DNA from: Anaeramoeba ignava BMAN
Lineage: Eukaryota > Protista > Anaeramoebae
Assembly (NCBI GenBank): GCA_028826165.1
Contig: JAPDFW010000143.1
Span: 1-64,000, forward strand
Direction: 5' to 3'
Length of the DNA: 64,000 bases
The translations under genes were made by a program, and so were the position numbers. This document shows, one piece after another, positions 1 to 64,000 of this stretch. The notes under the pieces were generated by a model. The model saw only the letters and a list, made by a program, of their open reading frames with translations, ran no database searches and had not been told where the DNA came from. Each line of letters starts with the position of its first letter. Within the stretch, counting starts at the first letter, position 1.

Positions 1-1301
1 AGTGAAAAATTAAATGAAGAAGAAATTAAGATATTGAGAATGTGGGAAGATGATTTTAATGAATGTTGGATAATTTCATTAAGTCAAATCAATAATGATA
101 AAGTCAAGAATTCAATATAAATAATTTAAATAAACTTGAAAACAATCAAATTCCACAAATTATTGATAAAATTGAGCCAATAACAAGAAAAATCATTTAT
201 TAAAGAAATTCTTTCAAATCAAGAAAAAAAACTAAATATTGGATATTTAATTAAATATATTTCGAAAGAAAAAAGAAGATTAAAGAATGAAATACAAAAA
301 TTATTCAATCAAAATCAAAATCAAAATCAAAATCAAAATCAAAATCAAAATCAAAATGAAAATGAAAATGAAAATCAAAATCAAAATCAAAATCAAAATC
401 AAAATCAAAATCAAAATCAAAATCTAAATCAAAAATCAAAATCAAAATCAAATTGAAAATGAAATAAAAATATCTTTTCCATTTAAAACAGGATTAAATA
501 AACCATTTAGAAGAATGATTGATTCATCTTTTGAATTTAATTTGAAAAGAATAGAAGATTATATTAAATTTCATAATATAAAAGATAATTTTGATGAATT
601 AGAAAAAAAGATGAATGAAGTTTTTCAAACATTTATTGAAACTGAAAATATTTTAATTATTATCAATAATTTTCAATTTAAAGATAAAATCATTTTAAAT
701 ACTTCATTTCTTGATGAATCAAAAATGAAACAAAATTAATCTTTCACAAAGATACATGGAACAAAATAGTTAAAGAACTTTAGAAAATTTTGCTATTCCT
801 ATTTTCCAAAAATTTTATCAAAATATTATTCAATTTTGTTCCAATTTAAAAGATGAAAAATTAATTAAAGTTGATCAAACACTTATTGAATTTGCAAAAG
901 AAAACAAGATTCCAGTTGAATTAGAAAATATTAAATCAATTAAAAAACTTAAAATTCAACATTTAAGATTTATTCACAATGATATTTCACAACATTTTGA
1001 ATCAATTATTAATAAAATAGATAATCAATATAAAAATCAAATTCCAACAACTTTCTTAAATCAATTAGATTCCTTTTTGAAAAATTTCAATTACAAATTT
1101 GATATTAATTTTCCAAAATTTCTTTTCAAAAGAATTAATTCAAAAATTATTCTCCAGAACAAGAACTTTTTAAATAATTTAGTAAATATTGGAGATTTAT
1201 TGAATCTTAAAACAGAATCAGAAACTATTCGAAAACATTTTCCAAGGCACTTAACACTTAAAGTTTATCTTCTTTGTTTAGATAAACTGAAGAAAAATTA
1301 A
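1..1301 (+). CDS. 3' part of an uncharacterised protein (frameshifted fragments, NQ tract)
   Basis: Protein-like ORF fragments 515-739 and 1077-1301 plus (CAAAAT)n at 308-450; no family recognised; starts before the window. Confidence 0.4.
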
Positions 1302-1371
1302 TCAAAATTTTTAAATTCAAAAATAAAATTGAATTGAATTAAATTTGAATTTATTTTCTTGTTAATTTTTT

Positions 1372-4300
1372 TTAAAAATATTTTTGTGTTTCCAATTCTT
1401 TTTAATCGATTATTAAATTAAATTGACTTAATTGATAAAAATCTTCTGTGTCATTTAATTCTTGAATAATTTTTTGTTAAATCTTTTTAAATTTAAATTT
1501 AAATTTAAATCAAATTCTCCAAAATAAAAGTAATGAATAAGTTGTTCAAGACTTCCTTTACTTTTCCCACTATAATCTTTTAACAGAATTTGAATCATCT
1601 TGAACATTCAAAAACATTTGTCTAAATAAATTTGATCTTAAAATTAAAATCAATTTATGAACTTTGATTTCTGAAGAATCATCACAAATAATTTTGAAAT
1701 CTTTTTTTCAATCTTTTCCAAATAAAGATTAACAAAATCTTTTTAATTCCTGATTCATCTTTTTGTTTTGGATCCAATTTTTATCAAATCCTAATTCTTG
1801 TGAAATGATTTGAATTTTCTTTTCATTTTGAATTTGGGAAAAATTATCTGAACTTGTTAAATATTCTTGAAATAATTTTTGAGAATCAGAATCATCAAAA
1901 TTAAATTGATTTGATTTCCAATAAAATGAAAAGAATGGATGTTTTGACTCAATTAAATTCCATTCATCTTTTTGAAATTGATTCAAATCAAGATTAGAAA
2001 TTGGATCAATCATTCCAGTATAAATAAAAATCAAGAAAGGAATAACTTGATTTTCAGGTTTTGATGAGAAAACTTCTTGAATTTTTGTTAAAATTGAATG
2101 ATCATTATCAAATCTCATCAATAAAATTAGTTTATGAACTTGGATATTTCCATCTAAATGATTTATTGTGAAATCACAAAATTCTTGTCTCAAAAATAGA
2201 TTAAATAAATCAATTTGCAAATTTTTGGAAAGAATTGGGAATTCAAATCTGAAAAATTCACTTTCAATAAATGGATAAGGTTTATTTTCTCTAATATATC
2301 CAATTGCAAAAATCTTGCATAATATCTTTTTCCTTAATTTGATTTGTGCTCAGTTCAGAAATTCCTGAATGTGATAATGATATATTATAAAGCAAATTAG
2401 AAGAGATAATACTGATAAATTTTGAATTCTTTGTGGATAAAATAACGAATCTATCAGTTTCCAAAGGAGTAATAACTGAAGGAAGACTCAGACAAATTGA
2501 ATTTTATCTCCAACAATTTTTCTATTCAAAATTTTGATTCCCACAAAAACTAGTTGGTTCAATTATGATTGGTGATTGACAAAGAATAATTTTAGAATAA
2601 GAATAAGAATAATATCCAATAATAAATTCTTCCTCGATCATTCCACCTCCAATTTGTATTTTGATTTCTACTTCTCCTTTTTTTTCACATTTCTCATTTT
2701 TGTAATAAACTTGAAAATATTTTGGTGCTTCTTTTTCTTTGGATTGAAGTTGTGATTTAAATAAAATTATTTGATCATTTTGATGAGGTTCATAATTATT
2801 TGATAATTCCCATGATACTTTTATTGTTTCTCCAATCTTTGTTTTTTCTGGAGATGATTTAATTATTCCTCCTTCTAATGGAAGAACTTTAATTTCTTCA
2901 CTTTTTGCAAAAGGTTTATATTTGTATTCACTTGGATAATATCTAAATTCAAATATTTGATTTTCTTCTGTAATATAATTTCCAATATCAAATGTTAATT
3001 TTCCCTTTTTTTTATGCATTGGAATATTCTGATAAGTTAAACCAGGAGTAGTTGTAGAATCTTTCAAAAATAAAGCAATACGACCGAAATAATTTGTTTG
3101 ATGATATTCAGGTATCTCCCATTCAACATCAATTAATTCTCCAAATTTAATTTCATTTTTGGAAACTGATAATTTGAAATCTTTTCTATTAATCTCTTTC
3201 ACTTTAATTTCTTCACTTTTCATTAATGATATTCTTCCATAAAATTTAATATATCTAAATTCAAATATTTGATTCTCATCTTTAATATATTCATTAATAT
3301 CAAATGTAAATTTCCCTTTTCTTGCTAAATTTGAATTATCTTTAATAATTAAAGAATTATAATCAATTCGAGGATATTTCAAAAATAAAACAATCCGATC
3401 TCCATGAATTGGCTGATAATATTCAGGTAATTCCCATTCAACATCAATTGATTCTCCAAATTTAATTTCATTTTTGGAAACTAATAATTTGAAATCTTTT
3501 TTATTAACTTCTTTCACTTTAATTTCTTCACTTTTTGCTATTGGATTTTTTTGATCTTTTGGATAATATCTAATTTCAAATATTTGATTTTCTTCTGTAA
3601 TATAATTTCCAATATCAAGTGTAAATATTCCTTTTTTTGCTAAATTTGAAGTAAATTTCCTAAATAAAGAATTATTGATTGGAGAATCTTTCAAAAATAA
3701 ACCAATCCAATCTTGTTCATTTGAATGATAATATTCAGGAAATTCCCATTCAACATTAATTGATTCTCCAAATTTAATTTCATTTTTGGAAACTAATAAT
3801 TTGAAATTTTTTTTATCAAATTCTTTCACTTTAATTTCTTCACTTTTTGCTATTGGGTTTTTTTGATCTTTTTGGATAATATCTAAATTCAAATATTTGA
3901 TTTTCTTCTGTAATATAATTTCCAATATCAAATCTTAATATTCCTTTTTGTTAAATTTAAAGTAGCTTTGCCAACTAAAGAATTATTGATTGGAGAATCT
4001 TTCAAAAATAAACCAATCCAATCTCGTTCATTTGATTGATAATATTCAGGAAATTCCCATTTAACATCAATTGATTCTCCATATTTAATTTCATTTTTGG
4101 AAACTAATAATTTGAAGATTTTAAATTCATCAACTCCAAAAATGAGAAGAAGTAAACAATACTTTTTTTCGTTTGAAGTTTTGAGATGAGAAATGTATTT
4201 AACAATAAATAATTGGGCTTCATTTTCATTTGTATTTTCCTTTTTCAAATCATCATCCAATTTGAATTCAATCATTCCAATTCTTGAAACTCTATCATTA

Positions 4301-5442
4301 TGTTTTTCTATCAAAGGTTTTTGTGATAAATCATTTAAATTTGAATGAGGATCATAATAAAAAGTGAAATTGAATCTGAAATGTTTGGTTTGTATTCATC
4401 AGGTAATTTGAATTGAATTTGAATTGGTAAAACCAAATGTAGGTCTTTTTGCTATAATTTCAATTCCATTATTTTCCAAGAATTGGATTTGGAATGGTTT
4501 GCTGACACATTGACTTTTATCATCACATGAAAAAAATCTAAATTGTAAATTGTCAAGAAAATTAATTGTTTGATAATCTTTTGTTTGGAAAATAATTGAA
4601 TCTTTTCTATTTGTTTGATAAATATATTTTAATTCAATATATTGTGAACTTATTGAGTTTTCATAAAATAATCCAATCCGACTTTTTTCAGATATCTCAA
4701 AATCTTCAGGAAACTCCCATGAAACTTCAATGGATTCTCCAAATAAAAACTTGTCTTTAGAGAGAATAAGATGATTTTCTGGAATTTTGGATTTAATAAT
4801 AAAAGGTTCACTTTCTGCTATTTTGTCTTCATTAACTGCAATGTATCTAATTACAAATTCTTCATTAGTTTCATTTCTCATGCAAGATCCAGTATTAAAA
4901 GTTGCTGTTCCATTCATTGTTGCATTGTAATTAGCCACATAATCTAAATAAGAACTATAAAATGGATCATCTTTGGGAAATAAGCAAATCAAATCCCAAC
5001 GTCTTAAAGAATATCCATCACAACCATCATCTCCATTGGGTATAAAATTAACAGGTAATTTCCAAGTTGTTTTAATTTCTTTTTCATTAATTTCATCAAT
5101 AGTAATTATTTTTTCAAAAGGAATAATTTCAAAAACTTCAGAAACAAGAATTGATTTGGATTTATTTTCAGGTAAATATCTAATTTGTAATTTGTTCTTC
5201 CATATTTCCACATAATTGACATTAAGAAATGTTGTTCCTTCTAATTGAGAATTTGAATTGTTTTTATAAGTAAAGTAAATTTCATTTTTTTCTTTTGTAG
5301 CATCAAAAAGTGCAATTTTATCATTTGATTTTGGTTGAAATTGTTCAGGAAGTTTCCATTCAACAATAATTTCATTTTGATTTGTTAATTTAACTTTTTT
5401 GTTTTCATAATTTTTAACTTGAATAAAATATTTTTGTTCCAT
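1372..5442 (-). CDS. Multi Ig/SKICH-like repeat protein with C-terminal tandem BTB/POZ domains; frameshifted (sequence error or pseudogene)
   Basis: ORFs 4399-5442, 3928-4314, 2522-3931 carry repeated V.W..P....D(W/R)I.LF...F..RY domains; 1729-2220 is BTB-like (FCDFTI...VHKLIL); a second BTB (VHKLILILRSNLFRQMFL) lies at ~1600-1700; 3' end approximate. Confidence 0.65.
2890..4120 (-). repeat. Four tandem ~312-bp coding repeats (one Ig-like domain each)
   Basis: Near-identical DNA blocks, e.g. 3531-3810 vs 3843-4120; each encodes LLVSKNEIKFGESI.VEWE.PEY...QIFE.RY...KSEEIKV. Confidence 0.85.
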
Positions 5443-5541
5443 TTTGAAATGAAAAAAATGAAAATTAATTTTTGCTTTTTTTATTTTAATTTTTGATTTT
5501 AATTATGAAATTTAATTTAAATTTTAATTTTAATTTTAATT

Positions 5542-7302
5542 TTAATTTTGATTATTAAATTTGTTAATTAATAAATCAAATAAATTTGGATTTGTTTGAT
5601 TTAATTGAAAATAATCAATTCCAATTTGAATTTCATCAATAATTTCTTCTGTAATTTGGATTTCTTTTTTAATTTGATTTGAATAAATCCAATATTCAAA
5701 TATTTGAAATGATTTATTACTTAATTCACTATAATCTTTAACTTTATTAGAAGTATCATTTGTTACAGATAAAAACATTCCTCGATATAATTCACTTCTC
5801 ATTATTAATATCAATTTAGGAAATTTATATTGTTTTTCTTTTCTTTCAATTATAAAATCTTTTTCATTTTCATTTAAATAAATTGTTTTAATTGTTTCTT
5901 CAATTTTTTCATTTGAATTTATAATTTCTTTAATTTCAGAATATAATTTTGGATTTATTATTCTATTTGAATAAATCATTTCAAATATTTGATTTGATTC
6001 TTTAATTGATTTTTTTGAAATAATTTCTTGAAGTTTTTCAATTTGATTTTGATTTTGATTTAATCTATATTTCAATATTAATTTATGAGCTTCAATTATT
6101 TCTCCATTTTTGGTTTTAAATGAAATATTACAAAATTCTTTTCTTTGAAATAATTTTATCAAATCTTCTTCAAGATTGGAAAAAGAAAGAGCAGAATAAT
6201 AAAGAAATGAATTTAAATATCCACAAGAAAGATGATAATTGAAAATATTTTCATTAAATCTTAATTTAGGAAGTTCAATTTGAATTGGAATTAATTGATT
6301 TATTGTATCTCCAGTTCCTAATTGGCCAAATTCATTATTTCCAAATCCAATTAATTTTGGATTGGAAGTTAAAATCAAAGTATGCACATGTCCAACAGAA
6401 AAATCAAGAATATAATCATCATTTTCAAATAAAGATGATTTAATTTCAGTAAATTCATAAGTAAATTGATTTTTGCCAAGTCCATTAAATTGATAATTTC
6501 CACATAAATAAAGTTTTCTTTTTGGATTTTCATTTTCAATCAACATTATTGAATGAGTATATCCACATTGAATATCAATTATTTTGCCTTTTGGAATATT
6601 TTGGATTTTGGTTAATTTATCAATTTTTTCTTCTTCTTTTTTTGATTCTCCTAATCCAAGTTGACCAGAATTATTCCAACCGCATCCAAATAATTCTTGA
6701 TTTGAATTTAAAAGAAAAACATGATTTGAAGAATTTCCTGAAAATATTTTAGAAACATTTTTCATCATTAAAATTGGCTTTTCTGTTTTTGGAAGTGTTT
6801 TAGAATCAAAACCAAGTTGATCATATTCATTTGAACCAATTCCATAAACTATATGATTTGAAGTTAATAAGTAAATTGAATTAGCTCCAGAAACAATATC
6901 TTGAATTATTCTATCATTTGTATCTTCAATTAATGATGAAATATTGATAAATTCTTTTGTATTATTTGGATTGATATTTCTTCCTTTTGCAAATATATTT
7001 CCTTCTATTGTTAAAATAGCTTCATTTCCATAACCAACAGTTACTTTTTGAATATTTTCTTCAATTTGGATTTTTTGAGGATTTTGTTTTGAATCTTCTT
7101 CATCTAAATATTCTATTGCTTTTCCATTTTTAAAAAGGAAAATTATTTCAAAATATCCTGTTGAAATTTGTTTAATTTGTTTTTCATTTTCATTTTCATT
7201 TTCATTTTCAAATTTAATTTGAATTGGTTTTGTTATTTTATATGGTTTATTTTTAAAAAATTTTGGATATTTATTTTTACCAAAAAATAAAATTTCATTC
7301 AT
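5542..7302 (-). CDS. RCC1-repeat / tandem BTB domain protein, intronless
   Basis: RCC1 motifs GSNEYDQLG, GWNNSGQLGLG, GNNEFGQLGTG; BTB motifs EAHKLILKYR and FPKLILIMRSELYRGMF. Confidence 0.9.
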   Translation of the reverse strand: MNEILFFGKNKYPKFFKNKPYKITKPIQIKFENENENENEKQIKQISTGYFEIIFLFKNGKAIEYLDEEDSKQNPQKIQIEENIQKVTVGYGNEAILTIEGNIFAKGRNINPNNTKEFINISSLIEDTNDRIIQDIVSGANSIYLLTSNHIVYGIGSNEYDQLGFDSKTLPKTEKPILMMKNVSKIFSGNSSNHVFLLNSNQELFGCGWNNSGQLGLGESKKEEEKIDKLTKIQNIPKGKIIDIQCGYTHSIMLIENENPKRKLYLCGNYQFNGLGKNQFTYEFTEIKSSLFENDDYILDFSVGHVHTLILTSNPKLIGFGNNEFGQLGTGDTINQLIPIQIELPKLRFNENIFNYHLSCGYLNSFLYYSALSFSNLEEDLIKLFQRKEFCNISFKTKNGEIIEAHKLILKYRLNQNQNQIEKLQEIISKKSIKESNQIFEMIYSNRIINPKLYSEIKEIINSNEKIEETIKTIYLNENEKDFIIERKEKQYKFPKLILIMRSELYRGMFLSVTNDTSNKVKDYSELSNKSFQIFEYWIYSNQIKKEIQITEEIIDEIQIGIDYFQLNQTNPNLFDLLINKFNNQN

Positions 7303-7353
7303 TTTTGAAATGAAAAAAATGAAAATTAATTTTTGCTTTTTTAATTTTAATTT

Positions 7354-8496
7354 TCAAAAATATGTTCGATGAATAATTGTTGGTCCAATTTCATTATATT
7401 CATACAATGAAATACATCGGTCTTGAAAAGTATAAAATGAAGCCAACATTGATCCACCAATCCAAGATGAATATTTTCTTTCTTCAGGTGCAATAATTTT
7501 AACTTTCATTCCATTTTTTTCTGATAATTTAGACATTTCTTTTTTGAATCTTTGTTTGATTCCAGGAAACATTGAAGTTCCTCCAGATAAAATAATATTA
7601 GAAAATAAATCTTTTTGAATATCCTCATCACATTTCATAATTGAATCATAAATCATTTCATGAATTCCTTTTTCCTCTATTCCAATCAAAGAAGGTTGAA
7701 ATAATGCTTCTGAACATCTGAATCTTTCTTTTCCAATTTTGATAATTCGACCATCAAATATTTCATAATCTTTTTGAATTAATTTTTCTTCTTGATTAAT
7801 TTCTTTATCAAAATCCAAAGCAACATATCCAAATTTTTCTTTAATATCTTTAATAATTGCAATTTCAGCAGTTGTAGTCAAAGAATATCCTTTTTCTGTT
7901 AGCATTTGCAATAAATAATCATTTAAATTTTTTCCTCCCAAATTTAATTTATTGATTGAATTTAATAAAACAGAGCTTTCATAAACAGGAACAACTTGAA
8001 TAAAACCACCTCCCATTTCAACAACAATTCCTATTGATCTTCTTGTTGATATTAATGATAAAACAGATTGATTTTCAAGATCGAAAAAAGGAGTACTAAA
8101 TGTTTCAAACATGATTTGAGTAATTTTCTCTTTATGTATTTTTGAATTGAAAACACTATCCATTAATAAAGCAGGATGTTCTTCAGGAGCAACTCTTAAT
8201 TCATTATAAAAACAATGATGCCATATTTTTTCCATATCATCCCAATTTATTACTGTTCCATTTTCAATTGGATATTTCATTCTTAATATTCCCCTTTTTG
8301 CAATTGCTTCATCTCCAATATACGCATCTTTTTGTCCCATTCCTACCATTACTCCCATATATGCTGGTCTTCCAACTATTGATGGAATAATTGATCTTGG
8401 TTTTTCATCTCCTGCAAATCCTGATTTTGAATAAGTTGTTCCATTATCAAATATTACAATTAGATTTTCTTCCAATGTATAATCACCAAAAATCAT
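7354..8496 (-). CDS. Divergent actin paralog, intronless
   Basis: [60 protein letters not shown]; 380 aa. Confidence 0.95.
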
Positions 8497-8604
8497 TTGT
8501 TTTTAAATTAAATTAAACAAAAATTTGTTTTGCTTTTCTTAATTTTGAAGAAATAAAAAAAATGAAAAAAAAAATTTGGAAAGAAATAAAAAAAGTTTTG
8601 TTGA

Positions 8605-10054
8605 TTAAATGAAAAAAGTTTCAAGTTCATAAACCTGCCATTTATCAAAAGAACCAGCTAAATAGTTTTTGGATTCATTTGTTCCGAATTTCATTCCAAA
8701 AGGAAGATTGTAGCTTCTTCCAAAAGATAATCTTCCAGGTTGTAAATCGGAATTTAAATCAATATCTCCATAACCTTCACCTCCAAAAACGGGGCCATAA
8801 TTTAAATTGTAATAAATGGCATGTTTTTCCTCGTTTCTTTTGATGGAAAACTTTTCTGGTTTGCGCGAGAGTTTTGGTAATCTCTTAAGGAAAAAATAAA
8901 TGCATTTGAATCTTTAATATATCTATCGCTTCCTTTCTTAAATCCAACTTTTGTAAATCCTCCAAAGATAAAATTAGCTGTTGTTTGAATAATAACTAAT
9001 GTTTTTCCTTTATTATCACACATATCATGCCATTTTTTACAATAGAATCCATCTCTTCTTGCTGAAAATCCCAAATTCATTTTGGAAAAGAATTCATTAT
9101 CATTTATCCATTCTTTTAATCTGTTGAAATATTCTTTTGTTTGAACGATTGATGATTGCAATCCAATTCTTGATTTGAAAATGAATGAATTTTGGTTTTG
9201 AATCAGCTCTCTTAATTTCATTTCATTTCCTTGATTGTTTCTGAGTGTTTCAAATTGGAGTAATGTTTGTGAAATTTGATTTGGAATTAAATTTTCGATC
9301 AAAGTTCCTTCAAGTTCTTTTGGTGAAAAATCAATAAATCTGATTTTATCAATCACATTTGAAATTTGATTCTGAATTTGTTCCTTTTCTTGCTTATCAA
9401 GTCTCTGGTTATCTTTTTGTTGGTTAATATTGAGTTTATGCTTTCCCCATTTTATTAGTGCTTGGAAAATTTCAAACTCATTTGTTATAATTTGATCATT
9501 TACTAAAATTGAATTTAAATGATTTTCTTCAAGTTGAAGGAAAAAAGGGGTTTTGATTAATATATATCAAAATTTTCCAAAATAAATTGATAAGATGAGT
9601 CCATTAATTGATTAAAATTCATTGATTCAGATAGCTTTAGAATATCAACAATAGACTCAATTCGGAAATTGCTTTTAATAAAATCTGAAGAAATCTCAAT
9701 TAATTCATCAATTAAATATTTCGAAGAAAAAAACAAAATTTCAATTGCATTTTGTAATTCAAGTTCAATTTTTCCTGAATAAAAATAATTCAAAATTGAA
9801 AATAGAGTTTGACTTGAAATATCTTTTAAGATCATTTGTTTTTCTTGTGAATCTTTCATTTCAGAATTAAAAAGTGATTTAAAATATTGACTTCTTGTTG
9901 AAAGAATTGATTTATGAGTTTTAAATGAAATTGGATTTGTTTCTTGATTGAATTGGCAAATAATTTCAAAATCATAATAGTTTTCGTCTTTTTGATTTTG
10001 GAATAAATTTTGTAAATCATTTGAAAGTTTTTCTAAATTTGAATAATTTTGCAT
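8605..10054 (-). CDS. BTB-BACK-TLDc protein (frameshifts near 9556 and 8860)
   Basis: BTB (KTHKSILSTRSQYFKSLF), BACK-like segment, TLDc (FSARRDGF..WHDMCDNKGKTLVII..FIFGGFT; ends YLAGSFDKWQVYELETFFI*). Confidence 0.85.
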
Positions 10055-10311
10055 TTTTATTAAGATAAAAAATGAAAAATGAAAAATCAAAAATTTTAAA
10101 AACAAAAATAATTTTAATCGTTTTTAATTCTTATATACTTATTTTTCAATCCTCTTTTAATTTTAAGGTTATTTTTGATTGAAGGAATATTTTTCATTTC
10201 TTATAATTTTAATTTTTTTTTAAAATTTTTTTTTTGTTTTTATTTTTTCATTTTTTCATTTTAAATCATTCCAAATTTTCCGTTTTTATTTTTATTCTAT
10301 TAATTTAAAAA

Positions 10312-11672
10312 ATGACAGAAAACTTATGTATAGATTATTATTATTCATAATTAAAACAAAAATCAAAAAAAAAAAAAATTTAATCCAATCATTTTTACAA
10401 ATTAGTATCTCAACCTCTTATTGATAGCGAATATGAAAACAATTTTGATAATAATATTATTGGTGAAATTGAATATATAAATGATAACGAGTCAAAAACA
10501 TCAGACGATGACTTAAATATTTCTTCAGGAAATGATGATTTACTTTATCGAAATCCACGAAAATCGAGTTATAAAAAAATTGAATTTAAACCAAGTTTTT
10601 ATCGCAAATGGATTTACCCCCGATTTAACAAGGGTTTTATGAGTAACTTTATTACTTTTATGATCATGATTATTGGCTTTTTTCTTAAATATCTTTTGAG
10701 ACATAATAAAAGTAATTCAAAATCAATTGAAAAAATTTTTTTTAAATTAAATTAAATGAGAAAAATTTTTTTTGCTTTTTTTAATCAAAAAAAAATTGGA
10801 AAAAAAAAGATTCAGAAACACCACTTGATTATATTATTGCTTTTGGATTGTTTGGGTTTGCTGGAGGAATTACAAATTGGCTCGCAATCAAGATGTTATT
10901 TGATAAAGTTCCATTTCTTTATGGATCTGGTATTATTCCTCGAAAATTTAGAGAAATTCGTGAAACAATTAAAAATACAATTATGGCTTCTTTTTTTAAT
11001 AAGGTTTTTAACAATCCCAAAAAAAAAAAAATTTTTTTTTTCCTAAAATTTTTTTGATCCACTTTTTCTTTTTTCTTTTTTCTTTTTTAGAATTTCCTTA
11101 AAAATTATTTAGAAAACAAATTGAGTACTTTTATAAAATTATTTAGTATTGAAGATAAAATTAAACAAGTAAAAAAAAGCAATTTTATATTTTATCAACT
11201 TTCATTTTAAAATGAAGGATCAATTGAATAATAATTAAATTGACAAACATTTTTAAAATTTTCTAATGAAATGATATTTAAATAAACAACAAGTTAATTC
11301 AATCACCATCTGTTGATCATTTAATTGATCTTAAATTAGAAGAATTAAAACAAAGACCTGAAGGTAAAGTTTTATCGATGGTTGGTTTGGAGCCTGCAAA
11401 GCTCAAGCCTCTTATTCTGCCTTTTATTGGAGGTTTTGGAAATAGTTTATCACAAATTTCTGCAGATGCTTTTGGTGTTTCTGAAGTTTTTAATGCGGAA
11501 AATTTGAGAAAAGAAATTGATAATTTAATGACTGAAAAACTTAAAGAGTTAACCCCACAAGCTGTTAAAGCATTACTTGAAAAGATTCACATAGACATCA
11601 TTTTTTATTGTATGGGGAAATGTTTTTGGTGGCATCATTGGTATTATTTCTAAAGCTGCTCATTATTCTTGA
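10312..11672 (+). CDS. DUF445-family membrane protein, 5 exons
   Basis: GLFGFAGGITNWLAIKMLFDKVPFLYGSGIIP and C-terminal IVWGNVFGGIIG; GT-AG introns; small indel near 11590. Confidence 0.75.
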
Positions 11673-11799
11673 TTTCCAAAAAATTTTTTGCTTGAAATTT
11701 TTCTTTTAATTTAAAAGAAGATTTTTTTGTGTTCAAAATAAACGTTTTTTTTCTTTTTTGCAAATTAAATGATTTTTTTTTTCTTTTTTTTTGATTGAT

Positions 11800-13233
11800 T
11801 TATTTATCATTTTCTAAATTTTCCCAAATTGCAGAAAAAGGATCTTTTTTAAGAATTTTTTCATTCTCAATTTTTTCATTCTTTTCAATTTTTTCATTTT
11901 CAATTTTTGGGGTTTTTTGAATAATAACTTCATGATCAAGATCTATCAACATTTTATTTTCTTTATTTTCTTTATTTTGATTATTTTGATTATTTTCTTT
12001 TTTTTGATTATTTTTTTTCTTTTTCTCAATTATAATTATTTTTGGAAGATCTGTTGTTTTCATAACATCTTCCACTTTTTGAATTGGTGGAAAATCATCT
12101 TCTTCAAAATTTTTATACCATCTAATAAATAATTCACAAATAATTTAAAAAACAATCAACAATCAACATCAATATAATTTAAAATTATTATAAAATTAAA
12201 AAAATTTTTTTTCACTAACAATTTTTCAATATATTTTAATTGAATAAATTGTTCAATTTTTTTTCGATCTCCAGCTTTTGGAAATGGAAATTTTTCTTCT
12301 GTCCAATTTGCAAGATATTTTATTTTATCAACTCCATTTCCTCCTTGAATTAATTGATTTAATTCTTCAGAACTAAAAGTTGAAACACCAACACCTTTAA
12401 TTCTATGTGAAAAATGTCGACTAATAAACGTTTTGAATTGTTTGTTTTTTTTTAATAGATATTTTTTTTCAAAAAAATATTATTTTTCTTTTTTTTAATT
12501 CATACTGAATTCCACTACAAATTGTACAAACAAATGTTGCATAAGGAAAACAAACATATTGTGGACCCTAATTAAAAATCAAAATCAAAAAACAAGAATT
12601 GAATTTTGAATTTGAATTTGAATTTGAATTTGAATTTTGATTTTGATTTTGATTTTGATTTTGATTTTGAATTTGATTTTGATTTTGATTTTGATTTTGA
12701 TTTTGATTTTGATTTTGATTTTGATTTTGAATTTTAATTTAAATTTTGATTTTGATTTTGAATTTGAATTTTGAATTTGATTTTGAATTTGAATTTGAAT
12801 TTTAATTTGAATTTGAATTTGAATTTGAATTTGAATTTGAATTTGAATTTGATTTTGATTTTGATTTTGATTTTGAATTTGAATTTGATTTTGATTTTGA
12901 ATTTGATTTTGAATTTGAATTTTAATTTGAATTTGAATTTCAATTTGAATTTGATTTTTAATTTTGAATTTAAATTTCAATTTGATTTTGATTTTGATTT
13001 TGATTTTGAATTTTAATTTAAATTTTAATTTGTTTTGTTGTTTTGTTTTGTTTTGTTTTGTTTTGTTTTGTTTTGTTTTGTTTTGTTTTGTTTTGTTGTT
13101 TTGTTTTATTTTGTTTTGTCTTGTTTTGACAAACCAATTCTTGACAATTTGCACAAACAGAATTTTCTGGTTTTTTCATAAGTTTTTTTAAAATTATAGT
13201 AGATTTTCTTATATTATCTCTTTTATCTTGCAT
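11800..13233 (-). CDS. ArfGAP, AGFG/Hrb-like, 4 exons
   Basis: Spliced product [38 protein letters not shown] (CX2CX16CX2C plus Arg finger); intron 1 is 12568-13134. Confidence 0.9.
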
Positions 13234-13328
13234 TATTATTTATTAATATTTAAAAAAAATGAAAAAAAATGAAAAGAAAATTTTTAAATTCATTTTTTTT
13301 CATTTTTCATTTTTTTTCATTTAAAAAA

Positions 13329-14000
13329 ATGCTTTCAAACAAATTACCATCAAATTATTTTTCAAAATTTTTCAATAATTTAATTTACAAACAAACAACA
13401 CAACAAACAAAAAAATTCTTTTCAGAAAAAACCGAAAAAAAAAATTTTGTTTTAGAAACAATTCAAAATCGAAGATCAACTAGAGCTTTTAAAAAAAATC
13501 AAGTTCCAAAAAAACAAATTGAAACAATAATAAATTCAGCACTTCTTTCCCCATCTTCGCGAAATCAGCAACCATGGAGAGCCCATATTGTTCGCAACGA
13601 AAAGTTATTGCGAGAAATAGGGACACATATCTATGATGAATTATCCCCACAAATTCCTCGTTTTTCTGAGCGAAAAAAGAAACTTAAGGTTTCAGAAACA
13701 GTTTTTTACGATGCTCCAACTGTCATCTTCATAACTATGGACAAATCTAGAGTTGTAACTGACAGATCCCAAATGGATATCGGTATCTTTCTCGGAATGC
13801 TCATTAATTCTGCCCAGTCATTGAAGATTGATTCTATTCCCATTGGAGTTATTTTGCGCAAACAAGATTATATTCATAAAAAATTATCTTTTAATGATAA
13901 TGAAGTTTTGAAAGTCGCTTTAGCTTTGGGTTATAAAGATCCTGAGAGGAATATTGTTGAAAAGAAAGATTTTCTGAGTGAGATTGAATGGGTTAAGTAA
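13329..14000 (+). CDS. Nitroreductase-family FMN oxidoreductase with probable organellar presequence
   Basis: IQNRRSTRAF, SPSSRNQQPW, FYDAPTVI, ALALGY; N-terminus MLSNKLPSNYFSKFF...KKFFSE; ATG follows a TCATTT cluster. Confidence 0.9.
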   Translation: MLSNKLPSNYFSKFFNNLIYKQTTQQTKKFFSEKTEKKNFVLETIQNRRSTRAFKKNQVPKKQIETIINSALLSPSSRNQQPWRAHIVRNEKLLREIGTHIYDELSPQIPRFSERKKKLKVSETVFYDAPTVIFITMDKSRVVTDRSQMDIGIFLGMLINSAQSLKIDSIPIGVILRKQDYIHKKLSFNDNEVLKVALALGYKDPERNIVEKKDFLSEIEWVK

Positions 14001-14247
14001 TTTACTTGATTTTTGGAATGATTTTGTTCCACTTTTTAAACAAAATTTTTGCTTTTTTTAAAGAAAAATTTTTCCAATTATTTTTTATTCCAATTTTTGT
14101 TAATTTAAAAAGAAAAAGCCTTTAGATACATGTTTGTTTTAAAGAAAAATAAGCAAACATCACAAAAAGGCTAAGATTTATAATTTTTTTCAAAAAAAAA
14201 ACCAAATCTATTTTCATTTAATTTTAATCTATAATTTAATTTTAATT

Positions 14248-17200
14248 CTATTTTCTTTTTTTTAAATTTGTTTCTTGTTTCATTTTTAATTTTTCTTGAT
14301 GATTTAAAAAACAATCTTGACTACAATAAATTTTTGTTAAATTATTTGCTGGACAAAGTGGTCTTGTTAATAAAGTTCCACAATTAAAACATCTATACAA
14401 ATGTAATCCAATTCCTACTTCACAATTTTGTTTTCCAGATGAAAATTGTAATTCTGTATTTGAATTGAATTTATTTGAAATTGGAATTGGAATTGGATTT
14501 ATTTTTTCAATTAATTTTAATTCTTCAAAAAGAGGAACAAAATTAATTTTTTCTTTTTCTTTTTCTTTTTCTTTTTCTTTTTGAATTTGATTTTGATTTT
14601 GATTTTGATTTTGATTTTGATTTAAATTTTGATTTTGATTTTGATTTTGATTTTGATTTTGATTTTGATTTTGATTTTGATTTTGATTTTGATTTTGATT
14701 TTGATTTTGATTTTGAATTTGAATTTGATTTTGATTTTGATTTTGATTTTGATTTTGAATTTGATTTTGAATTTGATTTTGATTTTGATTTTGATTTTGA
14801 TTTTGATTTTGATTTTGATTTTGATTTTTGATTTGATTTTGATTTTGATTTAAATTTTGATTTTGATTTTGATTTTGATTTTGATTTTGATTTTGATTTT
14901 GATTTTGAATTTGAATATCTTTTTCAGTGATATTTTCAATTTCAAAAATTCTCACTTTTCTGTATTCTGCGGTCCAAAAAAATTTTTCATAATTAAAATC
15001 AGAAAAATTTGAGATTGATTTGAATTCAGGATTAATAGAAGTAAATTTAAAACAGTTTGAATTATCAATAATTTGAAAAAATTCACCATTTTTTAAAAGA
15101 ATTGAAGCAGTCATCATTTTTTGGTTAATTATAGAATTTCCCCATTTTGCTTCAACAAAATCTTCAGATGTTGCGAAATTACTAAGCTTCCAAAAATATT
15201 TTTGTTGTTCAATTGAATTTGTTTTATTTTTTTCATAAATATCAATAAGAACTGCTCCAATTCCATTTAGATTTAAATTTTCATTTGAATTTTCATTTAA
15301 ATTTTGATTTGAATTTTCATTTAAATTTTCATTTAGATTTTGATTTAAATTTTGATTTAAATTTAGATTTAAATTTTGATTTGAATTTTCATTTAAATTT
15401 TCATTTGAATTTTCATTTGAATTTTCATTTAGATTTTGATTTAAATTTTGATTTGAATTTTGATTTGAATTTAGATTTAAATTTTGATTTAAATTTTCAT
15501 TTGAATTTTCATTTGAATTTTCATTTAAATTTTGATTTGAATTTTGATTTAAATTTAGATTTAAATTTTGATTTAAATTTTGATTTGAATTTAGATTTAA
15601 ATTTTGATTTAAATTTTGATTTGAATTTTCATTTAAATTTTCATTTAAATTTTCATTTAAATTTTCATTTAAATTTTGATTTGAATTTTCATTTGAATTT
15701 TCATTTAAATTTTCATTTAAATTTTGATTTAAATTTTCATTTAAATTTTGATTTAAATTTTCATTTAAATTTTCATTTAAATTTTGATTTAAATTTTCAT
15801 TTAAATTTTGATTTGAATTTTCATTTAAATTTTGATTTAAATTTTGATTTAAATTTTCATTTAAATTTTCATTTAAATTTTCATTTAAATTTTGATTTGA
15901 ATTTTGATTTAAATTTTCATTTAAATTTAGATTTAAATTTTGATTTAAATTTTCATTTAAATTTTGATTTAAATTTTGATTTATATTTTGATTTAAATTT
16001 TCATTTAAATTTTCATTTAAATTTTCATTTAAATTTTGATTTAAATTTTGATTTATATTTTCATTTATATTTTCATTTAAATTTTCATTTATATTTTCAT
16101 TTAAATTTTCATTTATATTTTGATTTAAATTTTGATTTGAATTTTCATTTAAATTTTGATTTAAATTTTCATTTAAATTTTGATTTGAATTTTCATTTGA
16201 TTCAATTTGAAAAACAACTAGTGCTTTTCCATATGCTTTTTCTTCTGTATAAATTGTTGGATCTTCTGGATCCTTTGATGTTTTTTCTTTAATATTTGGA
16301 AATGAAATACAAAGTATTCTAACTTTTGTTGATAAATTATTATTATTATTTTGATTTTCATTTTGAATCAAAGAAGGAAATAATAATTTATGATGATATT
16401 TATATTTTGTAATAAAAACAGTCGGAACTGCACTTTCTTCAGATTCTCCTGAAGTTAAAGAACAATGATTTGCTCTTTTATACATTTGCTTAAAGTCTCT
16501 TAAGTTTTGAAATATTGCTCCTTTTTTGAGTTTTTTAGCTTTTTCATGAAGAATATTTTCATTTTCATTTTCATTTTTATTTTCATTTTTATTTTCATTT
16601 TGATTTTGATTTTGATTTTGATTTTGATTTTGATTTTGATTTTGATTTTGATTTAGATTTTCATTTTGATTTAGATTTTGATTTTGATTTTGATTTTGAT
16701 TTTGATTTAAATTTTGATTTTCATTTTGATTTTGATTTTGATTTTGATTTTGATTTTGATTTTGATTTTGATTTTGATTTTGATTTTGATTTTTGATTTT
16801 CATTTTGATTTTGATTTAAATTTTCATTTTTATTTTCATTTTGATTTTGATTTAGATTTTGATTTTGATTTTGATTTTGATTTTGATTTTGATTTTGATT
16901 TTCATTTTGATTTTGATTTAAATTTTCATTTTCATTTTCATTTTCATTTTGATTTTGATTTTGATTTTGATTTAAATTTTGATTTTGATTTTGATTTTGA
17001 TTTTGATTTTGATTTTCATTTTCATTTTGATTTTGATTTTGATTTTGATTTTCATTTTCATTTTGATTTTGATTTTCATTTGGATTTTGATTTTGATTTT
17101 GATTTTGATTTTGATTTTGATTTTGATTTTGATTTTGATTTTGATTTTGATTTTGATTTTCATTTGGATTTTGATTTTGATTTAAATTTTGATTTTGATT

Positions 17201-20200
17201 TAAATTTTGATTTTGATTTTGATTTTGATTTTGATTTTGATTTTGATTTTGATTTTCATTGAATTGTGATTCATAAAATCTTTTTAATTGTTCATCAAAA
17301 AAACGATTTTTTAATGGAAATGGTTGTAAATAATTCTGATCATATTTTTTATCAAGAGGAACAAATTCAGTACCCCTATAATAAAACTCTTGAGGAATAA
17401 GCTTCCACAAACAATAATCGGCAATTTCTTCATCATTCCAAGTTACAAAGTGATAATTTTTTCTGAATTTTCTAATATTTGGGAAATAAGGATGAGACCA
17501 AGTAAAATGATCATCAAGTTGTAGAGAATATTTTCCATAATTATTCTCAACATGAGTCATTTTTATAAATTCTCCAAATTTATTCCTTGCAGGTCCTAAA
17601 ATTGATAATGGACCTATTTGTCTTGGTTTAAAAGCAAATTCACCTTTTTCTATATAAAAAATAGAATCTTGGTTTTGATCAAATGAATTTTGAGCTTGAT
17701 GTAATAAATCATCAAATGATTGATCTTCCATTTTGTGAGAATTGGATAATTCAAATACGAAAACATATCCTTTAAATCTTGTTGGTAATGTAATTAAACA
17801 AAGGGAATCTGGTGAAAAACATGCATCTAAAATTGAAATGCTTTGATCATAAAATATAGGTTTCAATTTGAGTGGTGCTCCTGCCACAATTTCCCAAACT
17901 ACAAAACTTGATTTTCCTTTATAAATCATTCTGTCGACAATTAAAAATCTGAAATCTGATGAAATGGATATTTTTTTGGGTTGAATATATTGTAAATTTG
18001 CATCCTTGGCAAATTTTAATTTGTGGATATCAATAAATTTTTTCTCATCTACACCAAGATCTTTAATTTCAAATTCATTTCCCATGAAATTATCAACTAA
18101 ATTATTAAAAGAAGAATTTGATTCAATATTTTGATTTTTCTTTTTGAACAATTTTTTTTTTCATTTTATTTTGTTTTCTAACTTTTTTTAGAATAATGTC
18201 TTTCTTCTATATCAAATGGATAAAAATTATCAACAAGAGGATATATTCTCACTTCTCCTTTTAAGTTTATAATCATTATTATATCATCAAATCCTGGATT
18301 TTCTTCATCATATCTTAATAATACATGTGGAATATATTGTGAAAATATTACTTTTGATGAATGTCTTTCAAGAAATATAATTAAATTTTTGGGTTTTCCA
18401 AAAATATGTTTTTGATTTTGAATGATTTTCAGATTGTGTACCACAAGAATCTTTTTTAAGCTAATTTTAATTTATAATTTTATTTATAATTTTATTTATA
18501 ATTTAATTTATAATTTAATTTATAATTTTATTTATAATTTGATTTATATTTTTATTTATAATTTTATTTATAATTTTATTTATAATTTAATTTATAATTT
18601 AATTTATTATTTTATTTATAATTTAATTTATATTTTTATTTATAATTTTATTTATAATTTAATTAATAATTTAATTTATAATTTTATTTATAATTTAATT
18701 TATAATTTTATTTATAATTTAATTTATAATTTAATTTATATTTTTATTTATAATTTTATTTATAATTTTATTTATTAATTTTATTTATAATTTAATTTAT
18801 AATTTAATTTATAATTTAATTTATATTTTTATTTATAATTTTATTTATAATTTAATTTATATTTTTATTTATAATTTTTATTTATAATTTTTAATTTATA
18901 ATTTTGATTTATAATTTTATTTATAATTTTAATTTATAATTTTAATTTATAATTTTATTTATAATTTTATTTATAATTTTATTTATTAATTTTAATTTTA
19001 TTTTATAATTTTTTATTTATAATTTTATTTATAATTTAATTTATAATTTTTGATTTATAATTTTAATTTATGTTTTTATTTATAATTTTATTTTATAATT
19101 TTATTTTATAATTTAATTTATAATTTTAATTTTAATTTATAATTTAATTTATAATTTTTTATTTATAATTTTTTAATTTATAATTTTATTTTAATTTATA
19201 ATTTTATTTTATTTATTTTATTTATAATTTTAATTTATAATTTTATTTATAATTTTAATTTATAATTTTATTTATAATTTAATTTATAATTTTTATTTAT
19301 AATTTAATTTATATTTTTATTTATATTTTAATTTATAATTTTATTTATAATTTTATTTATATTTTAATTTATATATTTTTATTTATAATTTTATTTATAA
19401 TTTTTATTTATAATTTTATTTATAATTTTTAATTTATAATTTTAATTTTATTTTATTTATAATTTAATTTATAATTTTATTTATAATTTTATTTATAATT
19501 TATTTTATAATTTTTTTATTTATAATTTTAATTTATAATTTTAATTTATAATTTTATTTTTAATTTATAATTTTATTTATAATTTTAATTTATAATTTTA
19601 TTTATAATTTTAATTAATTTATATTTTAATTTTATAATTTAATTTATAATTTTATTTATAATTTAATTTATAATTTTATTTATAATTTTATTTATAATTT
19701 TATTTATAATTTTAATTTATAATTTAATTTATTATTTTATTTATAATTTTATTTATAATTTTGATTTATAATTTTATTTATAATTTTTATTTATAATTTA
19801 ATTTTATAATTTTAAATTTATAATTTTATTTTATAATTTTAATTTTATAATTTTTATTTATAATTTTATTTATAATTTTAATTTATAATTTTAATTTATA
19901 ATTTTATTTATAATTTTATTTATAATTTTAATTTATAATTTTAATTTATAATTTTAATTTATAATTTTAATTTATAATTTTAATTTATAATTTTATTTAT
20001 AATTTTATTTTATAATTTTTATTTATAATTTTATTTTATAATTTTAATTTTATAATTTTAATTTATAATTTTATTTATAATTTGTTTATAATTTTATTTA
20101 TAATTTTATTTATAATTTTGTTTTTATAATTTTAAATTTTTATTTATAATTTTGATTTATAATTTTATTTATAATTTTAATTTATAATTTAATTTATAAT

Positions 20201-22481
20201 TTTAATTTATAATTTTAATTTATAATTTTTATTTTATAATTTTAATTTATAATTTTAATTTATAATTTTATTTATAATTTTATTTATAATTTTTATTTAT
20301 AATTTTAATTTATAATTTTATTTATAATTTTATTTATAATTTAATTTTAATTTATAATTTTAATTTATAATTTTATTTATAATTTAATTTATAATTTAAT
20401 TTATAATTTAATTTATAATTTTATTTATAATTTTATTTATAATTTTATTTATAATTTAATTTATTTTTTATTTTATTTTTAATTTTATTATTTATAATTT
20501 TATTTTATAATTTAATTTTATTTATAATTTTATTTATAATTTTATTTATAATTTTAATTTATAATTTTAATTTATAATTTTATTTATAATTTTAAATTTA
20601 TAATTTTATTTATAATTTTAATTTATAATTTTATTTATAATTTTAATTTATAATTTTATTTATAATTTTATTTATAATTTTTAATTTATAATTTTTATTT
20701 ATATTTTTATTTATAATTTTATTTATAATTTTAATTTATAATTTTATTTATAATTTTATTTTATAATTTTAATTTATAATTTTAATTTATAATTTTATTT
20801 ATAATTTTAATTTATAATTTTATTTATAATTTAATTTATAATTTTATTTATAATTTTATTTATAATTTTATTTATAATTTTATTTTATAATTTTATTTAT
20901 AATTTTATTTATAATTTTAATTTATAATTTTAATTTATAATTTTATTTATAATTTAATTTATATTTTTTTTTATTTTTATTTTAATTTTATTTATAATTT
21001 TATTTATATTTTTATTTTTATTTTATTTTTATTTATAATTTTATTTATAATTTAATTTATAATTTTATTTATAATTTTAATTTATAATTTTTATTTATAA
21101 TTTTATTTATTTTTAATTTTATATTTTATTTATAATTTAATTTATAATTTAATTTTTTATTTATAATTTTAATTTATAAATTTAATTTATAATTTTATTT
21201 ATAATTTTATTTATAATTTTATTTATAATTTAATTTATAATTTTATTTATAATTTTATTTATAATTTAATTTATAATTTAATTTATAATTTTATTTATAA
21301 TTTTATTTATAATTTAATTTATAATTTTATTTATAATTTTATTTATAATTTTATTTTATAATTTTAATTTATAATTTTATTTATTATTTTATTTATAATT
21401 TTATTTATAATTTTATTTATAATTTAATTTATAATTTTATTTATAATTTAATTTATAATTTTATTTATAATTTTAATTTATAATTTTATTTATAATTTTA
21501 TTTATAATTTATTTATAATTTTATTTATAATTTTATTTATAATTTTATTTATAATTTTATTTATAATTTTATTTATAATTTAATTTATAATTTTATTTAT
21601 AATTTTAATTTATAATTTTAATTTATAATTTTAATTTATAATTTTATTTATAATTTTATTTATAATTTTAATTTATAATTTTAATTTTATTTATAATTTT
21701 ATTTATAATTTTATTTATAATTTTATTTATAATTTATTTATAATTTTATTTATAATTTTAATTTATAATTTTATTTATAATTTAATTTATAATTTAATTT
21801 ATAATTTTATTTATAATTTTAATTTATAATTTTATTTATAATTTAATTTATAATTTAATTTATAATTTTAATTTATATTTTAATTTATAATTTTAATTTA
21901 TAATTTTATTTATATTTTTATTTATAATTTTATTTATAATTTTAATTTATAATTCAATTTATAATTTTATTAATAATTTAATTTTATATTTTAATTTATA
22001 ATTTTAATTTATAATTTTTATTTATAATTTATTTATAATTTTATTTATAATTTTTATTTATAATTTTTATTTATAATTTATTTATAATTTAATTTATAAT
22101 TTTATTTATAATTTAATTTATATTTTAATTTATAATTTAATTTATAATTTAATTTATAATTTTATTTATAATTTTATTTATAATTTTATTTATAATTTTA
22201 TTTATAATTTTATTTATAATTCAAACAAACCTTTTAAAAGGAAATGGTTTTAAAGAGTATTCATATAATTTAACATATTGGAACTTACGAAGAGAAATAA
22301 ATTGATAAATATTTAAACAAATAAAAGGAAATTTATAAAAAAATTGACCATCAGATAATTTCAAAGTAAATCTATCAAAACAAGAAGAATAACCAATTCC
22401 AATAATTTGAAGAATAGGTTCTTTAACAGTTTTTCCTTGTACAATATCTATAATTGAACCACTTGTTAAAGGAGAATTCAT
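14248..22481 (-). CDS. Large protein: RPA70N-like OB fold + WD40/propeller-like region + N/Q/L low complexity + C-terminal MYND/FCS-like zinc finger
   Basis: Exon 22231-22481 joins in phase over intron 18461-22230 to 18183-18460; 43-nt intron 18140-18182; continues in ORFs 16721-18151 and 14248-16803 with a slip in the NQ tract; ends CFNC...C...[10 protein letters not shown]. Confidence 0.7.
18461..22230 (-). repeat. 3,770-nt intron filled with ~12-bp ATTTATAATTTT-type satellite
   Basis: GTTTGT donor and TTAG acceptor on the minus strand; almost pure A/T. Confidence 0.9.
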
Positions 22482-22545
22482 TTAAACAAAAATGAAAAAT
22501 GAAAAATGAAAAATGAAAAAAATGAAAAATGAAAAAAATGATTTT
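22482..22545 (-). promoter_or_regulatory. Tandem TCATTTT initiator-like motifs in a 71-bp intergenic gap
   Basis: (AAAATG)-type repeats on + between the Lines stop and the next ATG. Confidence 0.55.
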
Positions 22546-22552
22546 TTATTTT

Positions 22553-23803
22553 TTAAATTATTTCAGAAATTCTTTTTAATAATTGTGTTGGATTGAAAGG
22601 AAAAAGATTCTTTTGATATGAACTTGATATTGATAAATACAACTTCATAAATATTTTCTGTATTCCTTCTTTTTCTACACTTAAATCTTCATCAATTTTT
22701 CTTTTTTTATTTTCATTTAAATTTTTTAATTTCAAATAATTTGAATAAAATTTTAAGAAATGAAGCAAATAAACTAACACAAGTTCGCTCATTTCCGCGC
22801 TTAGAATCCAATCAAGTAATATTGTATGATCGAAACTAATTTCTTGAGCAAATATTTCAAACATTTTAATTGGTGAAAAATTTAATCTAAAATTTGAAAT
22901 TTTTTCATCTTGATTTTGCTTTAATTTTAAATAAATAAAAAGAAAATCATCAAGAATTTGAATCAAAAGTTCATCATTTGAAAAAACTAAATCAATTATA
23001 AGTTTTGGATTGTTTAAAAACTGTTGAAGATATTGATTGATTTCTATCATTTTAAAAAAATGTTGATAATTTTTTTCATTTATATTTTCCTTGTTTATAT
23101 TTTCTAAAGTTAATTTGGATAATCTAAAAAATAAAGAAATGGAAAATTGTTTCAATTCTTCATTTCCAAATAAAATTGATGAATTTTCTATGATTTTATT
23201 TGATAATTTTTGTATTTGTTGATGATCTAATATTTTCAATTTTGAAATGGAATATAAAAGTTGCAATAATTTTTGGCAGCTTGGTTCATAATTAAGAGGT
23301 AATAACTCAATAAACCTTGAGGAAAAAGAACCCAATAAAAAATTTTTATTCTCTTTTGAAATGTATGCTTGATCAATTAAGGTTTCAAAGAAGGAAAAAA
23401 TTGGGAACAAAATTGAAGGATGAAAATTTTGAGAAAAAAACCAATTAAAAATTAATAAAAAAAGATTTTGTTCATAAAAATTGTCTTCTAATGCATATTT
23501 CATTATTCTTAATGAATGTTTTAATGGATTTCCTGCCGATTCTTTGTCTTCTTTTATTTCCAAATTTGTTATTTTTGAGACTATTTTTTCAATAATTATT
23601 TTTTTATCTTCATTTGTTACTTTTGATAATAATTTTATAATAATTGTTGATGCAAAAAATGAAATGATTTTATTTGGAAACCAAAGATATTTTATCATTT
23701 CCTCTAAATTTTGTTGATTTAGTTCTAAATAATTTGTTTTCATTTCAGAAAAAATTTTATAAAAAAAAGAAAACTCTTTTTGGATTTTTAAATCAAAATT
23801 CAT
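22553..23803 (-). CDS. LINS1: Protein Lines homolog (Lines C-terminal domain)
   Basis: FSNDELLIQIL, ISFDHTILLDWILS, YLLHFLK, YQKNLFPFNPTQLLKRI match Lines_C motifs. Confidence 0.75.
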   Translation of the reverse strand: MNFDLKIQKEFSFFYKIFSEMKTNYLELNQQNLEEMIKYLWFPNKIISFFASTIIIKLLSKVTNEDKKIIIEKIVSKITNLEIKEDKESAGNPLKHSLRIMKYALEDNFYEQNLFLLIFNWFFSQNFHPSILFPIFSFFETLIDQAYISKENKNFLLGSFSSRFIELLPLNYEPSCQKLLQLLYSISKLKILDHQQIQKLSNKIIENSSILFGNEELKQFSISLFFRLSKLTLENINKENINEKNYQHFFKMIEINQYLQQFLNNPKLIIDLVFSNDELLIQILDDFLFIYLKLKQNQDEKISNFRLNFSPIKMFEIFAQEISFDHTILLDWILSAEMSELVLVYLLHFLKFYSNYLKLKNLNENKKRKIDEDLSVEKEGIQKIFMKLYLSISSSYQKNLFPFNPTQLLKRISEII

Positions 23804-23973
23804 TTAAATAAATAAATAAAATAAAAAAGGAGAATAATTTAATTTAAAAATAAAATGAAAAAAATGAAAGGAGAAAAAATTATTTTTTTTTTAATTTTTT
23901 TTTTTCATTTTTTTCATTTTCTTTTTGTTCTATTTTCTTCTATTTGTGTTTTGTTCTGTTTAATTTTTTAAAA

Positions 23974-26621
23974 ATGAATTTTGACCAAAAATTGTTCAAA
24001 GTTATTTTACTTGGAGATGCAGGGTTTGAATTATTAAAATTAAAACATTTTCCAAAAAAAAAAACTGAAAAAAAAAATATAAAATTGTTTTTGCTTTTTT
24101 TTTTTTGCTTTTCCTTTTTTGCTTTCCTTTTTTTTCCGTTTTTTTCTTGTTTATTTTTTAGTGTTGGAAAAACTTCTTTAATGAATACTTATGTTAATCA
24201 AACTTTTAGTGAACAATATAAAGCAACAATTGGAGCAGATTTTTTAACAAAAGAATTGAAAGTAAAATTTAATTTTAATTTTAATTTTAATTTTAATTTT
24301 AATTTTAATTTTAATTTTAATTTTAATTTTAATTTTCAAAAGGTTTTAATATACAATTTTAATTTTAATTTTCATTTTTTTTTCAAAAAGGTTGATGAAT
24401 TTGATTTCCAAAAATACAAAGAAAAATTCAAAAATTTATTTTTACAAAAATTCAAATTTATTTAAAATTTGAAAAATTTATTTAAAAAAAAATTTAAAAA
24501 TTGATGTTTAAATTAAATTTAAACGAATACAAATTAAAATTAAATTCAAAAATCAAATTAAAAAAAATTAAAATTTAAAAAATTTAAATTAAAAATTCCA
24601 AATTTAAAAATTGATGTTTCAAATTCAAAATTAAATTTAAATTCAAATTCAAATTTAAATTCAAATTCAAATTAAAATTAAAATTAAAATTAAAATCAAA
24701 AATCAAAAATCAAAATCAAAATTCAAATTTAAATTCAAAAAAATCAAATCAAATTCAAATTCAAAATCAAATTCAAATTCAAATTCAAATTCAAATTCAA
24801 AATTAAATTTAAAATTCAAAATTCAAATTTAAAATCAAAATCAAATTCAAAATTTCAAAATCAAAATCAAAATCAAATTCAAATTCAAATTCAAATTTCA
24901 AAATCAAAATTCAAAATCAAAATCAAAATTCAAAATCAAAATAAAATCAAATTCAAATTCAAATTCAAAATCAAAATCAAAATCAAAATCAAATTCAAAT
25001 TCAAATCAAAATTAAAATCAAATTCAAATTCAAAATCAAAATCAAATTCAAATTCAAATTCAAATTCAAAATCAAAATCAAAATTAAAATTAAAATCAAA
25101 TTCAAATTCAAATTCAAATTAAAATTAAATTTAAATTTAAAATTCAAATAGATTTGGGATACTGCTGGTTTGTTATTTACTTTTATTTCATTTCATATTT
25201 TAATTTAATTATTTATGATCCAAAAAAAAACAAACAAAAATCCATTTTTTCTTTACAATTTTTTTATAATAAATATAAATATTAAAAAAATTAAAAAAAA
25301 TAGGACAAGAAAGATTTCAAAGTTTAAGTGTTGCTTTTTATCGAGGAGCAGATTGTTGTGTTTTAATTTATGATGTTAATGATTTAAAAACATTTGAATC
25401 TCTAGAAGTTTGGCGAGATGAATTTCTCGTTCAAGCAGGTCCAGAAGAACCTGATTCATTTCCTTTTGTTGTTATCGGAAATAAAATTGATTTAAATCAA
25501 AGAACTGTATTTATGATTCAATATTCAATTCAATATTTAATTCAAAATTCAATATTTAATATTCAATTTAATATTCAATTCAATTAAATTAATTCAATAT
25601 TCAATTTAATATTCAATTTAATTCAATATTCAATTTAATATTCAATATTCAATATTCAATTCAATATTCAATATTCAATTCAATATTTAATATTTAATTC
25701 AATTCAATATTCAATTCAATATTCAATAATTCAATTCAATTTAATTCAATATTTCAATATTTAATATTCAATAATTCAATTCAATATTCAATTCAATATT
25801 CAATTCAATTCAATTCATATTCAATTCAATTCAATTCAATTTAATATTCAATTCAATATTCAATTCAATTCCATTCAATATTCAAATTCAATTCAATATT
25901 CAATTCAATTCAATTCAATTCAATATTCAATTCAATATTTCAATTCAATATTCAATATTCAATTCAATTCAATTCAATATTTAATATTCAATTCAATATT
26001 CAATTCAATTCAATTCAATATTCAATTCAATATTCAATTCAATATTCAATATTATTCAATTTAATATTCAATTCAATATTCAATTCAATATTCAATTCAA
26101 TATTCAATATTCAATTGGAAATTATTCATTTTTTATTCAATATTCAATTCAATATTCAATATTTAATTCAATATTCAATTCAAATTCAATTCAATTAAAT
26201 TTAATTTAATATTTAATTCAATATTTAATTTAATATTCAATTCAATATTCAATATTTAATTCAATATTCAATTCAATATTCAATTCAATATTCAATTCAA
26301 TTCAATTAAATTTAATTTAATATTTAATTTAATATTTAATTCAATATTCAATTCAATTCAATATTTAATTCAATTCAAAATTAAAATTGAAAATATTTGA
26401 AAAAGGTTGCAAGACAAAGAGCTGAAGCATGGTGTCATGAAAAAGGAGGATTAGAACATTTTGAAACAAGTGCAAAAGAATCAATAAATGTTGATAAAGC
26501 TTTTAATGCAATTGCAAAGAAAGTATTAAAAAAAGAACTTGATTCTGAAATGTTTGGACAAATTCCTGATGATGTTATTGTTCCTAAAACAGAAACAAAG
26601 AAAAAAACTGGATGTTGCTAA
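23974..26621 (+). CDS. RAB7: Rab7 small GTPase, multi-exon
   Basis: [69 protein letters not shown]-terminal CC. Confidence 0.95.
25507..26405 (+). repeat. Rab7 intron filled with ATTCA/AATATTC satellite
   Basis: GTATTT...AAAG boundaries; 5-7-bp units. Confidence 0.85.
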
Positions 26622-27138
26622 TCAAAATCAAAGTTAATTAACCAATTAAAAATTTTTTTCTGTTTTTTAACAAACAAACAAAACAAAACAAAACAAAACA
26701 AAATTCTTTCCTTATTTTCCATTTTTTTTTTAGAACTTTTTTTTTTCATTCATTCAATCATTCTTTTTTTTTCAAATTTCATGTCGTTTTTCAAATTATT
26801 CAAAAAAAAAAATATTTTCTTTTATTTTCTTTTATTTTCTTTTATTTTAAACAAAATAAAACAAATTCCAAAAACAAAATTAAAATCTTTATTAATTTAA
26901 AATTGTGAAGAATTCTTTTTTTATTTGATCAATAAATAAATAAAAAAAAAAAATAAAAAGAAAAAGAAACAATTTTTGATTTTAAATTAATTAAGTAAAA
27001 AGTCATAGTATCTAAAATTAAATAAAAAAAAAAATAATAAAAATAAAAATAAAAAAAAAATATACTTATCGTGTCAAATTTTATTTTTTTTATTTTTTTC
27101 ATTTTTTTTCATTTTTCATTTTCCATTTTTTTTGTTTA

Positions 27139-30100
27139 ATGTCGACAATTGGATTTGATTTTGGAACAGAAAAGTCTGTTGTTGCAATTGCTCAAAGTGG
27201 AGGAGTTGATGTTCTTCAAAATGAATTTTCTGAAAGAGAAACTTTGTAAGTTAATTTTTTTTTTAAATTTCAGCAAATAATCCAAAAAAAATCTATTATT
27301 AATAATTAATAAATAAATAATTAATATTAAATTAATAATTTATAATGAATATTAAATTGATTTTTATTTCTTTATTAGATCAATTATCCATTTTGAGTCA
27401 CATAAAAAAACTATTGGAACAAATGCTGAAAAATCAAGAATATCAAATCATGAAAATATTTTAATTTTAATGAAAAGAATGTTAGGCAAAAAAATAGATG
27501 AAGAAATAATTAAAAAATTAATAGAATCAACAAAATATTCAAATATAATTGAAGGAGAAAATAAAAGAATAGAATATCAAATTTCATATGGTGATTCAAC
27601 TAAAATTTTAAGTGCAGAACAAGCTACTGCAATTATGTTATCAAAATTACAAGAAATTGCACAATTTGATCATCAAACAAAAGAAACTGTTTTATCTGTA
27701 TATTTTTTTAATAACAAACAATTTTTCATTTTGAATTTGATTGTGCTTGTGATTTTGATTTTGATTTTGATTTTGATTTTGATTTCGATTTTGATTTTGA
27801 TTTCGATTTCGATTTTGATTTCGATTTTGATTTCGATTTCGATTTTGATTTCGATTTTGATTTCGATTTTGATTTCGATTTTGATTTTGATTTCGATTTC
27901 GATTTTGATTTCGATTTTGATTTCGATTTCGATTTCGATTTTGATTTTGAATTGAATATTAATTTAATTTAATTTAATTTGATTTGATTTAATTTAATTT
28001 AATTTAATTTGATTTGATTTAAATTAATTTAATTTAATTTGATTTAATTTAATTTAATTTAATTTAATTTTAATTTAATTTAATTTAATTTAATTTAATT
28101 TAATTTAATTTAATTTAATTTAATTTAATTTAATTTAATTTAATTTAATTTAATTTAATTTGATTTAATTTGATTTAATTTAATTTGATTTGATTTAATT
28201 AAATTTGATTTAATTTGATTTAATTTAATTTAATTTAATTTAATTTAATTTAATTTAATTTAATTTTAATTTAATTTAATTTGATTTTAATTTGATTTGA
28301 TTTAATTTTAATTTGATTTGATTTAAATTAATTTGATTTGATTTAAATTTAATTAATTTTGATTTGATTTAATGAATCGACTTGATTTCGGTTCAGAAAA
28401 AAAAAGATCTAAAACTAACTTTCCTAATTGAGTAATTTTGTGAAAATAAGAAGTTTTTTTTTGTTGATCAAAATAATGGAAAGAATTGAAAATTGAAAAT
28501 TGAATAAAAAAATAAAAATTAAAAATTAAAAATTATCGAATAAAAAAAAAACTAATTTAAATTGTAAAAAATAGTATCCAATTTATTTCACAGACAAACA
28601 AAGATGCGCATTAATCGATTCAGCAAAAATATCAGGGATTAATTTAGTAGGAATGATTAGCGAACCACTTGCAATATCAATCGCTTATGGTTTTCCAAAA
28701 AGAAATTTTCCTCCAATTAATCAAAAACCTTATAGAGTTTGTTTTGTTGATTTTGGAGCTTCTCATATAACTTCAACAATAACTGAATTTTGGCAAGGAA
28801 AAATGCAAATAATATCAACAGCATTTGATAATAATATTGGAGGTTATTCAATTGATAATATAATCTACAAAAAAGTTTCCGAAATGCTTTTTAATCAATT
28901 TGCAATTGATGTAAATAATTTGAAACATAAAATGCAGGTCAGATTGCTATTTAGTTGTATTTCATTAAAGAAGAAATTCAGTCGCAATCAAAAAGAAGCT
29001 GTTATTTTTGGAAATTTCACGGAAAATCAAGAAGTTTCATTAACATTTAAATTCGAAGATTTCGAACAAATAATTTCAAGCGAAATTGAAAAAGCAATTT
29101 CGGTTGTTGAAAAATCAATTATTCTTTCCAAGCTTGAGAAAGAAGAAATAGATTCAATAGAAATTGTTGGAGGATCATCAAGAATATTATTGTTTAAGAA
29201 AAAATTAACACAATTTTTTGGGAAGTCTTTATCAACAACAATGCACACCACCGAGTGTGTTGCGCGAGGATGCGCATATCATGCTGTATTAAAAAGCTCA
29301 CGTTTTGGAACCAAACCATTTGAATATTCGGATATTTATCCTTTTGGGGTTTCTTTGTCCTGGACAAGCGATGCCGAGGATATTCATAGTATTTTCACTC
29401 TCAATCCAATATCAGCATTCACTCTGGATTTGGTCCAACCATTTCAAGCAATTCCTGTTGTTTATCAAGTGCATTTGGTCAGGAATCTTAATTTTATTCT
29501 CCAAATTCAATATTCTTCGCATCAAATTAAACCTTTTGTTTTGGAGGAGCATCTTCAAGAAGACTTTATTTCCCAATATTTATTTTCTGTCCCAAAAAAT
29601 CAACAAAATCATGATCAACCCTCAAAAAATTCCATCGATGTTTTCTTCGAGATTGATTGCTTTTGGTCTTTTTAAGCTTCAAAAGGCCTCCGTTTATCAA
29701 TCCAACGAGTCTCTTTCTTCTCCAAAAATTATCCAAATTATCCCTCATTTTTATAAACAAACCGAACAGAAAAATGTTATTTTTCCAAATTATTTTTCTC
29801 AAAACGAAAAAGATTATAAGCAAATTGAAATGAAAGAAAATCACATCCAAGAAAACGAAATGAATTTACAAAAGAACAATCGTTCATTACAAAAGATATC
29901 GAATTTTATTGAAAAAGATCCACGATTAACAATTTTGAATGGAAATGAAAATCAAAATGAAAATCAAATTAAAATTAAAAATCAAAATCAAAATGAAAAT
30001 CAAAATTTGAATGAAAATAAAAATCAATACGAATATTTGAATCAATACTTCAATCAATACCAAGTATCAAAATTAGAGGAAATTCATCCGCTAAAAAATG

Positions 30101-30732
30101 AGAATGGAATGAAACAAGAACAACTCCAAAATTTAATCCAAGAAGAAATGGAAATGGAAAAAAATCATTCAGTTGTTCTTGAAACAGAAAACGCAAGAAA
30201 TGAACTTGAAAAATACGCATACACACTCAGAAAAGGATTTGAATATCAATGGACAACATATATAACTCAACAACATGTGAATTCGGTTCTTCCTCATATT
30301 ACAGACTTAATTGATTGGATTTACAGTGAGGGATACAACGAAACAAAGCAAGAATATCAAAAAAGATTGCAACAACTTCATTCTTTTGGAGATCCAATTG
30401 AAAATCGAAAATTGCAATTCGAAAATATTTCTGAAGGTTTCCAAAGTTTTTCAATCCTTTTAGATTCACATTTACAAAATGCAATTCAGCAAAATCAAAA
30501 TTTTTCCATTTCTCATGATGACTTCAAATTGATTCAAGACAAAACTTCCGAAATGAGACAATGGATTGAAGCTAAATCAAAAGAATTTTCTGTTTTCCCA
30601 ATGACTGAAGATCCTCCTTTTGATTCTTTAATTATTCTCCAAAAACAAAATGAATATGAGAAATTTTGTCAAAATATTTTAAATTCTGAACAACAAAAAA
30701 CAACAACAACAACAACAACAACAACTTTCTGA
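27139..30732 (+). CDS. Hsp110/SSE-type Hsp70 family protein, divergent; 3 exons; +1 T at ~29660
   Basis: MSTIGFDFGT..AIAQSGGVDVLQNEFSER; VDFGASH; IEIVGGSSRI; ECVARGCA; ETENARNELEKYAY; DWIYSEG..GDPI; intron 2 is 27698-28574. Confidence 0.85.
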
Positions 30733-31105
30733 ATTTCAAAAAGATTCAAAAAAAACAAAAAAACGTTCAAAAGATGAACAATCAAATCCTGTAAAAAAGA
30801 AAATGAAAGATAAAAAAAAATTATCACCTTTAAATACTTCTCCAACTTCAAATACTTTTGAAAATTATTCAGATTTAAATTTTGATTTAATTTCTTCAGA
30901 ACAAACAAAAAAAGAAGATTGAAAAGAAAAAAAAAAAACGAAATAAAAAATTTCTTTTCTTTTTTTTGGAATTAATAAACTTTTTTTTTTTTTGTAATTT
31001 TGTGATTAGAAAAATAAAAAAAAAAAACGAAAAAATTTTTTGCTTTTTGTTTTTAAAAAAATTTTAGTTAATGAAAAAAAAAAAAAAAAAAATGAAAGAA
31101 GTTTA

Positions 31106-36449
<5,344 letters not shown>

Positions 36450-36909
36450 TTTTTTTTTTTTAAAATGAAAAAAAAAGAAAAGAAGAGAAAAAAAAAGAAA
36501 AATGAAAAATGAAAAAAATGAAAAATGAAAAAAAAAAAAGGAAAAAATTATAAAAAAAAAAAAGAATGAATAAGAATGAAATTTAAAAAATGAAATTAAA
36601 AATGATATTAAAATTTTGAATTTGATTTTATTTTAAGTTTTTTTTGCCGGTTAGAAATAGAAAGAATTTCTCTTTTTTTTTTTGTAAAGAAAGATTGATC
36701 ATCTGCCGGAAAAAAAGATTTTATTTGTTGTTTTTTTTTTTGGATTGTTTTTGTTTTTGTTTTGTTTTTGTTTTTGTTTTTGTTTTTGTTTTGTTTTTGT
36801 TTTTGTTTTTGTTTTTGTTTTTGTTTTTGTTTTTGTATTTGTTTTTGTTTAAAATAATAATTTTTTTTTGGGAACTTTTCAAAAAAATTTTTTTTGGATT
36901 TAAATCAAT

Positions 36910-39580
36910 TTAATCTAAATGTTTGCTTAACCATTGAAAACCTTCACGATAACCCATTCTTTTCAAAACTGAGCACATAAAAACTTCAATTGGACGAACT
37001 CCATCTTCTTTTTTTTCATCTTTTCCAGTTGTCAATGTCAATCCTAAAGAACTTCTTAATTCTTCTTCTGAACAAGCAGTTGGTTCATCAATTTTATTTC
37101 CTAAAACTAAAAATGGCACTTTTTCTAATTCTCCAGATTTAAGTAATTCATCTAATTCTTTTTTTGCTTCTCCAAATCTATCTCTGTCATTGGCATCTAC
37201 CAAAAAAACAATTGCATCAACAGTTGTATAATAATCTTTCCATAATCTTCTTGCTATTTTTAATTTTTAATTTTTAAATAAATTTAATTTTAATTTTTAA
37301 ATGAATTTTAATTTTAATTTTAATTTTAATTTTAATTTTAATTTTAATATTAATTTTAAATTTTATTTTTAATTTTAATTATAATTATAATTTTAATTTT
37401 AATTTTAATTTTAATTTTAATTTTAATTTTAATTTTAATTTATAAATGAATTTTAATTTTAATTTTAATTTATAAATGGAATTTTAATTTTAATTTATAA
37501 ATGAATTTTAATTTTAATTTATAAATGAATTTTAATTTTAATTTTCAAATAAATTTATAAATGAATTTTAATTTTAATTTTCAAATAAATTTATAAATGA
37601 ATTTTAATTTTAATTTTAATTTTAATTTATAAATGAATTTTAATTTTAATTTATAAATGAATTTATAAATGAATTTTAATTTTAATTTATAAATGAATTT
37701 ATAAATGAATTTTAATTTTAATTTATAAATGAATTTATAAATGAATTTTAATTTTAATTTATAAATGAATTTTAATTTTAATTTATAAATAAATTTATAA
37801 ATGAATTTTAATTTTAATTTATAAATGAATTTTAATTTTAATTTATAAATAAATTTATAAATGAATTTTAATTTATAAATGAATTTTAATTTATAAATGA
37901 ATTTTAATTTTAATTTATAAATGAATTTATAAATGAATTTTAATTTTAATTTATAAATAAATTTATAAATGAATTTTAATTTTAATTTATAAATGAATTT
38001 ATAAATGAATTTTAATTTTAATTTTAATTTTAATTTTTAATTTATAAATGAATTTTAATTTTAATTTATAAATGAATTTTAATTTTAATTTATAAATGAA
38101 TTTTAATTTTAATTTATAAATGAATTTTAATTTTAATTTCAATTTTCAAATGAATTTATAAATGAATTTTAATTTTAATTTTAATTTTAATTTTAATTTT
38201 AATATTAATTTTAATTTTAATTTTAATTTTTAATTTTAATTTTAATTTATAAATGAATTTTAATTTATAAATGAATTTTAATTTATAAATGAATTTTAAT
38301 TTTAATTTTAATTTTAATTTTTTAATTTTAATATTAATTTTAATTTTAATTTTTAATTTTAATTTTAATTTTAATTTATAAATGAATTTTTAATTTATAA
38401 ATGAATTTTAATTTATAAATGAATTTTTAATTTATAAATGAATTTTTAATTTATAAATGAATTTTAATTTATAAATGAATTTTAATTTATAAATGAATTT
38501 TTAATTTTAATTTTAATTTTAATTTATAAATGAATTTTGATTTTAATTTTAATTTATAAATGAATTTTAATTTTAATTTATAAATGAATTTTAATTTATA
38601 ATTTTCAAATAAATTTATAAATGAATTTTAATTTTAATTTTAATTTTAATTTTAATATTAATTTTAATTTTAATTTTAATTTAATTTTAAATTTAATTTT
38701 AATTTTTAATTTTAATTTTAATTTAATTTTAATTTTAATTTTAATTTTAATTTTAATTTTTAATTTTAATTTTAATTTTAATTTTAATTTTAATTTTAAT
38801 TTATAAATGAATTTTAATTTTAATTTCTATTTCATTTTTCAAATAAATTTATAAATGAATTTTAATTTTTAAATTTAATTTTAATTTTAATTTTAATTTT
38901 AATTTTAATTTTAATTTTAATTTTAATTATAATATTAATTTTAATTTTAATATTAATTTTTAATTTATAAATGAATTTTAATTTTAATTTATAAATGAAT
39001 TTTAATTTTATTTTAAATTTTATTTTAATTTTGATTTATAAATGAATTTATAAATTAATTTTAATTTTAAATTTTAATTTTAATTTTAATTTTAATTTTA
39101 ATTTATAAATGAATTTATAAATGAATTTTAATTTCTATTTCATTTTTAATGTTAAATTTCCATTCTAAAATTTTGATTGTTTGAATTTTATAAAAGAAAA
39201 AAACTTTCAATAAACAAAAATAAAATAAATTAAATTAAAATAAAAATTAAATAAATAATACCATCTTCATGACCACCAAGATCAAAAGCTTGGAATTTAA
39301 TTTTATCAATAGTAAGTTCTTCCATTGCTAAAAAGGAAAAAAAAAAGGAAAAAGAAAAAAATTTTTTGTTTTTAATTTTAAAAAAAAAATTTTATATTAA
39401 ATTTAATTCAAAAATACTTGGATGTAAAGTTGGTTCATGTTGAATCATAACGCTTTCTTTTAACATATGCATTAATGTTGTTTTTCCTGCGTTATCTAAT
39501 CCAAGAAATAATATTTTTGCAGATTTATTTGTTAATCCTAAATAATTCAATAAATCAAAAAACCAATTTATCAAAAACAT
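36910..39580 (-). CDS. SAR1: Sar1 COPII GTPase, 3 exons
   Basis: [60 protein letters not shown]. Confidence 0.97.
37254..39261 (-). repeat. Sar1 intron 2 (2 kb) with TTTATAAATGAATTTTAAT-type satellite
   Basis: GTATTA...ATAG boundaries on the minus strand, tandem units. Confidence 0.85.
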
Positions 39581-39665
39581 TTAAAAACAAATTTAAAAAA
39601 AAAAAATGAAAAAATGAAAAAAATGAAAAAATGAAAAATGAAAAATGAAAAAATGAAAAAAAAAT
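39581..39665 (-). promoter_or_regulatory. Tandem TCATTTT initiator-like motifs upstream of the Sar1 ATG
   Basis: About seven ATGAAAAA copies on + (TTTTTCAT on the sense strand) immediately 5' of the start; the same pattern precedes most genes. Confidence 0.6.
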
Positions 39666-39783
39666 TTTTTTTGAAGAAGAAAAATTCGTGTTTTCTTTTT
39701 TATTCCTTTCATGTTTTTTTTATTTTTTTATTTAAATCAAAAAAAAAATGTCAAAAATAGAATTAATTTTCATTTTTGATTTT

Positions 39784-42700
39784 TCATTTTTGATTTTGGA
39801 AAATTTGAAAAAATGAAAATCCGATTTGTTTTGGTTCTTCTTTTGATTTATCTGGAAAGATTTGTTTTGCTTCTTCTTTTAATTTATTGCAATTTTCTAA
39901 TTCTTTGTCAATTTGTTCATTTAATTCTTGTTTATCTTGAGAAAGTTGATTTTCGAATTTTTTTATTTCTTCTAAATTTTGATTAATTACTAAATCAATA
40001 TCTTTTATATTTTTATGTTTTTGATCAATTCGTGAAAAATCATATTCTATATTTGAAATATCATACATTGATAAACAAGATTCTGCGATTTGATTGAATG
40101 TTTCTTCAAAATAATTCAAATCAATTTGTTCTTCCATTTCTGAATATTGATTTAATATTGATTCAGTTTCTCTTAAACATTCATTTATTTGATAAATTAA
40201 ATTTTGATTTTTTCTGATTTTTTCTTTTTTTTGAATTTTTGCTTGTTCAGCTTCTATTCTTTGTTTATTATCAATATCATTTTCATTTTGATTTTGATTT
40301 TGATTTTGATTTTGATTTTGATTTTGATTTTGATATTGATTTTGATTTTGATTTTGATTTTGATTTTGATTTTGATTTTGATTTTGATTTTGATTTTGAT
40401 TTTGATTTTGATTTTGATTTTGATTTTGATTTTGATTTTGATTTTGATTTTGATTTTGATATTGATTTTGATTTTGATTTTCATTTTGATTTTCATTTTG
40501 ATTTTCATTTTTGTGTTTCATTTTGTGTTTCATTTTGTGTTTCATTTTGTGTTTCATTTTGTATTTCATCTTGTATTTCATTTTGTATTTCATTTTGTGT
40601 TTCATTTTGTGTTTCATTTTGTGTTTCATCTTGTATTTCATCTTGTATTTCATTTTGTGTTTCATTTTGTGTTTCATTTTGTGTTTCATTTTGTATTTCA
40701 TTTTGTGTTTCATTTTGTGTTTCATTTTGTGTTTCATTTTGTGTTTCATTTTGTGTTTCATCTTGTGTTTCATCTTGTGTTTCATTTTGTGTTTCATTTT
40801 GTGTTTCATTTTGTGTTTTTGATTTATTATCTTCTTCTTTTTCATTTTCAGTAATAATTTCATTTTGTTCTTTGTTGTCTTTATCTGTTTCATTTCCTGT
40901 TATTTGTTTATTATCTTTATCTTTTTCTTTTTCTTTTTCTTTTTCTTCATTATTATTTTCTGTTTTATCTTCTGTTTCTTCTGCTTTATCTTCTGTTTGA
41001 TTTTGTGTTTGATTTTGATTTTGATTTTGATTTTGATTTTGATTTTGATTTTGATTTTGATTTTGAATTTGAATTTGATTTATATTTTCATTTTGTTCAT
41101 TATCATTTTCTGTTTCATTTTGTTCATTTTGTTCATTTTGTTCATTGATATCATTATCTTCTTGATTTGGTTCATTTTTATTTTGTTTATTATTTTGTTC
41201 ATTATTATCTTTATTTTCTTTATCTTTATTATCTTTTTCTTTTTCTTTTTCTTTTTCTTTTTCTTTTTCATTAATAATTTCATTTTGTTCTTTGTTGTCT
41301 TTATCTGTTTTATTTCCTGTTATTTGTTTATTATCTTTATCTTTTTCTTTTTCTTTTTCTTTTTCTTCATTATCATTTTCTGCTTTATCTTCTGTTTGAT
41401 TTTGTGTTTGATTTTGGTTTTGATTTTGATTTTGATTTTGATTTTGATTTTGATTTTGATTTTGATCTTCTGTTTCTTGTTTATTATCTTCTGTTTCTGA
41501 TTCATTATCATTTTCTGTTTCATTTTGTTCATTTTGTTCATTTTGTTCATTGATATCATTATCTTCTTGATTTGGTTCATTTTTATTTTGTTTATTATTT
41601 TGTTTATTATTATCTTTATTTTCTTTATTATCTTTATCTTTATCTTTATTATCTTCTTTTTCTTTTTCATTTTCATTAATAATTTCATTTTGTTCTTTGT
41701 TGTCTTTATCTGTTTTATTTCCTGTTATTTGTTTATTATCTTTATCTTTTTCTTTTTCTTTTTCTTTTTCTTCATTATTATTTTCTGCTTTATCTTCTGT
41801 TTGATTTTGTGTTTGATTTTGTGTTTGATTTTGATTTTGATCTTCTGTTTTTTGTTTATTATCTTCTGTTTCTTGTTTATTATCTTCTGTTTCTTGTTTA
41901 TTATCTTTATATTTATCTTTTTCATTTTGTTCATTTTGTTCATTGATACCATTATCTTCTTGATTTGGTTCATTTTTATTTTGTTTATTATTTTGTTTAT
42001 TATTTTGTTCATTATCTTTATCTTTATCTTTATTATCTTTTTCTTTTTCTTTTTCATTTTCATTTTGATTTTCATTTTGTGTTTGAATTTGAATTTGATT
42101 TTGAATTTGAATTTGAATTTGATTTATATTTTCATTTTGTTCATTATCATTTTCTGTTTCATTTTGATTTTGATTTTGATTTTGATTTTCATTAACAATT
42201 TCATTTTGTTTATTATTATCTTTATCTTGTATTTCATCTTGTATTTCATCTTGTATTTCATTTTGTGTTTCATTTTGTGTTTTTGATTTATTATCTTCTT
42301 CTTTTTCTTGAGTTTCAATAATTTGATTTTGTTTATTATCCTCTTCTTCTTTTTCATTTTCATTTTCTTTAATAATTTCATTTTGTTCTTTGTTGTCTTT
42401 ATCTGTTTTATTTCCTGTTATTTGTTTATTATCTTTATCTTTATATTTTTCTTTTTCTTCATTATCATTTTCTGCTTTATCTTCTGTTTGATTTTGTTTT
42501 TGATTTTGATTTTGATCTTCTGTTTTTTGTTTATTATCTTCTGTTTCTTGTTTATTATCTTCTGTTTCTTGTTTATTATCTTGTGTTTCTGATTTATTAT
42601 ATTTATCTTTTTCATTTTGTTCATTTTGTTTATTATTATCTTTATCTTGTATTTGATCTTGTATTTGATCTTGTATTTCATTTTGTGTTTCATCTTGTGT

Positions 42701-45115
42701 TTCATCTTGTGTTTCATCTTGTGTTTCATTTTGTGTTTCATCTTGTGTTTCATTTTGTGTTTTTGATTTATTATCTTCTTCTTTTTCTTGAGTTTCAATA
42801 ATTTGATTTTGTTTATTATCCTCTTCTTCTTTTTCATTTTCATTTTCTTTAATAATTTCATTTTGTTCTTTGTTGTCTTTATCTGTTTTATTTCCTGTTA
42901 TTTGTTTATTATCTTTATCTTTATATTTTTCTTTTTCTTCATTATCATTTTCTGCTTTATCTTCTGTTTGATTTTGTTTTTGATTTTGATTTTGATTTTG
43001 ATCTTCTGTTTCTTGTTTATTATCTTCTGTTTCTTGTTTATTATCTTCTGTTTCTTGTTTATTATCTTTATATTTATCTTTTTCATTTTGTTCATTTTGT
43101 TCATTGATATCATTATCTTCTTGATTTGGTTCATTTTCATTTTGTTTATTATTTTGTTCATTATTATCTTTATTTTCTTTATCTTTATTATCTTCTTTTT
43201 CTTTTTCATTTTCTTTTTCATTTTCATTTTCATTTTGATTTTGATTTTGATTTTGATTTTGATTTTGATTTTGATTTTCTGTTTCTTGTTTATTATCTTG
43301 TGTTTCTGATTTATTATCTTTATCTTTTTCATTTTGTTCATTTTGTTCATTTTGTTCATTTTGTTCATTTTGTTCATTGATATCATTATCTTCTTGATTT
43401 GGTTCATTTTCTGTTATTTGTTTATTATCTTTATCTTTATCTTTATCTTTTTCTTTTTCTTTTTCTTTTTCTTCATTATCATTTTCTGTTTTATCTGCTG
43501 TTTCTTCTGCTTTATCTTCTGTTTGATTTTGTGTTTGATTTTGTGTTTGATTTTGATTTTGATTTTGATCTTCTGTTTCTTGTTTATTATCTTCTGTTTC
43601 TGATTTATTATCTTTATATTTATCTTTTTCATTTTGTTCATTTTGTTCATTTTGTTCATTTTGTTCATTTTGTTCATTTTGTTCATTGATATCATTATCT
43701 TCTTGATTTGATTCATTTTTATTTTGATTATTATTTTGTTCATTATTATCTTTATTATCTTTATCTTTATTTTCTTTATCTTTATTATCTTCATTTTCAT
43801 TTTGATTTTCATTTTGTTCTTTGTTGTCTTTATCTGTTTTATTTCCTGTTATTTGTTTATTATCTTTTTCTTTTTCTTTTTCTTCATTATCATTTTCTGC
43901 TTTATCTTCTGTTTGATTTTGTGTTTTATTTTGATCTTCTGTTTTTTGTTTATTATCTTCTGTTTCTTGTTTATTATCTTCTGTTTCTGATTTATTATCT
44001 TTATATTTATCTTTTTCATTTTGTTCATTTTGTTCATTGATATCATTATCTTCTTGATTTGGTTCATTTTCATTTTGTTTATTATTTTGTTTATTATTAT
44101 CTTTATTTTCTTTATCTTTATTTTTATTATCTTCTTTTTCTTTTTCTTTTTCTTTTTCTTTTTCTTTTTCATTTTCAGTAATAATTTCATTTTGTTCTTT
44201 GTTGTCTTTATCTGTTTTATTTCCTGTTATTTGTTTATTATCTTTTTCTTTTTCTTTTTCTTTTTCTTCATTATCATTTTCTGCTTTATCTTCTGTTTCT
44301 TCTGCTTTATCTTCTGTTTGATTTTGTGTTTGATTTTGATTTTGATTTTGATTTTGATTTTGAGTTTTGATTTTGACTTTTGATTTTTGATTTTGATCTT
44401 CTGTTTCTTGTTTATTATCTTCTGTTTCTTGTTTATTATCTTCTGTTTCTGATTTATTATCTTGTGTTTCTGATTTATTATATTTATCTTTTTCATTTTG
44501 TTCATTGATATCATTATCTTCTTGATTTGGTTCATTTTCATTTTGTTTATTATTTTGTTCATTATTATCTTTATTTTCTTTATCTTTATTTTCTTTTTCT
44601 TTTTCATTTTCATTAATAATTTCATTTTGTTCTTTGTTGTCTTTATCTGTTTTATTTCCTGTTATTTGTTTATTATCTTTATCTTTATCTTTTTCTTTTT
44701 CTTTTTCTTTTTCTTTATTATCATTTTCTGCTTTATCTTCTGTTTGATTTTGTGTTTGATTTTGATTTTGATTTTGATTTTGATTTTGATTTTGATTTTG
44801 ATTTTGATTTTGATTTTGATTTTGATCTTCTGTTTCTTGTTTATTATCTTCTGTTTCTGATTTATTATCTTTATATTTATCTTTTTCATTTTGTTCATTT
44901 TGTTCATTGATATCATTATCTTCTTGATTTGATTCATTTTCATTTTGTTTATTATTTTGTTTATTATCTTTATCTTTATCTTTATTATTATCTTTATCTT
45001 TTTTTTCATTTTCATTTTCATTTTCATTAATAGTTGTATTTTGTGTTGTGTTTTCTGTTGTGTTTTGTGTTGTGTTTTGTGTTTTTGGTTTATTTTTTTT
45101 ATTTATCGTTTCCAT
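39784..45115 (-). CDS. Very large N/E/K/Q/D-rich repetitive protein with a C-terminal coiled-coil region; slip near 40508
   Basis: Stop-free 1.5k-aa frame from METINKK; recurring modules EPNQEDNDINEQ and KQITGNKTDKDNKEQNEII; unique tail in ORF 39784-40893. Confidence 0.7.
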
Positions 45116-45195
45116 TTTAAAAATGAAAAAAAATGAAAAAAATGAAAAAAAAAATTTGCAAAAAAACAAAAAAAAAACAAAAACAAAAATAACAT

Positions 45196-46544
45196 CTACC
45201 ATTTTTGTGTATGAACTTTAGTTTTAAATAACAAAATTGACATTGTTCCAACCATAAAATAAATCATATGATTTTCCATTGAAGTGACATTTGCACCAAA
45301 ATGTTGACCAACAATACAATTCCAAGATTTTCCATATTTTGTATCAAATGATTGTTTAATATATTGAGCAACTTCTTGTTCTGAATTCATTTTAGTGTAT
45401 AATGCGTTAATAGCTGTTCTTACTGCATCATTTTGCATATCTGGTGGCATGTCAACTGAATTAATCATAACAAACATGACAGGAACCATTGATGTCTTGT
45501 TAGTTGTTGTTTCTGTTTCTAAAAAAATTTTGATTTTGATTTTAATATTAATTTCGGAAAAAAATTTTAATTTTAATTATAATTTTAATTTTAATTTTAA
45601 TTTTAATTTTAATTTTAATTTCAATTTTAATTTTAATTTTAATTTTAATTTTAATTTTAATTTTAATTTTAATTTTAATTTTAATTTTAATTATAATTTT
45701 AATTTTAATTTTAATATTAATTTTAATTTTAATTTTAATTTTAATTTTAATTATAATTTTAATTTTGATTTTAATATTAATTTCAATTTTAATTTTAATA
45801 TTAATTTTGATTTTAATTTTAATTTTAATTTTAAAATGAATTTTAATTTTTAATTTTAATTTTAATTTTAATTTTAATTTTAATTTCAATATTAATTTCA
45901 ATTTTAATTTTAATATTAATTTTGATTTTAATTTTAATTTTAATTTTAATTTTAATTTTAATTTTAATTTTAATTTTAATTTTAATTTTAATTTTAATTT
46001 TAATTTTAATTTTAATTTTGATTTTAATATCAATTTTAATTATAATTTTAATTTTAATTTTAATTTTAATTTTAATTTTAATTTTAATTTTAATTTTAAT
46101 TTTAATTTTAATTTTAATTTTAATTTTAATATTAATATTAATTCTACCTTTAGATTCATTTCTTTCAATTTTTTGTAAAGAAGTTTTTTGAGGAGAATAA
46201 ATATAATCATCATTCAATTTTTGAGGTTTTGGAGAATTAGCAACTTTCCACAACATATCAGAATTTCTACTTATAACAACTTGTTCGACATTTTCTGGTT
46301 TAGAACTAAGAAGGGAAGTCATAGACTTTGAAATAACAAGATCTTGAGGTCTCAAAAATTTGAAGCAATATGGACATTTTGCTACTCCTCCATTGTTCTG
46401 TATGTGAGCTAGGAATGTTTGATGATCGAAACAATCAAAATGATTGCATTTTGTTCCTCTTACTGGTGTTCGAATTCGCTCTCCGTTTAGTGGATCTAAT
46501 AATGATACTACGTATTGTAATTCATCTTTTTTTTCAAATTCCAT
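45196..46544 (-). CDS. SP-RING (zf-MIZ) - dynein light chain LC8 fusion protein, 239 aa, 2 exons
   Basis: Exon 46148-46544 (397 nt) + exon 45196-45518 (323 nt) join in frame over GTAGAA...TTAG intron 45519-46147; SP-RING and LC8 motifs both present. Confidence 0.85.
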
Positions 46545-46619
46545 TTTTGAGAAAAGAAAAAAATGATTTCCAAAAATTGAAAAAAATAAATTTAAATTAA
46601 ATTAAAATTAAATCAAAAT

Positions 46620-46980
46620 TTAAATCTATATTTAAATTAATATTTAAATCAATATTTAAATCAATATTTAAATCAATATTTAAATCAAATATTTAAATCA
46701 ATATTTAAATTAATATTTAAATCAATATTTAAATTAATATTTAAATCAATATTTAAATTAATATTTAAATCAATATTTAAATCAATATTTAAATCAATAT
46801 TTAAATCAATATTTAAATCAATATTTAAATTAATATTTAAATTAATATTTAAATCAATATCTAAATCAATATTTAAATTAATATTTAAATTAATATTTAA
46901 ATCAATATTTAAATTAATATTTAAATCAATATTTAAATTAATATTTAAATTAATATTTAAATCAATATTTAAATTCAAAT
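46620..46980. repeat. Intergenic 12-bp ATTTAAAT(C/T)AAT tandem repeat
   Basis: Roughly 30 tandem units between the 46544 start and the 47100 stop. Confidence 0.85.
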
Positions 46981-47099
46981 TCAAATGATTTTTTTTGGAA
47001 TTCTTTAAAGGAAAATATGCTACATAAACCTTTTTTATTGAAAGAAAAATTGTAAAAAGAAAAATTGTAAAAAGAAAAAGAAATTCTTGGTTTTTGAAG

Positions 47100-48855
47100 T
47101 TAATTTTTGTTAGATGATTTTAATTTATCATTTTCATTTCTTAATTTATCGTTTTCCTTTTTCAAAACTTCATTTTCATATTCAAGTTCACTAATTCTTT
47201 TACGAAGTTGAGAAATAAGTTGTTTATCATCAAGATTAGTAGATTGATTGCTATTAGAAGAATGATGATAACGAGAAGAAGTTGAATGTGTTTGAGATTT
47301 TGAAGGAGAATGAGTATGCGAAGTTCTAGAAGAATAATGATGATAAGAATGTCCAGAATTTATTGGTTTTGTTTCTTGTTTTTGGATTGGTGATTTTCTT
47401 TGACTTTGTGTTTGATTTTGACGTGAATTAATAGGTGATTTTGTTTCATTTGGTTTTGTTTCTTGTTTTTGGATTGGTGATTTTCTTTGAGTTTGAGTTT
47501 GACTTTGACGTGAATTAATAGGTGATTTTGTTTCATTTGATTTTGTTTCTTGTTTTTGGATTGGTGATTTTCTTTGACTTTGACTTTGAGTTTGACTTTG
47601 ACGTGAATTAATAGGTGATTTTGTTTCATTTGATTTTGTTTCATTTGGTTTTGTTTCATTTGGTTTTGTTTCTTGTTTTTGACTTTGTGTTTGACTTTGA
47701 TTTTGACGTGAATTAATAGGTGATTTTGTTTCATTTGGTTTTGTTTCTTGTTTTTGGATTGGTGATTTTCTTTGTGCTTGACTTTGATTTTGACGTGAAA
47801 TATAAGGTGATTTTGTTTGAGTTTGAGTTTGAGTTTGAGTTTGGCTTTGATTTGGAGATTTGTTTTGATTTTGATTTTGATTTTGACGTGAAGTATAAGT
47901 TGTTCTTGTTTGAGTTTGGCTTTGATTTGGTGATTTGTTTTGATTTTGATTTTGACGTGAAGTATAAGTTGTTCTTGTTTGACTTTTGACTTTGATTTGG
48001 TGATTTGTTTTGATTTTGATTTTGATTTTGACGTGAAGTATAAGTTGTTCTTGTTTGACTTTGAGTTTGACTTTGATTTGGTGATTTGTTTTGATTTTGA
48101 TTTTGATTTTGACGTGAAGTATAAGTTGTTCTTGTTTGACTTTGACTTTGATTTGGAGATTTGTTTTGATTTTGATTTTGGTTTTGACGTGAAGTATAAG
48201 TTGTTCTTGTTTGAGTTTGACTTTGAGTTTGACTTTGATTTGGAGATTTGTTTTGATTCTGGTTTTGACGTGAAGTATAAGTTGTTCTTGTTTGGCTTTG
48301 ATTTTGACTTTGACGTGAATTAAAAGGGGATTTTGATTCTTGAGATTTATCAAGATTTGATTGATTTTTCGCAAGAGAATTTTGAGTTTTATTTGGGGTG
48401 AATTGAGAATTAAAACGGGGTTGTTGATTAGGTTGAGTTTGGGGGGGTTTGGTGTATTGAGTATGTGAGCGAGCTGAGCGATTTTGGGATACCATGACAG
48501 GACTTGATTGGGAAAGGTTCTGTTTTGGAGACTGTTGTCTAAGGGGGGTTTGTGGGTTTGGTTTAGGCGGGGGTTGAGGAGCAGCTTTTGCTGCAGTTGT
48601 GAACCTTCTCTGTCTTTGTGGGCGTGATTCTTCACGAAAAACTGTTATCATTGGTCGAGAATCTTCTTTTGAAAATGACATTTCGGTTTCAACTTCTTTT
48701 TCTTTCTTCTTTGTACCATTTGGTACACTTGTTGGTATTGGATCTTTCATTGCAAAGTTTATTTGTGGATATACTAATTCACCTCTTTCTTTTGCAAATT
48801 GAACTGTTCGTCGAAAAATTGCTTTTAATTCTTTGTCAGTTGGTGTATAATCCAT
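47100..48855 (-). CDS. Disordered S/Q/T/N/K repeat protein with C-terminal coiled coil; slip near 47985
   Basis: ORFs 47731-48855 and 47100-48635 share repeats TRTTYTSRQNQNQNKSPNQSQ and TKSPINSRQ; ends LRKRISELEYENEVLKKENDKL. Confidence 0.7.
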
Positions 48856-49163
48856 TTTATTATTTGAAATTTGTTTTTAATTTGTTTTTAATTTGTTTTT
48901 AATTTGAAAGTTAATTTGAAATAAATTTGATGAAAAATTGTTAATTTAATTTGTTTGTTTTTAAAAAGAAAAAAAAAGGTGAAAAAAAAATGAAAAAAAA
49001 TAAAAAAAAAATTTTAATTAAAAAATAAAAAAGGAGAAAAATAATAAATAAAAAAAAAAGGAGAAAAATAATAAATAAACAAAAGAAAAAAAATTTTTTT
49101 TTTATTTTTTTTTAATTTCATTTTTTCATTTTTTCTCTTTCAAATTTCTGGTTAAATATTATT

Positions 49164-49657
49164 ATGGTTGTAAGATTATTATTTAAAATCAAATTTAAAA
49201 ATGAAATTTAAAAATCAAAATTTAAAAATCAAAATTAAAAAAAATAAAAATTTTAGCTTGAGAAAGATTTATTAAATCCAAAAAGAAAAGACGAAAAACA
49301 AAAACACAAAAAGAAAAGACTCATTCCAACACCAAATTCATATTTCCTTGATGTTAAATGTCATTGTGGAGAAGTGTAAGTTAAAAAAATAAATAAAAAT
49401 TCAACTTAAAAATTCAACTTAAAAATTCAACTTAAAAATTCAACTGAAAACAAAAACAATTTTGAAATTAAAAATTAAAACAAAATTAAAACAAAAACAA
49501 TTTTGACTTTGACATTTATTATAAAATTAGTTCAACTCTTTTCAGTCATTCAAATACTGTTGTTAAATGTCCAAGTTGTAATAGAGTTTTATGCACACCT
49601 TCAGCTGGAAAAGCAAAAATTACTCCTGGACTTCAAGCAAGAAAAAAATTAAACTAA
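49164..49657 (+). CDS. RPS27: 40S ribosomal protein eS27, 3 exons
   Basis: MV|[33 protein letters not shown]|[31 protein letters not shown]; absent from the ORF track. Confidence 0.95.
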
Positions 49658-49811
49658 ATGAGTTTCCTTTCATTTTTACTCTCTTTTTTTTTAAAGGATT
49701 TTCACATAAAGATTCTTTTTAATAAAACATAAAAACAATTTCACTAAAAATTATTTTTTCATTTTTTTCCTTTTTTTCCTTTTTAATTTTTTAATTTTAA
49801 TTTATTTTTTA

Positions 49812-52660
49812 ATGAGTGAAAACCAAACTTTAAGTAAAAATATCATTTAAATTCCAATTTTAAATACAAATACAAATATAAATATAAATATAAATATAAA
49901 TATAAATATAAATATAAATATAAATATAAATATAAATATAAATATAATTATAAATATAAATATAAATATAAATATAAATATAAATATAAATATAAATATA
50001 AATATAAATATAAATATAAATATAAATATAAATATAAATATAAATATAAATATAAATATAAATATAAATATAAATATAAATATAAATATAAATATAAATA
50101 TAAATATAAATATAAATATAAATATAAATATAAAATAAAATTAAAAATAAAAATATAAATATAAATATAAATATAAATATAAATATAAATATAAATATAA
50201 ATATAAATATAAATATAAATATAAATATAAATATAAATATAAATATAAATATAAATATAAATATAAATATAAATATAAATATAAATATAAATATAAATAT
50301 AATTAAATATAAATATAAATATAAATATAAATATAAATATAAATATAAATATAAATATAAATATAAATATAAATATAAATATAAATATAAATATAAATAT
50401 AAATATAAATATAAATATAAAATATAAATATAAATATAAATATAAATATAAATATAAATATAAATATAAATATAAATATAAATATAAAATATAAAATATA
50501 TAAATAAATATAAAATATAAAAAATAAATATAAATATAAAATAAATATAAAATATAAATATAAATAAATATAAATATAAATATAATTATAAATATAAATA
50601 TAAATAAAAATATAAATATAAATATAAATATAAATATAAATATAAATATAAAATATAAACATAAAATATAAATATAAATATAAATATAAATATAAATATA
50701 AATATAAATATAAATATAAATATAAATATAAATATAAATATAAATATAAATATAAAAATATAAATATAAATATAAATATAAATATAAATATAAAATATAA
50801 ATAAACTAAAATATAAATATAAATATAAATATAAATATAAATATAAATAAAATAAAAATAAATATAAAATAAAAATAAAAATATAAATATAAAATATAAA
50901 AATAAAAATAAATATAAATATAAATATAAATATAAATATAAATATAAATATAAATATAAATATAAATATAAATATGAATATAAATAAAAATAAAAACAAA
51001 TAAATATAAATATAAAATAAAAAAATATAAATATAAATATAAAATAAAAAGAAAAATAAATATAAACATAAATATAAATATAAATATAAATATAAATATA
51101 AATATAAATATAAATATAAATAAAAAAAACAAATATAAATATAAATATAAATATAATTATAAATATAAATATAAATATAAATATAAATATAAATATAAAT
51201 ATAAATATAAATATAAATATAAATATAAATATAAATATAAATATAAATATAAATATAAATATAAATATAAATATAAATTTTGAAATGAATTTAATTATAA
51301 ATAAAAGGTACAGCAACAAAATTAAATTTACTTCGTCAAGAGTATAAAAAACTTCAAAAACAATTTCAAGAATTTCAAGAAGAAAATCCAAAAAAAGAAC
51401 AAGAAATTCAAGAACTTGAAAAATTAAACAAAGGACTTAAAAATCAATTTCAAGAAAAAGAAAACAAAATTGTTGAAATTCAAAATCAAATAATTGAAAT
51501 ATCAAAAATTAAAAAGCAATCAAAACAAAATTTACAATCAATTACAAAAGAATTACAAAATTTAAAAGATGCTCATCAAAAATTAAATTTAGAATCTCAA
51601 AGTAAACAAGAAGATATTAAAAAATTTAATACTTTACAACAAGAAAGAGAAGATTTTCATAAAAATCTAAATAATTTAAATGAAGAAATGGAAAAAATTA
51701 GAGATGAAATTTTTCCTGTAAATTCATTAATATTTATAATATTAATTTTAAAATTAATTTTAATTGATTTTAGTTGGATCAAAAAGTTACTGATTTAAAA
51801 ATTGAAAATGCAAAATCAAAATCAAATGAAAAAGAATTATCAGAAAAAATTAAACAAGAACAAGAAACAAGAAGTGAAATGATGAAAGAAGAAGATAAAA
51901 ATATACGAAAATATTTTGGATTTCCTGAAACAGAATATTATGTTAATAGTAAAAATTATAAAATTCAATTAAAAAAAAAAGAAGAAAATCAAAAAAATTT
52001 TTTAAATATTTTTTTGATTGATATTTTTTAGGTTATTTTTGTTGGAAAGGGATTGTAAATGGAACTTTATATATTACAACAAATTATATTTGTTTTTATC
52101 CAAGAATTTTTTCAAAACCGATAGTTTTTCCAATTCAAGATTTAATTGAAATTGAAAAACAAAAAAATATTTCAATGATTGATAATTCTTTACAATTTAC
52201 AAGGAAATCTAATAAAGAAGTAAATTTTTTAATTGAATTTTTAATTAAATTTATATTTGAATTTATATTTGAATTTATATTTGAATTTATATTTAAATTT
52301 ATAATTGAATTTATAATTATATTTATAATTGAATTTATAATTAAATTTATATTTATATTTATAATTATATTTATAATTAAATTTATAATTGTATTTATAA
52401 TTATATTTATAATTGAATTTATAATTGAATTTATAATTATATTTATAATTGAATTTATAATTAAATTTATATTTGAATTTATATTTGAATTTTTAATTGA
52501 ATTTATATTTGAATTTATAATTGAATTTATATTTGAATTTATATTTGAATTTATATTTGAATTTATATTTAAATTTATAATTGAATAGGTTTATGTTTTT
52601 GCTTCTTTTGTTGGTTCTAAAAGAGATCATTGCATTTCAGATATTTTGGAATTAGCATAA
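49812..52660 (+). CDS. Coiled-coil + C-terminal GRAM domain protein, 5 exons
   Basis: [51 protein letters not shown]; intron 1 is 49834-51307. Confidence 0.8.
49834..51307 (+). repeat. Intron filled with (TAAATA)n
   Basis: Long near-perfect hexamer array between GTAAAA and AAAG. Confidence 0.9.
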
Positions 52661-53042
52661 AAATCAAATCATGAAATTATAGTTAAATAATTTTGGAAAA
52701 ATAATTTTAAAAAATCTTCAATTTTAATTGATTTTTAATTTTTTATTTTTGAATTTTATTTTGAATTTTTAATTATTTTTATTTGAATTTATGAATTTGA
52801 ATTTGAAAGGAAAAATTTATTTTTGTTCTTTTTCTTAAATTTATAATCAATTTCAATTTTTTTTGATTCTTTTTTCTTTTTGATTTTGATTTTGATTTTG
52901 ATTTTGATTTTGATTTGATTTAAATTTTCTTTTTCTTTTTGATTTTGATTTTGATTTTCATTTTGAATAATTTCATTTTGGTTTTGATTTTGATTTTGAT
53001 TTTGATTTTCATTTTGATTTTCTTTTTGATTTTGATTTTCAT

Positions 53043-54615
53043 TTAAATTTTCATTTTGATTTTGATTTTCATTTTGATTTTGATTTTGATTTTGATTTTG
53101 ATTTTCTTTTGATTTTGATTTTGATTTTCATTTAAATTTTCATTTTCATATTGAATATAATTATCAATTCTTTTAAAAGTTTTTGAAGAATCAGCTTGAT
53201 AGTTTTTTTGAATCAAATTATAAAAATAAATAAAATAATAAAGTAAATTATCAAATTCCGAATTATAACTTCCATTGACAACAATTTGATATTCTTTAAA
53301 AAAATAATAAATAGCTTCAATAGTTGATAAACAATTTTTGCCAACATTTTGATATCTCCAAAACTTAGTTTCATAGTTTGAAATTTTAACTTTTTTCATT
53401 GGAATTATAAATTTACTTGAAAGAATTGAACTTGTTTGATTCCAAGTTGAATCAATAAAAAAAACTTTTTTGATTTGTTTCCAATCAACTTCAGGTATTG
53501 ATAATGAATCTTCTGATGGAAATAAAACAACTGTTTCATTTGGATTAAAAAATTTTGCATCTTTTTTTTCTTCGTTTTCTAAATCATCTGGAAATTCTAA
53601 TATTTTTGCTTCTTTGCTTAATATTCTGGCATGAACAGCTGTGCTTTTGCTTTTCTTTTCATTTGGATGATGAATACTTTTTAATTATTTTGAATTTGAA
53701 ATTGAAATTGAAATTGATATTGATATTGAAATTGAAATTGAATTTGAATTTGAAATTGAAATTGAATTTGAAATTGAATTTGAATTTGAAATTGAATTTG
53801 AATTTGAAATTGAAATTGAATTTGAAATTGAATTTGAAATTGAAATTTGAAATTGAATTGAAATTGAAATTGAATTTGAAATTGAAATTGAAATTGAAAT
53901 TGAAATTGAAATTGAAATTGAAATTGAATTTGAAATTGAAATTGAAATTTGAAATTTGAATTTGAAATTGAAATTGAAATTGAAATTGAAATTGAAATTG
54001 AAATTGAATTTGAATTTGAAATTGAATTTAAAAATTGAAATTTGAAATTGAAAATTAAAATTGAATTTGAAATTGAAATTGAAATTGAAATTGAAATTGA
54101 TTTTGAAATTGAATTTGAAATTGAATTTGAAATTGAAATTGAATTTGAAATTGAAATTGAAATTGATTTTGAAATTGAATTTGATTTTGAAATTGAAATT
54201 GAAATTGAAATTGAAATTGATTTTGAATTTGAATTTGAATTTGAAATTGAATTTGAAATTGAAATTGAAATTGAAATTGAAATTGAAATTGAAATTGAAA
54301 TTGAAATTGAAATTGAATTTGAAATTGAAATAAAATTGAAATTGAAATTGAAATTGAATTTGAAATTTGAAATTGAATTTGAAATTGAATTTGAATTTGA
54401 ATTTGAAATTGATTTTGATTTTGAAATTTGAATTGAGAATTATAATTAATCTACATAAAAGTATCTAAAGGAAGTTTAACATTTGGAATCCCTTCTTTAT
54501 TTCCAATAATTTCATAACAATAGTAACAAAAAAATTTAAATTTTTTATTACATTTTGGACAAAATCCTCTTTTTGATTCTTGTAACGGTTTAAAAGAAGC
54601 TAATTTAAATTCCAT
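53043..54615 (-). CDS. DTWD1: DTW-domain tRNA-uridine aminocarboxypropyltransferase (DTWD1-like), 2 exons
   Basis: CPKC..FFCYYC, IHHPNEKKSKSTAVHA, VVLFPS, FIDSTW, TKFWRYQ, LSTIEAIYYF, FDNLLYYF; intron 53677-54454 is (GAAATT)n. Confidence 0.9.
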
Positions 54616-54798
54616 TTAAATTTTTATTTTTTAAATTTAAAATTAAAAAAAAAATGAAAAGGAAAAAAATAAAAAATTTGTTTTGTTTTTGTTTTGTTTT
54701 TTTTGAAATAAAGTCAAAACAACCATTTTTAAATTAAAAAATTATTTTAATTTTTTTTTCATTTTTTTTCTTTTCATTTTTTTTTTCTTATTTCAATA

Positions 54799-57700
54799 AT
54801 GACAACAGATCCATCTAAATTATTTGATAAAACAGATAAAATAGGAGAAGGAGTTTTAGGTTCTGTTTATAAAGGGTAAAAAAAATTAAATATAAAATTA
54901 ATTAAATTAAAAATTATTTATAAAAATTTTCCTTTTATTTTTATTTGTTATTAATTCATTTAGAATTGGAAAAGATGCAAAAAAACCAATTGCACTTAAA
55001 GTTATTAATTTAACTGAAACAGAATCTAAAATTAATGATATTAAACATTTAGGAATTACAATAACAAAACAAGTAAATCTTTTTTTAATAAAATTAAATA
55101 TAAAATTATTTACAAAATTATTTATAAAATTATTTATAAAATTAAATATAAAATTATTTATAAAATTATTTATAAAATTATTACAAAATTTAATATAAAA
55201 TTAAATATTAAATTATTTATAAAATTATTATAAAATTATTACAAAAATTTAATACAAAAATTTAATATAAAATTATTTATAAAATTTAAATATAAAATTA
55301 TTTATAAAATTTAAAATAAAATTATTTATAAAATCATTTATAAAATTATATATAAAATTAAATATAAAATTATTTATAAAATTATTTATAAAATTATTTA
55401 TAAAATTATTTATAAAATTATTTATAAAATTATTTATAAAATTATTTATAAAATTATTTTATAAAATTATTTATAAAATTATTTATTAAATCATTTATAA
55501 AATTATTTATAAAATTATTTATAAAATTATTTATTAAATTATTTATAAAATTAAATATAAAATTATTTATTAAATTATTTATAAATGTATTTATAAAATT
55601 AAATATAAAATTAAATATAAAATTAAATATAAAATTAAATATAAAATTATTTATAAAATTAAATATAAAATTATTTATAAAATTAAATATAAAATTATTT
55701 ATAAAATTAAATATAAAATTATTTATAAAATTATTTTATAAAATTATTTATAAAATTAATTATAAAATTATTTATAAAATTTAAATATAAAATTAAATAT
55801 AAAATTATTTTATAAAATTAAATATAAAATTATTTATAAAATTATTTATTAAATTATTTATAAAATTTAATATAAAATTAATTATAAAATTATTTATAAA
55901 ATTATTTATAAATTTATTTATAAAATTATTACAAAATTAAATATAAAATTATTTATAAAATTATTTATAAAATTAAATATAAAATTAATTATAAAAGTAT
56001 TTATAAAATTAATTATAAAAGTATTTATAAAATTATTTATAAAATTATTTATTAAATTTAAAATAAAATTATTTATAAAATCATTTATAAAATTATTTAT
56101 TAAATTATTTATAAAATTAATTATAAAATTATTTATAAAATTATTTATAAAATTATTTATAAAATTATTTATAAAATTAATTATAAAATTTAAATATAAA
56201 ATTAAATATAAAATTATTTATAAAATTAAATATAAAATTATTTATAAAATTATTTATTAAATTATTTATAAAATTTAATATAAAATTAATTATAAAATTA
56301 TTTATAAATGTATTTATAAAATTATTTATAAAATTATTTATAAAATTATTTATAAAATTATTTATTAAATTATTTATAAAATTAAATATAAAATAATTTA
56401 TAAAATTAAATATAAAATTAAATATAAAATTAAATATAAAATTATTTATAAAATTATTTATAAAATTAATTATAAAATTATTTATAAAATTATTTATAAA
56501 ATTATTTATAAAATTATTTACAAAATTATTTATAAAATTTAATATAAAATTATTAATAAAATTAAATATAAAATTAAATATAAAATTAATTATAAAATTA
56601 TATATAAAATTATTTATAAAATTATTTATAAAATTATTTATAAAATTAAATATAAAATTAAATATAAAATTAAATATAAAATTATTTATAAAATTATTTA
56701 TAAACTTATTTATAAAATTAAATATAAAATTATTTATAAAATTATTTATAAAATTATTTATAAAATTAATTATAAAATTATATATAAAATTATTTATAAA
56801 ATTATTTATAAAATTATTTATAAAATTATTTATAAAATTAATTATAAAATTATTTATAAAATTAAATATAAAATTAATTATAAAATTAAATATAAAATTA
56901 TTTATAAAATTATTTATAAAAATTAAATATTAAATTATTTATAAAATTATTTATAAAATTATTTATAAAATTATTTATAAAATTATTTATAAATGTATTT
57001 ATAAAATTAAATATTAAATTATTTATAAAATTATTTATAAAATTATTTATAAAATTATTTATAAAATTAATTATAAAATTATTTATAAAATTAATTATAA
57101 AATTATTTATTAAATTATTTATAAAATTATTTATAAAATTAATTATTAAATTATTTATAAAATTATTTATAAAATTATTAATATAATTAAATATAAAATT
57201 ATTTATAAAATTTAATATAAAATTATTTATAAAATTTAATATAAAATTATTTATAAAATTAATTATTAAAATTATTTATAAAATTAATTATAAAATTAAA
57301 TATAAAATTATTTATAAAATTATTTATAAAATTATTTATAAAATTATTTATAAAATTATTTATAAAATTTAATATAAAAATAATTATAAAATTAAATATA
57401 AAATTATTTATAAAATTATTTATAAAATTATTTATAAAATTAAATATAAAATTAAATATAAAATTATTTATAAAATTATTTATAAAATTATTTATAAAAT
57501 TATTTATAAAATTATTTATAAAATTATTTATAAAATTATTTATAAAATTATTAATATAATTAAATATAAAATTATTACAAAAATTTAATATAAAATTATT
57601 TATTAAATTATTTATAAAATTAATTATAAAATTATTTATAAAATTATTTATAAAATTATTTATTAAATTAAATATAAAATTAAATATAAAAATTATTTAT

Positions 57701-60075
57701 AAAATTATTTATAAAATTATTTATAAAATTATTTATAAAATTAAATATAAAATTATTTATAAAATTATTTATTAAATTAAATATAAAATTATTTATAAAA
57801 TTAAATATAAAATTATTTATAAAATTATTTATAAAATTATTTATAAAATTATTTATAAAATTAATTATTAAATTAAATATTAAATTAAATATAAAAATTA
57901 AATATAAAATTATTTATAAAATTTAATATAAAATTATTTATAAATGTAATTATAAAATTAAATATAAAATTATTTATAAAATTATTTATAAAATTAATTA
58001 TAAAATTATTTATAAAATTATTTATAAAATTATTTATTAAATTATTTATAAAATTATTTATAAAATTAAATATAAAATTATTTATAAAATTTAAGTCAAA
58101 AAACCCAAATTTAATGAAATATTCAGGAACTTATATGAAGGGAAATGAATTATGGTTGGTAATGGATTATTTCGATGGACGTAAAAATTAAATTTTATTT
58201 TTATATTTAAAATTTTAAAATTTAATTTCTCTCTTTTTTTTTTTTGTTGTTTAAATAGATTCTGTTACTGATTTAGTAATTAAATGAAATTAAATTGAAT
58301 TTAGATTAAATTAAAAAAAAAAATTTATTAAAATTTATTAGTTAAAACCAGGTCCTTTAGCTGAACAACATATTGCAGTAATTTTAAAAAATATTATTCA
58401 AGGAGTTCGTTATTTACATTCTCATAAACTTGCACATGGAAATATCAAATGTATCAAATTTCTTGTTAATGGAAAAAAAAAAGGAGAAATTAAAATTTAA
58501 ATCTTTTTTTTTTTAGGTTCAAATATTCTCGTTTCAAAAACAGAAGTTAGATTAACAGATTATTTGGTTTCAAGCAAAATTATTCAACTTCGAAGACATT
58601 ATAAAACTTTTTCAGGAGTTTGAATTTTTTTAAAAAAACAAAAACAAAAACAAAAACAAGACAGTTTGATTTATTTGAATTTTTTTTTAGAAAGTTTATT
58701 GGATGTCACCACAAATGATTGAAAATAATATTTTTAGTGAAAAAGAAGATATTTGGGCAATTGGAATTGCAGCTTTAGAAATGGCAAAAGGTAAATTTAT
58801 TCAAAAATATAAAAAATAAAAATAAAAATAATAATTCATTTTCAATTATTTTTAATATATATATATATATCAAAATTTTAGGAGAACCACCATTTTATAA
58901 TTTGGATTATGAAAAAGGTTGTAAAGCAATTGTTGAATCACAACCACCAAAATTAACTGGATCATTTAGTACTAAATTTGCAGAATTTATTTCTTTATGT
59001 TTATCAAAAGATCCAAGAAAAGTTTGAAATGATTTTTAAGTTTAAATTTCTAATTTAAATTTTAAATTTTTGAATTGATTTTTTTAGAGACCATCTGCAA
59101 AAGACCTTTTAAAACATCAATTTATGAAAAAAGTGAAGAAAACTAGAATTGTTGCAAGTTTGATTGAAAGATATGCTGTTTGGGAAAATTTACATCGAGA
59201 TATTCAAAATGAAAATGAAAGTGTGAATGGAAATCAAAAAGATAGTTCACTTGGGTTTGAATTAAAATTAAAATTCATTTATAAAATTAAAATTAAAATT
59301 AAAATTCTTTTTTTTCAATCATTTTAGTGAAGAATTACTTGATGATTTCAATTTTGTTTCAACAAATGAAACTGATAAACAAAATACAAATGAAAAAGTA
59401 AAAAAAAAAACCAAAAACAAGAAATCAAGTTCAATTTTGATTTTTTATTCTTTTTTATTCTTTTTAGGAATCACCAAAAGAATCTAAATCAAAAAGTAAA
59501 CGAGCAATTACTATTGATAAAAAACCAAAGAAAGAAGTACAAAAAAAGAAAAAATCAGAAAGTAGTAGTGAATTTGAAGAATATGAAAAAACAAAAGGAA
59601 AAAAAAATTCAAGAAAAAATGATGCAATGAATGTAAAAAAATTTAAATTGAAAAATTTAAATTAAAATTAAAATTAATAAAAAATATTTGATTTAATTTG
59701 AAAGGCGGATCAACCTTTTACACAATTAATGATTTCTACACTTTCAAAATTGAAAGAATCACAAAGTGAAAAATCAGTTTTATCAAATTTAAGTCAAATG
59801 CAAACACTTTTTTCTTTTTGTGAAGATAATTCTAAAGGATTTATTAAATGTTTTGCTCAAGAAGTTATAAAGCAAATTGAACAGTAAAATTTTTTAATTT
59901 TTTAATTTTTTAATTTTTAATTTTAATTTTTTAATTTTATTTTTTATTTAGATCAAATGAAAAGGAAGTACAAGAAATTCTTTCAACAAAAGGAAAAGGA
60001 TCTCCACTTGCAAATGAAACAACAACAGCACAATATGTTTTGGAAAGATGGAAAACAAAATTTGATCAATATTAA
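54799..60075 (+). CDS. STE20 GCK-III (MST3/4, SvkA-like) family pseudokinase, 13 exons
   Basis: DPSKLF..IGEGVLGSVYKG, IALKVINL, LWLVMDY, YWMSPQ, DIWAIGIAALEMAKGEPP, RPSAKDLLKHQFMKK..LIERY; catalytic loop HGNIK, DYL in place of DFG. Confidence 0.85.
55073..58095 (+). repeat. 3,023-nt intron of 12-bp AAATTATTTATA satellite
   Basis: GTAAAT...TAAG boundaries joining kinase exons in phase 0. Confidence 0.9.
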
Positions 60076-60313
60076 AAATATTCTCATTTTTTTTTTAATT
60101 GATTTTTTAATTGATTTTTTTTTGAAATTTTTTTTGACTTAATTCAAAAAGAAGGAGAAAAAGTATAAAAAAAACAAATTATTTTCACAAGATTAAAAAA
60201 TTAAAATTAGAAAATTAAATGGAATGAAATTTTAATTAAAATTTTTTTTTTGATTAAAATTTTTGAAAGAAAAATGAAAGTTTGAAAAAAACTTCATTCA
60301 AAAAAAAAAAAAA

Positions 60314-62170
60314 TCATTTACGTTCTCCTAAATTATTTCCTTTAGGATCAAGAAAATTCTCAATAACAGCTTTGACAACATTATCCAAAATTGATCTAAT
60401 TTTCTCAGGATCATCTTTACCAGACATTTCAATATAATACTTGATTTTAGGTTCAGTTCCTGAAGTTCTAAGAGTAACAATACAACCATTATCAAGAGTA
60501 AAGGTGATCATTTGGGAACTTTTGCTGCAAGGAAGAATAGGAACCAAATCAGGTTTTGAATTGTCATAACAAACAGTCAAATCTCTTATGAATTTAATAG
60601 GAAAATCACCGCAGAATTTAGGATAATTTCCATCATTTCTAATCTTGTTGAAAATCGAGGAGATTGTGACAGGATCGTAACAGAAAAAATAACTGTTTTC
60701 AAAAATAAAATGTCCGTATTTTTGGTGAATTCGGGACAATTTTTCGGTTAAATCCATTCCAAATCCGGCAAGATAATTTGCCATTTGGGAAATAAGAACA
60801 GCAGCACTAATACCGTCTTTATCTGGTACAATAAGACTTGACATGTAACCGATGCTTTCCTCGAAACCAAATACGCAATGAAAACCTTTTTTCTCGAGAT
60901 CAAAACCTTTATTTGCGATCCACTTAAAACCAGTGAGAGTTTCTTCATATCGAATTCCTTCTGCTTGAGCAAACGCAGAGAGCATACCGGATGAGACAAC
61001 TGTTGAGACCATGAGGAGTTTGGAAGGATCGATGTCTTTGTTTGACTTCTTCAGGTTCATGAGAAGCCACCAAGCAAGAAGAATTCCGACGTCATTTCCA
61101 TGAAGAAATTTCCACTTTCCATGGGATTTTTCAACAACAGCAATACGATCCGCATCGGGGTCGTTAGCAAGAATGAGATCACAACCTGTTCTCTCTGCGG
61201 TTTCGATCGCGAGCTTGAGTGACTCTTTCCCTTCTTCAGGATTTGGATACTCGACAGTGGGGAATTCTGGGTCGGGTTCGACTTGTTCTTTGACAGGCTC
61301 GATTTTTTGGATATCACAAGCCTGACAAGCCTTCTTAAACCACCGGTACCCGACACCATGCATTGCTGTGTAGGTGATTTTGCGGTCTGTTTGGGGATTG
61401 CTTTTGTAGTTTGTTGGAAGTTGCGATTGAAGATATTCATAATATTTATGATCAAATTGATTTTCAATTAAATTGACAATTAAGGGGTTTTTTTTGAGAT
61501 CAATTTGCTCGATTTCCCAGATATCAAGATTGGCTTCTATGCATCTTGAAATACCGACATCATGCGGGGAGATGATCTGCGCGCCATTATCCCAATAAAC
61601 CTTATATCCGTTATCGTTTTTTGGATTATGAGAAGCTGTCACCATGACACCAGCGGCTGTCTTAAGTTGAGTTATAGCAAACGGTACAAAGGGCGTAGGT
61701 ACGGGTTCGCTATAATAAAACACCTTGATTTTTTGCGATGCGAAAATCCGTGCTGAAATCTCGGCAAAAGTCTGTGAATTATTCCGAGCATCGAATCCAA
61801 TCACAACTCCCAGTTCGCGTATTTTGTCCTTGAATTGCTCTTCTAAATATCTTACCAGTCCTTGCGCTGTTTGTGCTACAGTAATCTCGTTCATTTGTGA
61901 GTATCCTGCTCCCATCCTTGCTCTGAGCCCGGCTGTCCCGAACGATAGTCGTTGTCCAAATATTTTCTTTAATCCTTTTGTGTCATTTTTTGATACTAAT
62001 TCTTTAACTTCTTTTTTTGTTTCTTCGTTTTTATCAATTTTTAGCCATTTTTCTGCTTCTCTATATATTGATGTTTTGTATTTGTAGATTGCTATACCGC
62101 TTGCTATTGCTACTACTGCTCCTGCAACTGTTTTTTTGTTATTTTTGATGTAATTGAAAATGGATTGCAT
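60314..62170 (-). CDS. PGM2: Alpha-D-phosphohexomutase, PGM2/phosphopentomutase type, with N-terminal hydrophobic anchor
   Basis: FGTAGLR, TASHNP phosphoserine loop, DPDADR metal loop, FEESIGY, LRTSGTEPKIKYY; intronless. Confidence 0.92.
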   Translation of the reverse strand: MQSIFNYIKNNKKTVAGAVVAIASGIAIYKYKTSIYREAEKWLKIDKNEETKKEVKELVSKNDTKGLKKIFGQRLSFGTAGLRARMGAGYSQMNEITVAQTAQGLVRYLEEQFKDKIRELGVVIGFDARNNSQTFAEISARIFASQKIKVFYYSEPVPTPFVPFAITQLKTAAGVMVTASHNPKNDNGYKVYWDNGAQIISPHDVGISRCIEANLDIWEIEQIDLKKNPLIVNLIENQFDHKYYEYLQSQLPTNYKSNPQTDRKITYTAMHGVGYRWFKKACQACDIQKIEPVKEQVEPDPEFPTVEYPNPEEGKESLKLAIETAERTGCDLILANDPDADRIAVVEKSHGKWKFLHGNDVGILLAWWLLMNLKKSNKDIDPSKLLMVSTVVSSGMLSAFAQAEGIRYEETLTGFKWIANKGFDLEKKGFHCVFGFEESIGYMSSLIVPDKDGISAAVLISQMANYLAGFGMDLTEKLSRIHQKYGHFIFENSYFFCYDPVTISSIFNKIRNDGNYPKFCGDFPIKFIRDLTVCYDNSKPDLVPILPCSKSSQMITFTLDNGCIVTLRTSGTEPKIKYYIEMSGKDDPEKIRSILDNVVKAVIENFLDPKGNNLGERK

Positions 62171-62610
62171 TTTTTTTTTTCTTTTTTGAAAAATGAAAAA
62201 AAATTAAAAAAAAAAATAAATAAAAATCAAAATTCCACAAAAATTTTTCAAAAAGAAAAAAATTAACGAATTAAAAAAAAATAGCAAATAAGATTAAAAT
62301 TAAAAAAAAAATAAGATTAAGATTAAAAATAAAAATAAAATTAAAAATAAAATTAAAATTAAAATTAAAATAATAAAATTAAAATAAGATTAAAAAAAAG
62401 TGGAATAAAAATTTTCAATAAATTTTTCAAAAATAAAATCAAACTTAAATAAGATTAAAATTAAAAATAAAATAAAAAAATAAAAAAAATAAGATTACAA
62501 AAAGAACAAAAAGAAATTTTTCAAAAAAATCAAAAAATAAAAAATAAAAATAAAAAAAAAAAAATAAAAGAAAAAAAAAATAAAAGAAAAATAAAAGAAA
62601 AGAAAAGAAA

Positions 62611-63264
62611 TCAATTATTAGCAACATATTCAACAGCATTAGCAATCAATCGAGCACCATCAGAAGAACTAAGCCAACAAGTAGGATTAACCTTATTAGA
62701 AACTGGCCAAATATTAAGAACAACAACAATACCGAAACCTTCCTTCATTCTTTTCTCAGAAACCAAGTGATTTCCGTTATCCCATTTAGCAATTAATTTA
62801 GCATTAGGATCCAAATCAGAACTTATATGGGCTGAATTTTTTCCACCATCAAAAGATCTAACACCTTGAATAATTGGATGATCTTGATCAACAATATCCC
62901 CCAATTTATGTCTTTCGCCGGAAACATTAACTCCACGTGTTACTGGGAAAAATGATTCTTCAGCTATTCTGCCTTGTAAAATATAGTGCTTTACATCCTC
63001 AATTAGCACTGAACTTCCTACTACTAATCCTTTTCCTGATTCAACATATTCTGCTAAGTTGTTCCCTATTTGGATTGGATCTTGATACCCGTCAAAATAT
63101 GAATATGTGAAGATTCCATCAAATTGCATTAGTTTTTCTATTGTGGGTGTTTCGTTGCATACAAATAATATTTCAACATCTTTGATTCCTGTTGATTCAA
63201 TTGATTTCTTTACATCATTACTCCAATTAATATTATCGTTTGCAACTAAAAGAGCGATTTTCAA
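62611..63264 (-). CDS. Terminal exon encoding an alpha/beta domain of uncertain function (class I glutamine amidotransferase-like fold suspected)
   Basis: ORF begins TTG directly after an AAAAG acceptor (63265-63266); IGNNLAEYVESGKGLVV, HPIIQGV, LIAKWDNG, GARLIANAVEY; upstream intron runs off the window. Confidence 0.65.
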   Translation of the reverse strand: MKIALLVANDNINWSNDVKKSIESTGIKDVEILFVCNETPTIEKLMQFDGIFTYSYFDGYQDPIQIGNNLAEYVESGKGLVVGSSVLIEDVKHYILQGRIAEESFFPVTRGVNVSGERHKLGDIVDQDHPIIQGVRSFDGGKNSAHISSDLDPNAKLIAKWDNGNHLVSEKRMKEGFGIVVVLNIWPVSNKVNPTCWLSSSDGARLIANAVEYVANN

Positions 63265-64000
63265 CTTTTTTTTATATAAATCAAATCAAATTAAATCAAA
63301 TTAAATTAAATTAAAATAAAATATTATTAAATATTATTAAATTAAATATTATTAAATTAAATATTATTAAATATTATTAAATTAAATATTTATAAATTAA
63401 ATATTTATAAATTAAATATTATTAAATATTATTAAATATTATTAAATATTTATAAATTATATAATTATAAATTAAATATTTATAAATTAAATATTTATAA
63501 ATTAAATATTTATAAATTAAATATTTATAAATTAAATATTATTAAATTAAATATTAATAAATTAAATATTATTAAATATTTATAAATTAAATAATTTTGA
63601 ATTAAATATTTTAAATTAAAAATATTAAATTAAATATTTATAAATTAAATATTATTGAATTAAATATTTATTAAATTAAATATTAAATTAAATATTAAAT
63701 ATTTATAAATTAAATATTTTGGATTAAATATTATTAAATTAAATATTAATAAATTAAATATTATTAAATTAAATATTAATAAATATTATTAAATTAAATA
63801 TTATTAAATTAAATATTATTGAATTAAATATTATTAAATTAAATATTTATAAATTAAATATTTTTAAATTAAATATTATTAAATTAAATATTTATTAAAT
63901 TAAATATTTTTGGATTAAATATTTATAAATCAAATTGAATTAAATATTATTAAATTAAATATTATTAAATATTATTAAATTAAATATTATTAAATTAAAT
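63265..64000 (-). repeat. Satellite-filled intron (ATTAAATATT-type), truncated by the window end
   Basis: Tandem A/T units upstream of the acceptor. Confidence 0.75.

What the first reader, a model, noticed from the sequence alone, without database searches (positions are those of the whole stretch)
45196..46544. Spliced fusion of an SP-RING (SUMO E3-type) domain to dynein light chain LC8
Seen: the two ORFs are one gene. Exon 1 ends ...AAA G|GTAGAA at 46148, and exon 2 resumes TTAG|AA ACA GAA at 45518, giving 720 nt in frame (239 aa). The N-half VSLLDPLNGERIRTPVRGTKCNHFDCFD...KCPYC fits the PIAS/Siz zf-MIZ consensus (first Cys is Asp; C-x-H and CxxC are kept). The C-half DMPPDMQ..IKQSFDTKYGKSWNCIVGQHFG..ILLFK is LC8. 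Known: SP-RINGs recruit Ubc9~SUMO, while LC8 is normally a stand-alone dimeric hub binding TQT motifs. Inference: a minimal SUMO ligase without SAP/PINIT domains that uses LC8 for dimerisation and substrate selection. I know of no described protein with this architecture. The junction also creates KETET, resembling the KxTQT ligand (possible self-binding, speculative).
Basis: partly seen in the sequence, partly recalled or inferred. Interest (0 to 1): 0.85.

Follow-up and report, generated by a model that had tools for sequence, protein, structure and literature searches.

The report
SP-RING SUMO-ligase domain fused to LC8
A small two-exon gene of the anaerobic amoeba Anaeramoeba ignava appears to join the genome's only detectable SUMO-ligase (SP-RING) domain to a diverged copy of the dimeric hub protein LC8. 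I found no paper describing this combination, but I could not confirm the splice with RNA.

Summary
The window is Anaeramoeba ignava BMAN. On the minus strand, 46544-46148 encodes a Pfam-significant zf-MIZ/SP-RING and 45518-45196 a Pfam-significant LC8. They are separated by a 629-nt, 2.9% GC GT-AG interval filled with (AAAATT)n.

The fusion is therefore annotated but not discussed in any paper I found.

Indirect evidence favours it at about 0.85:
- The SP-RING frame has no stop before the array.
- The interval holds only one usable GT and one usable AG.
- 13 of 14 array-bearing, homology-anchored introns in chaperonin genes carry the same hexamer in the sense orientation.
- The LC8 ATG has an internal-Met-like context.

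New here:
- This is the only zf-MIZ match in the 42.8-Mb genome.
- The LC8 is a second paralogue, 41% identical to the canonical one, with a remodelled ligand groove.
- The SP-RING keeps its zinc ligands but lacks the conserved Trp.

The function, a dimeric LC8-tethered SUMO E3, is inference. The "KETET" self-binding idea has no support. Interest is moderate.

The parts
46148..46544 (-). Exon 1. It runs from the ATG at 46544-46542, codes residues 1-132 and supplies the first base of codon 133 (phase-1 donor AAG|GTAGAA).
   Evidence: GC is 31%. There are 19 open codons upstream with no ATG and no AG, so no upstream exon can join. It equals P0001 residues 1-132.
46365..46493 (-). SP-RING (zf-MIZ) domain, residues 18-60. 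Zinc-ligand pattern is C33-x-H35 ... C57-P-x-C60, plus C38-F-D.
   Evidence: Pfam PF02891 at 43.5 bits against a 33.5 cut-off. Siz1, Siz2 and PIAS2/3 structures match at E 7e-9 to 2.5e-3. The near-invariant columns of 49 homologues are all kept. AF2 pLDDT is 93-98 over residues 10-100.
45519..46147 (-). Putative phase-1 GT-AG intron, 629 nt.
   Evidence: GC is 2.9%. It holds a single usable GT and a single usable AG. The length lies within the published distribution (mean 300, longest 4168 nt). The PWM from 21 anchored introns scores the donor at 3.7 bits and the acceptor at 3.9 bits, both inside the leave-one-out range.
45526..46143 (-). (AAAATT)n hexamer array in sense orientation, about 100 copies, filling the intron.
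   Evidence: TRF gives period 6, 102.7 copies and 89% matches. The same array in the same orientation fills 13 of 14 array-bearing CCT-gene introns.
45196..45518 (-). Exon 2. It supplies the last two bases of codon 133, residues 134-239 and the TAG stop at 45198-45196.
   Evidence: GC is 29%. It equals P0001 residues 133-239.
45490..45518 (-). Ten-codon stretch (ETETTTNKTS) between the acceptor and the LC8 ORF's own ATG. It is part of the disordered linker.
   Evidence: GC is 31%, which is coding-like, against 3-21% for the 29 nt before seven credible start codons. AF2 pLDDT is below 50 over residues 105-149.
45220..45468 (-). LC8 (Dynein_light) domain, residues 150-232 of the fusion.
   Evidence: Pfam PF01221 at 106 bits. 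PDB LC8/DYNLL chains match at E 3e-22, about 48% identity. Foldseek gives target TM of about 0.8 to LC8 structures. It is 41% identical to the genome's canonical LC8.
46557..46566 (-). TCATTTTTTT motif 13-22 nt upstream of the exon-1 ATG. It may be an initiator-like element.
   Evidence: The motif lies within 60 nt of the ATG in 6 of 7 first-checked starts and 9 of 30 Ras-family starts. It is found in 0 of 30 antisense controls. It is absent from the 100 nt before the LC8 ATG. This is weak evidence.

Best explanation
This is one two-exon gene of Anaeramoeba ignava. A transcript starting just upstream of 46544 is spliced from the donor at 46148|46147 to the acceptor at 45519|45518. The splice removes a 629-nt (AAAATT)n intron. 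The product is a 239-aa protein with four parts. Residues 10-62 form an N-terminal SP-RING. Residues up to about 100 form a short segment like the SP-CTD, the C-terminal domain that follows the SP-RING in the yeast SUMO ligase Siz1. Residues 105-149 form a disordered linker of about 45 residues. The C-terminus is a diverged LC8 domain. Most likely an LC8 gene lying downstream of a small SP-RING gene was captured by splicing: the LC8 Met (residue 143) still aligns with Met1 of stand-alone LC8. Inferred mechanism: the SP-RING binds Ubc9~SUMO, and the LC8 part dimerises or pairs with canonical LC8. That would yield a bivalent ligase whose LC8 groove docks short linear motifs of clients or scaffolds, replacing the missing SAP and PINIT targeting domains. 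Shown here: the sequence features, the domain identities and the fit of the intron to this genome. Inferred: splicing (about 0.85), ligase activity, dimerisation and client choice.
For: The public protein P0001 is identical to the spliced model and carries both Pfam domains. Both domains pass curated cut-offs and match solved Siz1/PIAS and LC8 structures.

Splicing:
- The SP-RING frame has no stop before the array. Left unspliced, it would run into about 100 residues of KIKI.
- There is exactly one usable GT and one usable AG, and the acceptor is in frame with LC8.
- The 21 homology-anchored CCT introns are 67-1175 nt long with 1-12% GC. Of the 14 that carry arrays, 13 carry (AAAATT)n in sense orientation, for example 632 nt with 86 copies and 700 nt with 106 copies.
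- Arrays elsewhere are mostly flanked by long open frames ending at a GT and starting after an AG.
- The published intron mean is 300 nt and mean GC is 8%.

LC8 start: the LC8 ATG has T at -3 and 4 G+C in positions -10..-1. Internal ATGs show at least 4 G+C in 53% of 100 cases, against 7% of 30 true starts. The 29 nt before it are 31% GC against 3-21% at real starts.

Context: this is the sole zf-MIZ match in the genome. The paper's MIZ family row is empty for A. ignava, while SUMO is listed. Ulp-type proteases are present. The zinc ligands are intact.
Against: The donor GTAGAA has G at +4, which none of the 21 reference introns shows, and both splice-site scores fall in the lower half of the range. 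The LC8 ORF has its own ATG at the canonical position, and intergenic spacers here can be as short as about 80 nt, so a separate LC8 transcript is possible. No orthologue with the same fusion was found, so conservation and selection are untested. The Trp two residues before CPxC (W or F in 41 of 49 homologues) is Ala55. LC8 positions H55, Y65, H68, F73, Y77, I34 and K36 are all changed, so both ligase activity and TQT-type binding are uncertain.
Confidence: 0.6

Rival explanations
1. These are two neighbouring genes wrongly merged by gene prediction. A small SP-RING protein either runs into a KI-repeat tail or ends elsewhere, and an ordinary stand-alone 97-aa LC8 paralogue is transcribed from its own start inside or after the array.
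For: The LC8 ORF starts with an ATG at the same position as Met1 of the canonical 89-aa LC8. Intergenic spacers in this genome can be tiny and can hold repeat arrays, such as the 12-mer array at 46597-46986. The donor is atypical at +4. No RNA evidence was obtained.
Against: The SP-RING frame has no stop codon before the array, so this model needs a tail of about 100 aa translated from a microsatellite. The hexamer in sense orientation is typical of introns. The LC8 ATG context looks internal. No TCATTT motif lies upstream of it. The public model is the fusion.
Confidence: 0.13
2. The fusion transcript is real, but the SP-RING is not an active ligase. The protein would be an LC8-family adaptor with a Ubc9- or SUMO-binding or purely structural zinc module, or a young fusion drifting toward loss.
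For: The conserved Trp before CPxC is Ala. PINIT, SAP and a recognisable SIM are absent. The LC8 groove is remodelled. The fusion was seen in one species only.
Against: All zinc ligands and the CFD motif are kept, and residues 10-100 fold with pLDDT above 93. Homology runs past the RING into the Siz1 SP-CTD region. This is the only SP-RING in a genome that keeps SUMO and Ulp proteases, which argues that it is needed. From general knowledge, not tested here: Nse2-type ligases work without that Trp.
Confidence: 0.2
3. The locus makes both products: the spliced fusion, and an LC8-only protein from an internal start or from translation at Met143.
For: The canonical LC8 start position is retained. 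Nothing rules out a second transcription start.
Against: The context at the LC8 ATG is poor for a start. No initiator-like motif lies upstream. The genome already has a canonical LC8.
Confidence: 0.15
4. The SP-RING is the organism's Nse2/Mms21, the SMC5/6-bound SUMO ligase, rather than a PIAS/Siz-type enzyme.
For: zf-Nse also passes its cut-off at 28.5-29.5 bits, and this gene is the best zf-Nse match in the genome. It lacks the PIAS Trp, as Nse2 does.
Against: zf-MIZ scores higher. The closest structures and homologues are Siz and PIAS, and similarity extends into the SP-CTD. The SP-RING is at the extreme N-terminus, so there is no room for the N-terminal SMC5-binding helices of Nse2.
Confidence: 0.05

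Closest known systems
Siz/PIAS-family SP-RING SUMO E3 ligases (yeast Siz1/Siz2, human PIAS1-4)
   Same: It has an SP-RING with the C-x-H...C-P-x-C zinc site and the CFD motif, followed by a segment homologous to the start of the Siz1 SP-CTD.
   Different: It has no SAP, PINIT or recognisable SIM. The RING begins at residue 12. The conserved Trp before CPxC is Ala. The C-terminus is an LC8 domain, which none of the 149 best foreign homologues has.
LC8 / DYNLL1-2 dynein light chain hub proteins
   Same: It has a full-length Dynein_light fold of 83 aligned residues, about 48% identical to animal and trypanosome LC8, with target TM of about 0.8.
   Different: It is not stand-alone: about 142 residues precede it. 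Positions H55N, Y65N, H68S, F73M, Y77M, I34S and K36Q differ, while the genome's other LC8 keeps most of them. A 7-residue C-terminal extension is added.
Nse2/Mms21
   Same: It is a small SP-RING protein without PINIT or SAP that relies on a partner module for targeting, and zf-Nse passes its threshold.
   Different: Nse2 has its RING at the C-terminus, after SMC5-binding helices. Here the RING is N-terminal and the partner module is LC8.
Public record: 'dynein light chain 2 cytoplasmic [Anaeramoeba ignava]' (P0001)
   Different: It is named and classified only as a dynein light chain (PANTHER PTHR11886). The genome paper's MIZ family row is therefore empty for this species. The fusion is not discussed anywhere I could search.

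Membership tests
SP-RING (zf-MIZ, PF02891) SUMO E3 domain | Profile match above the curated threshold | tested here: met
   43.5 bits against 33.5, and 45.1 bits in the six-frame genome scan.
SP-RING (zf-MIZ, PF02891) SUMO E3 domain | Single zinc site C-x-H ... C-x-x-C plus the CFD motif | tested here: met
   C33, H35, C57 and C60 are invariant in all 49 aligned homologues and are present here. C38, F39 and D40 are also present. The mapping to Siz1 C377/H379/C400/C403 is from memory.
SP-RING (zf-MIZ, PF02891) SUMO E3 domain | Aromatic residue (Trp) two positions before CPxC, used in E2 contact | tested here: not met
   It is Ala55 here. Among 49 homologues it is W in 35 and F in 6. Its role in E2 contact is from general knowledge.
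Siz/PIAS family (full architecture) | SAP and PINIT domains N-terminal to the SP-RING | tested here: not met
   The RING starts 11 residues after Met1. The upstream frame is closed after 19 codons and has no AG acceptor. Pfam finds no PINIT or SAP.
Siz/PIAS family (full architecture) | SUMO E3 activity with Ubc9 | not testable with these tools
   This needs an in vitro conjugation assay. SUMO and Ulp proteases exist in the genome.
LC8 / Dynein_light (PF01221) | Profile match and fold | tested here: met
   106 bits against 29.1. PDB E-value is 3e-22. Foldseek target TM is about 0.8.
LC8 / Dynein_light (PF01221) | Conserved groove and dimer-interface residues for TQT-motif binding | tested here: inconclusive
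   W54, F62, T67, Y75, F86 and E35 are kept. H55N, Y65N, H68S, F73M, Y77M, I34S and K36Q are changed. The residue list is from memory, and dimerisation cannot be modelled with the single-chain tool.
Nse2/Mms21 | N-terminal SMC5-binding helices followed by a C-terminal SP-RING | tested here: not met
   The RING is at residues 12-62 of 239 and nothing precedes it.
Spliceosomal GT-AG intron of A. ignava | GT...AG borders, very low GC, length within range, and joins two frames without a stop | tested here: met
   with the published statistics.
Spliceosomal GT-AG intron of A. ignava | Spliced reads across the junction | not tested

The most novel reading that the evidence does not exclude
In A. ignava all PIAS-type SUMO ligation runs through an LC8 module. 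The genome's single SP-RING would be covalently tied to a diverged LC8 whose remodelled groove reads a short linear motif. Substrates would then be chosen by a peptide motif on a dimeric hub rather than by SAP or PINIT domains. This would also be a Rosetta-stone hint that LC8 hubs and SUMO ligases cooperate more widely.
Probability: 0.25. Interest if true: 0.7.

Novelty: new variant of a known kind. Interest (0 to 1): 0.45.

Why it matters
SP-RING ligases normally get their specificity from SAP, PINIT and SIM modules or from a partner complex (Nse2 on SMC5/6). LC8 is normally a free dimeric hub. A natural covalent fusion would be a new way to target SUMOylation, through a linear-motif hub.

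Gene fusions often predict interactions, so this one would also suggest a functional link between LC8 and SUMO ligases in other eukaryotes. It appears to be the only SP-RING in this genome, while the sister species is listed with over 30 MIZ-family genes. That makes it a compact system for asking what a minimal SUMO E3 needs.

The practical value is limited until the transcript and the activity are shown. The fusion has so far been seen in one species.

Tried and rejected
- **Relatives by word-indexed protein search:** three searches found only the protein itself.
- **Exhaustive HMMER search with exon 1:** it gave 1552 SP-RING hits. Of the top 150, only the protein itself also contains LC8 by phmmer. 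Hits below rank 150 were not examined.
- **ESM Atlas neighbours:** they are MIZ-only or LC8-only clusters.
- **Metagenome scan:** nothing found.
- **The look-up of encoding contigs:** no record.
- **Cluster names of ten hits:** none came from Anaeramoeba, so the A. flamelloides orthologue question stays open.
- **Gene-prediction method:** I could not find it in the genome paper or its supplements.
- **Rad60-SLD scan for SUMO:** it was swamped by ubiquitin, so I used the paper's PANTHER row instead.
- **TCATTT initiator-like motif:** it looked decisive at 6 of 7 starts, but fell to 9 of 30 in a larger sample, so it carries little weight.
- **KETET as a TQT mimic:** rejected, because it has no Gln anchor and the groove is diverged.
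- **Exon joining:** I never joined the exons myself. Searches of my own model were run exon by exon, by reference. The 239-aa sequence used later is the database protein P0001 returned.

Full report
**Identity of the window.** The assembly has 42,843,398 bases in 147 contigs. That matches Table S1 for Anaeramoeba ignava BMAN in PMC11550330. The best protein hit is an NCBI A. ignava protein. The window is about 18% GC and full of A+T microsatellites.

**The observation.** Two ORFs lie on the minus strand.
- The first ORF is 46544..45843. Its first 132 residues are ordinary protein sequence. The rest is KIKIKI translated from a hexamer array.
- The second ORF is 45489..45196 and codes 97 aa.
- Pfam scores residues 18-60 of the first ORF as zf-MIZ (43.5 bits, cut-off 33.5) and zf-Nse (28.5 bits). 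It scores the second ORF as Dynein_light at 106 bits.
- The first frame leaves coding-like sequence at AAA G|GTAGAA (46148|46147). After TTTTTTTAG| (45519|45518) the frame of the LC8 ORF is open.
- Exons of 397 and 323 nt give 239 codons plus a stop.
- The 629-nt interval is 2.9% GC, against 31% and 29% for the exons. It holds about 100 copies of the hexamer.
- Its only GT is the donor. Its only AG besides the one inside GTAG is the acceptor.

**Already in the databases.** I searched the first ORF restricted to residues 1-132. This returned one protein, P0001: 239 aa, "dynein light chain 2 cytoplasmic [Anaeramoeba ignava]", with precomputed Pfam PF02891 + PF01221. The fusion is therefore the public gene model. 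It is named after the LC8 half only.

In the genome paper's family table, the dynein light chain family (PTHR11886) has two A. ignava genes. The MIZ family (PTHR10782) cell is empty for A. ignava, while A. flamelloides has 32 or more genes per strain. No paper in the library holds SP-RING with LC8, or zf-MIZ with Dynein_light.

I never joined the exons myself. My own searches went exon by exon, by reference. Later calls used the database protein P0001.

The paper says stranded RNA-seq was mapped with a 10-kb maximum intron. I could not find how the gene models were built. I therefore built indirect tests.

1. *Reference introns.* A six-frame scan for Cpn60_TCP1 gave the CCT (chaperonin) genes exon by exon. 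Requiring frame continuity and exact continuity of the profile coordinates fixed 21 introns.
   - They are 67-1175 nt long with 1-12% GC.
   - Of the 14 that hold at least 20 hexamer copies, 13 carry (AAAATT)n in the sense orientation. Examples are 632 nt with 86 copies, 700 nt with 106 copies and 807 nt with 101 copies. They often end ...AAAATTAAAATTAG|.
   - The interval here is 629 nt with 76 exact sense copies and 2 antisense copies.
   - Published values are mean 300, median 102 and longest 4168 nt, with mean GC 8.1%.
2. *Other arrays.* Other arrays of this hexamer in the window sit inside genes in the sense orientation. Three lie in a kinase gene at 32-34 kb. Across all the DNA I held, most arrays are flanked by more than 40 open codons before a GT and after an AG.
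3. *Splice-site scores.* A position weight matrix from the 21 introns scores the donor at 3.7 bits (leave-one-out range -1.7 to 8.6). It scores the acceptor at 3.9 bits (range -3.5 to 9.4). Both are acceptable but in the lower half. G at +4 is seen in none of the 21.
4. *No stop before the array.* The SP-RING frame has no stop codon before the array. A stand-alone gene would have to translate about 100 residues of microsatellite.
5. *Start context.*
   - The LC8 ORF's ATG has T at -3, and 5 A with 4 G+C in positions -10..-1.
   - Of 30 Ras-family start codons, 83% have at least 7 A and 7% have at least 4 G+C.
   - Of 100 internal in-frame ATGs, 1% have at least 7 A and 53% have at least 4 G+C.
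   - The 29 nt before the LC8 ATG are 31% GC, against 3-21% before seven credible starts.
   - A TCATTTT motif upstream of many starts is present before exon 1 and absent before LC8. It occurs at only 9 of 30 starts, so it weighs little.

Against splicing: the LC8 Met aligns with Met1 of the genome's 89-aa single-exon canonical LC8. The next gene's ATG follows the LC8 stop by only about 80 nt, so short spacers exist. I put the spliced model at about 0.85.

**The SP-RING half.**
- It matches Siz1, Siz2, PIAS2 and PIAS3 structures (E 7e-9 to 2.5e-3). The alignment runs past the RING into the region after it...PENVEQVVISRNSDMLWK against Siz1 ...QKNVEQVELTSDGKW.
- In an alignment with 49 homologues, the near-invariant L15, P18, P27, C33, H35, C38, F39, D40, C57, C60 and L79 are all kept.
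- Position 17 is Cys in 26 homologues and Asp in 23.
- The Trp two residues before CPxC (W in 35, F in 6 of 49) is Ala55 here. This is a caveat for E2 engagement.
- There is no room for SAP or PINIT. The upstream frame closes after 19 codons and has no AG.
- A six-frame scan finds this as the only zf-MIZ match in the genome, and as the only zf-Nse match above the cut-off. The sub-threshold zf-Nse hits I inspected are a C3HC4 RING and a U-box.
- Caveat: a 50-residue domain split by introns could escape this scan. The paper's empty MIZ cell agrees with the result, however.
- SUMO (M0811_06637) and six Ulp-type protease matches show that the pathway exists.

**The LC8 half.**
- It aligns over 83 residues with LC8/DYNLL structures (E 3e-22, about 48% identity).
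- It is only 41% identical to the genome's canonical LC8.
- In DYNLL1 numbering, W54, F62, T67, Y75, F76, F86 and E35 are kept.
- H55N, Y65N, H68S, F73M, Y77M, I34S, K36Q and S88T are changed. The canonical paralogue keeps H55, H68, F73, Y75 and Y77.
- Which residues line the groove is from my memory of the LC8 literature, not a tool result.
- The fold is kept, but client specificity and dimer strength cannot be read from sequence.

**Structure.** AlphaFold2 with a 51-row alignment gave three regions:
- pLDDT 93-98 for residues 10-100;
- below 50 for residues 105-149;
- 63-85 for the LC8 part.

Foldseek matched the LC8 part to LC8 structures with target TM of about 0.8. The model is two folded domains on a disordered tether of about 45 residues, and the exon junction lies inside that tether. 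The tool folds single chains only, so dimerisation and any self-binding were not tested. KETET lacks the Gln anchor of TQT motifs, and nothing supports the self-binding idea.

**Relatives.**
- Three word-indexed searches found only the protein itself.
- The exhaustive search with exon 1 gave 1552 SP-RING hits. None of the 149 best foreign ones contains LC8.
- Atlas neighbours are MIZ-only or LC8-only clusters.
- A metagenome scan found nothing.
- Whether A. flamelloides has the fusion remains open.

**Verdict.** The gene structure is probable but not proven. The architecture is already in the databases, but no paper I could search describes it.

The most likely working model is a minimal SP-RING ligase tethered to a diverged LC8 that supplies dimerisation and docking. 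That model is inference. Two sequence caveats apply: Ala for the conserved Trp, and a remodelled LC8 groove.

I rate it a new variant of known kinds, of moderate interest. What raises the interest is that it seems to be this organism's only SP-RING.

Noticed in passing
window 32368-32671, 33175-33345, 33887-34194, 37262-38821 (all -); loci L019, L020, L023, L029, L034 and others: (AAAATT)n hexamer arrays of 20-140 copies fill introns almost always in the sense orientation (13 of 14 array-bearing CCT introns). This is a strand-biased intronic microsatellite with no obvious explanation.
   Followed up: partly
window 46557-46566 (-), 45119-45160 (-); loci L045, L047, L051, L056, L058, L061, L069, L070, L073: A TTTTCATTTTT motif, reminiscent of the Trichomonas initiator TCAYT, lies 12-60 nt upstream of many start codons. 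It occurs at 9 of 30 Ras-family starts and 0 of 30 antisense controls. Start codons also sit in a strongly A-rich -10..-1 context.
   Followed up: partly
window 40505-45117 (-): A low-complexity ORF of about 1,540 aa, rich in N, Q, E, K, D and T, with nested repeats. It starts only about 80 nt downstream of the LC8 stop codon, so the spacer between the two genes is very short.
   Followed up: no
window 46597-46986: A 390-nt array of a 12-mer (TTAAATCAATAT, 32 copies) fills the spacer between the upstream gene's stop (47100) and the exon-1 ATG. Intergenic DNA is therefore also microsatellite, but with a different unit.
   Followed up: no
window 47100-48855 (-): The upstream gene shows two long overlapping ORFs in different frames (47100..48635 and 47731..48855) across an 87-nt repeat region. 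This points to an intron or a frameshift there. Its C-terminus looks like a coiled coil.
   Followed up: no
G000 whole genome; L005 (C117:130445-133588), L007 (C86:327453-330572): No Nse2/Mms21-like SP-RING was detectable. The sub-threshold zf-Nse hits I inspected are a C3HC4 RING and a U-box. Either the gene is split by introns or the SMC5/6 SUMO ligase is missing.
   Followed up: partly
proteins P0002, P0004, P0018, P0041 (foreign hits): Several database proteins carry three or four SP-RING units in tandem. P0002 (1519 aa) holds four near-identical PIAS-like blocks. These could be real multi-RING ligases or assembly artefacts.
   Followed up: no
G000:C15:57787-58038 (L001:1489-1758): The canonical single-exon 89-aa LC8 of the same genome has no TCATTT motif and a pure A/T leader in the 100 nt before its ATG.
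   Followed up: no
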